From a virus (taxonomy: Duplodnaviria > Heunggongvirae > Uroviricota > Caudoviricetes): a DNA stretch of 11,553 nucleotides. Under the pieces are notes generated by a model. The model made no database searches. It saw nothing but the letters and a program-made list of their open reading frames with translations, and was not told the origin of the DNA. Positions 1-11,553 of the stretch are shown one piece after another (positions within the stretch are counted from its first letter, which is position 1; the number at the start of each line of letters is the position of its first letter). Location: IMG/VR virus record IMGVR_UViG_3300015179_000018, positions 1-11,553 of that record. One strand, given 5' to 3'. A program made the position numbers and the translations under genes.

Positions 1-19
1 ACGTGTGCTCTTCCGATCT
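1..19. other. Sequencing adapter remnant (Illumina TruSeq-type, ...ACGTGTGCTCTTCCGATCT)
   Basis: Bases 1-19 read acgtgtgctcttccgatct, which is the 3' end of the common Illumina adapter/read primer sequence as I recall it. Not biological sequence. Confidence 0.85.
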
Positions 20-133
20 AAAACAAAGCCCGGCAATGCACTACGGTCACGGCTGGATCATGGGAGAGGATGGTAAACGCTGGCATCCATGTCATTCACA
101 AGATGAATTGCTGTCTGAATTGACCACGAGAAA

Positions 134-373
134 ATGGAGAAAGTCCAAATGTATGCGGCAGAAAGTGAAGTGGTTTATCAGTTTCGTTACAGAGGGGAGA
201 GTTATTCAGTACCTGAAGATGATTTGCTCTGTTGCTATCCGTCGTTGTCGGGCGATGGTAGCTACTTTTTCACGCTAAAGGATGGAACCTTTATACGTGG
301 TGAAAAAGTACAAGAAGTGATGCGTATAAAGACATCACCTCTTGAACGTTATCGGCGAAGTATTTATCGGTAA
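134..373 (+). CDS. Hypothetical small protein (79 aa)
   Basis: ORF in track, ATG start, ends TAA at 371-373, convergent with the 364-612 minus-strand ORF with about 10 bp 3' overlap. No recognisable motifs; AT-rich region. Weak RBS (gaga) upstream. Confidence 0.3.
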   Translation: MEKVQMYAAESEVVYQFRYRGESYSVPEDDLLCCYPSLSGDGSYFFTLKDGTFIRGEKVQEVMRIKTSPLERYRRSIYR

Positions 374-612
374 CGATCTATCAGTGTCTGTATCAGATGA
401 GTGAATTCTTGTTGTTTAACCGAACCTAAAGGAAGTTTGTTTAATTCTTCGCGGAGGAGCTCAAAAAATGCAGATTGATTTGCTGAGTCAGTTCGAAATA
501 AGGAGTGGATCAGACCTGAAACAAGAATTCGTTGAACAGCAACCTCATCGCGAAGACTGGAGATCTCGTTTTCAAGTTGCTCTAAACGCTCTCTTTCAAC
601 CGGGTTCAACAT
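364..612 (-). CDS. Hypothetical small alpha-helical protein (82 aa)
   Basis: ATG at 610-612 (minus strand) preceded by a good RBS (reverse complement of 616-626 gives AGAAGGAA, about 7 nt upstream). Protein has charged/hydrophobic heptad-like periodicity (ERERLEQLENEISSLRDEVAVQRILV). Function unknown. Confidence 0.4.
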   Translation of the reverse strand: MLNPVERERLEQLENEISSLRDEVAVQRILVSGLIHSLFRTDSANQSAFFELLREELNKLPLGSVKQQEFTHLIQTLIDRYR

Positions 613-693
613 TGATGATTCCTTCTAGCTATCAATATGTTGGTAATGGATCATATCAAAAATTTTTTAGTAGATGTGTTGTGGGATGCATAA

Positions 694-1035
694 ATGGCTA
701 TTGAAGGCGCTGCGGCGACTGTTCCATTAAGTCCCGGTGAACGCCTGAATGGACTTAATCACATAGCGGAATTAAGGGCGAAAGTTTTTGGCCTGAATAT
801 TGAGTCAGAGCTTGAGCGGTTTATTAAAGATATGCGTGATCCACGGGATATCAATAATGAACAAAATAAACGGGCACTGGCTGCCATATTCTTTATGGCA
901 AAAATTCCAGCTGAACGTCATAGCATCAGCATTAATGAGCTGACCACTGACGAAAAGCGGGAGCTGATTAAAGCAATGAATCATTTTCGTGCAGTGGTGA
1001 GCTTATTTCCCAGACGGCTAACCATGCCGAATTAA
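694..1035 (+). CDS. Hypothetical phage early-region protein (113 aa)
   Basis: ATG at 694; first gene of the + strand run that continues through the replication gene. No confident family assignment from sequence alone. Confidence 0.5.
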   Translation: MAIEGAAATVPLSPGERLNGLNHIAELRAKVFGLNIESELERFIKDMRDPRDINNEQNKRALAAIFFMAKIPAERHSISINELTTDEKRELIKAMNHFRAVVSLFPRRLTMPN

Positions 1036-1102
1036 CCAACTAATGAAATTAATGGCGTAAACCCGCCGGGCATCCCTTTATCTAAATTCAGGAGAATTGA
1101 TT

Positions 1103-1336
1103 ATGCGTAATATTGAAATCCTCACGACTAAAACCGGACCGGATGACGCAGGGCTTAATATTTTACTGACAGAGGCTCGTCTGGAAGAACGTCGGGCAAG
1201 GGCTGAAGCAATGGCAGCTCGCCTTGATAGCCTGGCGTGTCATATCACATCCCGCCAGCTAAACCACGTCGAAGCGGCAGAACTGCTGCGTGTAACTGCT
1301 GAAGCAATCCAGAACGAAGCGCAGGAGATCCACTAA
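1103..1336 (+). CDS. Hypothetical phage early protein (77 aa)
   Basis: ATG at 1103 preceded by AGGAGA (1090-1095); the ORF-track start at 1097 is a TTG two codons upstream. Stop TAA 1334-1336 overlaps the next ATG (TAATG), indicating translational coupling. Confidence 0.55.
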   Translation: MRNIEILTTKTGPDDAGLNILLTEARLEERRARAEAMAARLDSLACHITSRQLNHVEAAELLRVTAEAIQNEAQEIH

Positions 1337-1563
1337 TGGCTGATGCAATGGATCTCGTACAGCAGCGCGTTGAAGAAGAACGCCAGCGCCATATTCGTGC
1401 TGCCCGTGCCAAAACACCGGGCGTGTCTCGCGTGCTTTGTATTGAATGTGAAGCGCCAATTCCGCCAGCACGACGCCGCGCCATTCCGGGAGTGCAGCTT
1501 TGCATTACCTGCCAGGAAATCGCAGAGCTGAAAGGCAAACATTACAACGGAGGTGCTGTATGA
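1336..1563 (+). CDS. TraR/DksA-family C4-type zinc-finger protein (phage-encoded)
   Basis: 75 aa with two CxxC pairs (CIEC...17 residues...CITC), typical of TraR/DksA zinc fingers found in P2-like early operons. Stop overlaps the next start (ATGA at 1560-1563). Confidence 0.75.
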
Positions 1564-1862
1564 CAAGGGCAGTGCGTATCCATCAATTAAAAATTGCACC
1601 TAAGTATTTCAACGCTGTGGTTGCAGGTCAAAAGACGGCTGAACTTCGTAAAGACGATCGTGGCTATAAAGTTGGTGATGTTCTTTCTCTTTGCGAATGG
1701 AAGCATGGCGTATTTACGGGTAGGGAATGGGCCGCTGTTATCTCTCATGTGCTTCCGGTTAATGACGTCATGGCAGTTTCAGAACAATGGGTGATGCTAT
1801 CAATTCGCCCATTAACTCCATTAGAAGCTTTAGGATATGTTATTGCAGGAGGTGCTGTATGA
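1560..1862 (+). CDS. DUF3850/ASCH-like (PUA-fold) domain protein
   Basis: ATG at 1560 preceded by GGAGG. N-terminus ([37 protein letters not shown]) matches my recollection of the DUF3850 pattern (HELKIWPEYFEAV..GKKTFEVRKNDRDY.VGD). Stop overlaps Dam start (ATGA at 1859-1862). The same ggaggtgctgtatga string precedes both this gene and dam. Confidence 0.7.
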
Positions 1863-2716
1863 GTACCATCCTGAAATGGGCGGGTAATAAAACTGCCATT
1901 ATGTCCGAACTGAAAAAACATCTTCCTGCTGGCCCGCGACTGGTTGAACCTTTCGCGGGTTCCTGTGCTGTGATGATGGAGACGGATTACCCCAGCTATC
2001 TTGTTGCGGATATTAATCCTGATTTAATCAACCTCTATAAAAAGGTTGCTGCTGATTGCGAGGCGTTTATATCTCGTGCCAGAGCTTTATTTGAGGAAGC
2101 AAACAGGGAGTTGGCTTATTACAACATAAGGCAGGAGTTTAATTACTCCACTGAAATTACTGATTTCATGAAAGCGGTATATTTCCTGTATCTCAATCGT
2201 CATGGTTACCGTGGGTTATGTCGTTATAACAAGAGCGGGCATTTCAACATTCCATACGGTAATTATAAAAATCCGTATTTCCCTGAAAAAGAAATTCGCG
2301 CATTTGCAGAGAAAGCCCAGCGAGCAACGTTTATCTGCGCCAGCTTTGATGAAACGCTGGCGATGCTGCAGGTGGGGGATGTGGTGTATTGCGATCCGCC
2401 TTATGACGGTACGTTTTCCGGCTATCACACTGACGGCTTCACTGAAGATGACCAGTATCACCTGGCATCTGTTCTTGAATATCGATCATCAGAAGGTCAT
2501 CCAGTCATTGTTTCTAACAGTGACACATCCCTGATCCGTTCGCTGTATCGAAATTTCACTCACCACTACATCAAGGCAAAACGCAGCATCGGCGTGTCGG
2601 CTGGCGAGAGTAAATCTGCAACAGAAATCATCGCTGTTTCTGGGGCGCGCTGCTGGGTGGGATTTGATCCTTCGCGTGGCGTGGATAGTTCTGCCGTGTA
2701 CGGAGTGCGTGCATGA
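1859..2716 (+). CDS. dam: DNA adenine methyltransferase, Dam/D12 class (N6-adenine, likely GATC-specific)
   Basis: ATG 1859 with GGAGG RBS (1847-1851); the ORF-track start at 1787 is upstream in the same frame. N-terminal KWAGNK and FAGSCAV (AdoMet-binding FxGxG) plus catalytic DPPY (VYCDPPYDG) are hallmark Dam-family motifs. Stop TGA 2714-2716 overlaps gpA ATG 2713. Confidence 0.9.
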
Positions 2717-5127
2717 GCCATGCTGATATGAACAACTGCAGCGGCTTTAACGAGGCCGCCGCAGCATTCTCATGGAACAGCCCGAAAAAGGCTATTAACC
2801 CTTATCTGGACCCGGCGGAAGTTGCGCCGGTTTCTGCGCTTTCAAACCTGATCACTCTGTACGCTGCCGATAACGAGCAGGAACAACTGCGCCGCGAGGC
2901 ACTGAGTGATCAGGTTTGGGAGCGTTATTTCTTTAATGAATCCCGTGATCCTGTCCAGCGCGAAATGGAGCAGGATAAGCTCATTAGCCGGGCAAAGTTG
3001 GCGCATGAGCAGCAGCGTTTTAACCCGGACATGGTCATTCTGGCAGACGTTAACGCCCAGCCTTCCCATATCAGCAGGCCGCTGATGCAACGTATTGAAT
3101 ACTTCAGCAGCCTTGGCAGGCCAAAGGCTTATTCCCGCTATTTGCGTGAGACGATTAAGCCATGTCTGGAACGGCTGGAGCATGTACGCGACAGTCAGCT
3201 ATCCACTTCTTTTCGCTTTATGGCAAGCCATGAAGGGCTGGACGGCCTGCTGATCCTGCCTGAAATGAGTCAGGATCAGGTGAAACGCCTGTCCACCCTT
3301 GTTGCTGCGCATATGAGCATGTGCCTTGATGCAGCTTGTGGCGATTTGTATGCCACCGATGACGTTAAGCCAGAAGAAATCCGCAAGACATGGGAAAAGG
3401 TGGCAGCAGAAACCCTGCGACTGGATGTCATACCGCCTGCGTTTGAGCAACTCCGCCGGAAAAGAAACCGCCGTAAACCCGTGCCCTATGAACTCATTCC
3501 GGGTTCGCTGGCGCGTATGTTGTGCGCCGATTGGTGGTACCGGAAATTATGGAAGATGCGTTGCGAATGGCGGGAAGAGCAGTTGCGTGCTGTTTGCCTG
3601 GTCAGCAAAAAAGCATCTCCCTATGTCAGCTATGAAGCCGTGATGCATAAACGTGAGCAGCGCCGTAAGTCGCTGGAGTTTTTCCGTTCTCATGAACTGG
3701 TGAACGAAGACGGCGACACGCTGGACATGGAGGATGTGGTAAACGCCAGCAGCAGCAACCCTGCGCATCGCCGCAATGAGATGATGGCCTGTGTTAAAGG
3801 TCTGGAGCTTATCGCGGAAATGCGCGGTGACTGCGCCGTTTTCTACACCATCACCTGTCCGTCACGTTTCCATTCCACGCTAAATAACGGCAGGCCCAAC
3901 CCGACCTGGACAAATACGACGGTAAGACAAAGCAGTGATTATCTGGTCGGCATGTTTGCTGCATTTCGTAAGGCGATGCACAAAGCCGGATTGCGCTGGT
4001 ATGGCGTGCGGGTGGCTGAGCCGCATCATGACGGTACAGTTCACTGGCACCTGTTGTGTTTTATGCGCAAAAAAGATCGCCGCACCATTACTGCTTTGTT
4101 GCGTAAGTTTGCCATTCGTGAAGACCGCGAGGAGCTGGGTAATAACACGGGACCACGCTTTAAGTCTGAGCTGATAAACCCGCGCAAAGGTACGCCAACA
4201 AGCTACATCGCGAAATACATCAGTAAGAACATTGACGGGCGTGGTCTGGCTGGCGAGATCAGCAAGGAAACGGGTAAATCCCTGCGTGATAACGCTGAAT
4301 ACGTTAATGCCTGGGCGTCTCTGCATCGTGTTCAGCAATTCCGCTTCTTTGGCATTCCGGGGCGTCAGGCTTACCGTGAACTGCGATTGCTGGCTGGTCA
4401 GGCGGCAAGGCAACAGGGGGACAAAAAAGCAGGTGCGCCGGTACTGGATAACCCGCGCCTTGATGCAATCCTGGCTGCTGCTGATGCTGGTTGTTTTGCC
4501 ACCTACATCATGAAGCAGGGCGGCGTACTGGTTCCCCGCAAATATCACCTCATCAGAACTGCTTATGAAATCAACGAAGAACCGACCGCATATGGCGATC
4601 ACGGTATTCGTATTTATGGCATCTGGTCACCCATTGCAGAGGGCAAGATCTGCACTCATGCGGTGAAGTGGAAAATGGTTCGTAAGGCCGTTGACGTTCA
4701 GGAGGCGGCAGCTGACCAGGGCGCTTGCGCCCCTTGGACTCGTGGCAATAACTGTCCCCTTGCTGAAAATTTGAACCAACAAGGGAAAGACAAATCAGCT
4801 GATGGGGACTCCAGAACGGATATTACCCGTATGAATGACAAGGAGTTGCACGATTACCTGCACAGTATGAGCAAAAAAGAGCGCCGGGAACTGGCTGCAA
4901 GGTTACGCCAGGTGAAACCGAAACGGCGTAAAGACTACAAACAGCGAATTACAGACCATCAGCGACAGCAGCTCGTCTATGAACTGAGGTCCAGAGGATT
5001 TGATGGCAGCGAGAAAGAGGTCGATTTACTCCTTCGCGGCGGCAGTATTCCGTCAGGAGCAGGCCTGCGTATCTTCTATCGGAGCCAGCGTTTGCAGGAA
5101 GATGACAAGTGGCGGAACCTGTATTAA
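2713..5127 (+). CDS. A: Rolling-circle replication initiation endonuclease, P2 gpA family
   Basis: 804 aa. HUH motif ([10 protein letters not shown]) and paired active-site tyrosine motif (YIAKYISKN) typical of P2 gpA-type Rep proteins. Follows dam in a coupled operon, as in P2-like phages. Confidence 0.9.
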
Positions 5128-5196
5128 TTACGCGGGTTAACAATTAGTGCTCTTAATAATACCAGGCATATCAGGCTGATGAACGTAAAAAAACGT

Positions 5197-5239
5197 TTTA
5201 CATCAGTAAGATTATTATATACTGTAAATATAAACAGTG
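5197..5239 (+). promoter_or_regulatory. LexA (SOS) operator overlapping a candidate sigma70 promoter for the downstream small-ORF/DinI-like genes
   Basis: TACTGTAAATATAAACAGTG at 5220-5239 is a CTGT-N8-ACAG palindrome close to the LexA consensus TACTGT(AT)4ACAGTA. Candidate -35 TTTACA (5197-5202) and -10 TATACT (5218-5223) overlap the box. A strong RBS AGGAGG (5271-5276) precedes ATG 5281. Confidence 0.65.
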
Positions 5240-5280
5240 GTTATGTATACAGTGTTGCTTGTGGTGTCATAGGAGGAAAG

Positions 5281-5469
5281 ATGCAGGACTATTTTTTGGA
5301 GTCTTTGAAGCTCCAGCGCATTGATTTTTTTCTTAAGCTTGTAGCGGCTAGTGAGTGTAGTGATGAAGAGAAGGGGCTGGCTCTGCAGTGGGTTTCTGAA
5401 CTGACAGATGAACTCATGGCAAAAATCAGAACCCACGAATACAACCGCTCAATGGATGTCATCAGCTGA
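5281..5469 (+). CDS. Small SOS-inducible protein (62 aa), possible Tum-like antirepressor N-terminal module
   Basis: ATG 5281 preceded by AGGAGG and by the LexA box; the ORF-track ORF 5179-5469 extends upstream across the operator and so is too long. Function is inferred only from position before the DinI-like gene (phage 186 SOS operon analogy). Confidence 0.5.
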   Translation: MQDYFLESLKLQRIDFFLKLVAASECSDEEKGLALQWVSELTDELMAKIRTHEYNRSMDVIS

Positions 5470-5479
5470 GGTGACTTTT

Positions 5480-5713
5480 ATGCGCATTGAAATAATGATC
5501 GATAAAGAGCAGAAGATTAGCCAGTCTACACTGGACGCCCTTGAATCCGAGCTTTACCGCAATCTGCGCCCCCTGTATCCCAAAACGGTAATTCGTATCC
5601 GCAAAGGTAGCTCTAATGGTGTGGAACTGACCGGACTGCAACTGGACGAAGAAAGAAAACAAGTGATGAAAATTATGCAGAAGGTGTGGGAAGACGACAG
5701 CTGGCTGCATTAA
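5480..5713 (+). CDS. DinI-like protein (SOS/RecA modulator family; Tum C-terminal-like)
   Basis: 77 aa starting MRIEIMIDKEQKIS...LDALESEL...VWEDDSWLH; closely parallels E. coli DinI (MRIEVTIAKTSPLP...IDALAGEL...TWESADDWF) from memory. RBS GAGGTGA 6 nt upstream. Start is an internal ATG of ORF-track ORF 5408-5713. Confidence 0.85.
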   Translation: MRIEIMIDKEQKISQSTLDALESELYRNLRPLYPKTVIRIRKGSSNGVELTGLQLDEERKQVMKIMQKVWEDDSWLH

Positions 5714-5872
5714 GAAACGTTGCTGGCGTCTGAACTTGCTTCTGGCGTCAGCAAGGTTGAACAACGAGTACAGTGAGGCGTTAGGTGTGGCGTTTATTTG
5801 ATGAGTGAACGCCCGTTCTGCGACAGGTTCGGAGATTAAGGTTGAAACTACGGGAAAAATACCATCTTTTTC

Positions 5873-6298
5873 CTACTTAATTGAGTCCAGTAACAAGTTA
5901 CAGTTACTCTCATTGTAGAGAGAACGAGCAATTAGTGTTACCTGCTTTCCATTCATTCCCGGCTTATCCCATAACACAGCTTCTTGCGACGCCACAAATT
6001 CAGCATAATCAATTATGCGTTGTTCGTGATCTGGTTCCTCATAGCCAAAGTATGAGAGCGCATCGTTGTAAGCGTGGTAAGCTGCTTTCTGTAATATCTT
6101 GATATCGGCTGTAGGTACTTGCTCCGTGTAGCTAGGATCTAATTGTGTGCTACTGCCATAGAATGCACATGAAAGGTAAGATATTGATTTCTGTTGAGCT
6201 TTAGTTCCTTTCTCATAGTTTTTAGCTGTTACCGCCTGAACTGGGACGCTAACAAAGCTTGCAACCAGAATTAAAATTAATACGTAAAAGCTTTTCAT
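5873..6298 (-). CDS. Secreted/periplasmic protein of unknown function with N-terminal Sec signal peptide (141 aa)
   Basis: N-terminus MKSFYVLILILVASFVSVPVQA-VTAK: positively charged n-region, hydrophobic core, AxA-like cleavage site (VQA), no lipobox Cys. RBS GAGG upstream on the minus strand. Gene is visibly AT-richer than flanking phage genes. Confidence 0.7.
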   Translation of the reverse strand: MKSFYVLILILVASFVSVPVQAVTAKNYEKGTKAQQKSISYLSCAFYGSSTQLDPSYTEQVPTADIKILQKAAYHAYNDALSYFGYEEPDHEQRIIDYAEFVASQEAVLWDKPGMNGKQVTLIARSLYNESNCNLLLDSIK

Positions 6299-6571
6299 TT
6301 TGACCTCAGCCGAAACGTTAGAGAGACTATCGAAATTTGTAAAACCCGTGGCGATTCAGTTTGAGATCCTCCCCCTTACATGATTTTTAATCAAATATAT
6401 GCTTTTGTAAGCATACCTGTTAACCGAATTATTTATTTTTAGAGATCTTCCGACATACTGATTATGCCCGCTGAGGAGTTCACCTTGCGTAAAGTCCGAT
6501 TCGCTTTACTCGTCTGTGCATGTCTATACTGCATGAGATTGCATGATCGTTTGAGGATCGTTTTTGCTAAG

Positions 6572-6596
6572 GCCCGCCAGTTCTGGCGGGCTTTTG
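6572..6596 (+). terminator. GC-rich hairpin followed by T-run (intrinsic-terminator-like), + strand
   Basis: gcccgcca-gttc-tggcgggc perfect 8-bp stem followed by ttttg. No obvious upstream + strand gene; may terminate an uncharacterised transcript or be part of the cos/packaging region. Confidence 0.45.
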
Positions 6597-6640
6597 CGTA
6601 GATCATGCACCTGCATGAAAACCACTACATAAAGCGGGCA

Positions 6641-6659
6641 GGCGTGGCGGGGATACGAG
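6641..6659. other. Candidate cos (cohesive end) site of the P2/186 type
   Basis: GGCGTGGCGGGGATACGAG at 6641-6659 closely resembles the 19-nt cohesive ends I recall for P2 (GGCGAGGCGGGGAAAGCAC) and 186 (GGCGTGGCGGGGAAAGCAT). It forms a GC-rich island in an AT-rich intergenic region between the replication side and the portal/terminase side. Confidence 0.45.
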
Positions 6660-6811
6660 CGCGCGCTAAGTCATATAAGAGTTATATATTGATTTGATTG
6701 CTGGACATGCATACAGTATCGCTCTATCATCTAATAAATCTTAGAGTATTTGACAATGTTTGGATAAAATGGAACCTAACTTATTCATAATCCGCTAAAC
6801 AGGGATGTCAG

Positions 6812-7726
6812 ATGCCATACCAATTGGTAGAGCTTAGCCCCGTAGCTAACGATCTTGAACAGTTAGGAACCAAAGAGAAGTTTTGGTTCTATTTCTCCGA
6901 TGACACTGTAAATTTGCAGTTGTTTAAGTACTCTAGGCCAGGTACTGGCGAGCATTGGTCTGAAAAGTGTGCTGCTGAGTTATGTCATTTGCTTAACATT
7001 CCACATGCTAGCTATGATTTGGCGCGATACAATGGTCGATTCGGTGTGGTGACTCAGAATATCATTCCATCTGGTTTCCGGATGGTAATGGGAAATGAAG
7101 TGCTTCACAGTTCGACATTCGATTATCCTGGGCCTTTACAAGCCGGGGAAAAGCCGGTAAGGGTCAGAGAACACACTGTCACAAGGGTATTGGGTTGTTT
7201 GGATAGGGAATCTATCAAGCCTCCTCCGAGTGTATATGATCTAACCGGGCTAAATGCAGCAGATGTATTTTGTGGATATTTGATGCTCGATGCACTTGTG
7301 AGTAATCAAGATCGCCATCATGAAAATTGGGCGATCATGCTTAACAATGAAACTGGTGAGCAGTTTTTGTGTCCAACATACGATCATGCCGCTAGTTTAG
7401 GAAGGGAGATGTTAGATGATGAGCGTAACGAACGGCTTAATACTAAAGATAAAAATCGACAAATCCCATGTTTTGTAAGAAAAGCTCGCTCTGAGCTATT
7501 CAAAGCAAAAACTGATAAAAAGCCCTTGCTGACCGTTGAAGCATTTCAACATGCAGTTGAAGGGAGAGTTGCCGCTCGCGACCATTGGTTAGGTAAGTTG
7601 AGCGTTTTAACAGAAGATTCCATTACAGATGTGTTTAACCAAGTGCCTTCATCGTGTATATCCGACAGTGCACGTAGATTTGCAACGTTAATGGTAATGG
7701 AAAATCGCAGAAGGTTACTAGAATGA
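6812..7726 (+). CDS. HipA-family-like Ser/Thr protein kinase core (HipT-like, lacking HipA N-terminal subdomain); candidate toxin/defence effector
   Basis: 304 aa. Gly-rich loop LGTKEKF (res 18-24) resembles the HipA P-loop (VAGAQEKT). Catalytic-loop-like SNQDRHHENW (res 164-173, nt 7301-7330) fits the N-x-D-x-H-x-x-N pattern of HipA/CtkA kinases, with downstream YDHAAS as a putative metal-binding Asp. RBS AGGGA before ATG 6812. Stop TGA overlaps the next ATG (ATGA at 7723-7726). Confidence 0.6.
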   Translation: MPYQLVELSPVANDLEQLGTKEKFWFYFSDDTVNLQLFKYSRPGTGEHWSEKCAAELCHLLNIPHASYDLARYNGRFGVVTQNIIPSGFRMVMGNEVLHSSTFDYPGPLQAGEKPVRVREHTVTRVLGCLDRESIKPPPSVYDLTGLNAADVFCGYLMLDALVSNQDRHHENWAIMLNNETGEQFLCPTYDHAASLGREMLDDERNERLNTKDKNRQIPCFVRKARSELFKAKTDKKPLLTVEAFQHAVEGRVAARDHWLGKLSVLTEDSITDVFNQVPSSCISDSARRFATLMVMENRRRLLE

Positions 7727-8463
7727 CTAATACAAACTCCGTTTACGTCGCATGGCAGGCACCAGATACCAGAGACTGGCATGTTGTTGGTAACTTGCAA
7801 GAGCGCAAATCGGGGTATGTTTTCAGGTATACCAAAGGTGCTCTTAAATCTACTAAATTTACAAAGTTTAGCGGCATGAGTGATGTTCGTGAAACTTATG
7901 TTTCGGAAGAATTGTTTCCTCTTTTTAAAAATCGCCTTTTATCACCGAGACGTCCAGAGTATCCGAGTTTCATTAAATGGCTTGGATTTGAAGAAGATAA
8001 GGTAAATCCTATCGATATTCTTGCTCGCTCGGGAGGCTTACGAAGCACTGATCAGCTGCAGATTTTCAAAAAAATTGATGTTGATTCTGATGGTAACTTT
8101 GAGCATTTTTTCTTCTTACATGGACTTGGTTACTTAAATAGCTTAGCTAATGCTCGTGTATCTGAATTGAAACCGGGGCAAATTTTGCGTCTTTGCTTGG
8201 ATCTTCAAAATGAATACGATGGGGATGCTGTTGTCGTTCGTGCAGATAAACCAGCTGAAATCGTTGGTTACTGCCCCAGGTATTTAAGTAATGATATCAA
8301 GAAGATGTTATTGGATGATCCAAAATCAATCACTTTAACGGTCGAAAAGATTAGCGATGATGCTCCTCATAACTATCGGTTATTATGTAAATTATCAGGA
8401 GTACTAAGCCAAGCCTGTCAATCGACGCTGATTCCTCAGGATGAGTTTGAACCTATTGAGTAA
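7723..8463 (+). CDS. Kinase-partner protein: N-terminal HipA-N/HipS-like region plus C-terminal HIRAN-like domain (tentative)
   Basis: 246 aa, translationally coupled to the kinase gene. C-terminal segment GLGY...LRLCLDLQNEYDGDAVVVRADKPAEIVGYCPRYLSNDIKKMLLD parallels the HIRAN signature (VGLRYY...LQRDPNNPYDKNAIKV...VGHLKKELAGALAYIMD). The N-terminal 110 aa (VYVAW..VVGNL..YVFRY..LFPLFKNRLLSPRR..ILARSGG) loosely resembles the HipA N-terminal subdomain. Both by eye only. Confidence 0.6.
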   Translation: MTNTNSVYVAWQAPDTRDWHVVGNLQERKSGYVFRYTKGALKSTKFTKFSGMSDVRETYVSEELFPLFKNRLLSPRRPEYPSFIKWLGFEEDKVNPIDILARSGGLRSTDQLQIFKKIDVDSDGNFEHFFFLHGLGYLNSLANARVSELKPGQILRLCLDLQNEYDGDAVVVRADKPAEIVGYCPRYLSNDIKKMLLDDPKSITLTVEKISDDAPHNYRLLCKLSGVLSQACQSTLIPQDEFEPIE

Positions 8464-8471
8464 ATGAAGAA

Positions 8472-8497
8472 AAGCCACCAAACGGTGGCTTTTCTTA
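8472..8497. terminator. Bidirectional intrinsic terminator between the convergent cargo operon and portal gene Q
   Basis: aagccacc-aaac-ggtggctt hairpin (8472-8491) with T-rich tract on the + strand (tttctt) and, on the reverse complement, ttttctt after the same stem. Lies exactly between the stop at 8463 (+) and the stop at 8498 (-). Confidence 0.6.
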
Positions 8498-9535
8498 TTA
8501 TGGGACTATATCTAGCGAGTAGGTATTAAACTGTATCGCCTCCTTGCCAAGCCAATCATTCATCTCCTGTAATCGCTTTTGTAGTGGCATTAGTTCATTT
8601 CGCACAAAAACTCGACTCGCCTTCTCTACATCCCCAAACCCACCGACATTATTAGGCATAATCCCCATCATCTGAGGCGGTACGCGGTGTGCAGCCATCA
8701 TGTCGTCCCGGCTCACGTTCTTGATGTTCAGAAATTCATCTTTCGCTGCGACTTCTGACAACGGGATGATCTGAAGCCCGTCCTTTTTGCCGTTAGGCGA
8801 GTACATAAACAGGTTGCGGAAGTTGCCAGGGCCTTTGGCGCTTTTCATCGCGTTGCGGAGGTTGTTCACATCTTCCTGGTTCTGCGCGGCGTCGGTCATA
8901 TACATGATGAAGCCTGCATGACTGCCGTTAATGTAATACTTGCGGCGGAACAGCGTGGCAGACTCGTTGAGCAGGGCGGATGGAATAGCAGAAAGATAAC
9001 CGGGCAGGCCGTAGATCTCCTGGTTGATGTCCGGTTCCATCAGATGAAAGATGCTGCCTTTCGTGAACTGATATGGCTGCGTGGTCATACCGTATTGCAC
9101 AAACCAGTAGGTATCCAGGTCTAACCCGCGTCGGGTGTATTTTGCCAAGGCAGGTTCAAGGGCGATAACTTCACCGAAGCGGTTCGTGCGTTTCTCCAGG
9201 TAGGCGTTACCAAATACCAGATAGTCCTGCACAAAACGCGAAAAAGCCTGCTGGCTGAGCAGCGGGTGAGGGATGTAGGTGCTGGTCAGAATGTTGCACT
9301 TTACTGCAATCGGGGAACTATGATGAACGGCAGCGCGGAAGGTGCGCGCCAGTCCGTCAAAGCTGACGGGCGGCTCATACCAGCGGTCCATCTGTACGCA
9401 TTCCACATAATCCAGCAGTTCTCGGCGGTCCAGAACAGGAACGGGATCGCCGAAGCTGAATGCTTCGGCTGTAGTTTGACTTTTAAGCTGGATCTGTTTC
9501 GTCGCCGCAGCGCGGTTCTTCTTACTCTTTCCCAT
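8498..9535 (-). CDS. Q: Portal protein (P2 gpQ family)
   Basis: About 345 aa, minus strand, immediately downstream of and overlapping (TGATG) the terminase ATPase gene, the conserved P2 P-Q arrangement. ATG at 9533-9535 with GGAG RBS; the ORF-track start at 9538 is a TTG one codon upstream. Confidence 0.88.
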   Translation of the reverse strand: MGKSKKNRAAATKQIQLKSQTTAEAFSFGDPVPVLDRRELLDYVECVQMDRWYEPPVSFDGLARTFRAAVHHSSPIAVKCNILTSTYIPHPLLSQQAFSRFVQDYLVFGNAYLEKRTNRFGEVIALEPALAKYTRRGLDLDTYWFVQYGMTTQPYQFTKGSIFHLMEPDINQEIYGLPGYLSAIPSALLNESATLFRRKYYINGSHAGFIMYMTDAAQNQEDVNNLRNAMKSAKGPGNFRNLFMYSPNGKKDGLQIIPLSEVAAKDEFLNIKNVSRDDMMAAHRVPPQMMGIMPNNVGGFGDVEKASRVFVRNELMPLQKRLQEMNDWLGKEAIQFNTYSLDIVP

Positions 9536-11301
9536 CAAAAAATCTCCACAATATTGCTGGTATTGGCGGATTCGCCCTGCAGCGGTTCGTTAAACAGTGC
9601 GTGCATCGTTGCCCAGGCCAGATCGGCGTGGCTGGCTTCTTCGCTGCGGCTGGCTTCATAGGTCGGGCGGTTGCCACTGGCGGTGGTGGCGCGACGGATT
9701 GCCATAAAGGACTGCGCTATGTCGGTGTGTCCGGCGTCAAACTCCAGACGGCGGTGGCTGATAATGTCGTAGGCCTTGAGTACCAGGGCGTTTTTAACGT
9801 TGGGGTTGTAGACAAACTCCCGGACGGCAGGAAAAAACGCTTTCACGTTCTCGTAAACCCCGTGACCAACGCCGGTTGAGTCGATACCGATATAGGTCAC
9901 GTTGTACTGTTCGGTCAGTTTTTTGATGGCGTCAGCCTGGGCGCGGAAGTCCATTCCGCGCCACTGGTGACGCTCAAGAATGCGGAACTTACCGCCCGGC
10001 ACGGCTGGCGGCGCCACCACCACGCATCCGGCGCTGTCGCCGTTCTGCGTACCTTTCGCCGGGTCATATCCGATCCACACTTCGCGCCAGCCAAACGGGC
10101 GCAGGGCCAGTGCATGAAAGTCGGTCCAGACTTCCCAACTGTCCACCATGCACGCCTGCAGCTCGCTGAGTGGGAACACAGACGCGAGATCGTCCACGAA
10201 CTCACACATCAGCAGGTTTTGGTATTCGTCCGGGCTGTACTCCATGCGCAACTGGTCGAGGTCGAACAGGTTACAGCCGCCGCGCACCGCATCTTCCACA
10301 GTGACTATCTGGCGGTACTGCCCGTCTGCGCACAGCAGGCCGGGGGCCAGATTGCTGTGGGACAGGTCGATGTCCACCTTATCGGCTTTGTTGCGCCCTC
10401 GGTTGAACAGCGCACCGGACCAGAACGGATAAGCACTGTGTGTCAGGCTGGATGGCGTGGAAAAATAGGTTTGTCGCCATTTTTTGTGAATAGCCATACC
10501 GGAAGCCACTTTGCGCAGCTCCTGGAATTTCGGTATCCAGAAATATTCATCCAGATACAGGTTGCCGTGGTAACTCTGGGCCGTGCGGGCATTGGTGCCG
10601 AGGAAGTACAGCGTGGCCCCGTTAGGAAGCACCATCGGATCGCCTTTCAGCTCCACCTCCACTTCTTTGGCGAAGTCGATGATGTACTGCTTAAAGACGT
10701 GGGCCTGAGCCTTGCTGGCGGAAAGGAAAATCTGGTTACGCCCGGTTAGCAGGGCGTCAATCAGGGCTTCACGGGCAAAATAGAAGGTCGCGCCGATCTG
10801 GCGTGACTTCAGCAGGTTGCGGATGCGGTTGGTTTTTCCGGCTTCCCACCAGTGGCGCTGGTAGTTGAACATGGAGGAATGGAAGATTTCTTCCAACTTC
10901 TCAATCTGTTCATCGGTGAAAACGTTCTTTTCCGGCTGACGGCGCGGGCCTTTGTTGCGGTTGGCGACGTTAGGGTTTAAGTCGGCTTCGTTGCCGCCAT
11001 TGTTAAACTTGCCGATCCGCGCATGGCGCTCCGACTGGCGCGCCAGCAGGTCAATCTCTTTGAAATCTTTCCCTTCTTTGTGCTCCTTCATAATGAGCTG
11101 GCAGTAGCGTGCGGCGGTGGTGAGCTGCATCTGATCCAGCGGCCCATAGTCACCCCACTTGTCGCGTTTTTTCCAGCTGTGAACGGTTGCAACTTTCTCG
11201 CCCAGCATTTCAGCAATGCGAGCTACGCGGTATCCCTGAAAGTACAGCAGCATGGCCTGCCGACGGGGATCGAGATCTGCGGGTGTCAGTGTGGTGTTCA
11301 T
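9535..11301 (-). CDS. P: Terminase large (ATPase) subunit, P2 gpP family
   Basis: 588 aa, minus strand, divergent from the O start. N-terminal HTH-like segment (LLYFQGYRVARIAEMLGEKVATVHSWKKR) typical of terminase DNA-binding N-termini; size and position match P2 gpP. The true start could be the internal ATG at 11251-11253 (M17). Confidence 0.88.
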   Translation of the reverse strand: MNTTLTPADLDPRRQAMLLYFQGYRVARIAEMLGEKVATVHSWKKRDKWGDYGPLDQMQLTTAARYCQLIMKEHKEGKDFKEIDLLARQSERHARIGKFNNGGNEADLNPNVANRNKGPRRQPEKNVFTDEQIEKLEEIFHSSMFNYQRHWWEAGKTNRIRNLLKSRQIGATFYFAREALIDALLTGRNQIFLSASKAQAHVFKQYIIDFAKEVEVELKGDPMVLPNGATLYFLGTNARTAQSYHGNLYLDEYFWIPKFQELRKVASGMAIHKKWRQTYFSTPSSLTHSAYPFWSGALFNRGRNKADKVDIDLSHSNLAPGLLCADGQYRQIVTVEDAVRGGCNLFDLDQLRMEYSPDEYQNLLMCEFVDDLASVFPLSELQACMVDSWEVWTDFHALALRPFGWREVWIGYDPAKGTQNGDSAGCVVVAPPAVPGGKFRILERHQWRGMDFRAQADAIKKLTEQYNVTYIGIDSTGVGHGVYENVKAFFPAVREFVYNPNVKNALVLKAYDIISHRRLEFDAGHTDIAQSFMAIRRATTASGNRPTYEASRSEEASHADLAWATMHALFNEPLQGESANTSNIVEIF

Positions 11302-11347
11302 GGCACAAACCTACAGCCTTGAATGAAGGCTTTCCCCGCCTGCGGTT

Positions 11348-11365
11348 TGTGTGGTTGTCGGTACA
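11348..11365. promoter_or_regulatory. TGT-N12-ACA dyad, candidate Ogr/Delta-type late-promoter activator site in the P/O divergent region
   Basis: TGTgtggttgtcggtACA at 11348-11365. P2-family late promoters carry a TGT-N12-ACA element centred near -55; the centre here is about 88 bp upstream of the O start codon at 11444. Confidence 0.4.
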
Positions 11366-11443
11366 AATACCGCGCATTGTTTCACTGCCCCCATCACCGC
11401 AACCATAAGGCTCCAGTAAGTTTTTTCTAACGGAGCACGGCTC

Positions 11444-11523
11444 ATGACAGTGAAAGCAAAGCGTTTTCGCATCGGGGTGGAAGGTGCCACCACCGACGGA
11501 CGCGAAATCCAGCGTGAATGGCT
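11444..11523 (+). CDS. O: Capsid scaffolding protein (P2 gpO family), 5' fragment truncated by adapter
   Basis: ATG 11444 after GGAG (11432-11435). Translation MTVKAKRFRIGVEGATTDGREIQREW resembles the gpO N-terminus (KFFRIGVEGDTCDGR) as I recall it; divergent from P as in P2. The reading frame runs into adapter sequence at 11524. Confidence 0.6.
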
Positions 11524-11553
11524 AGATCGGAAGAGCGTCGTGTAGGGAAAGAG
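11524..11553. other. Sequencing adapter remnant (reverse complement of Illumina universal adapter, AGATCGGAAGAGCGTCGTGTAGGGAAAGAG)
   Basis: Exact match to the well-known AGATCGGAAGAGCGTCGTGTAGGGAAAGAGTGT adapter prefix. Not biological sequence. Confidence 0.9.

What the first reader, a model, noticed from the sequence alone, without database searches (positions are those of the whole stretch)
5197..5713. LexA-controlled module: near-consensus SOS box in front of a small ORF plus a DinI-like gene (186 Tum-like induction module, split into two ORFs)
A CTGT-N8-ACAG LexA operator (5220-5239) overlaps the predicted -10 of a promoter driving a 62-aa ORF and a DinI-like protein with its own RBS. In coliphage 186 the LexA-repressed operon encodes the Tum antirepressor, whose C-terminal portion is DinI-like as I recall. 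Here the equivalent sequence is organised as two separate ORFs in different frames, 10 bp apart, which may be a genuine two-protein arrangement or a frameshifted tum. This module would tie prophage induction to the host SOS response.
Basis: partly seen in the sequence, partly recalled or inferred. Interest (0 to 1): 0.55.

Follow-up and report, generated by a model that had tools for sequence, protein, structure and literature searches.

The report
SOS-controlled tumA/tumB prophage induction module
This is the already-known switch that lets a P2/Fels-2-type prophage of E. coli wake up when the host's DNA is damaged: a LexA-repressed promoter driving a small antirepressor gene (tumA) and a separate DinI-like gene (tumB).

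Summary
A strong LexA box (5220-5239) sits on a promoter in front of a 62-aa ORF (5281-5469). A DinI-family gene (5480-5713) follows 10 nt later in another frame.

- The 62-aa protein is homologous to residues 1-44 of 186 Tum (profile-profile E 7e-10).
- It is under strong purifying selection (dN/dS about 0.07).
- In many relatives it occurs without any DinI gene.

The arrangement is already annotated as tumA/tumB in phage PSP3 and described for Fels-2. In E. coli HS prophage DuoHS, a published in-frame "tum" deletion abolishes mitomycin induction, as does lexA(Ind-). Its primers match this window exactly at the start and stop of the 62-aa ORF. The module occurs in about 1,100 of 5,426 complete E. 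coli genomes.

Modest additions from this work:
- The operator is a colicin-type double overlapping SOS box (second box 5235-5254).
- Tum sequence class tracks the N-terminal DNA-binding domain of CI, not its C-terminal domain.
- A second conserved LexA box precedes the downstream hipIN (HipA-like kinase/HIRAN) cargo operon.

Verdict: real, ordinary, already known.

The parts
5197..5202 (+). -35 hexamer TTTACA of the tum (p95-like) promoter, preceded by a conserved A-tract (5187-5193)
   Evidence: Read from the sequence. It is conserved as TTTAC-A in 32 unique upstream sequences from different species. It occupies the same position as the annotated p95 -35 of phage 186. The role is inferred, not measured.
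5220..5225 (+). Probable -10 hexamer TACTGT, lying inside SOS box 1
   Evidence: The same hexamer is annotated as the p95 -10 in the 186 record, and the spacer here is 17 nt. It matches TATAAT at only 3 of 6 positions, so the generic promoter scan did not report it.
5220..5239 (.). SOS box 1 (LexA operator) TACTGTAAATATAAACAGTG
   Evidence: It has 3 mismatches to the consensus, against 0 of 200 shuffles, and scores 23.2 bits on the PWM. An equivalent box lies upstream of the tumA-type gene in 10 of 10 phages examined. By CTG-N10-CAG criteria it is present in 33 of 36 species-level loci; by PWM score, a main box of at least 14 bits in 34 of the 35 loci scored.
5235..5254 (.). SOS box 2, CAGTGGTTATGTATACAGTG, overlapping box 1 by 5 nt (colicin-type double operator)
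   Evidence: It scores 13.3 bits in the window and 14-20 bits in relatives. The ATACAGT half-site is conserved across species. The 35-nt double operator aligns almost base for base with the operators of colicin N and of a pore-forming colicin. Colicin operators of this kind are reported to bind two LexA dimers (PMC2994835).
5272..5277 (+). Ribosome-binding site AGGAGG of tumA
   Evidence: Read from the sequence; conserved as AGGAGG(G/A)AA in relatives.
5281..5469 (+). tumA: 62-aa antirepressor, predicted two-helix hairpin
   Evidence: ORF. It is identical to WP_001154434.1 of E. coli LR-71-1 and 98.4% identical to Fels-2 STM2728. Homology to 186 Tum residues 1-44 is shown. dN/dS is 0.07. The published DuoHS tum-deletion primers match 5261-5283 and 5467-5489 exactly. 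The AlphaFold2 model has helices at 2-23 and 28-61, pLDDT 88.
5468..5471 (+). Ribosome-binding site GAGG of tumB, overlapping the tumA stop codon (TGA 5467-5469)
   Evidence: Read from the sequence. The junction of 9-12 nt is conserved wherever the DinI-like gene is present. Translational coupling is an inference.
5480..5713 (+). tumB: 77-aa DinI-family protein
   Evidence: Pfam PF06183 E 6.6e-23. 78% identical to PSP3 TumB and 41% to 186 Tum residues 71-145. Matches the solved E. coli DinI structure 1GHH over its full length, E 2.7e-6. It scores below the NCBIfam DinI equivalog cut-off (42.7 against 111 bits).
5716..5758 (+). Stable hairpin just after tumB; possible operon end, a counterpart of 186 t95a
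   Evidence: RNA fold of 5705-5875 gives a long stem. No U-tract follows, and the whole region is not significantly more stable than shuffles (z -1.66). 186 has a partial terminator at the equivalent place. This assignment is weak.

Best explanation
The region is the SOS (tum) operon of a Fels-2-like, P2-family prophage of E. coli.

Proposed mechanism:
1. In a healthy lysogen, LexA occupies a double overlapping SOS operator (5220-5254) that covers the -10 region and the start of the transcript, keeping the operon silent.
2. DNA damage activates RecA, and LexA cleaves itself.
3. The promoter then fires and two proteins are made from one mRNA.
4. TumA (62 aa, a two-helix hairpin) is the antirepressor. 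By homology with the N-terminal part of 186 Tum, it binds the prophage CI repressor and stops it binding its operators, so the lytic promoter is released and the prophage is induced.
5. TumB (77 aa, DinI family) is a separate, optional partner that most likely modulates RecA filaments and so tunes the SOS signal.

In phage 186 the same two modules are fused into one polypeptide. Here, as in PSP3 and Fels-2, they are two genes.

Basis for each step:
- Shown here at sequence level: operator, promoter architecture, coding status, homology.
- Shown by others for the orthologue: requirement of tumA and of cleavable LexA for induction.
- Inferred: direct TumA-CI binding in this family, the RecA-modulating role of TumB, and occupancy of box 2 by LexA.
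For: Context: the module lies directly downstream of replication gene A and upstream of the cargo, portal and terminase genes, as in 186, PSP3 and Fels-2.

Operator. Its double-box form matches colicin operators (and PMC2994835).

Homology:
- TumA to 186 Tum residues 1-44. 186 Tum 1-70 hits the window's PHROG 698 at 6.7e-6, and the window protein hits the PSP3 TumA PHROG 1993 at 0.0022.
- TumB to 186 Tum residues 71-145 and to PSP3 TumB.

The small ORF is a real gene:
- dN/dS is 0.07 over 30 distinct alleles from different species.
- 493 protein clusters were found at 90% identity and 66 representatives at 50%.
- It stands alone, without a DinI gene, in ESSI-2, ESSI2_ev015, YenM_324 and ENT90 and in 16 of 36 species-level loci.

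Literature:
- The PSP3 record annotates tumA as 'similar to 5' end 186 tum; UV induction of prophage' and tumB as 'similar to dinI and 3' end of 186 tum'.
- PMC3121763 states that Fels-2 and PSP3 have tum split by a stop codon, and that in PSP3 the upstream gene carries the antirepressor activity.
- In E. coli HS DuoHS, an in-frame tum deletion and lexA(Ind-) each abolish mitomycin C induction (PMC12055606).
- The deletion primers of that study fuse exactly the ATG and TGA of the window's 62-aa ORF and keep the tumB junction (0 mismatches at 5261-5283 and 5467-5489).
Against: - No experiment was done on this sequence.
- The window does not contain cI, so I cannot tell whether this prophage's own repressor is TumA-sensitive or whether the prophage is intact.
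- Direct binding to CI has been demonstrated only for the fused 186 Tum. For PSP3 it rests on a personal communication cited in the literature.
- The -10 is a poor match to the sigma-70 consensus, and the generic promoter scan did not call this promoter.
- Box 2 has G instead of the near-invariant C in its left half and scores only 13.3 bits in this window.
- The role of TumB is inferred from family membership only.
Confidence: 0.9

Rival explanations
1. The two ORFs are the remains of a single 186-type tum gene broken by a frameshift or nonsense mutation, making it a pseudogene.
For: The two halves correspond in order to the two halves of 186 Tum, and they lie 10 nt apart in different frames.
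Against: The split, with its own stop codon, 9-12-nt junction and ribosome-binding site, is conserved in 66 phage records. It is also conserved in the species-level loci where an intact DinI-like ORF follows (20 of 36 loci have a DinI-like match, two of them truncated or broken) and in about 1,100 E. coli genomes. tumA has dN/dS 0.07. tumA occurs alone in several genera. Among database homologues of the window's small protein, almost all are short (35-133 aa) and the few longer entries are gene-call extensions or artefacts; none of those inspected is a fusion to a DinI domain. The fused form is restricted to the 186-type lineage.
Confidence: 0.02
2. The DinI-like TumB is the real inducer, for example by stimulating RecA-dependent events. 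On this view the small upstream ORF is only a leader or coupling ORF needed for tumB expression.
For: The tumA stop codon overlaps the tumB ribosome-binding site, and a weak hairpin spans the junction. A tumA deletion could therefore in principle alter tumB translation. The 186 record says truncated, DinI-like Tum forms 'modulate SOS induction'.
Against: Many inducible-type relatives keep the LexA box and tumA but have no DinI gene at all. The DuoHS deletion keeps the ATG-TGA and the native tumB junction, yet abolishes induction. tumA is conserved as a protein (dN/dS 0.07), not merely as an ORF. In PSP3 the antirepressor activity maps to the upstream gene. The junction hairpin is no more stable than shuffled sequence (z -0.69).
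Confidence: 0.04
3. In this particular prophage the module is functional as an SOS gene pair but does not induce the resident prophage. This could be because TumA does not match the resident CI or because the prophage is defective. Its effect would then be on co-resident P2-like prophages or on host SOS dynamics.
For: cI is outside the window. Identical TumA is found with very different CI proteins, including 299-aa forms with tandem HTH domains. The Fels-2-like prophage BTP5 expresses tum strongly, yet no infectious phage was detected with or without mitomycin C (PMC7067206).
Against: In every sampled case the CI N-terminal domain belongs to the class that accompanies this TumA type. The nearly identical E. 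coli HS prophage is inducible through this gene.
Confidence: 0.08

Closest known systems
PSP3 tumA/tumB and Fels-2 STM2728/STM2726.1 (split tum operons of P2-family phages)
   Same: The architecture is identical: gene A, then a LexA box on the promoter, then a small antirepressor gene of about 60 aa, then a separate 77-aa DinI-family gene. The window's TumA is 98.4% identical to Fels-2 STM2728, and its TumB is 78% identical to PSP3 TumB.
   Different: PSP3 TumA belongs to a different sequence class: pairwise BLASTP finds nothing and only a weak PHROG cross-hit links them. PSP3 also has a single SOS box. There is essentially no difference from Fels-2 in the module itself. Only the downstream cargo differs.
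Coliphage 186 Tum and the p95 SOS operon
   Same: Both have a LexA-repressed promoter with the box over a TACTGT -10, located downstream of gene A. The N-terminal 44 residues are homologous to TumA and the C-terminal 75 residues to TumB.
   Different: 186 fuses both modules into one 146-aa protein with internal restarts. It has one SOS box, and orf97 follows it in the operon.
E. coli HS prophage DuoHS tum (Phollow study)
   Same: The sequence is identical at both ends of the gene; the deletion primers match the window exactly. Induction there depends on this gene and on cleavable LexA.
   Different: None detected in the module. It is a different host strain, and the rest of that prophage was not compared.
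Colicin operators with two overlapping SOS boxes
   Same: The 35-nt arrangement is the same: box 1 is a CTG-N10-CAG site, and box 2 starts within its CAGTG. The sequence is nearly identical to the colicin N and pore-forming colicin operators.
   Different: It controls a prophage antirepressor rather than a toxin/lysis operon, and the promoter -35 region differs.
Gifsy-type dinI-antirepressor operons (gfoA, gftA) of Salmonella
   Same: They are LexA-controlled operons that pair a DinI homologue with a small trans-acting antirepressor (PMC3121763).
   Different: The gene order is reversed, with dinI first. The antirepressors and their target repressors belong to a different group of repressors (the gfoR/gtgR, DicA/RacR type), as described in that paper. 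I did not compare the sequences.

Membership tests
Tum / TumA antirepressor family of P2-like phages | Sequence homology to the N-terminal (non-DinI) part of 186 Tum | tested here: met
   BLASTP to the intermediate YenM_324 protein gives E 7e-10, and that protein hits 186 Tum 1-70. hhalign gives 96.5% probability, E 7.4e-10. PHROG cross-hits agree. Direct BLASTP to 186 Tum finds nothing.
Tum / TumA antirepressor family of P2-like phages | Located downstream of replication gene A in a P2-family genome, behind a LexA box | tested here: met
Tum / TumA antirepressor family of P2-like phages | Required for SOS (mitomycin C or UV) induction of the prophage | not testable with these tools
   Shown for the orthologue in E. 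coli HS DuoHS, whose deletion end-points match this window exactly.
Tum / TumA antirepressor family of P2-like phages | Binds CI and prevents operator binding | not testable with these tools
   Demonstrated for 186 Tum (Shearwin 1998, as cited in PMC3121763). The only evidence here is indirect: Tum class co-varies with the class of the CI N-terminal domain.
186-type fused Tum (single polypeptide) | Antirepressor and DinI-like parts in one reading frame | tested here: not met
   There is a stop codon at 5467-5469, a 10-nt gap and a frame change. The split is conserved.
DinI family (PF06183) | Match to the family profile above the curated threshold over the full domain | tested here: met
   81.3 bits against a cut-off of 24.2, covering profile positions 1-63 of 63. 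Full-length match to the solved DinI structure 1GHH.
DinI family (PF06183) | Orthologue of chromosomal DinI (NCBIfam equivalog NF007893) | tested here: not met
   42.7 bits against a cut-off of 111. It is a phage DinI-like paralogue.
DinI family (PF06183) | Binds and modulates RecA filaments | not testable with these tools
   Inferred from family membership only.
LexA (SOS) operator of Enterobacteria | CTG-N10-CAG palindrome close to the TACTGTATATATATACAGTA consensus, overlapping a promoter | tested here: met
   with the position relative to the -35 and -10 read. Conserved across species.
LexA (SOS) operator of Enterobacteria | Bound by LexA; transcription is derepressed on LexA cleavage | not testable with these tools
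   lexA(Ind-) blocks induction of the orthologous prophage. No binding data exist for this operator.
Colicin-type double overlapping SOS boxes | A second box offset by 15 nt, sharing CAGTG with box 1 | tested here: met
   Alignment to colicin operators. Present in 52 of 56 unique upstream sequences from phages with identical TumA. Counted as present in 20 of the 34 species-level loci that have a main box; a 21st, L104, carries the same arrangement but was counted with the two boxes swapped. Absent in 186, PSP3, the ESSI-type phages and the Yersinia phages.
Colicin-type double overlapping SOS boxes | Binds two LexA dimers | not testable with these tools
   Reported for colicin operators (PMC2994835).

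The most novel reading that the evidence does not exclude
TumA of this class recognises the conserved N-terminal HTH (DNA-binding) domain of CI rather than its oligomerisation domain. One TumA allele can therefore inactivate CI repressors that differ in immunity type and architecture, including single-HTH 210-aa forms and tandem-HTH forms of about 300 aa. That would make it a trans-acting antirepressor able to co-induce heterologous P2-like prophages in polylysogens. The colicin-type double SOS operator would keep this potentially lethal, broad-acting protein fully silent until a strong SOS signal arrives.
Probability: 0.3. Interest if true: 0.45.

Novelty: already known. Interest (0 to 1): 0.2.

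Why it matters
The module decides when a very common family of E. coli, Salmonella and Klebsiella prophages switches to lytic growth. It therefore bears on when these prophages kill the host or spread their cargo genes after antibiotics or inflammation. None of that is new.

The practical value lies in annotation. The antirepressor gene is labelled 'hypothetical protein' or 'unknown function' in RefSeq, PHROGs and NCBIfam, and has no Pfam family, although a published deletion of its orthologue shows its role.

Three smaller observations give concrete, testable hypotheses but do not change the picture:
- the colicin-type double operator;
- Tum class tracking the CI DNA-binding domain;
- a second, conserved SOS box in front of the hipIN cargo.

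Tried and rejected
- Pairwise BLASTP of the 62-aa protein against 186 Tum and PSP3 TumA, and of PSP3 TumA against 186 Tum, found nothing. Homology appeared only through intermediates and profiles.
- Pfam, NCBIfam and PADLOC have no family for TumA. A PDB sequence search with the family profile found nothing.
- Foldseek of the AlphaFold2 model against PDB and BFVD gave only generic helical hairpins with E above 0.3, which is uninformative.
- The generic promoter scan did not report the tum promoter, because TACTGT is a weak -10.
- The hairpin across the tumA/tumB junction is no more stable than shuffled sequence (z -0.69), so I dropped it as a regulatory element. The hairpin after tumB is only marginal (z -1.66).
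- The 96-aa reading of the small ORF (ATG at 5179) is rejected. It would start upstream of the promoter and operator, and that extension is not conserved.
- The 80 viral contigs retrieved were all chosen for 100% protein identity, so their all-synonymous variation is circular evidence. dN/dS was taken from the species-level set instead.
- Bunny et al. 2002 (PMC151935), the primary Fels-2 paper, is not held. Its content is cited through PMC3121763.
- A literal text search for the colicin operator sequence found no paper. The comparison was made on plasmid DNA instead.
- The Salmonella SOS-regulon paper does not mention this locus.
Full report
**What is there**

The window is part of a P2-family (Peduoviridae) prophage. 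It carries, in order:
- a Dam methylase (1787-2716);
- replication protein A (2713-5127, Pfam Phage_GPA E 7e-127);
- the region of interest;
- a cargo segment;
- the portal gene Q (8498-9538, minus strand) and the large terminase gene P (9535-11301, minus strand).

The closest complete genome is E. coli LR-71-1, 99.1% identical over 5100-8500.

The region of interest reads as follows:
- -35 TTTACA at 5197-5202, then a 17-nt spacer;
- TACTGTAAATATAAACAGTG at 5220-5239;
- AGGAGG at 5272-5277;
- a 62-codon ORF at 5281-5469;
- 10 nt containing GAGG;
- a 77-codon ORF at 5480-5713 in another frame.

Note that the DinI-like ATG is at 5480.

**Is the LexA box more than chance?**

Yes.
- It is the only site in the window within 3 mismatches of the 20-nt consensus, against 0 of 200 shuffles. 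The 16-nt core alone would be weak evidence, since 35 of 200 shuffles contain one.
- I built a PWM from 28 E. coli LexA sites listed from memory, so the matrix is approximate. On it the box scores 23.2 bits, above 23 of the 28 known sites and above the best score in 200 shuffled windows, 18.2.
- The stronger argument is comparative. A box with at most 3 mismatches lies just upstream of the homologous small gene in all ten phages examined: 186, PSP3, Fels-2, ESSI-2, ESSI2_ev015, three Yersinia phages, ENT90 and the window.
- The box is also present in 33 of 36 loci from different bacterial species.
- In an alignment of 32 distinct upstream sequences, the A-tract, the -35, the box and the ribosome-binding site are conserved while the spacer and 5' UTR vary.
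- The promoter architecture copies the annotated p95 of phage 186, where the -10 is the TACTGT of the box.

**The operator is double**

The PWM also flagged CAGTGGTTATGTATACAGTG at 5235-5254, which shares CAGTG with box 1.
- The right half-site ATACAGT is conserved across species.
- The second box scores 14-20 bits in most relatives. It is present in 52 of 56 distinct upstream sequences of phages with identical TumA, and in 20 of the 34 species-level loci that have a main box, with a 21st, L104, missed only because the count took its other box as the main one. It is absent from 186, PSP3, the ESSI-type phages and the Yersinia phages.
- A search of plasmids with the Fels-2 operator returned more than 1,100 records, mostly small mobilisable plasmids. 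The two inspected carry it directly upstream of the colicin N gene and of a pore-forming colicin gene.
- The 35-nt operators align almost base for base:
  - window: TACTGTAAATATAAACAGTGGTTATGTATACAGTG
  - colicin N: TACTGTATATAAAACCAGTGGTTATATGTACAGTG

By analogy, this tum promoter is probably very tightly shut. That step is inferred.

**The two genes**

TumB is a DinI-family protein.
- Pfam E 6.6e-23.
- Full-length match to the solved E. coli DinI structure 1GHH.
- 78% identical to PSP3 TumB and 41% identical to residues 71-145 of 186 Tum.
- It is a paralogue, not the chromosomal DinI: it falls below the NCBIfam equivalog cut-off.

The 62-aa protein has no Pfam, NCBIfam or PADLOC family, and BLASTP does not link it to 186 Tum or PSP3 TumA. 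Homology is nevertheless clear.
- It aligns to the small LexA-controlled protein of Yersinia phage YenM_324 (32% over 44 residues, E 7e-10). That protein in turn matches 186 Tum 1-70.
- A profile of the window's family against a profile of the 186-type N-termini gives 96.5% probability, E 7.4e-10, residues 1-44 on both sides.
- 186 Tum 1-70 hits the window's PHROG (698) at 6.7e-6, and the window protein hits the PSP3 TumA PHROG (1993) at 0.0022.
- The shared motif is LQRI-x-L-x2-(R/K)L-x6-C-x4-(K/R)-x-LA-x2-W-x2-EL.
- AlphaFold2 predicts a two-helix hairpin (2-23 and 28-61, pLDDT 88). Fold searches find nothing specific.

**Genuine split or broken gene?**

It is a genuine split.
- The two-ORF form is found in 66 phage records and in about 1,100 of 5,426 complete E. 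coli genomes, where it is annotated 'hypothetical protein' plus 'DinI-like family protein'.
- In the species-level set, 20 of 36 loci have a DinI-like match downstream. Where the ORF is intact it is always separate, starting 9-12 nt after the tumA stop.
- tumA has dN/dS 0.07 over 30 distinct alleles.
- tumA also occurs alone behind its LexA box, with no DinI gene, in ESSI-2, ESSI2_ev015, YenM_324, ENT90 and 16 of 36 species-level loci.

The DinI module is therefore an optional add-on, and the 186 fusion is the exception.

**What is already known**

- The PSP3 record names the two genes tumA ('similar to 5' end 186 tum; UV induction of prophage') and tumB ('similar to dinI and 3' end of 186 tum').
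- The Fels-2 record points STM2726.1 to PSP3 TumB.
- Lemire et al. 2011 state that Fels-2 and PSP3 have tum split by a stop codon, and that in PSP3 the upstream gene is the antirepressor (PMC3121763).
- Most directly, the Phollow study made an in-frame tum deletion and a lexA(Ind-) allele in E. coli HS. Each abolished mitomycin C-induced lysis and virion formation of the P2-like prophage DuoHS (PMC12055606).
- The deletion primers of that study read GTGGTGTCATAGGAGGAAAGATG-TGA and ATAGGAGGAAAGATG-TGAGGTGACTTTTATGCGCATTG. These match window 5261-5283 and 5467-5489 without a mismatch.

The gene they deleted is therefore the orthologue of the 62-aa ORF, with the tumB junction left intact.

**Mechanism**

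- Shown at sequence level here: operator, promoter, two conserved genes, homology to both halves of Tum.
- Shown by others for the orthologue: dependence of induction on tumA and on cleavable LexA.
- Inferred: TumA binds CI and blocks operator binding, as shown biochemically only for 186 Tum; TumB acts on RecA filaments; box 2 is occupied by a second LexA dimer.

**An additional pattern: Tum class and CI**

The window lacks cI, so I looked at relatives. Phages whose TumA is 84-100% identical to the window's carry very different CI proteins, only 33-63% identical overall to Fels-2 CI. Some are 293-313 aa long and carry two tandem HTH domains, including the near-identical E. coli LR-71-1 prophage.

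Splitting CI into domains gives this picture:

| Comparison | N-terminal HTH domain identity | C-terminal domain identity |
|---|---|---|
| Among partners of this TumA class | 60-95% (mean 70) | 20-58% (mean 30) |
| Against partners of other Tum classes | 38-57% (mean 46) | mean 27 |

Searches with the N-terminal domain alone agree.
- Every sampled phage with at least 58% identity to the Fels-2 N-terminal domain carries the Fels-2-type TumA, apart from Kosakonia Kc166BP (58%, a partial record whose Tum type is unknown) and ST11-VIM1phi8.4 (62.7%), which is not among the listed rows.
- Every sampled phage with at least 66% identity to the 186 N-terminal domain carries a 186-type Tum.

This suggests that TumA recognises the DNA-binding domain. 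It is only suggestive. The sample is small, the genomes are related, and Yersinia phage YenM_201.16 has a 93% 186-like N-terminal domain with a Tum only 46% identical to 186's.

**Side observation: the cargo**

The cargo pair 6812-7726 and 7723-8463 is a short HipA-like kinase plus a HipS-like/HIRAN protein.
- It matches PADLOC candidate system PDC-M03 A/B (E 2e-122 and 3e-93).
- It has the hipIN organisation described by Gerdes et al. (PMC8262856).
- A second LexA-like box, TGCTGGACATGCATACAGTA (6699-6718, 19.8 bits), overlaps the -35 of a promoter-like site (6702-6730), 93 nt upstream of the kinase gene.
- In 49 viral contigs encoding homologues, every distinct upstream sequence from a homologue at least 67% identical has a box of 17-25 bits, 89-113 nt upstream of the ATG. 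This holds even where the surrounding sequence is unrelated. The group at 56-58% identity has none.
- The hipIN paper does not mention LexA or SOS.

This looks like a real, conserved SOS operator on a candidate defence or toxin-antitoxin operon, and it deserves its own evaluation.

**Verdict**

The feature is real, correctly read by the first stage, and already known, down to a published deletion of the same gene. Interest is low. The residual value is the annotation gap and the three testable details above.

Noticed in passing
window 6699-6718 (box), 6702-6730 (promoter-like site), 6812-7726 and 7723-8463 (genes): A second LexA-like box, TGCTGGACATGCATACAGTA (19.8 bits), overlaps the -35 of a promoter-like site upstream of a hipIN-type pair: a short HipA-like kinase plus a HipS-like/HIRAN protein (PADLOC candidate PDC-M03). 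A high-scoring LexA box at 89-113 nt from the ATG is kept in homologues down to 67% identity even where the flanks are unrelated, and is absent in the 56-58% group. The hipIN paper held in the library does not mention SOS control.
   Followed up: partly
L012 5055-5954 (minus strand; E. coli LR-71-1, just left of the window's equivalent); also L015 and L019: The CI repressor of the near-identical prophage is 299 aa and carries two tandem copies of the N-terminal HTH domain ahead of one C-terminal domain. The same is seen in Klebsiella phages 4LV2017 and ST258-KPC3phi16.2 and in PSP3 CI, whereas Fels-2 and 186 CI have one copy.
   Followed up: partly
L005 801-1013, L006 801-1025, L007 789-1001; proteins P0152, P0155, P0172, P0177, P0181: Many distant TumA-family members that lack a DinI partner end in a glycine-rich tail of the form GG-x-SGGGS-x-(F/L)Q, which the window's protein lacks. 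Its meaning is unknown.
   Followed up: no
window 5873-6298 (minus strand): A 141-aa ORF with a signal-peptide-like N-terminus, convergent with tumB. It has no Pfam, NCBIfam or PADLOC match and is absent from some otherwise identical prophages, so it is probably part of the variable cargo.
   Followed up: no
window about 1500-1862: An extra ORF of about 100 aa between the DksA/TraR-like gene and dam. The ORF list gives it as 1500-1862 from a TTG start, and the true start is probably nearer 1560. It is missing from the otherwise 99%-identical LR-71-1 prophage, which has an ASCH-domain gene elsewhere. I did not run a domain search on it.
   Followed up: no
window 1-690: The left end has only short ORFs (134-373 plus strand, 364-612 minus strand). 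It does not correspond to the cII/fil genes found at this position in LR-71-1 and Fels-2, so the early region is mosaic.
   Followed up: no
protein P0143 (133 aa, database homologue): An apparent long fusion homologue contains the peptide MCIRDRC. From my own knowledge this is the translation of a sequencing-adaptor sequence, so it is an assembly artefact and not a real fused Tum.
   Followed up: no

What the first reader, a model, noticed from the sequence alone, without database searches (positions are those of the whole stretch)
5873..6298. AT-rich moron encoding a signal-peptide protein, opposite in orientation to all neighbouring phage genes
A 141-aa protein with a textbook Sec signal peptide (cleavage after VQA) and no lipobox is encoded on the minus strand between the SOS module and the cos-like site, in visibly lower-GC DNA. 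Secreted proteins at this position in temperate phages are often lysogenic-conversion or superinfection-exclusion factors acting in the periplasm. The sequence has no motif I can assign.
Basis: seen in the sequence. Interest (0 to 1): 0.5.

Follow-up and report, generated by a model that had tools for sequence, protein, structure and literature searches.

The report
Exported-protein moron in P2-like prophage
A small, self-contained cargo gene sits in the old/tin slot of a P2-like E. coli prophage and encodes a 13-kDa helical protein that is almost certainly exported to the periplasm; its family is confined to temperate phages of enterobacteria and its function is unknown.

Summary
Window 5873-6298 (minus strand) is a real 141-aa gene (RefSeq WP_000834899.1, PHROG 7437). 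It is under purifying selection (dN/dS 0.14-0.27) and has lower GC than the phage core (40% against 52-57%). It lies between DinI and a cos site that I mapped to 6641-6659. Comparison with a sibling phage delimits a 731-bp insertion at 5785-6515, in the slot and orientation that tin/old occupy in P2.

The signal peptide is conserved in 17 of 18 diverse homologues, although its sequence is not. Two cysteines (C44, C133), W110, Y128 and N132 are invariant. The AlphaFold2 model is confident (mature domain mostly pLDDT above 90). It shows a helical bundle with no relative in PDB or BFVD, and no Pfam, NCBIfam or PADLOC model matches the protein.

The family is tiny: 21 clusters among 1.84 billion representatives, the named ones all Enterobacterales. 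Every context examined is an accessory slot of a temperate phage or phage-plasmid, often beside other exported small proteins.

Function is inferred, not shown. My best guess is a non-enzymatic periplasmic binder made by the lysogen that blocks incoming phages or imported toxins. It is a plausible but ordinary hotspot cargo gene, already catalogued as "hypothetical". Interest is moderate to low.

The parts
5873..6298 (-). Coding sequence of the 141-aa exported protein (WP_000834899.1, phrog_7437). Signal peptide is residues 1-22. The mature protein is 119 aa, 13.4 kDa, pI 5.1.
   Evidence: ORF. Identical RefSeq CDS. PHROG hit at E=4e-99. dN/dS 0.14-0.27 and mature-protein parameters. Conserved signal peptide and invariant C44/C133/W110/Y128/N132. 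AF2 mean pLDDT 85.8.
6233..6298 (-). Codons 1-22: Sec-type signal peptide MKSFYVLILILVASFVSVPVQA, with predicted cleavage after VQA.
   Evidence: Charge, hydrophobicity and the -3/-1 rule, conserved across 17 of 18 homologues. This segment is the only low-confidence part of the AF2 model (residues 1-19 below pLDDT 50). No dedicated predictor was available.
5785..6515 (.). The inserted cargo module (moron): the gene, 88 bp downstream of it and 217 bp upstream.
   Evidence: blastn against Escherichia phage vB_EcoM-813R9 (L041): homology runs to window 5784 and resumes at 6516, with only about 7 bp between in that phage. Fels-2 (L042) carries a different gene there. The same gene sits 166 bp from DinI in 28 of the 29 IMG/VR loci that also hold DinI (161 bp in L004).
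6394..6423 (-). Candidate sigma-70 promoter for the gene (TTAACA, 18 nt, TATATT), about 95 nt upstream of the ATG.
   Evidence: Consensus scan, 10 of 12 matches. The -35 hexamer is identical and the -10 hexamer differs at one base (TATGTT) in the 91%-identical orthologue L029; the region does not align in L031, which sits in another phage context. Not evidence of function. The analogy is with the old-tin promoter next to cosR in P2.
6302..6307 (-). Shine-Dalgarno region: GAGG with its last base 5 nt before the ATG.
   Evidence: Read from the sequence. Conserved in L029.
6641..6659 (+). cos cohesive-end sequence that bounds the slot on the right. Not part of the moron.
   Evidence: Local alignment to the circularised P2 cos junction: 14 of 19 identical with conserved flanks. 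Lies in the block 6516-6674, which is 93-95% identical across P2-like phages.
5480..5713 (+). DinI-family gene, the last gene of the rightward early operon, which bounds the slot on the left. Not part of the moron.
   Evidence: PF06183 at E=1.3e-22. RefSeq annotation.

Best explanation
This is a lysogenic-conversion moron in the cos-proximal hotspot of a P2/186/Fels-2-like prophage.

Shown:
- A 731-bp AT-rich cassette (5785-6515) is inserted between the last early gene (dinI) and the cos block. It points leftward, as tin/old do in P2.
- It encodes a 141-aa precursor with a conserved Sec/signal-peptidase-I signal peptide.
- The mature 13.4-kDa acidic protein is confidently predicted as a compact helical bundle.
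- Two cysteines are invariant (C44 in helix 1, C133 in the last helix). So is a surface motif, SQEAVLWDxPGMN ... Y...NC.LLL.

Inferred:
- The protein is transcribed in the lysogen from its own promoter near cos and exported by Sec.
- Its two cysteines are oxidised to a disulfide in the periplasm.
- It has no conserved catalytic-type residues, so it probably acts as a stoichiometric binder of something exposed in the periplasm.
- The most likely target is a component that an incoming phage pushes through the envelope (tail-tip muralytic or ejection proteins), giving injection-stage exclusion in the manner of T4 Spackle or P1 Sim.
- A closely related alternative is neutralisation of an imported periplasm-acting toxin.
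For: Gene reality and selection.

Export: the signal peptide is conserved in architecture but not in sequence across 17 of 18 homologues. One variant (P0005) has a lipobox (LSAC) instead. The cysteine pair is invariant, as expected for a periplasmic disulfide.

Moron status: insertion boundaries against sibling phages and GC/GC3 contrast. The cargo between cos and Q varies independently of this gene (Table S5A of PMC9122126).

Slot analogy: P2 tin and old are on the minus strand in the same place, with their mRNA starts next to cosR. PMC9122126 shows that the gpA-gpQ interval is a hotspot rich in anti-phage cargo.

Family ecology: there are only 21 clusters at 50% identity among 1.84e9 representatives, and the named members are all Enterobacterales. 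Contexts seen are P2-like slot A, integrase-adjacent positions, downstream of a tail spike, a lambdoid early-left region and roughly 110-kb phage-plasmids. Members are frequently in operon-like clusters with other signal-peptide proteins or lipoproteins.

Fold: AF2 pLDDT is above 90 in most of the mature domain.
Against: No homology or fold similarity to any characterised exclusion, immunity or inhibitor protein:
- Pfam, NCBIfam and PADLOC gave no hit.
- Foldseek against PDB and BFVD gave no match at E<=0.001.
- A profile search of PDB sequences gave no match.

Other weaknesses:
- The promoter is only a consensus match, and no intrinsic terminator follows the gene.
- Expression in lysogens was not shown.
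- The signal peptide was not scored by a dedicated predictor.
- Not all cargo in this hotspot is anti-phage. PMC9122126 notes partition systems and cytolethal distending toxin there.
Confidence: 0.4

Rival explanations
1. Periplasmic immunity or protection factor against antibacterial proteins rather than phages. The protein would bind and neutralise a periplasm-acting toxin: a T6SS peptidoglycan hydrolase or lipase effector, a colicin- or pesticin-type bacteriocin, or host lysozyme. This would give the lysogen a competitive advantage, like an 'orphan immunity' gene carried by a prophage.
For: It is a small soluble periplasmic helical protein with a likely disulfide and no catalytic signature. 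In other prophages its homologues sit in tandem with several other diverse exported small proteins. Some share the same layout of a signal peptide, a Cys in the first helix and 'NC' near the C-terminus (L043 157 aa; L045 154 and 165 aa), reminiscent of immunity-gene arrays. An LprI-family lysozyme inhibitor lies about 3 kb away on the phage-plasmid that carries a homologue.
Confidence: 0.25
2. Host-fitness or virulence conversion factor unrelated to defence. The protein would be a periplasmic chaperone, stress protein or envelope-remodelling factor (in the manner of prophage SodC, Bor or HdeA-like proteins) that improves survival of the lysogen in the gut or the host.
For: It is carried by about 1.9% of complete E. 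coli genomes from humans, dogs, cattle, swine and poultry. Small acidic helical disulfide-bonded periplasmic proteins include stress chaperones (background knowledge). The P2 hotspot also carries non-defence cargo (PMC9122126).
Against: No fold match to HdeA/B, Spy, CpxP or SodC. The family is confined to phage accessory slots and shows no chromosomal core copies. No pathotype association is evident, although this was not analysed formally.
Confidence: 0.2
3. It serves the phage's own lytic cycle rather than the lysogen. For example, it could modulate lysis in the periplasm (acting on endolysin, spanin or lysis timing) or aid release.
For: It is periplasmic and phage-encoded. In one prophage type the homologue lies in a same-strand run of genes upstream of HNH and terminase genes.
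Against: The gene is absent from most P2-like phages, which lyse normally. Only 101 of the 1278 E. coli genomes that carry this cos/DinI region have it. It is transcribed against the early operon and lies outside the P2 lysis cassette. Its neighbours in L043 are not recognisable holin, endolysin or spanin genes.
Confidence: 0.07
4. It is not cleaved. The N-terminal hydrophobic segment would be a signal anchor, leaving the protein tethered to the inner membrane facing the periplasm.
For: No dedicated predictor or experiment is available, and the h-region is long and very hydrophobic (KD mean 3.26).
Against: Small residues at -3/-1 (AXA-like) are conserved 17-22 residues from the N-terminus in nearly all homologues. 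One variant swaps this for a lipobox, which implies processing.
Confidence: 0.08

Closest known systems
P2 tin/old lysogenic-conversion cassette (P2p42, P2p43)
   Same: It occupies the same genomic slot, between the end of the rightward early operon and cos. It has the same leftward orientation, with a promoter next to cos. It is non-essential cargo that varies between P2-like phages (PMC9122126).
   Different: There was no PADLOC hit of any kind, and that library covers known defence systems. I did not align it directly to Old or Tin. Old and Tin are cytoplasmic proteins acting on nucleic acid or replication (background knowledge), whereas this protein is exported.
T4 Spackle (gp61.3) and P1 Sim: periplasmic superinfection-exclusion proteins
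   Same: They are small phage-encoded proteins with cleavable signal peptides that act in the periplasm of the cell expressing them. Spackle is a small helical binder of a tail lysozyme (background knowledge).
Periplasmic lysozyme inhibitors and T6SS or bacteriocin immunity proteins (Ivy, MliC/PliC, LprI/DUF1311, Tai4/Rap, Pim)
   Same: They are small, Sec-exported, often disulfide-bonded, non-enzymatic binders that neutralise a periplasm-acting enzyme. They are sometimes found in arrays on mobile elements.
   Different: No Pfam or NCBIfam hit. Pim is unrelated. No fold match. No cognate toxin is nearby.
PHROG 7437 / RefSeq WP_000834899.1
   Same: The window protein is a full-length member (E=4e-99) and is identical to WP_000834899.1 by tblastn. 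It is listed as 'hypothetical' in P2-hotspot arrangements in Table S5A of PMC9122126.
   Different: These are catalogue entries without a function, so they add no mechanism.

Membership tests
Sec / signal peptidase I secreted protein | Positively charged n-region, hydrophobic h-region of 10-16 residues, small residues at -3/-1, and no lipobox cysteine at +1. | tested here: met
   The window protein has MK, then a 16-residue h-region (KD mean 3.26), then V-Q-A|V, and no [LVI][ASTVI][GAS]C motif. 17 of 18 homologues are alike.
Sec / signal peptidase I secreted protein | A positive call by a dedicated predictor (SignalP or Phobius), or experimental processing. | not testable with these tools
   No such tool is available. 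The held part of the supplement of PMC9122126, which includes Phobius columns, does not contain this protein's row.
Moron (Hendrix/Juhala sense) | Extra DNA inserted between genes or sites that are adjacent in related phages. | tested here: met
   Window 5785-6515 is replaced by about 7 bp in vB_EcoM-813R9 and by another gene in Fels-2.
Moron (Hendrix/Juhala sense) | Base composition distinct from the surrounding phage genome. | tested here: met
   GC 40.4% and GC3 38.7%, against 52-57% and 57-71% in gpA, Q and P.
Moron (Hendrix/Juhala sense) | Its own promoter and its own terminator (an autonomous transcription unit). | tested here: inconclusive
   There is a promoter-like site at 6423-6394 with 10 of 12 matches, but such sites are about as frequent in shuffled sequence (4 found against 2.6 +/- 1.8). 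No intrinsic terminator was found downstream, and the fold z-score was 0.0.
Known anti-phage defence systems (PADLOC-DB v2) | Match to a model of a known or candidate defence protein. | tested here: not met
   0 families for the window protein and for its plasmid homologue.
T4 Spackle-like periplasmic inhibitor | Structural similarity to a solved Spackle structure. | tested here: not met
Lysozyme inhibitors and T6SS immunity proteins (Ivy, MliC/PliC, LprI/DUF1311, Tai4) | Pfam family match. | tested here: not met
   No Pfam hit at E<=0.01 or at E<=1.
Pesticin immunity protein (Pim) | Detectable homology to Pim of pPCP1. | tested here: not met
   hhalign probability 0.3%.
PHROG 7437 | Full-length HMM match. 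| tested here: met
   E=4.3e-99 over residues 1-141 of 141. The plasmid clade matches at E=2.7e-13.

The most novel reading that the evidence does not exclude
The protein founds a previously unrecognised family of phage-borne periplasmic 'gatekeeper' or immunity proteins with a new disulfide-stapled helical fold. The family is spread among temperate phages and phage-plasmids of Enterobacterales. It is often deployed in multi-gene arrays of diverse exported proteins, so prophages would carry envelope-level defence arsenals analogous to the cytoplasmic defence hotspots.
Probability: 0.3. Interest if true: 0.6.

Novelty: new member of a known kind. Interest (0 to 1): 0.35.

Why it matters
Studies of the P2/P4 cos-proximal hotspot have mostly mined it for cytoplasmic defence systems, and small exported cargo proteins are largely ignored. 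If this family blocks phage entry or neutralises periplasmic toxins, it would add an envelope-level layer to prophage-encoded protection. It would also provide a new small binder fold with an unknown target. If it does not, it remains one more uncharacterised hotspot gene. The gene is short, self-contained and present in about 2% of complete E. coli genomes, so it is cheap to test.

Tried and rejected
- Pfam, NCBIfam and PADLOC scans of the protein and of its plasmid homologue gave nothing.
- PHROGs gave only an unknown-function family.
- tblastn against the INPHARED phages gave no match.
- A profile search of PDB sequences gave no hit.
- The pesticin immunity protein, which is the same size and also periplasmic, is unrelated.
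- I tested whether neighbouring exported proteins in the arrays (L043 157 aa; L045 154 and 165 aa) are paralogues. hhalign gave weak, inconclusive results, partly driven by the signal peptides. Sequence searches of PDB with four array neighbours gave nothing useful.
- PHROG and Pfam scans of neighbours in L031, L034, L035 and L043 gave no functional lead for the target.
- Rfam found nothing in 5700-6800. RNA folds of the 5' and 3' flanks were no better than shuffles.
- Literature searches for the accession found nothing, and searches on periplasmic exclusion morons found nothing on this family. Neither the accession nor the sequence is in the supplements of Vassallo et al..
- The genome-contig scan with the family alignment failed because no stretch was conserved enough.
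- The first cos search, using a 186-type sequence recalled from memory, failed. Aligning to the annotated P2 cos resolved it.

Full report
**Setting.** The window is the right end and packaging region of a P2/186/Fels-2-like prophage of E. coli. The stretch 5700-6900 is 99.3% identical to the chromosome of strain LR-71-1. The gene order is as follows:
- DUF5347, DUF2732, TraR/DksA, a DUF3850/ASCH ORF and Dam
- replication endonuclease gpA (2713-5127)
- a 62-aa ORF, then DinI (about 5480-5713)
- the target gene on the minus strand (5873-6298)
- a HipA_C-like protein (6812-7726) and a HIRAN protein (7723-8463)
- portal Q (8498-9538, minus strand) and terminase P (9535-11301, minus strand)

**The observation.** It has an ATG start, 141 codons and a GAGG sequence 5 nt upstream. 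RefSeq annotates the same CDS as hypothetical protein WP_000834899.1.

The ORF is a real gene. Against orthologues of 91% and 77% protein identity, dN/dS is 0.14 and 0.27. Homologues down to 24% identity keep five invariant residues.

Its GC content is 40.4% and its GC3 38.7%. The values for gpA, Q and P are 52-57% and 57-71%. The cargo to its right is just as AT-rich, so low GC is not unique to this gene.

The N-terminus is MKSFYVLILILVASFVSVPVQA|VT. It has the charge, hydrophobic core and -3/-1 residues of a signal peptidase I substrate, and it has no lipobox. I could not run SignalP. The strongest available argument for export is comparative:
- 17 of 18 family members keep this architecture even though the signal-peptide sequences are not conserved.
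- The one exception, P0014, looks N-terminally truncated.
- One variant (P0005, Enterobacter roggenkampii) has a lipobox, LSAC, in its place.
- Exactly two cysteines are invariant in the mature part.

**The cos site and the slot.** Aligning the circularised P2 cos junction to the window places the 19-nt cohesive-end sequence at 6641-6659, with 14 of 19 bases identical and conserved flanks. This lies inside the block 6516-6674, which is 93-95% identical across P2-like phages of Escherichia, Klebsiella and Salmonella.

In Escherichia phage vB_EcoM-813R9, homology with the window runs to 5784 and resumes at 6516, with about 7 bp between. In Fels-2 a different gene (STM2726) fills that gap. So 5785-6515 is a discrete 731-bp insertion: the gene, 88 bp downstream of it and 217 bp upstream.

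In P2 itself the same interval holds tin and old. Both are on the minus strand, and their mRNA starts lie next to cosR. The target therefore occupies the classical lysogenic-conversion slot in the classical orientation.

A second, independent cargo slot lies between cos and Q. In the window it holds the HipA-like/HIRAN pair. Across 30 IMG/VR loci that carry the target at 91-100% identity, the gene stays 166 bp from DinI in 28 of the 29 that also hold DinI (161 bp in L004). The distance to Q varies from about 1 to 3.4 kb, and only one of them (L028) has the HipA/HIRAN pair. Table S5A of Rousset et al. 2022 likewise lists WP_000834899 as "hypothetical" next to different partners (PMC9122126).

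**Transcription signals.** A promoter-like site, TTAACA-18-TATATT, lies at 6423-6394 on the minus strand. In the 91% orthologue L029 the -35 hexamer is identical and the -10 hexamer differs at one base (TATGTT). The region does not align in the 77% orthologue L031, which sits in an unrelated phage context. There, homology extends only about 35 nt upstream and about 60 nt downstream of the ORF.

No intrinsic terminator follows the gene, and the flanks fold no better than shuffled sequence.

A hairpin at 6566-6597 followed by a T-run lies on the plus strand inside the conserved cos block. It probably terminates the rightward early operon. If so, lytic early transcription would run antisense through the moron. 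That is an inference.

**The protein.** The mature protein is 119 aa, 13.4 kDa and acidic (pI 5.1).

AlphaFold2 on a 10-sequence alignment gives mean pLDDT 85.8 and pTM 0.78. Most of the mature domain is above 90, and only residues 1-19 fall below 50. The predicted helices are 25-53, 63-83, 91-110, 120-130 and 133-140.

The invariant residues are C44 (helix 1), W110, Y128, N132 and C133 (last helix). The best-conserved stretch is SQEAVLWDxPGMN, at the end of helix 3 and in the loop that follows. No pattern suggests a catalytic site or a metal site. A disulfide linking the first and last helices is likely, but model coordinates were not returned, so I could not check the geometry.

**Search for relatives.**
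- Pfam, NCBIfam and PADLOC: no hit, even at E<=1 for Pfam.
- PHROGs: phrog_7437, function unknown.
- An exhaustive HMMER profile search of 1.84 billion representatives found only 21 clusters. The named ones come from Escherichia, Klebsiella, Enterobacter, Hafnia, Siccibacter, Scandinavium, Rahnella and Salmonella, and all are labelled hypothetical.
- Foldseek against PDB and BFVD: nothing at E<=0.001.
- A profile search of PDB sequences: nothing.
- The pesticin immunity protein is the same length and also periplasmic, but it is unrelated.

**Ecology of the family.** Among complete E. coli genomes, 101 of 5426 carry the cassette. That is 101 of the 1278 genomes that have this DinI/cos region. 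More distant homologues (24-40% identity) occur in the following places:
- Immediately next to a phage integrase at the mqo-ecotin locus of Klebsiella (L043, L046), and in L049.
- In a degraded island at the same site in Siccibacter (L045).
- In the early-left region of lambdoid prophages, between the ExoX-like/AAA recombination genes and MT-A70 methylases (L033, L034, L050).
- Two short ORFs downstream of a tail-spike gene (L031).
- On roughly 105-115-kb non-mobilizable IncFIB plasmids that IMG/VR also lists as viral, and on a contig carrying both ParA/ParG and a terminase (L002, L036, L048).

In several of these places the homologue is flanked, with overlapping or near-abutting stop and start codons, by other small proteins that carry signal peptides, lipoboxes or N-terminal membrane helices:
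- L043: proteins of 219, 116, 157 and 141 aa
- L045: 154 and 165 aa
- L049: 123 aa
- L051: 108 and 112 aa
- L048: 93 and 107 aa

Some neighbours (157, 154 and 165 aa) share the layout of a signal peptide, a Cys in the first helix and 'NC' near the C-terminus. hhalign does not establish that they are homologous to the target.

**Interpretation.** Four things are shown: an autonomous-looking, horizontally mobile cassette; a conserved signal peptide indicating export; a conserved, confidently predicted but unmatched helical fold; and exclusive association with accessory slots of temperate phages.

The rest is inferred: expression in the lysogen, disulfide formation, and action by binding a periplasm-exposed partner. 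Given the slot (tin/old in P2, and a hotspot shown to be rich in anti-phage cargo, PMC9122126), I rank the options as follows:
- injection-stage exclusion of incoming phages, about 0.4
- neutralisation of periplasm-acting toxins or lysozyme, about 0.25
- a defence-unrelated envelope fitness factor, about 0.2
- a role in the phage's own lysis: unlikely

None of these can be separated with the tools available.

**Verdict.** The gene is already catalogued (RefSeq, PHROGs, Rousset Table S5A) but uncharacterised. It is a new member of a known kind of element, with a modest chance of defining a new class of periplasmic exclusion or immunity protein.

Noticed in passing
window 6812-8463 (+): A two-gene cassette, a HipA_C-like kinase (304 aa) and a HIRAN-domain protein (246 aa) with overlapping stop and start codons, fills the second cargo slot between cos and portal Q. 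It matches PADLOC candidate system PDC-M03 A and B (E=2e-122 and 3e-93). It is system #20, 'HipA_C | HipA_C/HIRAN', with 150 occurrences, in Table S5B of Rousset et al. 2022. That supplement also lists a 'HIRAN-kinase' system from Vibrio. It occurs independently of the target gene.
   Followed up: partly
window 6516-6674, with cos at 6641-6659 and a hairpin at 6566-6597: This is the conserved cos block of P2-like phages, 93-95% identical across genera. Its 19-nt cohesive-end sequence is GGCGTGGCGGGGATACGAG. The block also contains a plus-strand GC-rich hairpin followed by a T-run, which looks like the terminator of the rightward early operon. The ORFs listed at 6439-6606 and 6464-6601 lie mostly within this block and are unlikely to be genes.
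   Followed up: partly
window ~1560-1862 (+): A DUF3850/ASCH ORF lies between TraR/DksA and Dam. It is absent from the otherwise near-identical prophage of strain LR-71-1 (L001), where TraR abuts Dam, a difference of about 299 bp. The same extra spacing appears in L013. In P2 the DUF3850 gene (orf91) sits after gpA instead. This is a small indel-type variable gene.
   Followed up: no
L043 7267-9635; L045 7540-8917; L049 1574-2355; L051 6113-7179; L048 6295-7438: In other prophages and phage-plasmids, homologues of the target sit in tight same-strand clusters with further small proteins that carry signal peptides, lipoboxes or N-terminal membrane helices. Several share a 'Cys in the first helix ... 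NC near the C-terminus' layout. These may be arrays of envelope-targeted accessory proteins. None has any Pfam, PHROG or PDB annotation.
   Followed up: partly
protein P0005 (Enterobacter roggenkampii, 125 aa): This is a 71%-identical variant of the target. Its signal peptide ends in a lipobox (LIGLSAC), so it may be a lipoprotein version. Its C-terminus diverges and is truncated, so it may be frameshifted.
   Followed up: no
window 8449-8527 (-): A weak Rfam hit to Brucella sRNA BSnc120 (32 bits against a gathering score of 114, E=2e-4) spans the HIRAN stop and the portal stop. It is probably only the terminator hairpin of the P/Q operon, which corresponds to tQ in P2.
   Followed up: no
L002 1733-2431 (-): The phage-plasmid that carries a distant homologue of the target also encodes an exported LprI-family lysozyme inhibitor about 3 kb away. 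This shows that periplasmic protective factors travel in the same accessory region.
   Followed up: no

What the first reader, a model, noticed from the sequence alone, without database searches (positions are those of the whole stretch)
6300..6811. cos-like 19-mer sits between two cargo modules, so accessory genes lie on both sides of the packaging site
GGCGTGGCGGGGATACGAG (6641-6659) matches the P2/186 cohesive-end sequence at most positions and lies in a long AT-rich non-coding stretch. One cargo gene (the secreted protein, 5873-6298) is on the replication-gene side and the kinase operon (6812-8463) is on the portal side. In P2 the portal gene ends close to the left cohesive end, so about 1.8 kb of cargo inserted between cos and Q is notable. 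It also means that in a linear virion genome the kinase operon would be at the very left end, among the first DNA to enter the cell.
Basis: partly seen in the sequence, partly recalled or inferred. Interest (0 to 1): 0.5.

Follow-up and report, generated by a model that had tools for sequence, protein, structure and literature searches.

The report
Prophage cos site between two cargo slots
The 19-base sequence is very probably the real DNA-packaging (cos) site of a P2/186/Fels-2-type E. coli prophage, and accessory genes on both sides of it are the usual, already described layout for this phage group, not an oddity.

Summary
GGCGTGGCGGGGATACGAG is at 6641-6659. It matches the annotated cohesive ends of 186 at 15/19 and P2 at 14/19, and is identical to the putative cos of Fels-2-type phages. 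It lies in a sharply bounded ~153-bp conserved island (6516-6668), shared with 53-63 related loci, whose TGCAT motifs sit at the same offsets from the cut as in P2 and 186.

Two variable slots flank the island. The left one (5790-6515) holds a 141-aa putative secreted protein. The right one (6669-8497) holds a HipA-like kinase plus HIRAN pair (hipIN type, PADLOC candidate PDC-M03).

The "notable" reading does not hold. In 66 related prophages, 82% have more than 600 bp between cos and the portal gene (median 1.7 kb), and 23 of 50 have cargo on both sides. The cos-to-portal slot was described by Dodd & Egan in 1996, and the gpA-gpQ interval is the published P2-like defence hotspot (Rousset 2022).

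In E. coli the two cassettes assort independently: 21 and ~101 genomes, 1 with both, 1.7 expected. The operon would indeed lie at the left end of virion DNA, but "first DNA to enter" depends on packaging polarity, which I could not establish.

Verdict: real, ordinary, already known.

The parts
6641..6659 (+). 19-nt cohesive-end sequence (cos core), GGCGTGGCGGGGATACGAG. The cut positions are inferred by homology.
   Evidence: sequence; 15/19 to 186 and 14/19 to P2; identical in Fels-2 and 813R9, same register as P2 and 186; chance expectation 0.03; annotated as putative cos in SEN8 and Cartapus.
6516..6640 (+). Conserved 125-bp cos arm on the gpA (right-end) side. It carries TGCATG motifs at 6517, 6530, 6540 and 6612 (+) and 6604-6609 (-). 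It is the candidate terminase recognition region.
   Evidence: conservation starts abruptly at 6516 and is shared by 53-63 loci. TGCAT offsets -124, -111, -101, -29 and inverted -36 are the same in the window, P2 and 186.
6660..6668 (+). Short conserved GC-rich flank (CGCGCGCT) on the portal side of the cohesive end; conservation stops after it.
6566..6597 (+). Conserved G+C-rich hairpin followed by a T-run inside the cos island. It looks like an intrinsic terminator for rightward (gpA/DinI-side) transcription.
   Evidence: -24.6 kcal/mol, z = -5.5; inverted repeat I1; conserved.
5790..6515 (.). Left (gpA-side) variable cargo slot.
   Evidence: none of 80 related loci share it; present in about 101 of 5426 complete E. 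coli genomes. GC 0.405.
5873..6298 (-). 141-aa cargo gene with a signal-peptide-like N-terminus and no family match; it is transcribed away from cos.
   Evidence: translation; no Pfam, PADLOC or NCBIfam hit; annotated as a hypothetical protein (WP_000834899.1) in RefSeq.
6394..6423 (-). Promoter-like site (TTAACA-18-TATATT) reading leftwards toward the 141-aa gene.
   Evidence: This is a consensus match only.
6669..8497 (.). Right (portal-side) variable cargo slot.
   Evidence: only L015 shares it; present in 21 of 5426 E. coli genomes. GC 0.406.
6702..6730 (+). Promoter-like site (TGGACA-17-TATCAT) reading rightwards toward the kinase operon.
   Evidence: This is a consensus match only.
6812..7726 (+). 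HipA-homologous small kinase (HipI-like; PADLOC PDC-M03A).
   Evidence: E = 2e-122. HipA_C at E = 3.6e-4, below the Pfam cutoff. DRHHEN and YDH motifs. 'HipA domain-containing protein' in some RefSeq records.
7723..8463 (+). HIRAN-domain partner protein (HipN-like; PADLOC PDC-M03B). Its start overlaps the kinase stop by 4 bp.
   Evidence: HIRAN at E = 1.1e-13. E = 3.4e-93; hipIN architecture as described by Gerdes 2021.
8468..8493 (.). Bidirectional terminator hairpin (AAAAGCCACC-AAAC-GGTGGCTTTT) between the convergent HIRAN and portal genes.
   Evidence: sequence; every cassette carries a different hairpin at this position. P2 tQ and 186 tW occupy the same position.
8498..9538 (-). Portal protein (gpQ homologue).
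   Evidence: Phage_portal at E = 3.7e-19; 128 relatives.
9535..11301 (-). Terminase large (ATPase) subunit (gpP homologue).
   Evidence: Terminase_6N, Terminase_6C and Terminase_5.
2713..5127 (+). Replication endonuclease (gpA homologue), the left boundary gene of the hotspot.
   Evidence: Phage_GPA at E = 7e-127.
5480..5713 (+). DinI/Tum-like gene, the last conserved backbone gene before the left slot.
   Evidence: DinI at E = 1.3e-22; the RefSeq coordinates map to 5480-5713.

Best explanation
Window 6516-6668 is the cos site of a Fels-2/186-type P2-family prophage of E. coli. It has three parts: a 125-bp arm on the gpA side carrying an array of TGCATG motifs and a terminator-like hairpin, the 19-nt cohesive-end sequence, and 8-9 conserved GC-rich bases on the portal side.

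By homology with P2 and 186 (inferred, not shown here), the phage terminase (gpP plus the small subunit) recognises the arm. It makes staggered nicks that leave 19-nt 5' overhangs, so the virion chromosome would begin at 6641.

The cos island sits inside the known gpA-gpQ cargo hotspot and splits it into two slots. The cassette in each slot has its own outward-facing promoter-like site. The right slot's operon ends at its own terminator hairpin next to the portal stop; no terminator was identified for the left cassette. Neither cassette's transcription would cross cos, and both could be expressed from the integrated prophage.

The cassettes are swapped between related prophages, most likely by homologous recombination in the conserved flanks (DinI/gpA, the cos island, portal). 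This makes the two slots assort independently. The present right-slot cargo is a hipIN-type kinase plus HIRAN pair, a candidate toxin-antitoxin or anti-phage system. The left-slot cargo is an uncharacterised putative secreted protein.
For: Shown here:
- The sequence and its identity to the annotated P2 and 186 cohesive ends.
- Alignment of the flanks in the same register.
- TGCAT motifs at identical offsets in the window, P2 and 186.
- Conservation that starts at 6516 and stops at 6667-6668, with unrelated sequence on both sides.
- Identical or near-identical cos in 66 related loci lying between the portal and gpA genes.
- Intact portal and terminase genes next to it, and a full head-gene set in the near-identical LR-71-1 prophage.
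- Cargo on the portal side in 82% of loci and on both sides in 46%.
- Three E. coli configurations: same left with different right, empty left with same right, and both the same.
- Cassette counts of 21 and about 101 genomes with 1 joint occurrence, against 1.7 expected if independent.
- Cassettes 99.7-100% identical on backbones only 92-97% identical.
- Divergent promoter-like sites and a bidirectional terminator.

From the literature:
- The cos-to-gpQ position is described as a hotspot, citing Dodd & Egan 1996 (PMC5694545, PMC6868368, PMC7826664).
- The gpA-gpQ interval is a defence hotspot (PMC9122126).
- Defence loci in P2 are swapped rapidly (PMC13586616).
- The hipIN architecture (PMC8262856).
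Against: No virion DNA ends have been mapped for this prophage. As far as I could find, none have been mapped for any Fels-2-type phage either: the SEN8 and Cartapus cos features are labelled 'putative'. The exact nick positions are therefore inferred from P2 and 186. The last six bases of the 19-mer differ from P2 and 186 at four positions, and position 14 varies among relatives. The role of the TGCATG array is an inference from conservation only. The promoter-like sites are no more frequent than in shuffled sequence (4 found, 6.6 expected). Recombination in the flanks is inferred from breakpoints and identity patterns, not observed. Anti-phage activity of this hipIN/PDC-M03 pair has not been shown; PDC-M03 is a candidate class.
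Confidence: 0.9

Rival explanations
1. The island is a relic cos in a defective prophage. It is conserved by descent but is no longer cut or used for packaging, so 'left end of the virion genome' has no physical meaning for this element.
For: The window covers only 11.5 kb, so intactness of the whole prophage was not shown. Many P2-like prophages in genomes are defective (PMC13586616).
Against: The island is 95-99% identical among E. coli relatives and is sharply bounded by unrelated DNA, which is the pattern expected under selection. The portal, terminase and gpA reading frames are full length. The near-identical LR-71-1 prophage carries repressor, cII, replication, scaffold, capsid, small terminase and head-completion genes in the normal order.
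Confidence: 0.07
2. One reading: cargo is placed right after cos so that it sits at the leading end of injected DNA and is expressed first on entry, for example as an early counter-measure in a newly infected cell.
For: The kinase operon's promoter-like site begins 43 bp after the last base of the cohesive end, and the ATG lies 152 bp after it. The long conserved arm lies on the opposite (gpA) side of the cut. If that arm is a cosB-like terminase anchor, as in lambda, the gpA end would be packaged first and the portal-side end last. Under last-in-first-out ejection the portal-side end would then be ejected first. This is inference by analogy only.
Against: The polarity of P2-family packaging was not established here. 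My unverified recollection of the older literature is that the right end is the tail-attached one, which would reverse the conclusion. Last-in-first-out has itself been questioned for lambda (PMC10287942). Cargo is as common on the gpA side, as with P2 old/tin and in 28 of 50 loci, so no single end is favoured. Hotspot cassettes that have been tested protect lysogens from the integrated state, where cos is internal.
Confidence: 0.1
3. The 19-mer resemblance to P2/186 cos is coincidental GC-rich sequence in an intergenic region, and the true packaging site is elsewhere.
For: Only 14-15 of 19 bases match, and the 3' third of the 19-mer differs.
Against: The chance expectation is 0.03 per window for the 13-mer core. 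About 55 bp of flanking core and motif positions out to -124 are shared with P2 and 186. The location between gpA and the portal gene is the same in 66 loci.
Confidence: 0.01

Closest known systems
cos sites of coliphages P2 and 186 (19-nt 5' cohesive ends; the 55-bp core of Ziermann & Calendar 1990)
   Same: The first 13 bases of the cohesive end are identical to 186. The flanking core aligns in the same register. TGCAT motifs sit at the same offsets (-124, -111, -101, -29). The position between the gpA side and the portal/terminase genes is the same.
   Different: Four or five of the last six cohesive-end bases differ (ATACGAG against AAAGCAT or AAAGCAC). This lineage adds a GC-rich terminator-like hairpin and two GATC sites in the arm. 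The portal gene is 1.8 kb away instead of about 170 bp.
Putative cos of Fels-2-type phages (Felsduovirus: Fels-2, SEN8, RE-2010; also E. coli phages 813R9 and Cartapus)
   Same: The 19-mer is identical and the island is 95-97% identical. Accessory genes lie between cos and the portal gene, and often between DinI and cos as well.
   Different: The cassette content differs: Fels-2 has a 1.7-kb hypothetical gene, SEN8 a hypothetical gene plus HNH, Cartapus DUF4145, and 813R9 a Hypoth_Ymh-domain gene.
Retron Ec67/Ec86 insertion slot between cos and the packaging-gene terminator of a 186-related prophage (Dodd & Egan 1996)
   Same: It is the same slot. The foreign DNA begins a few bases to the right of the cohesive end and runs to the terminator next to the portal gene.
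   Different: The cargo here is a kinase/HIRAN pair rather than a retron. Here the terminator is cassette-specific, and divergence extends into the last codons of the portal gene. The primary paper could not be read.
P2-like gpA-gpQ cos-proximal defence hotspot (Rousset et al. 2022; Moura de Sousa et al. 2026); P2 old/tin
   Same: The bounding genes are the same. Gene arrangements are highly variable, swapping is rapid, and cassette GC is low. The left-slot gene faces away from cos, like old/tin in P2.
   Different: Those studies treat gpA-gpQ as one locus. Here it resolves into two slots separated by the cos island that assort independently. This is a refinement, not a new kind of feature.
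hipIN toxin-antitoxin type (Gerdes et al. 2021) / PADLOC candidate system PDC-M03
   Same: A kinase of about 300 aa homologous to HipA is followed by an overlapping gene encoding an N-terminal domain plus a C-terminal HIRAN domain. Both PADLOC profiles match strongly.
   Different: Function is untested. Pfam HipA_C is below its cutoff, and there is no sequence match to any solved structure.

Membership tests
P2-family cos site | A cohesive-end sequence of the GGCG(A/T)GGCGGGG... type, 19 nt long | tested here: met
   15/19 to 186, 14/19 to P2, first 13 bases identical to 186. It occurs once in the window, against 0.03 expected.
P2-family cos site | A conserved core of about 55 bp around the cohesive end, in the same register as P2 and P4 | tested here: met
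   The alignment with the P2 and 186 junctions shows conserved columns from about -30 to +27. P4 itself was not aligned.
P2-family cos site | Location between the replication (gpA) end of the genome and the portal/terminase genes | tested here: met
   the arrangement is the same in 66 loci.
P2-family cos site | Cleavage by terminase that produces 19-nt 5' overhangs, and sufficiency of the site for packaging | not testable with these tools
   This needs virion DNA end mapping or a cosmid transduction assay.
gpA-gpQ defence hotspot of P2-like phages (Rousset 2022) | The locus is bounded by gpA and gpQ and lies next to cos | tested here: met
gpA-gpQ defence hotspot of P2-like phages (Rousset 2022) | Gene content is highly variable between otherwise conserved prophages | tested here: met
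gpA-gpQ defence hotspot of P2-like phages (Rousset 2022) | The cargo has anti-phage activity | tested here: inconclusive
   The right cassette matches the PADLOC candidate PDC-M03 A and B. I found no experimental validation. The left gene has no match.
cos-to-terminator insertion slot (Dodd & Egan 1996) | Foreign DNA starts immediately to the right of cos | tested here: met
   Conservation ends at 6667-6668, which is 8-9 bp after the cohesive end.
cos-to-terminator insertion slot (Dodd & Egan 1996) | Foreign DNA ends at the conserved terminator downstream of the portal gene | tested here: inconclusive
   A terminator is present at 8468-8493. It differs between cassettes, and homology resumes only inside the portal gene at about 8510. 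The primary paper was not available.
hipIN (HipA-homologous kinase plus HipS-HIRAN antitoxin) | A small HipA-homologous kinase with catalytic motifs | tested here: inconclusive
   Pfam HipA_C scores 20.7 bits, below the 30.5-bit cutoff. DRHHEN and YDH motifs are present, with the motif assignment from my own knowledge. PDC-M03A matches at E = 2e-122.
hipIN (HipA-homologous kinase plus HipS-HIRAN antitoxin) | A downstream partner with a C-terminal HIRAN domain | tested here: met
   Pfam HIRAN at E = 1.1e-13, residues 127-228.
hipIN (HipA-homologous kinase plus HipS-HIRAN antitoxin) | A HipS-like N-terminal domain in the partner protein | not tested
   No profile or structure comparison was run for residues 1-120.

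The most novel reading that the evidence does not exclude
The cos island may be more than a passive divider. It could act as the recombination anchor, or cos cleavage could supply the double-strand ends, that creates two independently assorting cargo slots. [quoted passage not shown] A second possibility is that the conserved TGCATG array, together with the two Dam (GATC) sites in this dam-encoding lineage, forms a methylation-sensitive terminase recognition element, comparable to the GATC-regulated pac site of P1.
Probability: 0.15. Interest if true: 0.5.

Novelty: already known. Interest (0 to 1): 0.15.

Why it matters
The practical value is for annotation. The result fixes the cos site and therefore the virion genome ends for this prophage type. 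It also delimits two cargo slots with base-level boundaries (5790-6515 and 6669-8497). It flags a hipIN/PDC-M03 kinase-HIRAN pair and an uncharacterised putative secreted protein as hotspot cargo that could be tested for anti-phage or lysogenic-conversion activity. It does not change current understanding: cargo around cos in P2-like phages is established. The only small addition is that the published single gpA-gpQ hotspot behaves as two independently assorting slots separated by the conserved cos island.

Tried and rejected
- **Packaging polarity.** I tried to learn which DNA end is tail-proximal in P2, 186 and P4. The primary papers (Chattoraj & Inman 1974, Ziermann & Calendar 1990, Dodd & Egan 1996) and the Christie & Calendar review are not held. 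Papers that cite them do not state the polarity, and one search only matched 'P22'. Two literature searches and one paper look-up failed because a term had fewer than 3 characters.
- **Hidden RNA genes.** An Rfam scan of 5700-8600 gave one hit, BSnc120 at 32 bits against a 114-bit gathering score. It lies on the terminator hairpin, so I rejected it as chance.
- **The 55-aa ORF at 6439-6606 (-).** It has no family match and straddles the island boundary, so it is only partly conserved. I treat it as spurious.
- **The 141-aa protein.** There is no hit in Pfam, PADLOC or NCBIfam, so its function is unknown beyond the signal-peptide-like N-terminus.
- **The kinase.** It has no sequence match in the PDB and no NCBIfam match.
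- **The terminator scan.** It did not report the 6566-6597 hairpin. Folding shows the hairpin is strong.
- **TGCATG count.** The whole-window count is not above chance (11 found, 10.8 expected). Only the clustering and the conserved offsets are meaningful.

Full report
**1. The observation**

The sequence GGCGTGGCGGGGATACGAG is at 6641-6659 on the + strand. The window is a segment of a P2-family prophage. Its genes are:

| Feature | Coordinates | Strand |
|---|---|---|
| Dam methylase | 1787-2716 | + |
| Replication endonuclease gpA | 2713-5127 | + |
| DinI/Tum-like gene | 5480-5713 | + |
| 141-aa ORF | 5873-6298 | - |
| Non-coding stretch (513 bp) | 6299-6811 | . |
| HipA-like gene | 6812-7726 | + |
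| HIRAN-domain gene | 7723-8463 | + |
| Portal | 8498-9538 | - |
| Large terminase | 9535-11301 | - |

I read the annotated cohesive ends of P2 (GGCGAGGCGGGGAAAGCAC) and 186 (GGCGTGGCGGGGAAAGCAT) from their reference records. The window's 19-mer matches them at 14/19 and 15/19, and the first 13 bases are identical to 186. The 13-mer core occurs once in the window, against 0.03 expected by chance.

The description 'AT-rich non-coding stretch' is only partly apt. The 513-bp interval has GC 0.417, but the conserved cos island inside it has GC 0.536. Only the parts belonging to the two cassettes are AT-rich, at 0.396 and 0.322.

**2. The whole cos site is homologous, not only the 19-mer**

I built circularised junctions of P2 and 186 and aligned them with the window, Fels-2 and phage 813R9. 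The cohesive end falls in the same register in all five. The flanks are conserved, for example CATAAAGCGGGCA|GGCG upstream and (C/T)GCGCGC downstream, and the 19-mer is identical in Fels-2 and 813R9.

Comparison with phage records shows that only window ~6516-6675 is conserved among about 100 P2-family phages. blastn against 80 related genomic loci places the boundaries at 6516 and 6667-6668. Between 53 and 63 loci cover the island, none cover the DNA to its left, and one covers the DNA to its right. The per-position profile agrees.

Within the 125-bp arm, TGCAT motifs lie at -124, -111, -101 and -29 from the cut, with an inverted copy at -36. These offsets are the same in the window, P2 and 186, and five of the window's eleven TGCATG hexamers fall within 101 bp. 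A strong hairpin followed by a T-run (6566-6597; -24.6 kcal/mol, z = -5.5) is conserved inside the island.

The SEN8 record starts exactly at the 19-mer and labels it 'putative cos site'. Cartapus does the same. So the identification as cos is secure by homology. The exact nick positions are inferred, because I found no experimentally mapped ends for this lineage.

**3. Cargo on both sides of cos is the norm in this lineage**

Fels-2, 813R9, SEN8 and Cartapus all carry one or two genes between cos and the portal gene, and Fels-2 and SEN8 also carry one between DinI and cos.

I surveyed 80 loci encoding relatives of the window's portal, one genome per species. A strict cos match was found in 66:
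- The portal-to-cos distance has a median of 1668 bp.
- It is 300 bp or less in 10 loci and more than 600 bp in 54 (82%).
- Among the 50 loci where gpA was also found, 23 have cargo on both sides, 19 on the portal side only, 5 on the gpA side only and 3 on neither.

The survey is biased toward Fels-2-like phages because of the query used. That is the lineage the window belongs to, so the comparison is the relevant one.

**4. The layout is already in the literature**

[quoted passage not shown] It cites Dodd & Egan 1996 and Nakayama 1999 (PMC5694545). [quoted passage not shown] Two further papers repeat this (PMC6868368 and PMC7826664).

Rousset et al. 2022 define the cos-proximal gpA-gpQ interval as a defence hotspot, with 1,650 gene arrangements in 18,150 E. 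coli loci (PMC9122126). Moura de Sousa et al. 2026 document rapid swapping of these loci (PMC13586616). P2's own old and tin genes occupy the gpA-side slot and are transcribed away from cos.

**5. Fine structure and dynamics in E. coli**

The cos island is present in 1,278 of 5,426 complete E. coli genomes. The right cassette is in 21 genomes and the left cassette in about 101. The two occur together around cos in one genome, strain LR-71-1. Independent assortment predicts 21 x 101 / 1278 = 1.7.

Matches that carry only the right cassette begin at window 6513-6518. Matches that carry only the left cassette end at 6667-6677. Both sets of breakpoints are the edges of the island.

Three examples show the combinations:
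- SCU-106 has an empty left slot with the kinase operon on the right.
- CUVET17-972 has the same 141-aa gene on the left, with an S1-peptidase pair on the right.
- LR-71-1 has the same two cassettes as the window.

The cassettes are 99.7-100% identical between genomes whose backbone genes are 92-97% identical. So the cassettes moved more recently than the backbones diverged. The most economical mechanism is homologous recombination in the conserved flanks, with the cos island acting as the middle anchor. This is an inference.

In one distant relative (L015, an Enterobacteriaceae MAG) the same operon occupies the same slot at 81% identity, which is similar to its backbone. The association of this operon with the slot is therefore not recent.

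**6. Expression logic**

Promoter-like sites flank the island and face outward. One is TTAACA-18-TATATT at 6423-6394 on the - strand, toward the 141-aa gene. The other is TGGACA-17-TATCAT at 6702-6730 on the + strand, toward the kinase operon. These are consensus matches only and are no more frequent than in shuffled sequence.

The kinase operon converges on the portal gene. A perfect bidirectional terminator separates them at 8468-8493, and each different cassette carries its own hairpin at that position. Together with the hairpin inside the island, this suggests that transcription is kept from crossing cos. This too is an inference.

**7. The cargo**

The pair at 6812-8463 matches both components of the PADLOC candidate system PDC-M03, at E = 2e-122 and 3e-93. 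The second protein has a Pfam HIRAN domain at E = 1e-13. The first has a sub-threshold HipA_C hit and carries DRHHEN and YDH motifs, which I recognise from my own knowledge as the HipA catalytic and Mg-binding signatures.

The architecture fits the hipIN type of Gerdes et al. 2021: a small HipI kinase followed by HipN, which combines a HipS-like domain with HIRAN (PMC8262856). HipA-family kinases have been validated in other defence systems such as HipAD. I found no test of this particular pair.

The 141-aa protein has an N-terminus resembling a Sec signal peptide (MKSFYVLILILVASFVSVPVQA) and no family match.

**8. 'Very left end' and 'first DNA to enter'**

If the nicks are where homology places them, the virion chromosome starts at 6641. 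The kinase operon's promoter-like site would then begin 43 bp after the last base of the cohesive end, and its ATG would lie 152 bp after it. The 'very left end' part of the claim follows.

Whether that end enters the cell first depends on which end is packaged last. I could not obtain the relevant primary literature, and the citing papers do not state it. Two indirect arguments point in opposite directions:
- By analogy with lambda cosB, the long conserved arm on the gpA side would make the gpA end the first packaged, and so the portal-side end the first ejected.
- My unverified recollection of the older literature is that the right (gpA-side) end is the tail-attached one.

Strict last-in-first-out ejection has also been questioned, even for lambda. 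I therefore leave this claim untested. Hotspot cargo of this kind is known to act from the integrated prophage, where cos is internal.

**9. Verdict**

The arrangement is ordinary for this phage lineage and already described. The one modest refinement is that the published gpA-gpQ hotspot consists of two slots separated by the cos island, and in E. coli they assort independently.

Noticed in passing
window 6517-6617: Four direct copies and one inverted copy of TGCATG lie in the cos arm. The TGCAT offsets from the cut (-124, -111, -101, -29, inverted -36) are the same in the window, P2 and 186, which belong to three genera. They are candidate terminase recognition elements. Two of them form a 9-bp inverted repeat, TGCATGATC/GATCATGCA, that brackets the hairpin.
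   Followed up: partly
window 6545-6563: A direct repeat, GATCGTTT x2, gives two well-conserved Dam (GATC) sites in the cos arm of this lineage, which encodes its own Dam methylase (1787-2716). The corresponding arms of P2 and 186 have no GATC there. Methylation-sensitive packaging, as at the P1 pac site, is conceivable but untested.
   Followed up: partly
window 6654 (position 14 of the 19-mer); loci L010-L089: Position 14 of the cohesive-end sequence varies among relatives (A, T, G or C), while almost every other position of the 19-mer and its flanks is invariant.
   Followed up: no
window 6566-6597: A strong G+C-rich hairpin with a T-run (-24.6 kcal/mol, z = -5.5) is conserved inside the cos island, 45-75 bp before the cut. 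It probably terminates rightward gpA/DinI-side transcription before cos. 186 has a weaker, T-less palindrome at the aligned position, and its annotated t95b terminator lies further upstream.
   Followed up: partly
window 8498-9538 compared with L092 (E. coli LR-71-1): The portal gene is only about 92% identical to its closest E. coli relatives, even in LR-71-1, which shares both cassettes at 99.7-99.8% and the terminase at 97%. This suggests a recombination boundary inside or next to the portal gene. The last portal codons also differ between cassette types.
   Followed up: partly
window 8468-8493: A perfect bidirectional terminator (AAAAGCCACC-AAAC-GGTGGCTTTT) lies between the convergent HIRAN and portal genes. 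A sub-threshold Rfam hit (BSnc120, 32 bits against a 114-bit gathering score) falls on it and is chance.
   Followed up: yes
L091 5494-6584 (E. coli CUVET17-972); L007 128-2142 (SEN8); L009 162-860 (Cartapus): Other occupants of the cos-to-portal slot are an S1-family peptidase plus a hypothetical gene, a hypothetical gene plus an HNH endonuclease, and a DUF4145 protein. These are further untested hotspot cargo.
   Followed up: no
L069 and L072: A 4.5-kb contig binned as 'Bacillota bacterium' encodes a portal 97% identical to the window's. A contig labelled Chryseobacterium carries a 186-type cos (GGCGTGGCGGGGAAAGCAT) with 2.3 kb between cos and the portal gene. Both look like contamination or mis-binning of enterobacterial prophage DNA.
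   Followed up: no
window 6439-6606 (-): A 55-aa ORF overlaps the left edge of the cos island. It has no family match and is only partly conserved, so it is probably not a gene.
   Followed up: partly

What the first reader, a model, noticed from the sequence alone, without database searches (positions are those of the whole stretch)
6812..8463. Candidate two-gene kinase-based defence or TA-like system in the P2 variable region: HipA-core kinase plus HIRAN-domain partner
Two translationally coupled genes (ATGA overlap at 7723-7726), clearly AT-richer than the flanking phage core genes, sit between the cos-like site and the portal gene Q. This is the variable region where P2 itself carries old and tin and where other P2-like prophages are reported to carry diverse anti-phage systems. 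Gene 1 shows the hallmark HipA-family kinase motifs (P-loop-like GTKEKF, catalytic NQDRHHEN, downstream YDH) but is only 304 aa, i.e. it lacks the HipA N-terminal subdomain, as in HipT of HipBST. Gene 2 is not a canonical HipB/HipS antitoxin. I do not recognise this pairing as a named defence system, so it may be a new HipA-like kinase abortive-infection or toxin-antitoxin-like module carried as phage cargo.
Basis: partly seen in the sequence, partly recalled or inferred. Interest (0 to 1): 0.85.

Follow-up and report, generated by a model that had tools for sequence, protein, structure and literature searches.

The report
Known HipA-like kinase/HIRAN prophage module
The two genes are a real HipA-family kinase and its HipS-like/HIRAN partner carried as cargo by a P2/186-like E. 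coli prophage, but the pair is already catalogued (hipIN, PADLOC PDC-M03, "HIRAN-kinase"), has no published test that I could find, and the only new point here is a predicted SOS (LexA) control of its promoter.

Summary
Two overlapping genes (6812-7726 and 7723-8463, ATGA overlap) with 41% GC lie between a 186-type cos site (6641-6659) and the portal gene of a P2/186-like prophage.

This is the "hipIN" organisation of Gerdes et al. 2021. It matches PADLOC candidate PDC-M03 (E 2e-122 and 3e-93). Both proteins are identical to WP_001146828 and WP_000185757, which Rousset et al. 2022 already list in P2 hotspots. So the pair is not new, but I found no experimental test of it.

The partner follows the kinase in 79 of 80 loci from many phyla and several kinds of mobile element.

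One new point: a LexA box overlaps the predicted promoter and recurs 79-105 nt upstream of the kinase in 12 of 13 Enterobacterales loci. This predicts SOS induction.

Most likely mechanism: an SOS-gated, DNA-3'-end-sensing kinase switch that arrests growth, probably as abortive infection.

The parts
6566..6597 (+). Terminator-like G+C-rich hairpin (GCTAAGGCCCGCCAG / CTGGCGGGCTTTTGC) that closes the cargo slot to the left of cos
   Evidence: Inverted repeat with 15-nt arms, 87% complementary; sequence read. It lies inside the block 6516-6674, which is conserved at up to 93.7% in P2-like phages.
6641..6659 (.). cos-like cohesive-end sequence of the prophage (GGCGTGGCGGGGATACGAG). It marks the left boundary of the cargo slot that holds the operon.
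   Evidence: The first 13 nt are identical to the annotated cos of phage 186 (U32222), and the site is followed by CGCGCGC as in P2 and 186. Similarity to P2-like phages ends at about 6674.
6699..6718 (.). Predicted LexA (SOS) box TGCTGGACATGCATACAGTA, overlapping the -35 element and spacer of the operon promoter
   Evidence: The PWM score is 19.4 bits; genuine E. coli boxes score 12.9-27.0. Boxes of the same type (18.8-27.4 bits) lie 79-105 nt before the kinase ATG in 12 of 13 Enterobacterales loci, including loci whose flanks cannot be aligned and loci in different genomic contexts. The recA and ruvA (CTGG...CCAG) training sites were verified in MG1655. LexA binding was not tested.
6702..6730 (+). 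Sigma-70-type promoter-like site (TGGACA, 17 nt, TATCAT)
   Evidence: The consensus scan matches 10 of 12 positions. A TAnnnT hexamer 5-10 nt after the LexA box recurs in orthologous loci. This is an inference; no transcript data are available.
6812..7726 (+). hipI-type gene: a short HipA-family Ser/Thr kinase (304 aa; identical to WP_001146828). Motifs: Gly-rich loop G19-T20-K21-E22-K23, K39, catalytic D167-x-H169-x-x-N172, Mg-binding D191.
   Evidence: PADLOC PDC-M03A E 2e-122. Pfam HipA_C in 32 of 32 members. AF2 model with pLDDT 84; Foldseek hits to CtkA, HipA and HipT. The profile hit to CtkA aligns D167 with D155 and D191 with D179. Motifs are conserved in 77-80 of 80 loci.
7723..8463 (+). 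hipN-type gene (246 aa; identical to WP_000185757): HipS-like domain (about residues 1-120) fused to a HIRAN domain (about residues 125-230). Translationally coupled to the kinase gene through an ATGA overlap.
8467..8496 (.). Hairpin AAGAAAAGCCACC-AAAC-GGTGGCTTTTCTT between the two convergent stop codons. Probably a bidirectional terminator for the operon and for the portal/terminase operon (the counterpart of tQ in P2 and tW in 186).
   Evidence: Sequence read. P2 and 186 have an annotated terminator at the equivalent place, just after the portal stop.

Best explanation
The locus is a hipIN-type module (PADLOC PDC-M03; the 'HIRAN-kinase' of Rousset et al.). It is carried as AT-rich cargo between cos and the portal gene of a P2/186-like E. 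coli prophage.

Shown by tool results:
- Gene 1 encodes a core HipA-family Ser/Thr kinase that lacks N-subdomain-1.
- Gene 2, translationally coupled to it, encodes the missing HipS-like domain fused to a HIRAN domain.
- The pair is strictly conserved as a unit across phyla and moves between different mobile elements.
- In Enterobacterales a LexA-type box overlaps the promoter.

Inferred mechanism:
1. LexA keeps the operon low in undamaged lysogens, and the SOS response derepresses it.
2. The two proteins are made together. [quoted passage not shown]
3. The HIRAN domain binds free DNA 3' ends. These could come from incoming or replicating phage DNA, or from broken or processed DNA.
4. That binding releases or re-orients the kinase.
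5. The kinase phosphorylates an essential target. By analogy with HipA (target GltX) and HipT (target TrpS), this is probably an aminoacyl-tRNA synthetase.
6. Translation and growth stop. This aborts infection by competing phages, or imposes dormancy under DNA damage.
For: Identity:
- PADLOC PDC-M03A E 2e-122 and PDC-M03B E 3e-93.
- Kinase fold matches CtkA, HipA and HipT.
- The CtkA profile alignment places D167, N172 and D191 on the catalytic and Mg-binding motifs.
- The partner has HipS-like and HIRAN folds.
- The hipIN description in PMC8262856 fits in size, gene order and domains.
- Both proteins are identical to those listed in Rousset Table S5.

Functional coupling:
- The partner lies immediately downstream in 79 of 80 loci, and in 75 of 75 with enough sequence. 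Spacing is mostly -13 to +18 nt.
- Catalytic and HIRAN motif residues are conserved in more than 90% of loci at 35-100% identity.

Mobility and cargo status:
- GC is 0.41 against 0.52-0.57 in flanking phage genes.
- The same pair occurs in P2-like prophages of Klebsiella, Serratia and Pantoea, in a P4-like island, in a lambdoid prophage, in a tail-gene moron, in an integrase island beside FitAB and Fic, and as bare two-gene islets.

SOS control:
- LexA boxes are found in 12 of 13 Enterobacterales loci at a constant distance from the kinase start. In each of the five loci fetched afterwards (about 6.9 kb each) the box is the best or second-best PWM position.

Precedent:
- DS-6 is a validated HipA-family kinase defence system whose protection needs the catalytic residue.
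- Gerdes et al. proposed HIRAN sensing of phage DNA ends.
Against: - I found no experimental data for any hipIN or PDC-M03 member. Gerdes Table 1 lists 'None' for clade XI, and DefensePredictor calls PDC systems unvalidated.
- The kinase target, the toxicity of the kinase, its neutralisation by HipN, and DNA binding by the HIRAN domain are all inferred.
- The HipS-like domain could be needed for kinase activity rather than for inhibition, because in HipA the equivalent subdomain is part of the enzyme.
- Many defence genes are expressed constitutively, so a LexA box fits an SOS-stress or prophage-induction role at least as well as a defence role.
- The LexA box is absent from Vibrio, Pseudomonas, Providencia and non-proteobacterial loci. 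SOS control is therefore not a family-wide feature.
Confidence: 0.6

Rival explanations
1. The module is an SOS-induced dormancy or prophage-service module, not an anti-phage system. On this reading, DNA damage derepresses the operon together with the prophage's LexA-controlled tum-like antirepressor operon. The kinase then arrests or reprograms host translation, either to survive DNA damage as persisters or to favour the prophage's own induction. The HIRAN domain would target stalled or regressed forks.
For: A LexA box sits on the promoter and is conserved in 12 of 13 Enterobacterales loci. A perfect LexA box also precedes the neighbouring DinI/Tum-like operon at 5220-5239. From background knowledge: HipA is the archetypal persistence kinase, eukaryotic HIRAN domains act at stalled forks, and several E. 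coli TA loci are LexA-regulated. Some copies are bare chromosomal islets with no mobile-element context, in Vibrio cholerae and Proteus.
Against: The pair sits overwhelmingly in prophage and satellite cargo slots that are known to be enriched for defence genes (Rousset 2022). Non-enterobacterial members lack the LexA box. A related HipA-family kinase system is a proven defence. The two readings do not exclude each other.
Confidence: 0.25
2. HipN is a targeting or activating subunit rather than an antitoxin. The HipS-like domain would complete the kinase, as N-subdomain-1 does in HipA. The HIRAN domain would tether the holo-kinase to DNA 3' ends, where it would phosphorylate DNA-bound phage or host replication or recombination proteins. 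The effect would be local and not toxic to the whole cell.
Against: In the only characterised split system (HipBST), free HipS inhibits HipT (PMC8262856). All known HipA-family targets are cytosolic aminoacyl-tRNA synthetases. No HipA-family kinase is known to act on DNA-bound substrates.
Confidence: 0.2
3. The pair is a plain addiction (post-segregational killing) module that stabilises the prophage or island and senses no DNA or phage. The HIRAN domain would simply replace HipB as the DNA-binding autoregulator.
For: The architecture is TA-like and there is no HTH gene. The pair is carried on many kinds of mobile element.
Against: HIRAN domains recognise DNA 3' ends rather than specific operators (background knowledge; PMC8262856). 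No inverted or direct repeats other than the LexA-type box occur in the promoter region. Regulation appears to be supplied by host LexA. Some copies are chromosomal islets with nothing to stabilise.
Confidence: 0.1
4. One reading: a previously unrecognised, unnamed kinase-based defence or TA system.
For: RefSeq labels gene 1 'hypothetical protein' in most genomes. NCBIfam has no model for either protein. PHROGs lists both as unknown function.
Against: The system is named and described as hipIN, PDC-M03 and 'HIRAN-kinase'. The identical proteins are already listed at this very hotspot.
Confidence: 0.03

Closest known systems
hipIN modules (HipI kinase + HipN), Gerdes, Baerentsen & Brodersen 2021, mBio (PMC8262856)
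   Same: A short core kinase with the Gly-rich loop near the N-terminus (304 aa here; family range 279-321). The partner gene lies downstream of the kinase. The partner is a HipS-like domain plus a HIRAN domain. There is no HipB. The homologue distribution (Proteobacteria plus Cyanobacteria) matches their fourth HipI subclade.
   Different: Nothing in the architecture differs. Their 14 examples were not linked to P2 prophages, and they did not report LexA boxes. Direct placement in their tree was not possible because no reference sequences were available.
PADLOC-DB v2 phage defence candidate PDC-M03 (A + B)
   Same: Both proteins match the PDC-M03 HMMs over their full length (E 2e-122 and 3e-93), and the genes are adjacent.
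   Different: None. PDC systems are candidates without experimental validation.
'HIRAN-kinase' and P2 hotspot cargo, Rousset et al. 2022 (PMC9122126)
   Same: [quoted passage not shown] Table S5 lists WP_001146828 + WP_000185757, which are identical to the window's proteins, among gpA-gpQ arrangements.
   Different: They did not clone or test it. The HipA-containing P2 system they did test (pFR108, 'Exonuclease + HipA') is a different system.
HipBST of E. coli O127 and HipS-HipT of Legionella (structures 7ab3, 7vkb, 8ezr)
   Different: Here there is no HipB. The gene order is reversed, with the kinase first. The HipS-like domain is fused to HIRAN. The Gly-rich loop has a single Thr (GTKEK) instead of HipT's SIS motif (the latter from memory). 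The target is unknown.
HipBA (E. coli K-12 HipA/HipB)
   Same: The same kinase superfamily, with the same catalytic D-x-H-x-x-N and Mg-binding Asp.
   Different: HipA is about 440 aa and carries its own N-subdomain. Its antitoxin is the HTH protein HipB, encoded upstream. It has no HIRAN domain.
DS-6 (DefensePredictor, bioRxiv 10.1101/2025.01.08.631726)
   Same: A two-gene system with a HipA-family kinase and a non-HipB partner. Anti-phage defence is validated and depends on the kinase's catalytic residue. It shows that this kinase family can act in defence.
   Different: The partner carries DUF3037 and DUF1829, not HipS-like and HIRAN domains. It is not the same system.

Membership tests
hipIN (Gerdes et al. 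2021) | Short HipA-homologous kinase (279-321 aa) that lacks N-subdomain-1, with the Gly-rich loop close to the N-terminus | tested here: met
   The protein is 304 aa and its Gly-rich loop is at residues 19-23. The model aligns to the core kinase of CtkA, HipA and HipT only.
hipIN (Gerdes et al. 2021) | Conserved Hip kinase motifs: Gly-rich loop, catalytic motif and Mg2+-binding motif | tested here: met
   GTKEK, D167-R-H-H-E-N172 and Y-D191-H are invariant in A1 and present in 75-80 of 80 loci. They align to CtkA NFDRHNGNW and FD. The activation loop was not mapped individually.
hipIN (Gerdes et al. 2021) | The gene immediately downstream encodes a two-domain protein: N-terminal HipS-like domain plus C-terminal HIRAN domain | tested here: met
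hipIN (Gerdes et al. 2021) | Kinase falls in main clade XI, HipI subclade, of the Hip tree | not tested
Only indirect support exists: the homologues are a mix of Proteobacteria and Cyanobacteria, like their fourth HipI subclade.
hipIN (Gerdes et al. 2021) | Toxin-antitoxin behaviour: the kinase is toxic and HipN neutralises it | not testable with these tools
   The paper itself only hypothesises this. No experimentally analysed module exists in clade XI.
PADLOC PDC-M03 | Adjacent genes that match the PDC-M03A and PDC-M03B HMMs | tested here: met
   E 2.1e-122 (residues 2-304 against 4-300 of a 305-position model) and E 3.4e-93 (residues 1-244 against 1-241 of 245). The genes overlap by 4 nt.
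HipBST | Tricistronic hipB-hipS-hipT operon with an HTH HipB and a stand-alone HipS of about 100 aa upstream of the kinase | tested here: not met
   No HTH ORF lies between cos and gene 1. The kinase gene comes first. The HipS-like domain is fused to HIRAN.
HipBA | HipA of about 440 aa with its own N-terminal subdomains, and an upstream HipB antitoxin | tested here: not met
   The kinase is 304 aa. The Couple_hipA signal is in gene 2, not gene 1. There is no HipB.
DS-6 (DefensePredictor) | The kinase's partner carries DUF3037 and DUF1829 | tested here: not met
   The partner matches only HIRAN and Couple_hipA in Pfam.
LexA (SOS) regulon of Enterobacterales | A 20-nt CTGT-N8-ACAG-type palindrome that overlaps the promoter and is conserved in orthologous promoters | tested here: met
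   The box at 6699-6718 scores 19.4 bits. Twelve of 13 Enterobacterales loci have boxes of 18.8-27.4 bits at 79-105 nt before the ATG, with diverged flanks. The PWM came from recalled sites, of which two were verified.
LexA (SOS) regulon of Enterobacterales | LexA binding and SOS-dependent induction | not testable with these tools
   This needs EMSA or ChIP and reporter assays.

The most novel reading that the evidence does not exclude
The module is an SOS-gated kinase switch that senses DNA 3' ends. LexA derepression loads the cell with an inactive HipI-HipN complex. HIRAN binding to free 3'-OH ends of phage or broken DNA then releases a PI3K/HipA-fold kinase, which shuts down translation. 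This would be a bacterial, phage-borne functional analogue of eukaryotic signalling from DNA ends to a kinase (Ku/DNA-PK, ATM). It would also be the first defence or dormancy system shown to use a HIRAN domain as a nucleic-acid pattern receptor.
Probability: 0.25. Interest if true: 0.75.

Novelty: already known. Interest (0 to 1): 0.4.

Why it matters
As a discovery it adds little. The gene pair, its domain logic, its candidate-defence status and its presence at this exact P2 hotspot are all in the literature and in PADLOC.

It still matters in two ways.

First, I found no experimental test of any hipIN or PDC-M03 member, although the family is widespread. The partner profile finds 313 clusters (50% identity) at E <= 1e-30 and about 1000 at E <= 1e-10. 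This copy sits in a native, genetically tractable E. coli prophage. It is therefore a convenient entry point for testing whether a HIRAN domain can act as a DNA-end sensor that controls a HipA-type kinase.

Second, the conserved LexA box found here gives a concrete, cheap and falsifiable prediction: SOS induction. It also bears on how such systems should be assayed. A standard plaque assay without DNA damage could miss a LexA-repressed system.

Tried and rejected
- **Single-sequence and profile HMM searches of PDB.** For gene 1, single-sequence phmmer gave only a marginal CtkA hit (E 0.43); the family profile reached CtkA at E 3e-4 but not HipA or HipT. For gene 2, the full-length, N-domain and C-domain profiles did not reach HipS, HipA or HLTF by sequence. 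The top hits, gamma-crystallin and YCF1, are chance matches. Only fold comparison resolved these relationships.
- **NCBIfam.** No meaningful hit.
- **PHROGs.** Both proteins fall in families of unknown function.
- **Rfam.** Nothing in the window.
- **INPHARED phages.** No near-identical copy of the operon.
- **Kinase-HipN fusions ('Rosetta stone' evidence).** I looked among the best 150 representatives of the partner family and found none. P0270 is a secretin/HIRAN chimera, probably an artefact. P0255 has an extra C-terminal region with only a weak REase-like hit. HipL fusions are known only from the paper.
- **HipB-type operators.** No inverted or direct repeats in the promoter region except the LexA-type box and the upstream terminator.
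- **Exact P2 cos sequence.** No match with up to 3 mismatches. The site is of the 186 type and diverges after 13 nt.
- **Literature.** Ten searches found no experimental study. Many 'HIRAN' hits were the surname Hirano.
- **Named validated systems.** PD-T4-6, Stk2-type kinases and other validated systems were considered. PADLOC returned only PDC-M03 models.
Full report
**1. Observation.**
The window carries the early and replication region of a P2/186-like prophage. It has a Dam methylase (1787-2716) and replication protein gpA (2713-5127; Pfam Phage_GPA E 7e-127). On the minus strand it has the portal gene (8498-9538) and the large terminase (9535-11301).

They overlap through ATGA at 7723-7726. 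The operon has GC 0.413, against 0.53 (gpA), 0.519 (portal) and 0.57 (terminase).

A cos-type sequence, GGCGTGGCGGGGATACGAG, lies at 6641-6659. Its first 13 nt equal the annotated cohesive end of phage 186, and it is followed by CGCGCGC as in P2 and 186. In P2 and 186 only about 170-190 bp, holding a terminator, separate cos from the portal stop codon. Here that spacer is 1.84 kb and holds the operon. P2's own old and tin genes lie on the other side of cos.

**2. What the proteins are.**
*Gene 1.*
- Pfam HipA_C is weak for this sequence (E 3.6e-4, below the gathering score). It matches all 32 aligned family members, best E 1.3e-8.
- A family profile hits the H. pylori HipA-like kinase CtkA (E 3e-4). 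The alignment places NQD167RHHEN172W on NFD155RHNGN160W and YD191H on FD179C.
- The AlphaFold2 model (pLDDT 83.9, pTM 0.86) matches CtkA (E 1.5e-10, TM 0.68-0.75). It then matches E. coli and Shewanella HipA (E about 1e-6 to 1e-4) and HipT/HipS-HipT structures (7wcf, 7vkc, 8ezr; E about 1e-4).
- The Gly-rich loop G19-T20-K21-E22-K23, K39, the D-x-H-x-x-N motif and D191 are invariant in the alignment. They are present in 75-80 of 80 loci at 35-100% identity.
- Gene 1 is therefore an intact, probably active, core HipA-family Ser/Thr kinase without N-subdomain-1.

*Gene 2.*
- Pfam HIRAN matches residues 127-228 (E 1e-13). Couple_hipA matches residues 20-72 weakly (E 0.018) and is seen in 21 of 32 members.
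- The model (pLDDT 89.1) has two domains.
- The HIRAN signature Q-N163-x-Y/H/F-D166-x-x-A169 is conserved. It aligns to lp_0118 NQYDDNA. From memory, it corresponds to the pocket of HLTF that binds the DNA 3'-OH.
Gene 2 is a HipS-like domain fused to HIRAN.

**3. It is a known, named candidate.**
- PADLOC-DB v2 models PDC-M03A and PDC-M03B match at E 2e-122 and 3e-93 over the full length.
- Gerdes, Baerentsen and Brodersen (mBio 2021, PMC8262856) defined 'hipIN': short HipI kinases (279-321 aa) with a downstream HipN made of a HipS-like domain plus HIRAN. They proposed that HIRAN senses phage DNA ends to activate the kinase for abortive infection. No member of that clade has been analysed experimentally.
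- The window's proteins are identical to WP_001146828 and WP_000185757. Both appear in Rousset et al. 2022 Table S5 as arrangements in the P2 gpA-gpQ hotspot.
[quoted passage not shown] It is not among the systems they cloned.
- A 2025 NAR paper notes HipA + HIRAN clusters next to diDNase genes and cites them as predicted defence.
- The DefensePredictor preprint says PDC systems are unvalidated. It validates a different HipA-family kinase system, DS-6, whose defence needs the catalytic residue.
- Ten literature searches found no experimental study of hipIN or PDC-M03.

**4. Distribution and coupling.**
- The near-identical 1.8 kb segment is present in 21 of 5,426 complete E. coli genomes. It is always chromosomal and, in the 15 hits listed, next to a portal gene. 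It is absent from INPHARED phage records.
- Compared with strain SCU-115, similarity covers 6513-11523 (cos, operon, portal, terminase) and the replication region. It breaks at 5458-6512. The slot to the left of cos therefore varies independently of the operon.
- A scan of one genome per species returned 80 loci from Gammaproteobacteria, Cyanobacteria, Deltaproteobacteria, Acidobacteria, Planctomycetes, Clostridia and others.
- The two-domain partner lies directly downstream on the same strand in 79 of 80 loci. The exception is cut by a contig end. It is present in 75 of 75 loci with at least 700 nt available. Spacing is mostly -13 to +18 nt.
- The partner family has 313 clusters (50% identity) at E <= 1e-30 and 1,008 at E <= 1e-10. 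Almost all are stand-alone proteins of 235-270 aa.
- Contexts of the pair:
  - P2-like prophages of Klebsiella, Serratia and Pantoea, at the same site;
  - a P4-like AlpA/DUF3987/primase island in E. coli;
  - a lambdoid prophage in Enterobacter;
  - a tail-gene moron in Yersinia;
  - an integrase island next to FitAB and Fic in Pseudomonas;
  - bare two-gene islets in Vibrio cholerae and Proteus.
- This is the behaviour of a self-contained mobile accessory module.

**5. A new detail: predicted SOS control.**
- The best promoter-like site upstream of gene 1 is TGGACA-17-TATCAT at 6702-6730. A LexA-type palindrome, TGCTGGACATGCATACAGTA (6699-6718), overlaps it.
- By count alone, one-mismatch CTGT-N8-ACAG sites are not enriched in the window: 6 were found against 3.6 expected.
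- The element is nevertheless preserved in orthologous promoters, while its centre and its flanks diverge.
- A PWM built from 20 E. coli LexA boxes scores genuine boxes at 12.9-27.0 bits. The recA box and the CTGG...CCAG ruvA box were verified in MG1655.
- With this PWM the window's site scores 19.4 bits. Boxes of 18.8-27.4 bits lie 79-105 nt before the kinase ATG in 12 of 13 Enterobacterales loci.
- Those 12 include five loci fetched afterwards as an independent test (Serratia, Pantoea, Yersinia, Enterobacter, Proteus). In each of these the box is the best or second-best position in about 6.9 kb.
- They also include loci whose flanks cannot be aligned (16-35% identity).
- Providencia, Vibrio, Pseudomonas and non-proteobacterial loci lack such a box.
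- Neither the Gerdes paper nor a final literature search mentions this.
- I therefore predict that enterobacterial hipIN operons are LexA-repressed and SOS-induced. This is an inference from sequence only.

**6. Mechanism.**
*Shown:* a conserved active-site kinase; a HipS-fold plus HIRAN partner; strict co-inheritance and translational coupling; cargo status on mobile elements; a LexA-type box at the promoter.

*Inferred:* the HipS-like domain binds and restrains the kinase as HipS restrains HipT. HIRAN binding to free DNA 3' ends relieves this. The kinase then phosphorylates an essential translation factor, by analogy with HipA (GltX) and HipT (TrpS), and causes growth arrest or abortive infection. 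LexA adds an upstream gate, so the complex accumulates when ssDNA-RecA signalling is on.

*My estimates:* identity as hipIN/PDC-M03 about 0.95; SOS control about 0.75; antitoxin-like role of the HipS domain about 0.6; anti-phage function about 0.5.

*Rivals:* an SOS-linked dormancy or prophage-service role; HipN as a targeting or activating subunit; plain addiction.

**7. Verdict.**
The finding is real and correctly located, and the kinase and HIRAN calls are right. It is not a new system. It is an already catalogued, still unvalidated candidate (hipIN, PDC-M03, 'HIRAN-kinase'). The residual interest is moderate. It rests on a tractable E. coli instance of an uncharacterised but widespread family, and on a new, testable prediction of SOS control.

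Noticed in passing
window 5220-5713: A perfect LexA box (TACTGTAAATATAAACAGTG, 5220-5239) precedes a small ORF (ATG 5282, phrog_698) and a DinI-like gene (Pfam DinI E 1e-22; its likely true start is ATG 5483, after GAGGTG). This resembles the SOS-controlled tum antirepressor operon of phage 186 (the 186 comparison is from memory). The prophage is probably SOS-inducible.
   Followed up: partly
window 5873-6298 (minus strand): A 141-aa ORF with an N-terminal signal-peptide-like segment (MKSFYVLILILVASFVSVPVQA). It belongs to phrog_7437 (unknown function) and has no Pfam or PADLOC hit. It lies in the cargo slot to the left of cos. That slot differs from strain SCU-115, which has an unrelated 870-nt gene there.
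   Followed up: partly
window 6740-6770, and the same position in L095, L008, L009 and L010: A second conserved block lies downstream of the LexA box, within the presumed 5' leader: CTTAGrGTwTTTGrC..GTTTGGwTAAAAT. It could be a second promoter or a leader element. Its TTGACA/TAAAAT spacing (9 nt) does not fit a standard sigma-70 promoter.
   Followed up: no
window 1787-2716: A D12-class Dam-type adenine methyltransferase (Pfam E 2e-76) lies directly upstream of gpA and overlaps it. It may be a phage-borne anti-restriction or regulatory methylase.
   Followed up: no
L100 (Yersinia), L101 (Enterobacter), L002-L007 (E. coli): The same kinase/HIRAN pair occurs as a moron in unrelated mobile elements. 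These are the tail-gene region of a Yersinia prophage, the replication-to-RusA/Q region of a lambdoid prophage, and a P4-like AlpA/DUF3987/primase island next to a CDI (two-partner secretion) locus. The three sampled for the motif (L100, L101, L002) each carry their own LexA box.
   Followed up: partly
protein P0255 (408 aa): A HipN homologue with a C-terminal extension of about 180 aa that gives a weak hit to a PIWI-associated restriction-endonuclease domain (E 0.0017). It may be a HipN-nuclease variant. P0270 is a secretin/HIRAN chimera and is probably an assembly or gene-calling artefact.
   Followed up: no
gene 1 model, residues 18-20 and 96-118: The only low-confidence parts of the kinase model are the Gly-rich loop (G19-T20) and a loop of about 20 residues (96-118). 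A mobile Gly-rich loop with a conserved Thr fits regulation by autophosphorylation, as in HipA and HipT (background knowledge).
   Followed up: no

What the first reader, a model, noticed from the sequence alone, without database searches (positions are those of the whole stretch)
7723..8463. Partner protein appears to fuse a HipS-like (HipA N-subdomain-like) region to a HIRAN-like DNA-binding domain, encoded after rather than before the kinase
In HipBST the small HipS protein (equivalent to the HipA N-terminal subdomain) is encoded upstream of the kinase HipT and neutralises it. Here the kinase comes first and the partner is larger (246 aa). Its N-terminal part loosely resembles the HipA N-subdomain, and its C-terminal part (res ~125-200) matches the HIRAN signature (G.GY ... 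L.L...N.YD.NAV.V ... VGY.PR.L...I..LL). HIRAN domains recognise DNA 3' ends or structures, so this protein could couple a nucleic-acid cue (for example phage replication intermediates) to kinase release. A HipS-HIRAN fusion would be an unusual architecture.
Basis: inference. Interest (0 to 1): 0.7.

Follow-up and report, generated by a model that had tools for sequence, protein, structure and literature searches.

The report
HipN partner of prophage HipI kinase
The gene encodes a two-part protein, a HipS-like kinase-docking half joined to a HIRAN DNA-end-binding half, sitting just after a short HipA-type kinase in the defence hotspot of a P2-like prophage; this pairing was described from sequence in 2021 as hipIN and is a catalogued anti-phage candidate, but nobody has yet shown what it does.

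Summary

Gerdes et al. (mBio 2021) named it hipIN (HipI kinase plus HipN = HipS-like + HIRAN) and proposed the same DNA-end-sensing idea. PADLOC lists the pair as candidate PDC-M03. The family has over 300 clusters at 50% identity. In 71 of 80 genomes the kinase lies directly upstream, usually with the same 4-nt overlap.

New here: the pair is cargo in the gpA-gpQ hotspot of a P2-like prophage and recurs next to integrases in unrelated temperate phages. Kinase-less HipS-HIRAN genes sit inside type I restriction-modification operons. Function is untested; I found no experiments.

The parts
6812..7726 (+). hipI-type kinase gene (304 aa): a HipA-fold Ser/Thr kinase core without N-subdomain 1. It has a Gly-rich-type loop LGTKEKFW (res 17-24), a catalytic loop SNQDRHHENW (res 164-173; D167 aligns to HipA D309) and YDHAASLGRE (D191 aligns to HipA D332).
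7723..7726 (+). ATGA overlap of the kinase stop and the partner start, suggesting translational coupling.
   Evidence: Read directly from the sequence. The same 4-nt overlap occurs in 41 of 71 kinase-linked loci across phyla, and 59 of 71 overlap in some way.
7723..8463 (+). hipN-type partner gene (246 aa): HipS-like domain plus HIRAN domain.
   Evidence: PADLOC PDC-M03B E=3e-93. phrog_8026 E=2e-136. 535 homologues of about 246 aa.
7723..8070 (+). HipS-like domain (HipA N-subdomain-1-like), residues 1-116: four beta-strands, three helices and a fifth strand. Invariant motif ELFPLFxNRLL...RPEY...RSGGxRxTD.
8101..8406 (+). HIRAN domain, residues 127-228, with motif D160-L-Q-N163-E-Y165-D166-x-x-A169 and VGYCPRY (181-187).
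8467..8496 (.). Bidirectional intrinsic terminator hairpin (13-bp stem, AAAC loop, T-rich tails on both strands) between the partner's stop codon and the 3' end of the convergent portal gene.
   Evidence: Read from the sequence. RNA fold dG -21 kcal/mol, z=-7.1, and 0 of 200 shuffles fold as well.
6702..6730 (+). Candidate sigma-70 promoter (TGGACA-17-TATCAT) about 80 nt upstream of the kinase start. Weak evidence only.
   Evidence: Consensus scan, 10 of 12 matches. The number of sites found is no higher than in shuffles.
6566..6597 (+). GC-rich inverted repeat followed by TTTT, terminator-like, which may insulate the cassette from upstream transcription.
   Evidence: the repeat finder I1, 15-nt arms, 87% complementary. 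Function is inferred.

Best explanation
This is the second gene of a hipIN-type two-gene module, carried as accessory cargo in the gpA-gpQ variable locus of a P2-like prophage. Gene 1 is a short HipA-family kinase (HipI type) that lacks the N-terminal subdomain found in full-length HipA. Gene 2 (HipN type) supplies that missing piece in trans as a HipS-like domain, fused to a HIRAN domain.

Shown here: both folds, the conserved kinase catalytic motifs, the conserved kinase-then-partner order with overlapping stop and start codons, the discrete transcription unit, and the prophage-hotspot location.

Inferred by analogy with HipS-HipT, and not tested: the HipS-like domain docks on the kinase next to the Gly-rich loop and holds it inactive. 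The HIRAN domain binds free 3'-OH DNA ends that appear during phage infection, such as injected linear genomes, replication or recombination intermediates, or degraded host DNA. Binding then releases or activates the kinase, which phosphorylates an essential host factor and stops growth of the infected cell (abortive infection). HipA and HipT target aminoacyl-tRNA synthetases, so a similar target is the default guess.
For: Domain folds. Kinase fold and motifs. Complementary mapping onto HipA: partner residues 20-72 align to HipA 11-65 and kinase residues 153-194 align to HipA 295-335. Operon conservation: the kinase is directly upstream in 71 of 80 loci from many phyla, and 41 have the ATGA overlap. 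Terminator. Defence context: the pair lies between gpA and portal Q of a complete P2-like prophage, the locus Rousset et al. describe as a defence hotspot that holds old and tin in P2. The island GC is 39-44% against 50-60% in the flanking phage genes. It is PADLOC candidate PDC-M03. Equivalent pairs lie next to the integrase in Vibrio corticovirus-like elements and in C. difficile phage phiCDKH02. It is a rare accessory module, present in 21 of 5426 complete E. coli genomes. HipS neutralises HipT by direct binding at the Gly-rich loop (PMC10627512). HLTF HIRAN binds the 3'-OH of ssDNA ends and N90A/N91A abolishes this (PMC11237066); the corresponding N-x-Y-D-x-x-A motif is invariant here. The same model was proposed for hipIN in PMC8262856.
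Against: There is no experimental evidence for toxicity, neutralisation, DNA binding or phage defence for any hipIN module in the searchable literature. In full-length HipA the equivalent subdomain is part of the active enzyme, so a HipS-like fold is not inhibitory in itself. HipS inhibition depends on Trp65, and I could not establish an equivalent residue here. HipS-HIRAN genes also occur without any kinase, inside type I R-M operons, so the N-domain is not strictly a kinase antidote. The kinase target is unknown.
Confidence: 0.55

Rival explanations
1. The partner is an obligate activating and targeting subunit, not an antitoxin. The HipS-like domain completes the HipA-like fold and is needed for kinase activity. 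The HIRAN domain tethers the holo-kinase to DNA 3' ends, where it phosphorylates DNA-associated proteins such as phage replication or recombination factors.
For: In HipA the N-subdomain 1 is an integral part of the active kinase, and HipS is structurally equivalent to it. The inhibitory feature of HipS is a specific Trp65 wedge, and no clear counterpart could be assigned here. Tight translational coupling would suit stoichiometric assembly of a two-subunit enzyme. Kinase-less HipS-HIRAN genes beside HsdR, SNF2 and UvrD-like motors suggest an adaptor or targeting role for the module.
Against: The only experimentally studied separate HipS is an antitoxin (PMC10627512). Short Hip kinases such as HipT are toxic on their own, so they do not need the subdomain for activity. 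A constitutively assembled active kinase would need some other form of control, and none is visible in the cassette.
Confidence: 0.2
2. It is an ordinary addiction (post-segregational killing) toxin-antitoxin module that stabilises the prophage. The HIRAN domain serves as the DNA-binding domain for operon autoregulation, replacing the HTH protein HipB, with no role in sensing phage.
For: The cassette has no HipB-like HTH gene, and type II antitoxins usually carry the operator-binding domain. The module sits on a mobile element.
Against: Characterised HIRAN domains recognise DNA 3' ends rather than specific sequences. No operator-like direct or inverted repeat was found between 6600 and 6811. 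The location in a defence hotspot and the association of relatives with R-M operons point to defence.
Confidence: 0.15
3. The N-terminal similarity to HipS is coincidental, and the protein is simply a stand-alone HIRAN DNA-repair factor that happens to lie next to a kinase.
For: Pairwise sequence similarity to HipA is at chance level, and the Couple_hipA hits are below Pfam's threshold.
Confidence: 0.03

Closest known systems
hipIN module: HipI kinase plus HipN putative antitoxin (Gerdes, Baerentsen & Brodersen, mBio 2021, PMC8262856)
   Same: A short kinase (the paper gives 279-321 aa; this one is 304 aa) that lacks N-subdomain 1 and has the Gly-rich loop near the N-terminus. [quoted passage not shown] The cassette is bicistronic with no HipB. 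The same DNA-end-sensing and abortive-infection hypothesis was proposed.
   Different: That paper sampled only 14 hipIN modules and does not mention prophages. This one is cargo in a P2-like prophage hotspot. Placement of this kinase in the HipI subclade was not tested phylogenetically.
PADLOC candidate defence system PDC-M03 (A = HipA-like, B = HIRAN)
   Same: Both proteins match the PDC-M03 models end to end (E=2e-122 and 3e-93), and the genes are adjacent.
   Different: PDC-M03 is a candidate with no published validation that I could find.
HipBST (E. coli O127:H6): HipS antitoxin with HipT kinase
   Different: HipS is about 100 aa with a single domain, is encoded upstream of the kinase, and comes with a third HTH protein, HipB. 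Here the HipS-like domain is fused to HIRAN, is encoded downstream, and has no HipB. The Trp65 wedge could not be identified. The target (TrpS for HipT) is unknown here.
HipL kinases (kinase core, HipS-like and HIRAN in one polypeptide; Gerdes 2021)
   Same: The same three domains in the same order.
   Different: HipL is a single fused protein. Here the break between genes falls after the kinase core.
HLTF / Rad5 HIRAN domains and stand-alone bacterial HIRAN lp_0118 (PDB 4s0n, 4xzg, 6l8o, 3k2y)
   Different: In eukaryotes HIRAN is fused to SNF2 translocase and RING ligase domains for fork reversal. Here it is fused to a kinase-docking domain. DNA binding is untested.
CtkA (H. pylori JHP0940, PDB 3akj)
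   Different: CtkA is described as a secreted proinflammatory kinase, and I did not examine whether it has a HipS-HIRAN partner. Identity is only 16%.

Membership tests
HipN (partner of hipIN, Gerdes 2021) | N-terminal HipS-like domain (HipA N-subdomain-1 fold) | tested here: met
   [not shown]
HipN (partner of hipIN, Gerdes 2021) | C-terminal HIRAN domain | tested here: met
   [not shown]
HipN (partner of hipIN, Gerdes 2021) | Encoded immediately downstream of a short Hip kinase that lacks N-subdomain 1 | tested here: met
   The 304-aa kinase ORF ends 4 nt into the partner ORF. The Gly-rich-type loop is at residues 17-24. The kinase has the HipA fold. The same arrangement is seen in 71 of 80 loci.
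HipN (partner of hipIN, Gerdes 2021) | Cognate kinase falls in the HipI subclade of main clade XI | not tested
   No HipI reference sequences were available. The stored copy of Table S1 had no searchable HipI labels.
HipN (partner of hipIN, Gerdes 2021) | Neutralises the kinase (antitoxin activity) | not testable with these tools
   This is only putative in the defining paper.
PADLOC PDC-M03 | Adjacent genes matching the PDC-M03A and PDC-M03B models | tested here: met
   E=2.1e-122 and 3.4e-93, both full length.
HipBST / HipS | Single-domain protein of about 100 aa | tested here: not met
   246 aa with two domains.
HipBST / HipS | Tricistronic hipB-hipS-hipT order, with an HTH protein HipB and hipS upstream of the kinase | tested here: not met
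   The partner is downstream. There is no HTH gene in the cassette, and the only other island ORF (5873-6298, minus strand) has a signal peptide and no Pfam hit.
HipBST / HipS | Trp65 wedge inserted at the kinase Gly-rich loop | tested here: inconclusive
   No residue-level structural alignment was available. The ungapped HipA-based register places S74 and R76 at the Glu63 and Trp65 positions. The invariant R77-P78-E79-Y80 nearby is a candidate.
HIRAN domain (PF08797) | Profile match above the curated threshold and the HIRAN beta-barrel fold | tested here: met
HIRAN domain (PF08797) | Binds DNA 3'-OH ends | not testable with these tools
   The motif Q162-N163-x-Y165-D166-x-x-A169 is conserved. 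It corresponds to the HLTF N90-N91-P-Y-D-K-N-A motif, a register I recalled from memory. N90A/N91A disables HLTF HIRAN.
Type II toxin-antitoxin system | The toxin arrests growth and the cognate protein antitoxin neutralises it by direct binding | not testable with these tools
   Needs co-expression and pull-down experiments.
Validated anti-phage defence system | Confers resistance to phage when expressed in a sensitive host | not testable with these tools
   There is only contextual support: the P2 hotspot, the PADLOC candidate listing, and phage and R-M neighbourhoods.

The most novel reading that the evidence does not exclude
The HipS-like + HIRAN protein is not just a dedicated antitoxin of HipI kinases. 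It is a portable DNA-3'-end-sensing adaptor that can be attached to different effectors. In most loci the effector is a HipA-type kinase. In a minority the same two-domain protein sits inside type I R-M operons between hsdS and hsdR, or beside SNF2 or UvrD-like motors or a type ISP enzyme, or carries a nuclease-like tail. If so, the 'HipS' fold would be a general protein-docking module, and HIRAN a shared infection or DNA-damage sensor in bacterial immunity.
Probability: 0.25. Interest if true: 0.65.

Novelty: already known. Interest (0 to 1): 0.3.

Why it matters
If the proposed mechanism is correct, hipIN would be a compact two-gene immune module in which a eukaryote-like DNA-end reader (HIRAN) gates a persistence-type kinase. 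That would link the HipA toxin family to nucleic-acid sensing, and it would give the first function for bacterial HIRAN domains. The P2-hotspot copy in E. coli is a convenient, directly clonable test case. As a discovery, though, the architecture and the hypothesis are already published, so the value here is confirmation plus context: the prophage hotspot, the spread across temperate phages, and the kinase-less copies in R-M operons.

Tried and rejected
1. Sequence search of the whole protein, its profile and its C-terminal half against PDB sequences found only a marginal HIRAN hit (3k2y, E=0.28) and noise. Fold comparison was needed.
2. Pairwise alignment of residues 1-120 with HipA 1-120 was not above shuffles.
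3. hhalign against the single HipA sequence gave the expected registers but weak E-values of 0.085 and 0.044.
The last structure job went to the kinase alone.
5. I tried to fetch HipS from E. coli E2348/69 by guessing coordinates and landed in the LEE island. The HipBST paper gives no locus tag, so I abandoned this and the Trp65 equivalent stays unresolved.
6. CapK/CapS (a DNA-damage-activated kinase, EMBO J 2026) was checked as a possible match and rejected. It is an anti-sigma-factor-type kinase with a STAS partner, not Hip or HIRAN.
7. The Millman 2022 preprint has no HIRAN or HipA system; the word matched only in references.
8. The P2 cos 19-mer was not found in the window at up to 3 mismatches.
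9. The Kile et al. 2015 HLTF paper is not held, and a free-text 'HIRAN' search returned mostly noise.
10. NCBIfam has no model for either protein.

Full report
**What is at the coordinates.** The window is part of a P2-like prophage. It holds a Dam methylase, a gpA replication endonuclease (2713-5127, Pfam Phage_GPA E=7e-127), a DinI-like gene, then a low-GC island, then the portal (8498-9538, minus strand) and the large terminase (9535-11301, minus strand). The nearly identical region in E. coli LR-71-1 (99.6% identity) shows the full prophage, from integrase and CI through gpA to the capsid, tail and lysis genes. The island has 39-44% GC against 50-60% in the flanking phage genes. It contains a minus-strand 141-aa ORF with a signal peptide, a 304-aa ORF (6812-7726, +) and the ORF in question (7723-8463, +, 246 aa). 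The ATG of the target ORF overlaps the TGA of the 304-aa ORF (ATGA). A 13-bp hairpin with T-rich tails on both strands follows its stop codon directly (8467-8496, dG -21 kcal/mol, z=-7.1) and abuts the end of the convergent portal gene.

**Is the domain claim real?** The C-terminal half is a HIRAN domain. Pfam PF08797 hits with E=1.1e-13 over residues 127-228, and all 36 aligned homologues hit it.

The N-terminal claim needed more work. A pairwise alignment with HipA residues 1-120 is at chance level (z=1.1). Pfam Couple_hipA hits at E=0.018, below threshold, but 28 of 36 family members hit it independently (best E=7e-4). hhalign puts residues 20-72 on HipA 11-65 (E=0.085).

An AlphaFold2 model built from 36 homologues is confident (pLDDT 89, pTM 0.84). 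Foldseek against the PDB returns HLTF and lp_0118 HIRAN domains (E about 1e-5 to 1e-4), then HipS of the HipBST crystal structure (7ab3_E, probability 1.0, TM 0.70 normalised to HipS), then HipA.

The predicted topology of residues 1-116 is four strands, three helices and a fifth strand. That is exactly how the HipBST paper describes HipS. Both halves of the observation are therefore confirmed. The HipS-like half rests on fold and profile evidence, not on direct sequence resemblance.

**Conservation of the pair.** The partner family is large. It has 535 clusters at 90% identity. In an exhaustive search of 1.84 billion representatives it has 1649, 1012 and 319 clusters at E<=1e-3, 1e-10 and 1e-30, and nearly all are 240-265 aa and match end to end.

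In 80 genome loci spanning Gammaproteobacteria, Betaproteobacteria, Verrucomicrobiota, Planctomycetota, Cyanobacteria, Nitrospirota, Campylobacterota and others, 71 have the kinase immediately upstream on the same strand. 59 of those overlap, and 41 have the same 4-nt ATGA junction. This is a conserved, translationally coupled operon.

**What is already known.** Gerdes, Baerentsen and Brodersen (mBio 2021, PMC8262856) defined exactly this organisation as hipIN. [quoted passage not shown] They suggested that the HipS-like domain neutralises the kinase. They also suggested that HIRAN might recognise DNA ends of invading phages or replication intermediates and so trigger abortive infection. They also described HipL, in which the same three domains are fused.

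PADLOC lists the pair as candidate PDC-M03. PHROGs holds both proteins as families of unknown function. A 2025 NAR paper still calls the HipI-HIRAN pair 'predicted'. The only paper naming PDC-M03 merely lists it. I found no functional test. The three P2-hotspot systems validated by Rousset et al. are different ones.

**Likely mechanism.**

Shown here:
- Two complementary pieces of a HipA-like fold are encoded by coupled genes.
- The kinase has an intact active site.
- HIRAN is fused to the docking piece.
- The HIRAN pocket motif D160-L-Q-N163-E-Y165-D166-x-x-A169 is conserved, with N163, D166 and A169 invariant.

From the literature:
- HipS binds HipT at the Gly-rich loop and blocks it with Trp65 (PMC10627512).
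- HLTF HIRAN binds the 3'-OH of ssDNA ends, and N90A/N91A abolishes this (PMC11237066). My mapping of those residues to Q162/N163 relies on the HLTF motif as I remember it.

Inferred:
- The partner keeps the kinase off.
- Free DNA 3' ends produced during infection engage HIRAN and release or activate the kinase.
- The kinase phosphorylates an essential factor and aborts the infection.

The context supports a defence role. The gpA-gpQ locus next to cos is the P2 defence hotspot that holds old and tin in P2 itself. The module is a rare accessory element, present in 21 of 5426 complete E. coli genomes. Equivalent pairs lie next to the integrase in 14-kb Vibrio corticovirus-like elements and in C. 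difficile phage phiCDKH02, and on cyanobacterial and actinobacterial plasmids.

I put about 0.9 on the identity (HipN-type partner of a HipI-type kinase) and about 0.55 on the sensing-antitoxin mechanism.

**Rivals.**
- The partner may be an activating and targeting subunit rather than an inhibitor. In HipA the equivalent subdomain belongs to the active enzyme, and I could not identify a Trp65 equivalent.
- It may be a plain addiction module in which HIRAN autoregulates the operon. Against this, HIRAN is not known to bind specific sequences, and no operator-like repeats lie in the promoter region.
- The HipS resemblance could be coincidental. The fold searches and the near-universal linkage to a kinase lacking exactly that subdomain reject this.

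**An unexpected side result.** Nine of the 80 loci lack an adjacent kinase, and one of those is cut by a contig end. In the others, the HipS-HIRAN gene sits in these contexts, confirmed by Pfam:
- L031: inside a type I R-M operon, HsdM-HsdS-[gene]-HsdR
- L073: HsdS-[gene]-HsdR
- L059: [gene]-HsdR
- L076: beside HsdM and a 1470-aa UvrD-like ORF
- L036: directly after an SNF2 helicase
- L043: near a type ISP R-M enzyme

One family member (P0255) has a C-terminal extension with a weak restriction-endonuclease-like hit. The defining paper started from kinases, so it could not have seen these. They suggest the two-domain protein may be a more general DNA-end-sensing adaptor. That is the most novel reading the data allow, and I rate it at about 0.25.

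**Limits.** The phylogenetic position of the kinase among HipI, HipJ, HipM and HipG was not tested. All functional statements are inference.

**Verdict.** This is an instance of an already described but experimentally uncharacterised module. Interest is modest (0.3). The main value is as a clean, clonable E. coli prophage example for testing the published hypothesis, plus the R-M-embedded kinase-less copies as a lead.

Noticed in passing
L031:6010-6756; L073:6004-6762; L059:1135-1899; L076:6004-6744; L036:5956-6732; L043:5832-6581; L058:~1865-2605: HipS-HIRAN genes with no Hip kinase within 6 kb. They lie inside or beside type I R-M operons (HsdM-HsdS-[gene]-HsdR; HsdS-[gene]-HsdR; [gene]-HsdR), after an SNF2 helicase, near a type ISP R-M enzyme, or next to HsdM plus a 1470-aa UvrD-like ORF. 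Neighbours were confirmed by Pfam, except L058, which I judged by eye. The hipIN paper does not mention this.
   Followed up: partly
window 5873-6298 (minus strand): A 141-aa ORF with a clear Sec-type signal peptide (MKSFYVLILILVASFVSVPVQA). It has no Pfam, PADLOC or NCBIfam hit and belongs to phrog_7437 (unknown function). It shares the island with hipIN, but other E. coli prophages carrying the same hipIN lack or replace this stretch (74% or 71% coverage rows), so it looks like separate cargo.
   Followed up: partly
window 8467-8496: A perfect 13-bp hairpin with T-rich tails on both strands, squeezed into the 34 nt between the convergent hipN and portal genes. It is a likely bidirectional terminator (dG -21 kcal/mol, z -7.1). 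The consensus terminator scan did not list it.
   Followed up: yes
window 6566-6597: A GC-rich inverted repeat (15-nt arms) followed by TTTT on the + strand, about 215 nt upstream of the kinase start. It may be a terminator left from or insulating a neighbouring cassette.
   Followed up: no
[not shown]
   Followed up: no
L084:10953-12646 (Vibrio phage 10N.286.55.A12_PE001); L085:3092-4681 (Clostridioides phage phiCDKH02): HipA-like and HIRAN gene pairs in the same order lie directly next to the integrase in two unrelated temperate phages (a corticovirus-like 14-kb element and a C. difficile siphovirus-sized phage). This indicates recurrent capture as prophage cargo.
   Followed up: partly
P0255 (408 aa): A HipS-HIRAN protein with a C-terminal extension of about 180 aa that gives a weak pPIWI_RE_REase (restriction-endonuclease-like) hit (E=0.0017). 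Several database names for family members also say 'restriction endonuclease'. P0275 (secretin + HIRAN) looks like an assembly or gene-call chimera.
   Followed up: no
window 1-11553: The P2 cos 19-mer (GGCGAGGCGGGGAAAGCAC, recalled from memory) is absent at up to 3 mismatches, although the hotspot is expected to adjoin cos. Only 34 nt separate hipN from the portal gene, so cos of this prophage is either divergent or located elsewhere.
   Followed up: partly
window 5750-8500: The island GC is 39-44% against 50-60% in the flanking replication and packaging genes, consistent with recent horizontal acquisition of the cargo.
   Followed up: no
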